Assembly: GCA_051294375.1 (NCBI GenBank) | Contig: CM119270.1 | Span: 14,730,046 to 14,794,045, forward strand | Length of the DNA stretch: 64,000 nt | From: Paraspadella gotoi | Lineage: Eukaryota > Animalia > Chaetognatha | Reading direction: 5' to 3' | In this document: positions 1-64,000 of the stretch, piece after piece | Layout: the number at the start of each line of letters is the position of its first letter | How positions within the stretch are numbered: position 1 is the stretch's first letter | Program-made: the position numbers and the translations under genes | The notes under the pieces: model-generated | The model's database searches: none | Told to the model about the DNA's origin: nothing | What the model saw: only the letters and a program-made list of their open reading frames with translations

Positions 1-175
1 TTATCACAATTTTAAATGATTTGATAATAAATTCAGACAAAGAATACAATTGTTCTTAGAAAGTGTTCGCTTTAAAAAAATTGACGACGCTTTTAAAAAT
101 GATCTTGTATACGACCACTGGATGTGGATGGGGTGTTCAAGAGGCCACTTTATCAAAGGATTGTAATCGAGAAGG

Positions 176-284
<109 letters not shown>

Positions 285-1728
285 CTACGCATAAAAGTAT
301 TCGGAAAATCGGAGCATAATCCGGAGACCGACCATGATTCCCCTTTATATCCTATACTCTTACGCTAAGAAGCTTCAACTTCCGTGGGGGCGACGCTCGC
401 GGGAGTGGGGGGGGGCAGAGGTTGTCAGGGGGAGACAGGGGAAACGAAGAGGGGGCGCGTCTCGCCAGATGTGCGGCTGCCGGGAAAAATGACGCAAACC
501 ACACACAAAAAAAAAAAAATCTCTCCGGAAAATATTTTGAAAATTTTCTTTTCATCCACCAAGCGGACAAGGAATGTTTCTGTGTGTCTGTCTTGATTTC
601 TCTTTCTCTCTCTCTATCTTTTTATCTCTTTCTCTCTCTTTTTATATTTTCCTCTGTATTCTTATTTATTTATTTATTTATTTATACTCTTCTTTTCTCT
701 CGGCGTCTGTTTCCCTTTACGCAGTCTTAAGATACGAAAAAAGTCGGTGATCAATTGACACTAATAGGTGTCACCTTCTGACCAAGGAAATTTCTGTTCT
801 TTCATTTTATCTCCCTCTCTATTTCTGTGTCTCTCTCTCTCTCTGACCGAAGAGAGATCATCAAGGCTTGGAATTGTCACTTTTGCGACCGACAGATTCA
901 TTCCTCTTTCGTTTGTTCGATCATTTTTTTATTTTACTTTTTTTTTCGATTGTTTCTGAAATTTCTTTACTCACTTTGCTGAAATTTTTTTAAACGGAGA
1001 AAAACCACAAGAACCACACGACATTTTTTTACAATATTAAATTGAGATACCATTTCGTTGACGAGCGGTAGACTTATAAAAAAAANNNNNNNNNNNNNNN
1101 NNNNNNNNNNNNNNNNNNNNNNNNNNNNNNNNNNNNNNNNNNNNNNNNNNNNNNNNNNNNNNNNNNNNNNNNNNNNNNNNNNNNNNNNNNNNNNNNNNNN
1201 NNNNNNNNNNNNNNNNNNNNNNNNNNNNNNNNNNNNNNNNNNNNNNNNNNNNNNNNNNNNNNNNNNNAAATTGCTTTCGCTGTTTATGTCGAACTGGTTT
1301 CGACCTATTTTCTCCAAGTTCTTTATTTCTAATCAGACGCCTCTCCCGCCAATTAAGACAAGCAGCTGATTCCAAAGAGACCATAAAATGAGCTCTGGTC
1401 GACAGAGCGAATTCAGAAACGGAGATTTTTGTCGAAGTACAAATTTAAAAGAGAAGGAAGTTTGCGAATAATAATAATAATAATAATCTAAGATGCTCGT
1501 TATTTGAGACTGCATGTGTGATTTTTAGTTTGCAGTGCTTTGGGGAACTGATGGTTGGTGTAAAAATTTTATGATTATTTTTTTTTCTTTACTGAATGTG
1601 ACAGTTAGCCTAATAATAATTTTCTTGTACAATGTGATTTATTCCTGTCTTTTATTGACTAATGTTTGCCACGGAAAATTCTCCCGGAATCTATTAACTT
1701 ACCCGTTATTTCTTTCTTCCGTAACCAG

Positions 1729-3993
1729 GCTTGGCAGGAAGTAGAGAACTTCCTCTACGGCGTCGTCGTCGACGGCGCTATCTCTCCGTTCGCCGGCGAC
1801 GCCGCCCCGGCAGCCGGCGCCGTCGCCGCCCCCAGCAGCCCCGACTCAACATCGGGCTCCAACGCGTCATCTTCGACGCCGTCGTCTTCACCCTCGGGAG
1901 CCGGTGGCGCCACCTTGGACGGTGTGGGCGCCGCGATGGAGGGCACCGTCGTCGGTAGCGCCGCTTCGAACAACGCCGCTCGTCTGCTGCCTCATCAGCC
2001 GAACTCGACCGACACTGAGAACATCATCAACGAGATCCTTGATCTCGACTTCATGCTGAACGACGATCAGCAACAGCAACAGCTGCAGCAGCTGCATCAA
2101 GCGGTCGCCCAACAGCCGCAGCATGACCTGTCGCAGCAGGAGACGCTTTTTCCGCTGTCAATGATGCTGCCACCGGCGCCGGCCCTGGACGCCGGCGTCG
2201 TCGTCGCCGGAGTCAAGAGGGAATCCGTGGCGCCGTTCTCGATGGAAGAAGAGGACGCGGCGTCGAAGGGCGCCTCTCCGGCCAAACGAGAGGCGCTTCT
2301 GCCGGATTTCCGGTCCGCTTTCGATCACAAAACCTCCTCTTCCTCATTCTCTTCATTCTCCTCTTCCTCTTTCTCCTCCCCCTTTTCTCCCTTCTCCTCC
2401 TCCTCTTCCTCCTCCGAGTTTCGACGCCTCGATTCCACGACGGAATCGACGACCGAATTTAAAATCGACGCCGCTTTCGTCGCCGACGCCGCGGCGACCT
2501 CGCTGATGTCCCCGACGCCGACGACGGCAAGCGCCGGCGCAAAGGACGTTCTCCTCGGTTTTTCCGGCGCCGAGACGATGAGTTTCGACTCTGGAGCGTT
2601 GTTCGCCGCGCCGCCGCCGCCGCCGCCGCACTCCATCGCGTCGTCAACGGCAACAACAACGACGCCCGCTGCTATAAACAAAGACTCGGACGAAAAGAAA
2701 CCCGAAGATCCTCTGCAGCAACTTCCAGAGCAGCAACACCAGCAACGGCAGCAGAAACTTTGCTCGGTCGTCAATCCTTTTGGCGACATGAAGCCGCCGC
2801 AATTTGTTCCACGTGATTCCTTCAGCGCATCCGGCGGCGGCGTCGTCGGCTGCGGCGCCAACGGGGAAAGCTTTCCCGTTTCCATGACAACGACCACGTC
2901 TCTGACCTCTTTTCAACAACTAGGTCCCGCTTCTTCCTACGGCGCAGCGACGAAGCAGCAATCGGCGCTGCAGCACCGACCTCAGCAGCAACAGCAACTG
3001 TCACCGCCCGCTTCTCCAGCGCAGGAGAATCTGTACAAACTCAACGGCGTCGCTTATTCCGTCGCCGGTCGCCTCCCTTCCTTACAGGGTCGATACCAAA
3101 CCTTCGGAGGCATGCAGCAGCAGCAAAGGCATCAGCTGCAGCTGCAACAGCATCAGCAACAAATGAGTCCGACCTCCATCCATTGTCCGACGCGGACGCC
3201 GCAAAACCTCTCGGGGCTTCGTCCGTCTCAGATGATTCCAGTTTCCGCAGCAAACAGTCAGCAACAGCAACAGCAAATTCAGCAGCTTCCCTCCTCTTCT
3301 TCATCCACCTCTTCCGCCTCGGCCTTGTCTCCCCACGCGGCCCTTCTGAACTTTGTCCACTCCACCGGTGGTCACGTGGTCAACGGCCGCGTTCAACATC
3401 AGCACTCTCAACAACTTCGTCATCCCCAGCAACAGCAGCAACATCCCCTTCACCATCGACACCTCGAAAACTCTCATCATCTGCCTCATCATCTCCATTC
3501 ACTCCATCCCCATCATCATCACCACCCCCACCACCCCTTGATGACTCCCCCCTCCTCCCCTCAACTCTCTGATCTCCTTCTGCCCATCGGGGTCGGCGTC
3601 CCGCCCGGAGGGGCCGCCGGCGCCCCTGGCGCCGCTACCCTGCTGCCCTTCGCTGCCGGCGATGGCTCCGCCGCGTCGGGCGCAGCGGCGCCGAAAAAGC
3701 GCGGACGAAGAACTTGGGGTCGGAAGCGGTCGACCACCCACACTTGCTCCCACCCGGGGTGCGCCAAGACCTACACCAAGTCCTCGCACCTCAAGGCGCA
3801 CCTCCGCACCCACACCGGCGAGAAACCTTACCACTGCAACTGGAAAGGCTGCGGCTGGAAATTTGCTCGTTCCGACGAACTCACTCGTCACTACAGAAAG
3901 CACACGGGCGACAGGCCGTTCCAGTGTCACCTGTGCGAGAGGGCCTTCTCCCGAAGCGACCATCTCAGTCTGCACATGAAGAGACACATTTGA
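1729..3993 (+). CDS. KLF1/2/4-like: Krueppel-like factor, KLF1/2/4 clade; large terminal coding exon (start codon in an unresolved upstream exon)
   Basis: Three C2H2 fingers ([31 protein letters not shown]...[14 protein letters not shown]...[13 protein letters not shown]) preceded by basic [12 protein letters not shown], as in KLF2/4. N-terminal EILDLDFML resembles KLF4 DLLDLDFIL; TPPSSP motif; polyQ/S/H tracts. Pyrimidine tract plus cag ending 1728 gives an in-frame phase-0 acceptor. Confidence 0.95.
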
Positions 3994-4665
3994 AAGGAGT
4001 GTGGGGTCGAGTGTGGATAAAGAAGTGTGGGCAGAGAAGTGTGGGCAGGATTAGGAAGAGGGAATGGGAAGGTCGTGGGTGAGGAAATCAAATTTTTTTA
4101 TTGTGGTTCGATATGTTTAAGGTTTCGGGATGGAGGAAAGACTACAGTGGTGTTCGTTTATAACCTATCTTTAAACAGTTTTTACTGTCTCGATGAAAAA
4201 AAAACCGCCGAGTGCCAATCGCGACTTTGCGAATCCTCGTTCAGTACAGAAAATAACATTGGGGATACTACTATTTTTCGTATTTTCGCGTTACTTACAT
4301 TGTATGTTATTATTGAATTGCTCCGCCATTAATAACCTTTTCATGTGCCTTAAAACAAAATTTGTTATAAAAAATGCAAATTTATCATATTTTTTTTTTC
4401 GAATATAATTACATGGTCCTGCGTATATGCTTTATTCTCGTGGTTTTTATTTGGTTGCTACTAAAAAGACAGAGAAAGTGGTTGCAAAACATGAAATAAA
4501 GAAAGACAAATGCGAATATTCCTCTGGACAAAAGCGAACTCCTTTAGAGTCAAATAAAAGTCTCATTAGGAGGCGCAGTTAAGGATCAAAACGACAAAAA
4601 TGGTTAAAAAATAAAAAATAAAAATCCTCCGAATGTCTGGTTGAAACTTGAAAGTTATTCGAAGC

Positions 4666-4763
<98 letters not shown>

Positions 4764-6852
4764 CAGCTCGTATAAATATTAAAGTAATTTTCTCACTTCG
4801 TGCTAGCTGCATAAATCACGTAAAAACATTATCTACTTTCAAAACAATTCAACTTGAGAACCTTTTGTTTTTTTCAACCGGGAATGTTGTTGATGAAATT
4901 AGTTGGTAGAGGACAGCAAATTGTAAAATTAGAAATAAACAAAAGTACAAAAAACTTCAAACCAGCGGCACTCAACTGCATAATTACTCAATTACATAAA
5001 TAAGATAATATATTTTGGTCTTGGTTATTTGGTTTGCGACCTGTTTAACGTATATAGGTTAAAATAAACAAAAATTTATCCTATTTATTCCACTTAGTTA
5101 ACATTTTAAGTATTTCGATCGATTTACGCTCACCGGAACCGAACCCGCGACGTTAAAGTCATCGTCGTCGTTGTCGTCGTCGTTGTCGTCGTCGCAGAAA
5201 TCCCTCGTCGGGACTTAATTCGCGCCTGAACCTTTTTTCTTCGCATGAATAATGAAGAAGATTTTTACGATTCCAAAGAAATCTCACCAGATGTCGCCTT
5301 CTTTGTTGTTGTAGTTGTCGTCGTCGTTGCTGCTGCAGTTGTATGGAAGAAAAACTTACTTAACTTATTTCATTACGTCTGTCGTTGAATATCTAAATAT
5401 GGTCCCTAACAACAAATACCCGATGATAATAAATTTAAAGACGAATTTTAACACAACGGTAATACAAGTTAAATTGAATAAACTCGAAAAAAAAATCACT
5501 GAAGGAAAAAAGTTAGGTCTTAGGATCACTCGTGACTTCTGAGTTCGTGGGCGGAGAAAAAAAAATTCTTAGATGCTGATAAAATTCCCTCGAGGACGAA
5601 AGGAGAAGAAAAACGAGACCCAGAAGAAGAAGAAGGAGGAGAAGAAGAAGTAGAAGGAGAAGAAGAAGAAGAAAGAAAGAAAATACTGATCTGGATGAAG
5701 GGGAAAAAAACGCATATTTGCTTGTTCACCAAAATATTATTCTCAATTTGTTGGGAGATTTTGTTATAAATCACTATTTAAATTTAAATAAATTATGAGA
5801 TGAGAATAGCAGAGAAAAAAAATCAATGAAGCTGAAAGTGAAAATTGAAAGTAATATATAATAAAGAAAAAAAAAGGATAAAAAGATTTTCCCCATATTA
5901 GAAAGAGAGATGATACGAAAAACAGAAGAGGTAAGTCAGGCGAATTAGAAGGTGAGAAAAAAAAATATGTTCGTAAAAAGGAGGAACAGGAGGAGAATGA
6001 AAGAAAAACGAGAAAAGAATTGAAAGAAAGAAAGTGAAAAAAAGAAAATACCAGTAGATAAACGCGAGGAGTGACAGTCGAAAAAAAATGGCTGCCTTGT
6101 TTGGCAAAAAAAAACATTTTTTTAATGCTTCTGCACTTTTTAAATATTTGAACATTTGATGTTTTGTGGGGAATGACGTCGGAGATGTCAAGAAATAAAT
6201 CAGAAAATAATTAACTACAAGGATGAGCTTATTTATTTTACTAAAAGATTAAGTTCTGTATTATTTTTTTATTAAATCGTTATTTATTTTAACCTTTGTT
6301 CAACATTTTTAAATATTATAAAATTATATATTTTTACCATTTAAATTCAGATAATTAAAAAAAATATACTTTACCACGATGCAATTTAAGACGAGACGCA
6401 TCCGGTTCGCTTTTTCTCTTTTTCTTTCGTTTCGCGAATCCGCGAGGTTTTGGGGTCAATCAGATTCAACTCACGCAAAAGACGGGGAAGAAAAAAAAAT
6501 GCGATATCGGGGCCTCGTTAAAAAAGCTTACGTTGTTGTTCCTCCTTTTTTTTCCGGTCGACTTTGTTTTCTCGATTGATTTTATCGTATTATTATTGAC
6601 ATTTTTGCAATTTACAAAATTCTTTCTCACGAACTTCACTTTATATTGTACTTATCTGCTTAAACTCGAATATTCTCATTCTTTATCAATTAATTATAAA
6701 TTTCGGAAGTTGTTGTTCTAATTTCATATTATCGACATCACCATGTATTAATATCATTATCAGCAAACTCTCTCTCTCTCTCTCTCTGAACAAGATATCT
6801 TGCACAAAACCAAAACTCTCTCCCTCATTTTCAAACAAAAGACGTTCTTCTC

Positions 6853-7269
6853 TCAAGGCGCTAAACAAGCGGTTATCCCTTGATCAGTATAATTGTGGCA
6901 GACGAGTCCCGGGCAGCAAGGATGCTTCTCGTGGCAATATTGGCGGCATCCCGAGCAGGCGTGTTTTTTGGAGAAGTCGAGAGGGGCCCAACAAAAACCG
7001 GAATCGCAATTGAGTCCCGCACAGCATTCTCCTGGGGAATTGCACCGATAGCCACATTTCTTGCAAGGCGTGTCCGCTTCAGTAAGGTTGGCGGTGGCGC
7101 TGCTGTCGTTATTCGCGACGGCCTAATCGTGAAACGCAACCCAAGTCGACGATGCGATTTCACCCAACAAAATGTGAAACGTAATTCTCGAAAACAAATT
7201 GACCTGATTTTCCAGATTCCTTGAGACGACGAAAGTCGCGATCGAGATTATCAGCAATAAAATCTTCAT
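6853..7269 (-). CDS. Secreted double-knottin (ICK-like) cysteine-rich peptide, 111 aa; exons 7269-7204 and 7122-6853
   Basis: Manual translation: MKILLLIISIATFVVSRNLENQ|AVANNDSSATANLTEADTP-CKKCGYRCNSPGECCAGLNCDSGFC-WAPLDFSKKHA-CSGCRQYCHEKHPCCPGLVCHNYTDQGITAC-LAP*. Hydrophobic signal peptide, 81-nt gt..ag intron (phase 0), two repeats of C-x2-C-x3-C-x5-CC-x4-C-xn-C. Confidence 0.85.
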
Positions 7270-7516
7270 TTTCGTTGCGAATAAAAAAAAGGAGCCAAAA
7301 AAAAAAAAATACAAATAATCGTCTGACTAATTCTGTATCGCGATTGATGAATCCTACGCGTTTAAAGTAAGTATCGAATATAAATCAATGTTTATTCGAA
7401 TCGAGAAACGTCTTTGAAATAGGTCATTTGCGCTTGGCTGTCAAAATAACTATATCAACCTTAAGCTCCGCTCTCTCTCTCTCTCTCTCTCTCTCTTCTT
7501 CTCTCCTCTCTCTCTC

Positions 7517-7564
<48 letters not shown>

Positions 7565-9105
7565 TTCTCTCTCTTAATATCTACTTCGTCGCGAGGCGAC
7601 GACACGATCACCTCCTACTTTTTACGCTTCTAACTTCTCCACCTTTCGGCCTTTCTCTCTCCTCCTCCTCCTCCTCTCCTCCTCCACCTCCTCCTCCTCT
7701 TCCCCCCCGACCGAATCCCGAATCCAATCATCGAACGTCTTCTTCCATCGCCGCTGGGATTTCAACCTCGTCCACCGCATCTTCTCTTAATGGCCTGGAA
7801 GTGGAACAGTGGACGACATGGCGGAATGGCATGGGGGGCATGGTCGAATGGAATAAAGGGGGCATGGTTGAATAAAAGGACACGGTGAGGTCGAAGAGGA
7901 AGATGAAGAGAAGAAGTGAAAGAGGCATGGCTGGAATGGAAGAAGCAGGGCTGGAATGGAAGTATGTAAATGTAATGTAATGAATGTAAATCACCAGTAA
8001 GAAGAAGTACGACTGTATGTCGTAGTAATTATTGCGGCGTTATCATGGGGAATGGAAAGCAAGGCGCAGATGGGTTAGTCTTGCGCAAACGAAAAGATAA
8101 ATACAAGGGGAAAACAAATTATTAGATGAGCATAACATAAAATGTTTTTTTTCAGGTGTGAAGTTTGATGGAAACGGTTAAATTCATGATTAACCGATAG
8201 TCGATGTTCGAAGCTCGGAAAATCATGAGGTAACACCCGTTGATTAAGTACTACTTAATAAGTAGGCAATAAAATTTCCTTTTATTTTGAATTCATTTCA
8301 TTTTTTTTTTCTCATATGATTTTAGTTCGCCATTGCCAGGACAGATAATCTAGTAAAATACGATGAAACTTTCACATTTTAATATAAACAAGTTAAGTCC
8401 TAATTTCGCTTGGAATTGTGACCAGCGGATAATTTTTATAATAGAATGAAATCTAACAAAAATGGCACAAAGATAGTAAGCTACTAAAACTAAAGATTTG
8501 TTTTTTGGGAAATGTATTGACTAATGTACAGGCAATAGTAAAAATGTAAAAAAGATAATTTTTTTTTCTTTCCAAAGGTACACAAACCTTTCAGTGCGAG
8601 GATTACTTAATAATTGTGTTCAGAGATCGGATGGAATCATAGATTAACAATCGCCGACTTGGAATGACGTTTGTGAATGAGCGATAAGATTCGCTTTCGT
8701 TAATGACGCGGAGATCAAAGGAAATTGAGAAGGGAAGAAGGGGAAAGATGAAGGAAAGGAGAGGGGCAAAAAAGGAAGGAAATTGAGAAGGGAAGGAAAG
8801 GAAAGATGAAGGGAAGAAGAGGGGGCAAAAAAGGAAGGAAATTGAGAGGGGAAGGAAGGATGAGTTAAGAGGGTAAGCAAGTAGGTAGGGATTTATTCAG
8901 TAAGGGGGAAGGGTGGAAATGTGAATGGAAAAGAAAGGAAAAGAAGAGAAGAAAAGAAAAGAAAAAAAAAGAAAAGAAAAGAGAAAAGAAGGAGTATCGA
9001 GCGAAAAATCGTCCTGCGGACTAATTAATATAACGGCCTCACAAATTCTTGGTTGTCATTTGCTCCCGGCTTCATTGTTCTCGCACTCAATTTCAATCGT
9101 TTCGT

Positions 9106-9151
<46 letters not shown>

Positions 9152-9849
9152 TCTCTCTCTTCTCTCTCTCTCTCTCTCTTTCTCTTTGAAAGTCGTCGCC
9201 TTCTTCGTCCTCCTTTCATCTTCCACCGTCTCTTAATTAGAATGTCATTTCCAAGAAAAGCTTTTCAATCAGGAGTTGGCGCTCGGGACTTCGAGAGCTT
9301 GGGAGAAAAAAGAAAGAGAAAAATGTAAAAAAAAGAAAGAAAAAAGAAAGAAAGCTGATTTATCCCTTTCCTTTCTTCGTTGAAATTTTCTTCTTTTTTT
9401 TTTAATCGTGTAATTTAATCTTTAAACTTCTTCAAAATTGAGTTTATTTTTGTTCGCTTCTCAGTTTTCTGCTAAATTTCAACGAATTAAATTTTCCAGC
9501 TCAACTTTTTCTTCATTACTTCGCCCCAAATGACAAAAGTTATATTAGGAACAAAAATTGTTGGTTCTTAACATGAAATTAGCATCTGCCTCCTTATTAT
9601 GCACAGGCTATGGTAGATACTTACAAAATTATTTCATAGCTACATTATGCTAGTGTTCTATCAAGACCTTCTTACATTCAACTGTATTAACTCCCACATT
9701 ACTTGGCTTCTTTATAAATGAGGTAGTAAGAGTAATAATCTCTCAACTGTTTTAATAAGATAAACGAAAAGGAAACTTAAAGTTCATATTGGGGATTAAA
9801 AGCTTGCAGAAACCTGTTATGTTATTATCTTGCAAGTGTGATGGAGGCC

Positions 9850-9936
9850 TTAAACCACCAAAGCCTGTCCAAAGTCAGGGACAAGATAGCTTATTTATTA
9901 AATGGATGGATAATTTTTATATTGGTTGTACCAATT
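9850..9936 (+). repeat. ~85-bp dispersed repeat; inverted copy at ~19828-19913
   Basis: aaaccaccaaagcctgtccaaagtcagggacaagatagcttatttattaaatg...ccaatt is the near reverse complement of aattggtataacc...caagctatcttgcccctgactttggacaggctttggtggttt. Confidence 0.85.
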
Positions 9937-10619
9937 TCATCGCATAAAATACGGGAAGCCTGATATTATGAAATTAATTCTAACAAAGAAAAATTAAACA
10001 TTCTTATTACGTTATCGTTTCGTCGTTTCTTTCATATTTTTCACATCATCGGTTTTCCTCTCGCTTTCTTAGTTGCTTCGCGAGTACTCGGGGTAAGTCA
10101 CTTTTCTGAAAATCCTAAAACTAAGACGGAATTTCGATGCCGTGCATGTCATAAATACAAGAGTTAAGATGGTTTTTTAGTCATGTCATGCCACGTAATC
10201 TCATGCACATGAAAATAAAGTCACGGCGGAGCAACACATTGGAATCACCGTTCTTGTTTATTAGTTATCCACTTTCCTTTCCTCCTTTTTTCGCTCTTCT
10301 TTCCATCTTCAGACGATAATTAATCACTCCCACTTTTTTTTTCGTCAATGCCTTTCTCGCGAAAATCCGACTTCAGGCGAAAAAAAAAAAAGCTTTTTTT
10401 TTCTGCTCCTCGTTTTCCGCTCAACAAGAAGGAAGTTTGGGGAAAAAAAAGTCGAGCGAGTTCTTTTTTCGAGCCGAGGAAGCATTGAGCAGAATCTTAG
10501 TTTAACGTGAGAAAATGTTTTGAGCGCAGAAAAAAACCTGTGAGAAACCTGTATCACGAATTCATAAAATGACTCAATGCAATCGTAGTCGGGCATTGCA
10601 ACGCATGCACCCCGCATAT

Positions 10620-10775
10620 GAGATGGGTCATTGACTAATACCATCAGCTCATGACCTTTAGGTACCGGTATCAATCCCGAATGGAACTCACCCTGCGGGT
10701 CGAGTGAAAACTACCCTGGGGGCCTAGAAAATCCTACATCCTGGATCCTGTGACCCGTTCAATCGCTGTTAGTGC
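10620..10775 (+). mobile_element. Diverged, possibly tRNA-derived SINE-like repeat; related copy at ~46230-46365
   Basis: ttgactaataccatcagctcatgacctttaggtaccggtatcaatcc aligns with ttgagtaacaccataactcatgaccataaggtacctgtatcgattc; both are followed by acccgttc-atcgctg-like tails; degenerate A/B-box-like spacing. Confidence 0.5.
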
Positions 10776-11989
10776 GAGTGTCGCGGTTTTGAAAAGTCGG
10801 TTAATTTCATTGTCAAATATATTTTTTGGCCGGAAAATATATTTTAATATGTAATATAACTTCCCTAGGACTGAATGAAAAGATTATTTCTTAAGGGCAG
10901 ACAATTATTTAATACAAATACTTCCAAAAGAGGTTGTTTCCAACTTTTTTCACCTCTTTTTGATCAAGTTAAATTATTATTATTAGTCAAATTATTATTA
11001 ATATTATATGTCTGACATGACATTTTTTATCAGATTTAGGGCAAAAAGTAATAAAAAGAACCGGGAATTAGTCAAAAAAAGTGTAGATATGAAAAATATA
11101 AAAGAGAAAGAAACATTTTTTTGATAATTCATTTTATTTTGCATGGAACTCTTGTATGAATCACAAGAGGCCAAAGTTTCTCGAGATATATATATATACC
11201 TAAATTTGATTTTTCGATTTTTACATTAAAATACCGAAAAAAACCTGGAAAGTAACCGCGACTATTTTTTTTTCATCATGGTAGTACACACATTCCTTGA
11301 ATTCATTTATTTAAATGCTTTCCTCTCGAGGTCGCCATAATTATTTTTTCCGCCGACAACGACGACGCCCATTATACGCCTTGAATCTCCCCCGTAAATC
11401 TTCCATTGCCTTTCTCGGTGCCCTTCATTGCGCATTGCCAGGTTTTCTAGCCAGACGTCAGAAATGATTCTATTTTATCTTTCGTGCCAATTTCTTTTCG
11501 GCTTTTTTTTTTTTTTGCTTTCGCTATGGTTAATCGCTGAGTTCCAGGGTTTCGAACCTTTAGTTTCTAGACGTTTGAAATCCGAAATAATTGGCGATTG
11601 ACTTCGAGGTTGATTTTCACCCGGAATCTCTGTCCATCGTCTTTCATCGGCGCCGGAAACCCGGAGTCTCTCTTCGGCGGTCTCACTTCACGCTGTGTCT
11701 TTACGAAAGCTTATTAGGGGTCTAATCTTTCACGAGAAACGAGTCGGCGCCTTCTCTTCTCTCCTTCTCTTTTCTCCTTTTCTTCTCTCCTTCTCTTCTC
11801 TCCTTCTCTTCTCTCCTTCTCTTTTCTCCTTCTCTTCTCTCCTTCTTTTCTCTCCTTCTCTCTCTCGTTCTTTTCTCTCCTTCTCTTCTCTCCTTCTTAT
11901 CTTTCTCCTCTCTAGTCAAATTTTTCTTCGTTCTCTTTTAAATCTACTCTTATCGATCTCTTCTTCTTTTCTAGTAAAAGCCTTCGCCC

Positions 11990-12430
11990 TGATTGGTCAT
12001 TGATATCGCAACTCCATCACCGATTGGTTATCGATGGGTGATTAGGCAATCAGGGGTCAAATTATGAATCAATCTTTTTTTATATTTTCTTTCTAAATTT
12101 TCTAAATTTATAGAAATCTACAGAGGGTTATTTTATCTTTTTCCTTCCTAGGTATTACTAATTAAATATCCAAATTTTATTTTAGCAATTGATCCTTATA
12201 TCTTAAAAAAATTGGGGATTTCAAGGTGTTTTTATAATTAGAATTGTGTATATCCTATTATAAACTAAAGCGTTTAAATATTTTGCCATTCAAGGCGCCC
12301 CTGAGCTTTTTTTTCCTTTTCGACTTCTCTCTGATTGGCTAAATCTCCCGGCGAAGCTTGGTTTCCAAATGTCCTCTCCTATCTGATGACGTGAGTACAT
12401 CGAACACTCACGCGACGCCCGATTGGCAGA
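11990..12430 (+). promoter_or_regulatory. Candidate promoter: four ATTGG (inverted CCAAT) boxes plus a CRE-like TGACGTGA, upstream of the mGluR-like gene
   Basis: ATTGG at ~11992, 12023, 12334 and 12422; TGACGTGA at 12387; followed by a GC-rich, (GA)n-containing segment. The ATG-containing mGluR exon has an acceptor at 18033, so an upstream 5' exon is required. Confidence 0.35.
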
Positions 12431-12684
12431 GCAGGGCAGGCGCTCGCGCGCGCGTCTCTCTCTACCGGAAACGGGAAGGCGAGAGAGAGAGAGAGCCGTC
12501 TCTCTCGCGCGACGCGAGGAAAACTTGAGGCGCCTTCCTAGGACGACGACGACGACGACGATGATGAGGACGAAGAAGACGACAACGACGACGAACACGC
12601 CGGGGGACGATAGAAATCGAGACCTATTCTCCGCGACGACAACGACGACGATGCTGACATCACTAGATGACGACGAGAATAACA

Positions 12685-12719
<35 letters not shown>

Positions 12720-13115
12720 GCCATCGGTGGACGTTATACGTCACCATCGCCGGATGCCAGAGAGGAAGGAATTCCGAGGATTTGCCAAGAAACGACAATA
12801 ACGGAGAAGAAAAAAAAAAGAGAGGCGATTTTAAAAGAGAGGAAGTAAAAGAAGATAAAAAAATAACTTACCTTCTGGATTTGAAGAAAATACTCGATTT
12901 TAAATCAACGACAAAAAAAGAAGACTAAATTTGGATACAAAACCGAGGTTTTTTTTTTTCACTCTCTTTTATATTTTCAATATTTACATTTAATACATTT
13001 AATTAACACAAAAAAAATGATAAATTTGACAAAAGAATTCGCGGAAAATCGATATAAATTTTGGATTTAAACTAATTCTTTTTCGATCTTATCGGAAATC
13101 GATGATAAAAAAGAA

Positions 13116-13159
<44 letters not shown>

Positions 13160-13891
13160 ATTTTTTGAGAAATTTGATTTTTCCAGAGTTTTGTCCTTAA
13201 ATTATTTTTCGTTTTAAACGAAGTTAGTTTTAATTTCATTTGAATTTGAATCTTGACGGACAATTCTTGATTGAAGTTTGACTTCCGAATTTTTCTATGG
13301 TCAGTTGGTGGGTGTTATGTTCGACAAATTCATACTTTTTAAACGACAAATGGCCCTTGCTATAGTAGGCTGTAAGTGACTTTAATTCAACAGTAAAGTG
13401 GGAACAACAAACATGCTGATTGATTGACCGACTGATCAAGATACGAGTGCTGAAAGTGAATATCCCAACCGTATTTAGAACTGTGATCCGGAAACGATAT
13501 GAATATCATACTGCATCTCACACGACTTGAAAGTTGGGAGCCCAACCCAACCCTTCGAAAACGAAGGTCGAGTTTGCTACATCATAGCAGATCACAAGAT
13601 GAGGCACTCTTACATTAATTAATCATACATTAATTAATTAATACATTAATTAATCATACGATCAAATTTCGATAGCAATCACAAAGACCTAGTGAAAAAT
13701 TGACGTGGTCATAGCTAACATTGTCAACAATGACAAGCACGACGAACATTGTCATCGCCAAACGATCGACCAAACGACAAAAGAGTTCCGGTCGTTCGCA
13801 TGGAGTCGATTGCGTCGTCGTCCATAGAATGCGTGACAGTGACGAGTTTTTAATATCAGCCTTTCTTTTCTTTCTTTCTTTTTTCTTTCTG

Positions 13892-13942
<51 letters not shown>

Positions 13943-14018
13943 GTCTTTCTTTCTTTCTTTCTTTCTATCTTTTTTTTTCTACCGTATTCAATATTCATTT
14001 ATATTTTTTTAAATTAAT

Positions 14019-14121
<103 letters not shown>

Positions 14122-14948
14122 TTTTCCTTATACATTTCTCTTTTATTTATTTTTACCTCTTTTTTTGTCTCGTTTTCCTTCTTTATTCTTAAACTTTTTT
14201 TTTGCTACCCGATCAATATTCTTTCCATTGTACGAGTTTCTGAAGGAGTTTCTTTCTTTATTTGACATCTACTTTTTATAAAGAACAGTGATCAGGGATC
14301 ATGAACGAATACGACTGATGTTTGTCTGTCTTTTCACAAAGGTACGAAATATCATTTCAGGAAGTACTATCCTTTTTCGAATCATTGTTACTAATAAACT
14401 TTCGTTCTGAAAAACGTTCAAACAAAACTTAAGTATTATACGCGTTAAGCTACTTAATTCTTTGTCATATCTTGGAGTTATCGCCATTAAATAATTATTA
14501 TTCAATATCCACGTATAAAACTAAATTATTCTAGTGTGAGATATTAATTTTCAAAAAACTAGAATTAATGTTTACTGGTTCAAGATTAATTGTAAACAGT
14601 TTCCAGATTTTCCATGTGCGATTTCTGAGAAATGCTTAAAAATAGTTTATTTCGTAGAGTAAAGAGTTCCATCCGTCGAAGCTCATAACCCAGTCACAAA
14701 TGTTTGCAAAGAAACCTTTCAAGGGACGACGACGACGACGACGACGACAAACGACATTTCCCTCGTTGACGATTGACGGATTCTGGAATGACATGAAAAT
14801 GTTTGCAGCAACAGCGACGATGATTTCGTTATCCCGTTAACCAAATTCCTCATTTCATTCAAATTCAATTTTGTTTTGTCAAAATCAGGTCCGAATAAAA
14901 TGATGTTTTGGGTAATCGACCGATAGAGAGCTATCGACTTTGGGTTCT

Positions 14949-15057
<109 letters not shown>

Positions 15058-15251
15058 ACACACAGTTTATTTTCTCATGGATCAATGATCATTTCTTATT
15101 AAAAAATTTCAAATTCGTAAATCTCTCGCTCTTCCCTTCTCTCTTCTCCTCTCTCTCTCTCTCTCCCTCTCTCCCTCTCCTCTCCCCCCTCCTCTCCCTC
15201 CTCCTCTCCTCTCTCTCTCTCTCTCTCTCTCCCTCTCTCCTCTCTCCTCTC

Positions 15252-15290
<39 letters not shown>

Positions 15291-16613
15291 ACCCAGTGAT
15301 ACCCAAGCTTTCCTATTCCTTCGGAACCAAAAAAAAAAAAAAAGTCGGAGCAAATGGACGGATCAATTATCGGCGTCGCTCTCACCCTCGTTTGTCACGA
15401 AAAAGGGGGGCGGGATTCCGGCGCCGCTTCGAGGGAAGCGGCGCAGCTTACTCCGCCACCGCCGCCGCCGCCTCCGACGCTAACTCTTCCGTCTCCATCG
15501 TTCACGTCGTCGCCGCCGACTCCGCCGCTGCCGACTTCGCCGCCGCCGACTCCGCATCTGCCGACTTCGCCGCCTCGGACTCCGCCGCTGCCGTCCTCGC
15601 CGCCGCCTCTGCTGAACCCATCATTGTCCCGTCCAAGATCGGAGGGCATAACGAATTCGTGTGACAACGACAACGACGACAACAACGGACCAACGTCGAG
15701 ACCAGCGACGACAACAAAGTCGACGACGACGACGTGTTCATAAATCATTCGTGTATGAAAAGGAAAAAGGGCCTCCCTTTCTCGACCTCCTTCCACCCCC
15801 CACGCCCACCTTAATTAACCCCTCCTTCCTTTCCCCCCTCCTTTTCTCTCACCCACCTCACCCCCTCACGACGGAAAGTATCCCAACGGGTGAAACCGCC
15901 AGATGTGAAAATGACAAATAACGCAAATTGAGAAACCGTTGTATTCGGCCAAGAAAAAATTCCAAATTGCGAGTGAAATCTTTGAAAAAAAAAGAAAAGA
16001 AATATTTAAGAAAATGGAAAACTAGAAAAGGTTGAAATACAACCTGAGCAGTTAGTAGTAGCTAATGGAAGAATCGAATCGAACACCTTATCGCAAATTC
16101 ATCGATCCATATTCGTCCAATAAAAAATTTCGAAGTGAAAAAAGGGAAATATAAAGAATTCATGGTATGATTCTTAGTTTCATAGATTCATGGTTTTATT
16201 CATCATATTCATCGCTTAGAATTCGTCTTCCTCGATTAAAATAAAAATTCAGTCGCTTTGTGCTGCGTCGGCTACGGAATTTGAGATCAAAAGCGAAATG
16301 AACCGACGAACTAATAAATTATTTTAAAAATGTTTTTTTAAAAAAATGCGAACGAATGGAAAATGGCAGACGCGCGTTGCCTGCCATCTAACGGAATTTT
16401 TTTTCGTGACCCAAAAATAAAATGAACAACGGATTAAAAATGAACGGAAATAAAAATAACATAAAACGCAAAAAATAAAAATAAAAAAAAACCCTGACTA
16501 AGATGAAAAACTTGCTTTAAATTTTATAAAAAAAAAAAAGATTTAAAAACGAAAATCCAAAGTCCATTAAGCGATTAACGGTTTTCCCCCCACGTCGCCG
16601 ACAGGCGCATAAT

Positions 16614-16672
<59 letters not shown>

Positions 16673-17919
16673 GAGCATTAACAATAAAAAATATAAAAAA
16701 GCCTCTGAAAAATGCGGAAAATGTGGCGCCGTTGGATCGAAGCGTCAAAGCGGAAATCCGGAAGTGGCGCTCGGCGACCCGAAGCGACGACGACGACGAC
16801 GACGACGAGGACGACGAAACCCAAATATGGAAAGGGGAGCTTTGGATACAAAATAGCGTGTGAGTTTCGATGTCGTCGTTTTTATGACTCGGAAGAACCC
16901 GAACCGCCTTTTTTGTTTTGAAGGTTAGATCTTGTTTTGCCCTCCTTTGTTTTTCTTACTCTTTTTCCTCCGACTTTTCTCTCGTTTCTTTTCTTTTTTT
17001 TTTATTCTTTCTTTTCCTTCCCTTCGAAGGCTTCGATGTTTATTTTTTTGTTCGTACCTTTTACACGTTTAATACCTCTCCTATTTCTTTTCCTTCTTTC
17101 CTCCCTTTCTTCGCACCTTATTTCCTTTCTCTCTCCACTATTTATTTTCTTCGTCCTTTTCTTTTTTCTCTTCCTTCTCTCCTTACCATTTCTTTGCCCA
17201 TCCTTTCTTCCCTTCCTCCTCCCCTTGCAACCCTTTCCTTTCTTATTCCTCTCCCTTTCCTTTCCTTCTCTTTCCGTTCTATTAACAATGGCGACTCTCA
17301 CGACTCGGTGAAAACCTTCCCGATTTCTTAACGGTTCCCTTATCACGCGACTGGGAATTCGTTCTTCGACTCGAAGTCGACCCGATTCTCTGCTGCGCGC
17401 ATTTTTTTTCCCCGCGCATTTGTGCGCGCATATGTGCCAGCGATTGTGCGAGCGATTGTGCGAGCATTGCTTTCGCTCAAATCGGTTGTCAGGTTTTTGT
17501 TAATAACGCGATCTTGCGCGTTTTTGTTGTTTGAGTTCTTGTTTATTTCCAATATAAATATTTTTTATCTCGCGTTCCGAATAGCGCGCGAGTGAATTAT
17601 ATCTCTTTGGAAATATCGTCATTCACCGTCGAGCGAACACATCATGGGTTTTTCACAATTCTATTGACTATTGTTAAAAACATATAGATAAAAAATTTAA
17701 GCTAACTATTTTTTCTCATTTAACATTATTAATTTCCCGCTCGCGCTCGCGTTTGTGCGCGTTGAAAGAAAAAAAAAAACGCGAATTAGATTTTTTACGT
17801 TTATTTTGTCGAGTGAAAAATATTATTCATTTTTTTCTGTTTTTAAAACAACAATTTTTCTGGCAAATGAGTTTTATAGACCCTCATTTTGTACCGCAAG
17901 GCTTTGATCGTCATTCTAA

Positions 17920-18012
<93 letters not shown>

Positions 18013-18061
18013 GCTTCAACCTCTCTCTTTCAGGATCTCCGATCTCATCGACGCGTCAAAT

Positions 18062-49725
<31,664 letters not shown>

Positions 49726-50898
49726 GTAAGTGATTTAGGAGCCTGGGGATTAATGGGCAGAGTGGATCGGAAAGTGTCGAACGAGAGAGATCTTCAAGTT
49801 CCTCGGAATTTCGCGGACGAATTTTCTTCGGGTGGAAAACCCGGGAGAAAGGATGGAGCAGATGTGATAGTATAGATGTACAGTAGTTCAGGAGAACGAT
49901 ATGTTAATTAGTAAAACATTTCAATATGTCAATACCTTTACCTTCTTCACTGGTATAATGAGCATTAACTCTTAGAATGAGGCAATTTTTTTGTGGGTCG
50001 CAATTAGTTCTGTACCAACGACTATGAATTGTCCAAAATACTAGTTCGTGGTTTTGCCAATTTCACGTAGCACCTGCGGCACCTGTAGTACAGGTAGTAC
50101 AGGTAGTACAGTACAGGTAGTACAGGCTGTACATCAGATCTCGCTTCTGTCTTCAGCAATTAAGCCACATATTTCGGCGGGAGAGGGCGTGGGCGGCGAT
50201 GAACCAGAAATCGGCGACATTCATTAGCGAAACTTGTTCCGCACTGACAGTGACAGCTGACGATCGATCAATGGTGTTTTTCCTCGCGTGACGATTCGAA
50301 AAAAAGAACATTTTTTTCTTCTTTTTTTTCAATGAGCGAAAAAAAGAAAATCTGGGAAGAAAGAACGAAAGAATGAAAGAATGAAATTCCTTTCTTATTC
50401 GATAATCGATAAATATCTTGACTGAATTGTATTGTGTAGAATTCATAATGTTCGAGTCTTTGATTCGAATATTCATCTGTTTTTTTTTTTTTATATCATT
50501 CGTGCAGAATTAATTCGACATCCGGATGGTTCTCGCCCTTTACTATATCTCTGTCCGTTTCGCTATCTCTCTCTTTCTCACTCTCTCAACTGGAGACTTC
50601 TAGGAATTTTTTTTTACTTGTAGTTTCACGTCAAATCTCATTTGAAATGCTCTCGAACTCGAGGGTTTCCCTCTACTACCCAACCGATTCGGCCGTAGTA
50701 ATGGCCCTTTCAAGGAAATGTATTTTCGTTTTCTTTGTAAATTAGTTGAAGCATTTCTTCGGTGCGCAAACGAATTCTCCGTTGTAGAAACATTTTTCGT
50801 CATTACGAGAGTTCGTACGAAGAAGCGTGGATTTTTGAAAAGCCTTAAGTAGAGAGGATGAGAGAGGGGGAGGAAATGCGTGGAGCGGAAAAACGTCG

Positions 50899-50943
<45 letters not shown>

Positions 50944-51624
50944 AAAAGAAGAGAGAATTTCTTGTCACGAAATTTTTGAGAACTACTCGTTTGCTAAAGT
51001 GACTGCGTGGGTGAGGAGACTGGCTGAGTACGAGGAGATGAATGTGGCCGGATGTGTAAAGTGAGAGAGAGCGAGAGAGAGAGATTCTTTTCAAACCAGC
51101 TAGCAGCAATACATAGCATTTTAAAAAAGTGACAATAATAATGTAATAAATATTCAATCCTTCCTTTTTTCTTATTTCTTTCGAACAAAGTGACACTTTA
51201 CCAAAGCCCACAATAAATCTTGCCCGCTTTCTTCTTTTCCTTTCAAGTTCGGAGCAAATTAGGCAGAGTTTTTCAGTTTCCATTTTTTACTTTTTTTCCT
51301 TTAACGGTTATTTCTCCGACTTCAAACTCTTTTAAGACGGTTTTTACCGAGTTAAAGTTACTCGCTTATTGCGCAGCCTGAGCTCAACCATTTACTTCAG
51401 TATAAAAAGAATAAAGTATGACCAAATAAAAAAAAGTATTTTTTTTTATATTTCAACAGAACACAATAACCGTTTTTATATTATGATCAAAATGTTCTAT
51501 TTTTTTTAATCGTCAATGAGGGAGAGAAGAACGCAATATTTTTTTGAGTATTGATTTCCAGTCTTTTCTATCTATTCAGCTTTTTCTTTCTCTTGTCTTT
51601 CTAGTCTTTTCTGTCTTTTCGCTA

Positions 51625-54227
51625 TCACTTTGTCGAGCAGACCGACGGCTTCGTTCCCGGAATTTCGTCACAAACGAGTTTGCGAAGATCTTCGTTGGCG
51701 CTGAATACAAAAAAGTGAAAAACATATTTCGTGAAATTCACATCAAAGATTCTTCACAGTTGCCAAGAAAAAAAATAAGTATGCTTTTCTAGCTCAACGA
51801 AAGTCTTACGACCAAAGAAGCAAAAAAAAGTAAACGAATATGAAATAACCCATAAAATGCCTAAAAGTACCAACTGAAAATGAAAGCTCGCTAATTATTT
51901 AAACTCACTTGAAGTTATTTTCTGGTCCTTTTCGATTATTGACGTAGATCCACGGTACGAAAGCGTATTTCAACTGAAGCGATCACGACAGAGGGAAAAA
52001 AGCTAGTAAGTAATGAAAGGCAAATGCTACATTAAAAACATACAAAATTACATAATACATATAATAAAAATAAGACGAGGACGGAAATAATTTATTGTTT
52101 AGTCACTTTTGATGTTTTTGATTTTGTTCAGAAGTTGTCAGTTTTGGTCGTTTAGATTTTTTATGCCGTTTTGAGTTTTCGTTCATTTGTTATGGCTTTA
52201 TATTGTTTCTTTATTTCTTTGTTTCTTATATCTTTGTTTTGTTTGGTTTTTATCATTTGTATTTGCGGTTTTGGCGTCGTTGCTCTGACTCACCTTTGGC
52301 GTTTGCAACGCAATCTGGTGTTGAAACCCGTTGCCCTCATTTCCCGAGACGCATTCTGTTGGGAATGATTAAAGCAATGAAATGGTAATGTTTTTTGTAC
52401 GAATTAATGAATGAATGAATGAATTCATTGATGAAAGGATAAATGGAATTCAGCTAAACGTCGAACTAACGACGAAAACAAAGTTAAAATAGAAGGGACG
52501 ACACCGATTTTAAAATACTAAGACAACAGCAATTATAACTACGTAAATGGGACGACCAAGTCAACAACTAAAATTGAAACTAACCGGAAATCCTGTTCCA
52601 GTCGAGGTCATTTTTGAAGGCGCAGTCTTGAGCGTCGCTGACCGAGTCTCTCGACGCGTCCATTTGGCAGAAGACAAAGGGAAGTGACTCACTCGTGTTT
52701 CTGATAACGAATATCATATAATAAATGTTTGATATTAAATATTAAATATTAAATATTAAAATGATTACTTCGTTTCCATGCGATTATCATTTGAGGAGCG
52801 TTGGTAAACAAAAAATTTAAAAATTTTAATATCTGAATCGTGAATACTGAATATAGTTTTGAAAAAATTAATTTTCTAATGAAAATCGCACGACAAGCTT
52901 TAAGTATAATCCAATCTCGCGTTTTACAATCGCTCTACTGACAAATTAATTAACTCAAAGCCCCTTGACAAGACCCACTTGTAAATATTGAGTGCGCAAG
53001 AGGCAATGAGATTTCCCTGGCACTCGTGGGCGCGGTGTTGACACCGGAAGGTCCAACGTCCGGTCGAGGGTACGTACGTCTCCGACGCTTTGCCGTACGG
53101 AAAAAGCCGGATTGTCACGAAGTCCTATTGAAGAGCGCGACGAGAAATGGGGGAGGTGGGTTGGGTTAGAAGGAATAAAGTGAGGCGTTTTAAGTTTGAG
53201 TTTAAATTATTTCATCAACCTGTCTTTTGATTGGTGAAACTCCCATGAAACTCACCGCCAAGTCTTCCCACGTAGGTTTCAACTGCTTGGCGATGAAATG
53301 CTTGCTGTCTGGACAATCGACCTCGTAGAAAACCGATATTTCAGCTTTCTGAGCTGTCCTAATAAAAGTCGTAAATTTATTCGCGTGATATAAATAAATA
53401 AAAGCGGTAGGTGTTGCATTATTTATACACATATATATATATATATAATTGAAGTATCAGTAAGACACTGAAACTTACAGACAGACAGATTAACTAACAC
53501 ATCTTCGACATCAATCTTTTGCTTTTATGGTTATATGGTTTTATTACCGCAATTTTTTACGTCAGTTTACTGCGAATTTGATATAAACTCACCCATAAAA
53601 CTGTCGAGACTCACCCGCTGAGCAAAGCGTCGAGGTTCGTCTGCTGGGATCTATCAACTGATGGATGTGGGAAGAGATGGGAATAGTTGGAAGAAAATGG
53701 GAAGAGATGGGAATAGATGAGAAGAGATGGGAGGAAGTGGGAAAAGATGAGAAGAGATAGGAGGAAGTGGGAAGAGATGAGAAAAGATGGGAGGAAGTGT
53801 AAAGAGATGAGAATAGATGGGAGGAAGCGGGAAGAGATGAGAAGAGATGGGAAGAAGTGAGAAGAGATAAGAAGAGATGGGAGGAAGTGTAAAGAGATGG
53901 GAAGAGATGAGAATAGTTGGAAAAAAGTGGAAAGAGATGGGAAGAGATGAGAAAAGATGGGAGGAAGTGGGAAGAAATGTGAAGAGACGGGAAGAAGAGG
54001 GAAGAGATGGGAAGAGATGAGAAGAGATGGGAGGAAGTGGGAAGAGATGAGAAAAGATGGGAGGAAGTGGGAAGAGTGGGACGTGTGAGGAAAAGAGTAA
54101 AAGAGGAAGGAAGAGAGGGAGGAAAAAAGAAAATGTTAAACGCTTTAAAGTTATATTTAGATCTCATGACAATACCAGAAAAAAGGGTCGCCATGACGAC
54201 GAAGAATAATCCGTGAAGCGTCTTCAT
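51625..54227 (-). CDS. GILT: GILT (gamma-interferon-inducible lysosomal thiol reductase)-like paralogue 2, CXXS type; exons 54227-54176, 53657-53615, 53358-53256, 53124-52979, 52700-52585, 52355-52294, 51973-51909, 51700-51625
   Basis: Signal MKTLHGLFFVVMATLFS; AEISVFYEVDCPDSKHFIAKQLKPTW; IRLFPYGKA; GILT signature variant FRCQHRAHECQGNLIASC; LPFVFC; FVPWIYVN; LRKLVCDEIPGTKPSVC*. All junctions GT-AG and phase-consistent. Confidence 0.93.
53660..54078. repeat. Purine-rich 10/30-bp minisatellite in GILT-2 intron 1
   Basis: gaagagatgg/gaggaagtgg/gaagagatga periodicity; it generates the spurious 212-aa ORF. Confidence 0.9.
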
Positions 54228-54544
54228 GATTCTTTGCGACGGCGCGTCTGTGAGTTTGCTTTTGAAAAGTTCGCATTAGTGGTTAAGTTCAATTTACAAA
54301 ACAGTAGCGTTCCACCAGTTGAATGAAGAGACAGAAAAATTATAAAAAAATCATCAAAGAGAGAGAGAGAGAGAGAGAGAGATATTTAGGAAAAACTCCC
54401 GTGTCACCGACTGTGCAGTATCTGCATTATTAAATTGGTCTTTGCAGTTTAGTGTAAAAAGTACAAGGGGCTTTTGTTGTCGCTGAGCTAAGATTTATTT
54501 CACCCCAATGACATTCGTCGCTCGAAACTCGGTTGAGGTGAGAG

Positions 54545-54589
<45 letters not shown>

Positions 54590-55767
54590 AGTGTCAAAAG
54601 TCAAGAGTCAAGTCGCGGTCAAATGACCATTATCTTTGTTAACTATTGGCAACTTAGTAATTTTTTTTCAAAATCCATTAAAAATATATCCAGTATTTTC
54701 CGTCTTCATCAGTTTTTGTATAATTTAAAACCTGATAAATTTGTGTGTAAAAATATAAATGTTACGAGTCTGAAGAAATAAAGAACAAATAATGAAATTG
54801 AATTATTCAAGTTTTAAAGATAAAAATCATATTAATCTTTTATAAAAGCCAAAGATAATAATATACTTGTGGTGAAGTTTAATAAACTTTCGTTAATGTA
54901 GTTTTTGACGTGTGTGAAGAAAAATATTTTCGTAATTCTAAATCAGACCCAAAAAATTAAATGAGAAAAATACCATAAATTATGGAACACAAAACAAAAA
55001 GAAAACAAAAAAAGAATGAAAAACCTCGTTTCTTGTTTTCGGCCAACGACCCGTTTTTCGATGAGGGCCTTGGATGTTCGTTTTTCATGTGGGTCGCCTC
55101 CCCTCAGATTTTTTCTCAGACTTTCCGTTTCACTTAACCATTTCGATAATTTTTTTTTTAAAACTGTAATGCATAAAATTATAGCTCGTGAAATAAGAGT
55201 AGTACGCGGGCAATAAGAATTCTTATTACGGCTTGGTAATATTTTATTGTCAGTGTATTTCGGCCACAACTTTAAGAGAATATTCATGATAATCAGACGA
55301 TGTAAATCTTACACGTAATCTGTAATGATACATGTCAGTTGCCAAATTCTTTTTTCCGGGTCTTTTCATTTTGTTTTGATTAATATGAAGTGTGTTTAAT
55401 TTTCCCGAGAATGAAGCAGCTGGTTTTGATCGAGGTTTCCAAAATCATTGAATATTTTTTTCACGACTCAAATGAAAATTTAACTCGGGACCCTTTATTT
55501 GAAAACCCACCTTTTTAAGCTTAAATTCTGCTTTGATCCTCTTTCTAGGTATATGTTTTGGTACGCGTGACTATTTTCTTTAAAAAAAAAAACACGAACA
55601 GCCAATACTTAATGTTAAAATATAATTTGGATACGCTTTTTGACATAATGCTCGAGGGAATAACGTTTACTTGTTGGAAACTCAATCTCTTTAAATAGTA
55701 AGGTTTCAGCTGATCTTTAGTCAAACGGAAAAATCAGAGAAAATTGAAAATTGATTAAAAATTGATT

Positions 55768-57730
55768 TCATTTCCAGCAGATGAGCTTCTCTGGTTCTTG
55801 AGTGCAGACTGAAGGCTTTGGATCGGGAATCGTTTCGCAGACTAGCAACTTCAAGTGATCTCGCGCTCTGATAACGTGTGAAAATTTTTAAATTAGTATG
55901 AAATATTCACAAAAAAACTATATATAAATTATAGTTTAGTTTATTTTAGAAACTATGATTTGTAAAAAAAACTAACTTAGTTTGGAGTGCTAAGCTGTCG
56001 TCACCGTTGAAAATGATCCAGGGTACATATTCGTGCTGTGAGTTGAAGTTTCGTCTCATCAGTTGTTTTATTTAACTTGTGCTTTTTTCTTATCGAACAC
56101 ATTAAATACTTTTTTTAAATTTTCAGTTAATATAATTAAAGTGAATACAAAAATCAATCCATACTATCAATTTATATAAATAATTTTTTTATTTGATTAC
56201 CTTAGGAGTTTCAGTCGCGATTATGTGCTGATATCGCTTTCCTTCTGACCCAGTTATGCACGCTAAAAAATAAAACAAATCATTTTGGTAATTTAAAAAT
56301 GTGTTTGAGTCTTTGAGAGCAGAATTTTTATTTTTAGTCGGCTATTTTTTGTCATTTACCTTCCAATTGGGACAAATCTTGTCCGTGTTCAGTGGCACAT
56401 TTTTTATAATCGTTGATCGGATCATTTTTTTCCATGCAGTGGATGAACGGGAAATAGTACTCTTCCTGTCTGCCGATATAAACAAATAATTAAAGTATTA
56501 AACAAATTAACAAAAAACTGAAGCAAGTCCCCCCCAGAAACAGAAACAACTGAGCTGTAACAGTTTAAGAATTAAGATATTAAAAAAATCAAAGACTTTT
56601 ACACAAACCGGTTGTTTAAAAAAATGGCGCAAGACTCGATGACATTGCCATGACATTCCTGGGGTCCGTGTTGACAGTAGAAGTCCCACTGTCCAGTTTT
56701 ATTGTTTTTTACCTCTTTGGCGTTTCCGTACGGCAAAAGTTTCACAGTCATGTAATCCTGAGTAAAGATATAAAAATTAACCGATAAATATGATATAAAA
56801 ACGTGAAAGTACAAACAAGCACAAAATTAACGATAATAAACTGAGACGAAAAACCAACCAATCCATCTATCAGTCAAATTGGATGTACGTAAATGGATAG
56901 CAATTATTCAATAATTGAGAATCAATCGAAATCGTTCGATATTAAATAAGACGCGCCTTTAAGAGTTGATACGTGGGCCATAATTGCGTCTTGATAAAGT
57001 AACGACATCCGGGACAGTAAGACTCAAAGGCGAGAGTGACGTTGACTGGTTTTTTGGCGGCCGAAGGGAAAAATCCATTTTGTCTGAAGAATAAGAAGGT
57101 AAATGAGAAAGGGTAAAAGAATTGATGAATGAGAATTATAACGAAATATGAGAATGAATAAGAAAAATGAGAATTAGAAAGAAAAAAAAACAATGAAGGA
57201 ATTGTTGCTTTCTCGTTCTACAGTATTTACAGTATTTACTGTACATAAAAAGCAGCGGTTTCTTCTTTTTTCTATATCTGGCATCGTCTGGATTTCCTCG
57301 CTTCCCCTCCATCACCTGGCGAACTCCCTCGATTCCCGGCACATCTCCAAGACGCCGCAGCGACGAGCAGTTTCATCGTCGCGGCACCACCTGCTCGGGG
57401 GCTCATTACACTCTGGAAAAGACAGAAATTTGGGACTTTTATCAATCTCTCTTTCTCTTTCTCTTTCTCTCTCTCTCTCTCTCTCTCCTCTCCCGTCTCA
57501 TCTCTCTCTTTTCCTCTCTCTGTCTCTGTCTCTCGAGATTTTCAGGCGATTTTTAAAAATGCAAATTTAATTTGATTTTCAACCTTGTTTATAATTAATA
57601 ATTTCTTATTATTTTATTTCTTTTCCTTTTTTCGTTCCCTTGTTGGTTAACCTGTTGCGGACGCAACGCCGACCGCAGCGATTACGAAGACGACGACGAC
57701 GACGACGACGACAAAATTCGAGACCCGCAT
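55768..57730 (-). CDS. GILT: GILT-like paralogue 1 with N-terminal saposin-A-type domain and intact CXXC; exons 57730-57652, 57412-57316, 57083-56957, 56757-56609, 56469-56360, 56262-56201, 56035-55977, 55867-55768
   Basis: Poly-Val signal peptide; ECNEPPSRWCRDDETARRCGVLEMC (SapA pattern); VNVTLAFESYCPGCRYFI; LLPYGNA; FYCQHGPQECHGNVIESC (canonical CQHGxxECxxN); FPFIHCME; HEYVPWIIFNG; LKLLVCETIPDPKPSVC. Intron phases are identical to paralogue 2. Confidence 0.95.
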
Positions 57731-58030
57731 TTTTGTTTTTTCCTTTAAGATCTTTCGTTCTATTTATTATTTAATTAGTTTTAAAAAATAAAAGAAGACG
57801 TCAATTTAAAAATCTATTTTCTAAAGCGGAATTTCAAGTTGGTTAAACTAAGAATAAAAACTAAAAGATAAGAATATATAGTAGTAAAAAAAAGAGAGAG
57901 AGAGAGAAGAAAAAAATAAATAAAGAAAGGAAAAAAGAAAAAAGAAAGAAAGCAAGAAAGAAGGATAATAAATAAATAGATAAAGAAAAGAGAAACTTAG
58001 TGAGAAAAGAGTTTTATAGGGAGAAAAGAG

Positions 58031-58124
<94 letters not shown>

Positions 58125-58360
58125 CTACTTAAAAAGAAGATGAAAACGTGGATGTGTGTTTTGTGACTAATATGGAATTGAAATTGTTTACAAATAAAAT
58201 ATTGGAAAAACCGGTTGTAGTTTTAGAAAAACCTGAGAGCGAGAGATGATTTAACTGTTTTAAATCGATCCTCCCCTTTTCCCCTCGTGATCCCGGTGAG
58301 TCAGAATGATAAGACAGTGAGAGATAGAGAGAAGAGAAAGAGGAGAGAGGAAGAGAGAGA

Positions 58361-58419
<59 letters not shown>

Positions 58420-59989
58420 ATATCTCGGTCGAAGCAAAACCGATTTCTTCAACCCTGAATCGAAGGGCAAAAGGGAAAACAAAAGATCGATATCACGACC
58501 TCAAGTTAACCTAAGGATTCTTTTGGATTGGATTGATTCTTCTTGATTCAGGAGATTGAAGTGCAACTTCGTGCTCACAAAGCGCTCGGAGAAAATCGGT
58601 GAGCATTCGAAATAAAATAAAAAGTTTTATTTTACAAAGTACAACGATTCTTAGTACGTCACATATGTAATTATGTATATCTTAAAATTAAGATTCAACT
58701 TAATTAAATCCAAAAGAAAAATTACCGTATAAAATTTGTTTAAGAGATTTGTTTGTTTTTTTCTAAATTAAAATAAAATGAAAATAAGGACCGTCCATCG
58801 AAGATTTTCTTTTCCTTTCCTTTTCTTTCTCTCCCCTTTCCTTTTTTGTCTCCCTTCCCCCTTTCCCTTTTTTTTTTGGACCAAGGACGCAGAATAAATA
58901 TTTTCCCCAGATGATAATCGTTCGATGATGAAGCTTTTCACGACCGGTGGAGCCGAGAATTATGGGCGACGAGTGAATGGAACCGCAGTTGCTGGACGGA
59001 GAACCCAACTTCTTCGGTTGTGAATGGATCATTTGGCGAATTCGAATGCGAGGAGAATGTGAAGGAGGATATGAGAGGAAAATGAACAAACAAACTCGAT
59101 TTACAGAGTGAGCAAAAAGACTATCAAACCAAAAATTCACTTGAAAAAAAAAAAAGTATTCCGATTTTTTTAGATAAACTTGAAATCTCAATTAATTACT
59201 TTCCAACATGATATCTGATTAGAAAAAATATTTTAGCTTGATTGCTTGATTGCTTGTTTGCTTGAATTCTCTGCCGTCGGGACAATACTAGGATTCGTAG
59301 ACCTATATCATATTATATCATATTAATAAAATAACTGTGCTGATTTAGAATTTATGTACATCTTCATAATTATCTATTTAATTTTTTTTTCCGGGAGAAT
59401 AATAATAATTTTACGCGAGATAGTATGAGATAGTACAACAAATATTTTGTTCCTATTGTTTTAGGAACAATGCAAAATGCAATATATTTATAGTATTATC
59501 GTTATAAAATAACAAAAATTAAAATTAATTCTTTGAAATTTTTACTAAAATTATAAACATGTTATCAAAAATTCGGATGTCTTCAGTGTCAAAAACGGAA
59601 AAAAGATCAAAATTTTTCATTTTTTCACTCTCTGTACTAGAAATAATTACGTGATAAAACGTTTTTGTCTTTTTCGTAGAATTAACATTTAAACAACATA
59701 TAACATAGTTTACAATATTTGATGACGTTTAAAGAATATTTTACGTTTTTTTTTTCTTTTTCTGACGAATGCGAATCTGTTCTTAAATATTAAAAAAAAA
59801 AAAATCATTTTGACATTTTACAACTTTACAAAATAAAATTGAGTTAAAGAATTTTCTTTTCTCACGAATTCTTTGGAAATTTCAAATCTTCGCTGTTTTT
59901 CCAGTCATTCACATTTCATTTCACCTCAACACAATTTTTTCCATTCCATTTTCCCGGCGCGTCTCTTTCTTTGACGTGCTTTAACCGAC

Positions 59990-60071
59990 CTGAAGCGGCG
60001 CCAACGTCAATAGCAGCGACGACGACGATGACGACGATGCCGACGACGATGACCACGTCGAACCTCTGCAT
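59990..60071 (-). CDS. Orphan first exon encoding a Val-rich signal peptide (downstream exons unresolved)
   Basis: aaaaATG; MQRFDVVIVVGIVVIVVVAAIDVGAAS-G|gtcggt (phase 1). Unspliced, it continues RLKHVKERDAPGKWNGKNCVEVK* to 59916. Confidence 0.45.
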
Positions 60072-61020
60072 TTTTTTAAAAATTTTGATCGTCTGAACTG
60101 CGACAGAAAGAGAAAAATCTGAATGTAACGGCCGAGACAAAATGTGGAAATTTGTATTGGTAGACGTTTTAATGTTTTATTATAATAGAGAAAAATGACA
60201 AACAATTGATGAATATTTTGCAATAAATTTAAGGTAGTTCGAGTTTAAAATTTTATCTGGGTCATCTAGAAACATTTTAGACGCTTATTTTTATTTTGAG
60301 ACGGCCTAAAAGTGTCAACATAAAAAAGTGAAAAAACTTTTTTTTTATTTTTAATTATTTAATCCCCGAACTTTAATTTTGTTTGTGTTTTTGATAAATA
60401 GATTTAATTGAAAACAGTGACTTTAGGTGAACGAACTTATTTTTAAGCTGTAAGCGTTTTCAAATGGTTAATCTGGAACTTCCAGAAATAAACATAATAC
60501 CGCAAAACCCGGAGAAATTGTGAAATTGTTTGGAAATCAGATTTTGAGTCACGCGCAGTTAAAAAGATAAACCGCAAAGGTATTGAGTTTCGTCTTTTTT
60601 AGGCCATGGAAATTGTCAGGGGAAGATTCACCGTCAGCCTGCGGAAAAAATAAAATTCATTTATTTTAAATTTTAAAGAAGTTAAACACAGATCATATCT
60701 CATTCTACCAATAATCATAAACAAAAATAAAAACAATGAATACAAGCGCCCAATATCGATTTTACAAATAAAAATATGGTCCTCGTATTGAGCGTCGTCA
60801 CTAAACAATGTTTAAAAATAAAAATAATAAACAAAAAATGAAAGGGAGAACCATCATTGCTTCGCGCAGCACGTGGTTGTCGTCGTTGTTGTCGCCAAAG
60901 GCTTTCATTTCGCCATCGATCGTTCGTCTATGGTGCACATGGTGTGAAAAACGAAGCAAGAGAGAGAATTGTGACTTTTAGTTAAATTGGAATAATCTCT
61001 CTCTCTCTCCTCTCTCCTCT

Positions 61021-61056
<36 letters not shown>

Positions 61057-61995
61057 CTACCTCCCTCCCTCCCTCAGATCACTCTCCCTTTAGTTCACCC
61101 CTCTGTTCCTCCCGCTAATCCATATTAATATGATTCAAGCAAAGGACAAAGCCCTCGCCTGCAAAGCCAATTTAGCCTCGCTCCGGCTTAATTGGCCTCC
61201 CTTTTTTCGTGACGGTGTTTTTAAAGCGGCGTGAGAAATATTTTCAACTTTGGTCGTAGTAGAGGAGTCTGTTCCGTTTGTCTGTATTTGAATCTGTTCG
61301 TTTGGGACGTGAGAAACTCTCAGTTTATTCTAGTTGTAATCCTTCACGAGATTTACCCTGGGAACTGACTCNNNNNNNNNNGAGAGGCGACGGTCGACGA
61401 CGACACGCAAGAAGACGACAACGACGATGACGACGATGACGACGATGACGTGAAAAATGGGTCTCTTTCTGGCGGGCTGACTTCCCTGGTGAATCACGTC
61501 TCAGCTGTGAAACTCACCTCCTCAAGGTCTCTCACCCGCGTGGCCTCACGGACTAACAGTCTCACAGTCTCACAGTCTTAAATCAGAATTCTCATCGCGT
61601 CCACCACAAACTTTTTTTTATCTTTTCGTCAGTTTCTCTCGAATTCTTCATTTCATTTCATTTCATTTCATTTCATTTCATTTCATTTCATTTCATTTCA
61701 TTTCATTTCATTTCATTTCATTTTGTTTTTTTTTTCTAGACCACGTTTTCATTTAATATTAATCTCAGACCTTTTTAGCTTTAATTTTTCCAGGCATTTT
61801 CGTTATTTTTTTAGTCGAATAAAACCTCACATAGCTGATATATATCCAAATAATAGATGAATCCAAAGCATTACTGAATTGTCAGCTCAAGCAATCAGAA
61901 AATTCATCACTTGGCTTCCGCCTCCATTATTAATCATACTAATCGTCTGATCATTTTTAAAACCCAACCATTTGTCCTTTTTGCACTCTCTCCTC

Positions 61996-62077
<82 letters not shown>

Positions 62078-62687
62078 CTTCTCTCTCTACTCTCTGTGTC
62101 TTTGGATAATCACGACATTCAATTTTCACTGTGGCATGATCACAAATTCATTCATCCATTTAATTGTGAGATTCTAATTCGCAAAGGATTTGTCTTTTCC
62201 TTCGCATTGACTTCGCCTTTCATTCCTACCGGTTCATCGTCACGCAAGTTACCTTTTACTTTCTTTCTTCCCTTCCTTTTCTTTTCTTTCTCTGGTCTTT
62301 GTCTTGTCTTTTCTCTTTTCCTTCCTATCATCTAATTTCCTAACATTTTCATTCCTTTCTTTTCCATTACTTATTTTTTTCTCTCTATTTTCTTCTCAAC
62401 TTATTCAATTTCATTTACTTTCCTTTTTCACCCTTCCTTTCTTCCTTCATTCTTTTCCCAAATACTGATTCCGATTTCCTTATTCTTCTTTCCTCCCTCC
62501 CCCCTCGTATTTTTCTTTCCCTTCCTCGCATCTTCATCCTTCACCCGATTTTTCTCGCACTTTTTTTTTCTTTCAAATTTTTTTTCTCCCACCTTCCTCC
62601 AACCTCCAACTCTCTCTCCTTTCCTTTCCTCCATCTCTTTTTTTTTATCTTTTCTTTTTCTCGCGACTTTGTTTCCCTTCCTCCAAC

Positions 62688-62784
62688 CTGAGGCGGAGAC
62701 GACGTAAACTGCATCGACGACGGCGACGACGACGACGAAGACGACGACGAGAACGACAAGGACGACGACGGCGAAGATCCGCAT
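62688..62784 (-). CDS. Orphan coding exon encoding a Val-rich signal peptide (downstream exons unresolved)
   Basis: MRIFAVVVLVVLVVVFVVVVAVVDAVYVVSAS-G|gttgga (phase 1); upstream acceptor tttcag at ~62890; exon-like segments at ~61518-61580 and ~60853-60928 may belong to it. Confidence 0.5.
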
Positions 62785-63658
62785 CTCGTTGCCCTTTTGT
62801 TGAGATTTTAGTTTACTGTTTTTTTTTCTTTTCGTTCTATGTGTTTTCCTTTTTAGAAATTCTTAGTCTTGGATCGGCGATCGTAGGACCTGAAAGAAAA
62901 TTAGACTCAGATGAAATTTGGCATTGGGACGTAAAGTTAGGTTGAATAATGCGTCGTCGTCTTCGTCGTTGTCGTCGTCGTCGTTTTCGTTTGAACTATT
63001 TGAGCTTCCGAAATAGTATAATAAAATAATTAACATTTAAAAAATAAGAAATAAGAAAAGCAAAACGTTTAAGATTCCATCTTAACGTCGATGTTTNNNN
63101 NNNNNNNNNNNNNNNNNNNNNGATGTTTAGAAGTGAGGTGGGCTACTGAAAGGGATACGAGAAAATAGGAAAGTGAAAGAGGTAAAGATAGAAAGAGAGG
63201 AGAAGAGAGATGAGAGAGAGAGAGAGAGAGAGGAGAAGAAGAGAGAGAGAGGAGAGAGAGAGAGAGAGACGAGAGAGAGAAGGAGAGGGGTTTTTGCGCC
63301 CTCGAAGAAGAAAAAATAGGCGGAAGCAGCGACCGCGCGGCAGGTCAGGATGACGCCATCCCGCTTGTCGCACTGTACAACGCTGCACGTACATGCCGTG
63401 GACTTTCTGTGCAACGTAACCTGTTCTGACTTGCACGTGAACTTGCCACTAAGAACAGGAACGAAAACCCCGATCCGTAAAAAGAACGTTTTAGCCAACA
63501 TCGTCGAGAACGCGTGAGCTTTTCGGCTCGAGGCGCGGAATATTATCACCGTGACTTGACTCTCTCCTAAAATGTAAGTCCATCCTTTTTAGAAATTAAG
63601 CATTAAACAATACCATCTAATAGGCTGGAGAGAAGTAGAGAGAGAGAGAGGAGAGAGA

Positions 63659-63706
<48 letters not shown>

Positions 63707-64000
63707 GAGAGAGAGAAGAGAAGAGAGAGAGAGAGAATTTAATCCACTGGCTCAGTTGTGGCGTAGCATTATCCACACGGCCTCTTAAAATTCACGGGAT
63801 TTGATTGATTCGAATGAGATCAATCCGAAACTCACTGAAACGTGAGAGGAAATCACAAAAAGTCCAAAGGAAAGCGGGAAACGAAAGAGTGCTCAAAATG
63901 GCGGCGAAAAAAAGAAGAGAATAGAATAGACATTCAGAAGGCGTTGAATATCTTTCCCATATGCTGGGGATATTCATTATGGTTTTGTTGTAAAATTCTG

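Follow-up and report, generated by a model that had tools for sequence, protein, structure and literature searches.

Double-knot peptides, in which two inhibitor cystine knot (ICK) domains stand in tandem on one chain, have been described in spiders (DkTx, Hi1a and CpTx-1; PMC6262176, PMC13172734, bioRxiv 10.1101/485722) and in a remipede (Xt3a, or xibalbin-3; PMC9950431, PMC11288129). In the sections of these papers on which we draw, the spider and remipede double knots are presented as independently folded knots on a linker. Tandem knots are not confined to venom, since non-venomous mussels have them. In the mussel MgCRP-I family, 16 of the 67 sequences are multi-domain and have all their modules together in a single exon; when two members with one domain each were made synthetically, they displayed no cytotoxic, insecticidal or antimicrobial activity according to excerpts of that report (PMC4558851); multi-CRP-I peptides are reported only in Mytilida, as far as the excerpted text of PMC4558851 and PMC10138031 goes. 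Another arrangement is found in CRD1 of Dkk4, where ICK subdomains are packed and cross-tethered within one domain, as outlined in part of PMC6078440.

Here we describe a gene located in a stretch of 64,000 nucleotides, the whole of which was analysed and is referred to as the window. The predicted layout of its product is a putative signal peptide, as judged from hydropathy only, followed by tandem homologous disulfide-rich domains. Our preferred reading, to which we assign a probability of about 0.4, is that the spliced gene encodes a secreted, glycosylated mini-protein whose two knots would be locked together by a Cys45-Cys81 disulfide, and which would serve as an extracellular defence or binding protein.

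Gene structure and splicing

The gene occupies 7269-6853 on the minus strand, where two exons encode a product of 111 residues. Coding exon 1 (7204..7269; 66 nt, 22 codons, ATG at 7269) is separated from coding exon 2 (6853..7122; 270 nt, comprising 89 codons and a TGA stop ending at 6853) by an 81-nt, phase 0 intron with GT..AG ends (7123..7203). The intron's final TAG is an in-frame stop. A preliminary description of this DNA had proposed a two-exon gene whose Cys-rich exon is hidden behind that acceptor, and both the coordinates and the translation agree with it. Exon 2 alone carries the rest of the spacer, both knots and the linker, and the last Cys of domain 2 sits three residues before the stop codon.

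The 7204/7122 junction, proposed in the same description as a check on the gene model, is present in public sequence runs. Seven runs were listed, five of them with part of the region; none is RNA on record and all are guessed to be RNA, and four of the seven (X1-X4) were examined. The exact junction, with the 81 bases between minus-strand GT..AG ends skipped, occurs in two of these four presumed RNA runs, which belong to two separate studies. The contigs that cross it have 106 letters (X1) and 26 letters (X4) on the shorter side and also cover exon 1; the exon 2 contigs of X2 and X3 end at 7110 and 7122, short of the junction. Eighteen frame-keeping GT/GC..AG intron pairs can be drawn, and the contigs contain only 7204/7122 and one shifted joint, seen in X4 alone at low depth (18.5 vs 3,073).

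Exon 2 is covered in all four runs from 6853 to at least 7110, and the X1 and X2 contigs reproduce it letter for letter. In X3, the only contig has one additional base within the linker's run of A, and this insertion would put domain 2 out of frame. The same insertion is a minority in X4 (433 of a depth of 14,296) and does not occur in X1 and X2; we read it as homopolymer slippage, the alternative being an allele. The word depth of exon 2 is ~2,900-15,800 in X4 vs ~7-42 in X1-X3, depth being a poor measure of expression, and the flanks of the gene are without cover in X1-X4, which proves nothing by itself. One X3 contig reaches 6701 and delimits a probable 3' UTR at 6701..6852 on the minus strand. 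The letters at its end are absent from the genomic sequence and read as poly(A) on the minus strand. This hints only weakly at the 3' end of the transcript, given that contigs cannot fix RNA ends. Near-identical sequence to 6796-7308 is found in runs of three studies under three organism names, reflecting either naming differences or the presence of the animal as prey, parasite or contaminant.

Several other features of the window are described here in their own right. A single-ORF zinc-finger gene of the KLF1/2/4 type at 1936-3993 (+) encodes 685 aa, which is long for the group, with runs of Gln, Ser and His. In the zinc-finger region, identity is 92-96% with proteins of brachiopods, molluscs and annelids (96% for brachiopod and mollusc), 90-93% with those of echinoderms and 86% with a lobster protein over a shorter stretch; the N-terminal part gave no significant match among the 204 proteins compared. 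In a tree of 21 rows the gene is unplaced, being drawn beside lobster and echinoderms without marked support. At 49338-49730 (+), an exon resembling metabotropic glutamate receptors contains an apparent insertion of ~60 residues, poly-Asp followed by an Arg-rich, furin-site-like run, at a loop that has ~15 residues in mGluR7. A tandem duplication of ~12 kb (9106-20765 and 20843-33368; 92-97% identity, N gaps at the borders) is either a genuine segmental duplication or the result of two haplotypes having been assembled one after the other; within the duplicated block lies a minisatellite-like array of ~60-nt units (18426-18654 and 30759-31306) whose length differs between the copies. A local duplication of 88-94% identity (39157-40587 and 40599-41458) includes a glutamate-receptor exon, the first copy being out of frame relative to the second. 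A GILT thiol reductase exon (52927-53124, minus strand; PF03227, E 3.8e-11) lies ~46 kb from the knottin gene. The KLF-type gene, the receptor-like gene and the GILT exon mark the DNA as that of an invertebrate bilaterian. Across the window as a whole, the observed/expected ratio of CpG is 1.25, which suggests that DNA methylation is low, and ~2,500 bases are AG microsatellites.

The precursor and its two predicted knots

The Kyte-Doolittle window mean is 2.3-3.4 across the first ten windows of the precursor. Hydropathy and a cleavage-rule reading indicate that residues 1-16 (7269-7222) are likely a signal peptide and the product likely secreted, with cleavage placed putatively after Ser16; the rest of exon 1 is the start of the spacer. 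The acidic Asn/Ser/Thr/Ala spacer (residues 17-41; exon 2 part 7066..7122, minus strand) is 25 aa long with a net charge of -3, carries N-glycosylation sequons at N27 and N34, and has R17 as the sole basic residue before Cys42. The signal-like leader, the NDS/NLT spacer, the two Cys-rich tandem domains and the 11-aa linker had all been accurately described beforehand. The description of the spacer as pro-like, however, is doubtful without a basic residue between R17 and Cys42. Spider and cone-snail knottin precursors are usually cut at a basic propeptide site, and because no such site is present here, the spacer may stay as a glycosylated tail. A third sequon, NYT at residue 99, adds to the two noted earlier and falls inside loop 4 of domain 2. 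The chain from residue 42 has a mass of 7.6 kDa and a net charge of +2, vs a net charge of -1 from residue 17; domain 1 is at +1 and domain 2, with three His, at 0. Together the linker and domain 2 hold four His.

Fourteen Cys fall into two blocks of seven (residues 42, 45, 49, 55, 56, 61, 66 and 78, 81, 85, 91, 92, 97, 108), with spacings of 2-3-5-0-4-4 and 2-3-5-0-4-10 around the linker of 11. Domain 1 comprises residues 42-66 (6991..7065) and domain 2 residues 78-108 (6865..6957), the latter with the N99 sequon in its long fourth loop; the linker between them (6958..6990, likewise on the minus strand) contains a Lys-Lys pair that could be cleavable. According to part of PMC9228390, ICK peptides obey the spacing rule C-x(4-6)-C-x(4-9)-CC-x(2-10)-C-x(3-14)-C. 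Both domains comply with this rule (x6, x5, CC, x4, and x4 or x10), each with an extra Cys in loop 1. Across all six frames of the window, a strict ICK pattern matched twice, each time within exon 2, and it gave no match in any of 100 shuffles of 500-base blocks.

To the sequence pattern we add predicted structures. The 72-residue two-domain part was modelled by AlphaFold2 with no alignment, giving a mean pLDDT of 69 and a pTM of 0.42. Domain 1 reached a pLDDT of 81-88 over model residues 1-30, the linker fell below 50, and the low pTM implies no confident prediction of the mutual arrangement of the domains; predicted as a two-chain complex, domains 1 and 2 scored 0.03 (mark 0.34), which counts neither for nor against contact between them. 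Between domain 1 and spider or cone-snail ICK peptides, superpositions extend over 29-34 residues, in most cases with an rmsd of 1.1-2.7 A, and Z goes up to 3.0; examples are hainantoxin-I (1.1 A, 29 residues, Z 2.6) and psalmotoxin-1 (1.3 A, 32 residues, Z 3.0). For this domain, Z 2 was reached by 32 of 151 chains. When domain 2 is folded by itself, its mean pLDDT is 75.8 and its best match is J-atracotoxin-Hv1c (Z 3.4 and TM 0.65, with an rmsd of 1.8 A for 34 residues). Among 48,161 chains, 15 reached Z 2 with domain 2; every one of them is a disulfide-rich peptide from venom or from horseshoe-crab defence, and we take 14 of them to be ICK peptides. Structural scores are low throughout, with Z at most 3.4 in any comparison and no Foldseek match with E below 0.001. 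Such scores are expected for domains of 30 residues, and sharing a fold says nothing about function. The expectation of two ICK-like domains was borne out to the extent that both predicted models, as small beta-hairpin folds, superpose with these low scores but consistently on solved knottins and that a non-knot fold was not returned. We regard both predicted domains as very probably ICK.

Searches for relatives, with exon 2 or its parts as queries, returned no full-length match to a described family in protein, metagenome or viral collections. The word-indexed search of 5.8 billion clustered proteins, in the size range of 48-156 aa, yielded no candidate relative, and an exact look-up in the protein collection found neither the exon 2 sequence nor the KLF protein. 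A HMMER scan of 1.84 billion representatives gave three matches, rejected as long repeat proteins that matched via many stretches without the knot pattern. Of 77 candidate stretches in the metagenome scan, three passed; these were likewise dismissed, as short chance matches or a GC-rich bacterial Cys-repeat protein; the contig stretch L002:2109-2849, at 76% GC, contains many short CC-containing Cys repeats that mimic knottin spacing and is a chance match. None of the four viral contig candidates passed. The best ESM Atlas scores were 0.82 and 0.85, below the 0.9 mark and with recognition under 2300, and these are leads only; for a UPF0506 flatworm cluster, which scored 0.78, a literature listing offered no information on its Cys. 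The Pfam scan of exon 2 gave sub-threshold matches only (Dickkopf_N, Conotoxin, Toxin_12, Stig1 and Tachystatin_A), with 13.7 bits vs a cut-off of 21 for Toxin_12, 14.5 vs 25.1 for Conotoxin and 9.2 vs 25 for Tachystatin_A. Searches of the open-access literature, with excerpts of PMC9885460 among the texts covered, yielded no tandem ICK peptide with a spare Cys per domain or with an extra inter-domain disulfide; the papers on SCREP, xibalbin and CRP-I have supplementary sequence tables that could hold one.

Spare cysteines and competing readings

In each block the first Cys takes ICK position I and the extra Cys is the third residue of loop 1. The alignment register and the aligned ranges place these spare residues at Cys45 of domain 1 (7054..7056) and at the equivalent Cys81 of domain 2 (6946..6948), both on the minus strand. 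The two domains align gap-free over 22 residues, starting at Cys I and ending shortly after Cys V; six of the 22 are Cys in both, the others match at 2 of 16 positions, and the non-Cys codon bases at 15 of 48. The identical loop-1 register, despite so few other matches, upholds the earlier observation of a seventh Cys at the same position in each domain. Because of this low similarity in residues and codon bases, the duplication inside the exon is taken to be old. That the seventh Cys has been kept in both copies modestly suggests selection, the odds for neutral retention or independent gain being roughly 1 in 8 to 1 in 16.

Judged from the sequence, an intra-chain Cys45-Cys81 bond has in our estimate an even chance, and such a lock would be the likeliest use of the spare Cys, with inter-chain linkage as its main rival. 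Since the Cys total is even, an intra-chain bond would leave no free thiol; free thiols hinder secretion. The spare position in loop 1 is presumably surface-exposed and near the stretch that follows Cys VI; in domain 1 this stretch is where the linker starts, and from this presumed closeness the 11-residue linker should be long enough for Cys45 and Cys81 to meet. By the same presumed geometry, a lock through the loop-1 Cys would likely set the knots face to face and not hold two binding heads apart, so an inter-domain lock and bivalent binding may pull against each other; the label bivalent, used for this protein in the preliminary description, is borrowed by analogy from DkTx and Hi1a. Odd Cys counts need not mean a lock. 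In the portions of the sources drawn on here, they are not rare in venom transcripts (one tarantula set has them in 15 of its 65 mature sequences; PMC9228390), with a seven-Cys pholcid peptide and a seven-Cys calcin-like sequence as further examples (PMC7682650, PMC9228390, PMC5198561).

In the preferred reading, the precursor would be exported and its signal peptide removed, the acidic spacer would be retained as a glycosylated tail, and each domain would fold as an ICK with the same pairing of knot Cys, the III-VI disulfide threading the ring. The fourteen Cys would form seven disulfides, six within the knots and one between them, and the locked knots would make one compact unit, a stable single ligand for an extracellular protein or a microbial surface. 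As to its origin, an ancestral single 7-Cys knot may have dimerised through its spare thiol and then been duplicated inside one exon, and the duplication would have turned the inter-chain bond of the dimer into an intra-chain bond. For the product, a defence or binding role is somewhat favoured over a structural one.

The spare Cys may instead link separate chains, as disulfide dimers or longer chains, or as an anchor to mucus, cuticle or cement, in which case the product would be a structural or surface-coating glycoprotein. A polymer would need two spare thiols per chain, as found here, and the three sequons, the Ser/Thr/Asn tail and the near-neutral charge are more in keeping with a matrix or mucus protein than with a channel toxin; secreted proteins with odd Cys numbers have also been proposed to dimerise or to join partners, as stated in part of PMC5198561. 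However, the partner thiol belongs to the same chain and is tethered only 36 residues away, which should favour intra-chain closure in the ER, and no structural knottin polymer was found in searches of the open-access literature; we consider the chain-linking role unlikely, at roughly one chance in four. A bivalent venom or mucus neurotoxin like DkTx, Hi1a and Xt3a, with two knots on two ion-channel sites, is a slightly poorer prospect still. It would share the tandem-ICK layout with both knots in the last exon, a weak sequence match to the tarantula channel toxin TRTX-Tp1a (E 0.037) and a superposition of the two-domain model on Xt3a (Z 2.4, rmsd 8.5 A over 60 residues); Xt3a likewise keeps a disordered N-terminal tail (PMC9950431) and ICK toxins occur in nemertean mucus (PMC10674772), each by a partial account. 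The toxin reading nevertheless remains weak, given the lack of a basic processing site, the near-neutral knots and the three sequons, one of them within loop 4 of knot 2, and given Toxin_12 and Conotoxin scores under the Pfam cut-offs. Moreover, tblastn found no second copy of the gene within the 64-kb window, whereas toxin genes often cluster. The spare-Cys position is often Trp or Phe in aligned tarantula toxins, which we take to be part of their binding patch.

Two further readings appear improbable. The CxxC that opens each domain and the four His of linker and domain 2 could bind metal or act as redox sites, the disulfides then not forming two canonical knots, and Cys spacing alone can pull single-sequence models towards an ICK. 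Yet the leader and the sequons point to an oxidising secretory route, an odd Cys count per domain would remain even if the CxxC closed on itself, and in both models the match to ICK peptides has the first Cys as Cys I, all of which renders such a role quite improbable. Equally remote, if not a shade more so, is an endogenous modulator of signalling akin to Dickkopf or colipase, in which the two Cys clusters form one CRD-like domain. Dickkopf_N is the best Pfam match (E 0.0055), CRD1 of Dkk4 the best match among solved-structure sequences (E 0.0075), and CRD2 of Dkk1 the top structural match of the two-domain model (Z 3.4). The Pfam match, however, has 17.4 bits against a cut-off of 25, the structural match has an rmsd of 7.5 A, there is no second CRD, and the alignment with Dkk needs a gap beside the CxxC and spans only part of each domain. 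Dkk CRDs have ten Cys and five disulfides, vs fourteen Cys here. The weak Dickkopf matches are understandable because CRD1 of Dkk4 is itself a ten-Cys domain of two ICK-like subdomains.

In its fullest form, the locked-knot reading is that of a natural, covalently locked double knottin, face to face, which derives from a duplicated disulfide-linked homodimer and founds an undescribed peptide family, in an invertebrate lineage that is thinly represented in protein databases; we hold this only tentatively, as something rather less than an even bet. The described double knots are independent domains whose geometry is set by the peptide linker. If the proposal is correct, double-knot geometry would here be fixed in a new manner, by a seventh disulfide that joins equivalent positions, and the gene would exemplify a covalent dimer that became a single chain via intra-exon duplication. 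Should the spare thiols join chains instead, a knottin used as a cross-linking unit would also be unusual; if the protein is neither locked nor a cross-linker, it would be another orphan tandem knottin, like the mussel multi-CRP-I peptides.

Comparison with described families

The relevant PDB entries are those of DkTx (6cuc), Hi1a (2n8f), Xt3a (7rz3) and Dkk4 (5o57). Like DkTx, Hi1a, the Hc1a family, CpTx-1 and Xt3a, the present protein has two tandem ICK domains, as predicted, and a short linker, and both knots lie in one exon, as the mature peptide does in Hc1a-type spider toxins according to part of PMC13172734. The disordered N-terminal tail of Xt3a is comparable with the retained spacer tail proposed here. 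By the same partial account (PMC9950431), xibalbin-3 domains have three disulfides each, whereas a seventh Cys is present in each domain here; the bond reported to stabilise the Xt3a linker joins a linker-flanking Cys to domain 2, and we read it as part of that knot and not as an extra lock. Unlike the double-knot venom toxins, the present protein has three sequons, no basic pro-site and no significant sequence match to them. The best double-knot sequence matches were obtained with single domains, Xt3a at E 3.5 and 5.4 and Hi1a at E 4.6, and neither of the two is among the matches of whole exon 2 to solved-structure sequences at E up to 10. Single-domain ICK peptides such as J-atracotoxin-Hv1c, hainantoxin-I and tachystatin A/B share the framework C-x6-C-x5-CC-x4-C-xn-C and, at an rmsd of ~1-3 A over ~30 residues, the predicted fold, but none of the aligned examples shown has a Cys three residues after Cys I.

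The mussel multi-MgCRP-I peptides are similar in that they are secreted (a prediction in the present case), carry 2-4 C-C-CC-C-C modules in one exon and come from a non-venomous invertebrate (PMC4558851, PMC10138031). From the portions of these reports drawn on here, CRP-I modules have six Cys, are 2-4 residues apart and have a last loop of 3-5, whereas the present protein has seven Cys per domain, a linker of 11 and a last loop of 10 in domain 2. Likewise, the CRP-I pro-region of ~15 residues ends in KR or RR, and nothing of the kind lies between R17 and Cys42. With Dkk4 CRD1 (PF04706, colipase fold), the protein has in common two duplicated ICK-like subdomains in a small disulfide-rich unit; the Dkk CRD, however, is part of a two-CRD Wnt regulator, as described in part of PMC6078440, whereas here two 7-Cys units stand alone. 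By the features tested, the protein is knottin-like with a double-knot layout and lies outside the described double-knot, CRP-I and Dickkopf families, and its unusual point is a 7+7 Cys framework kept across an old duplication.
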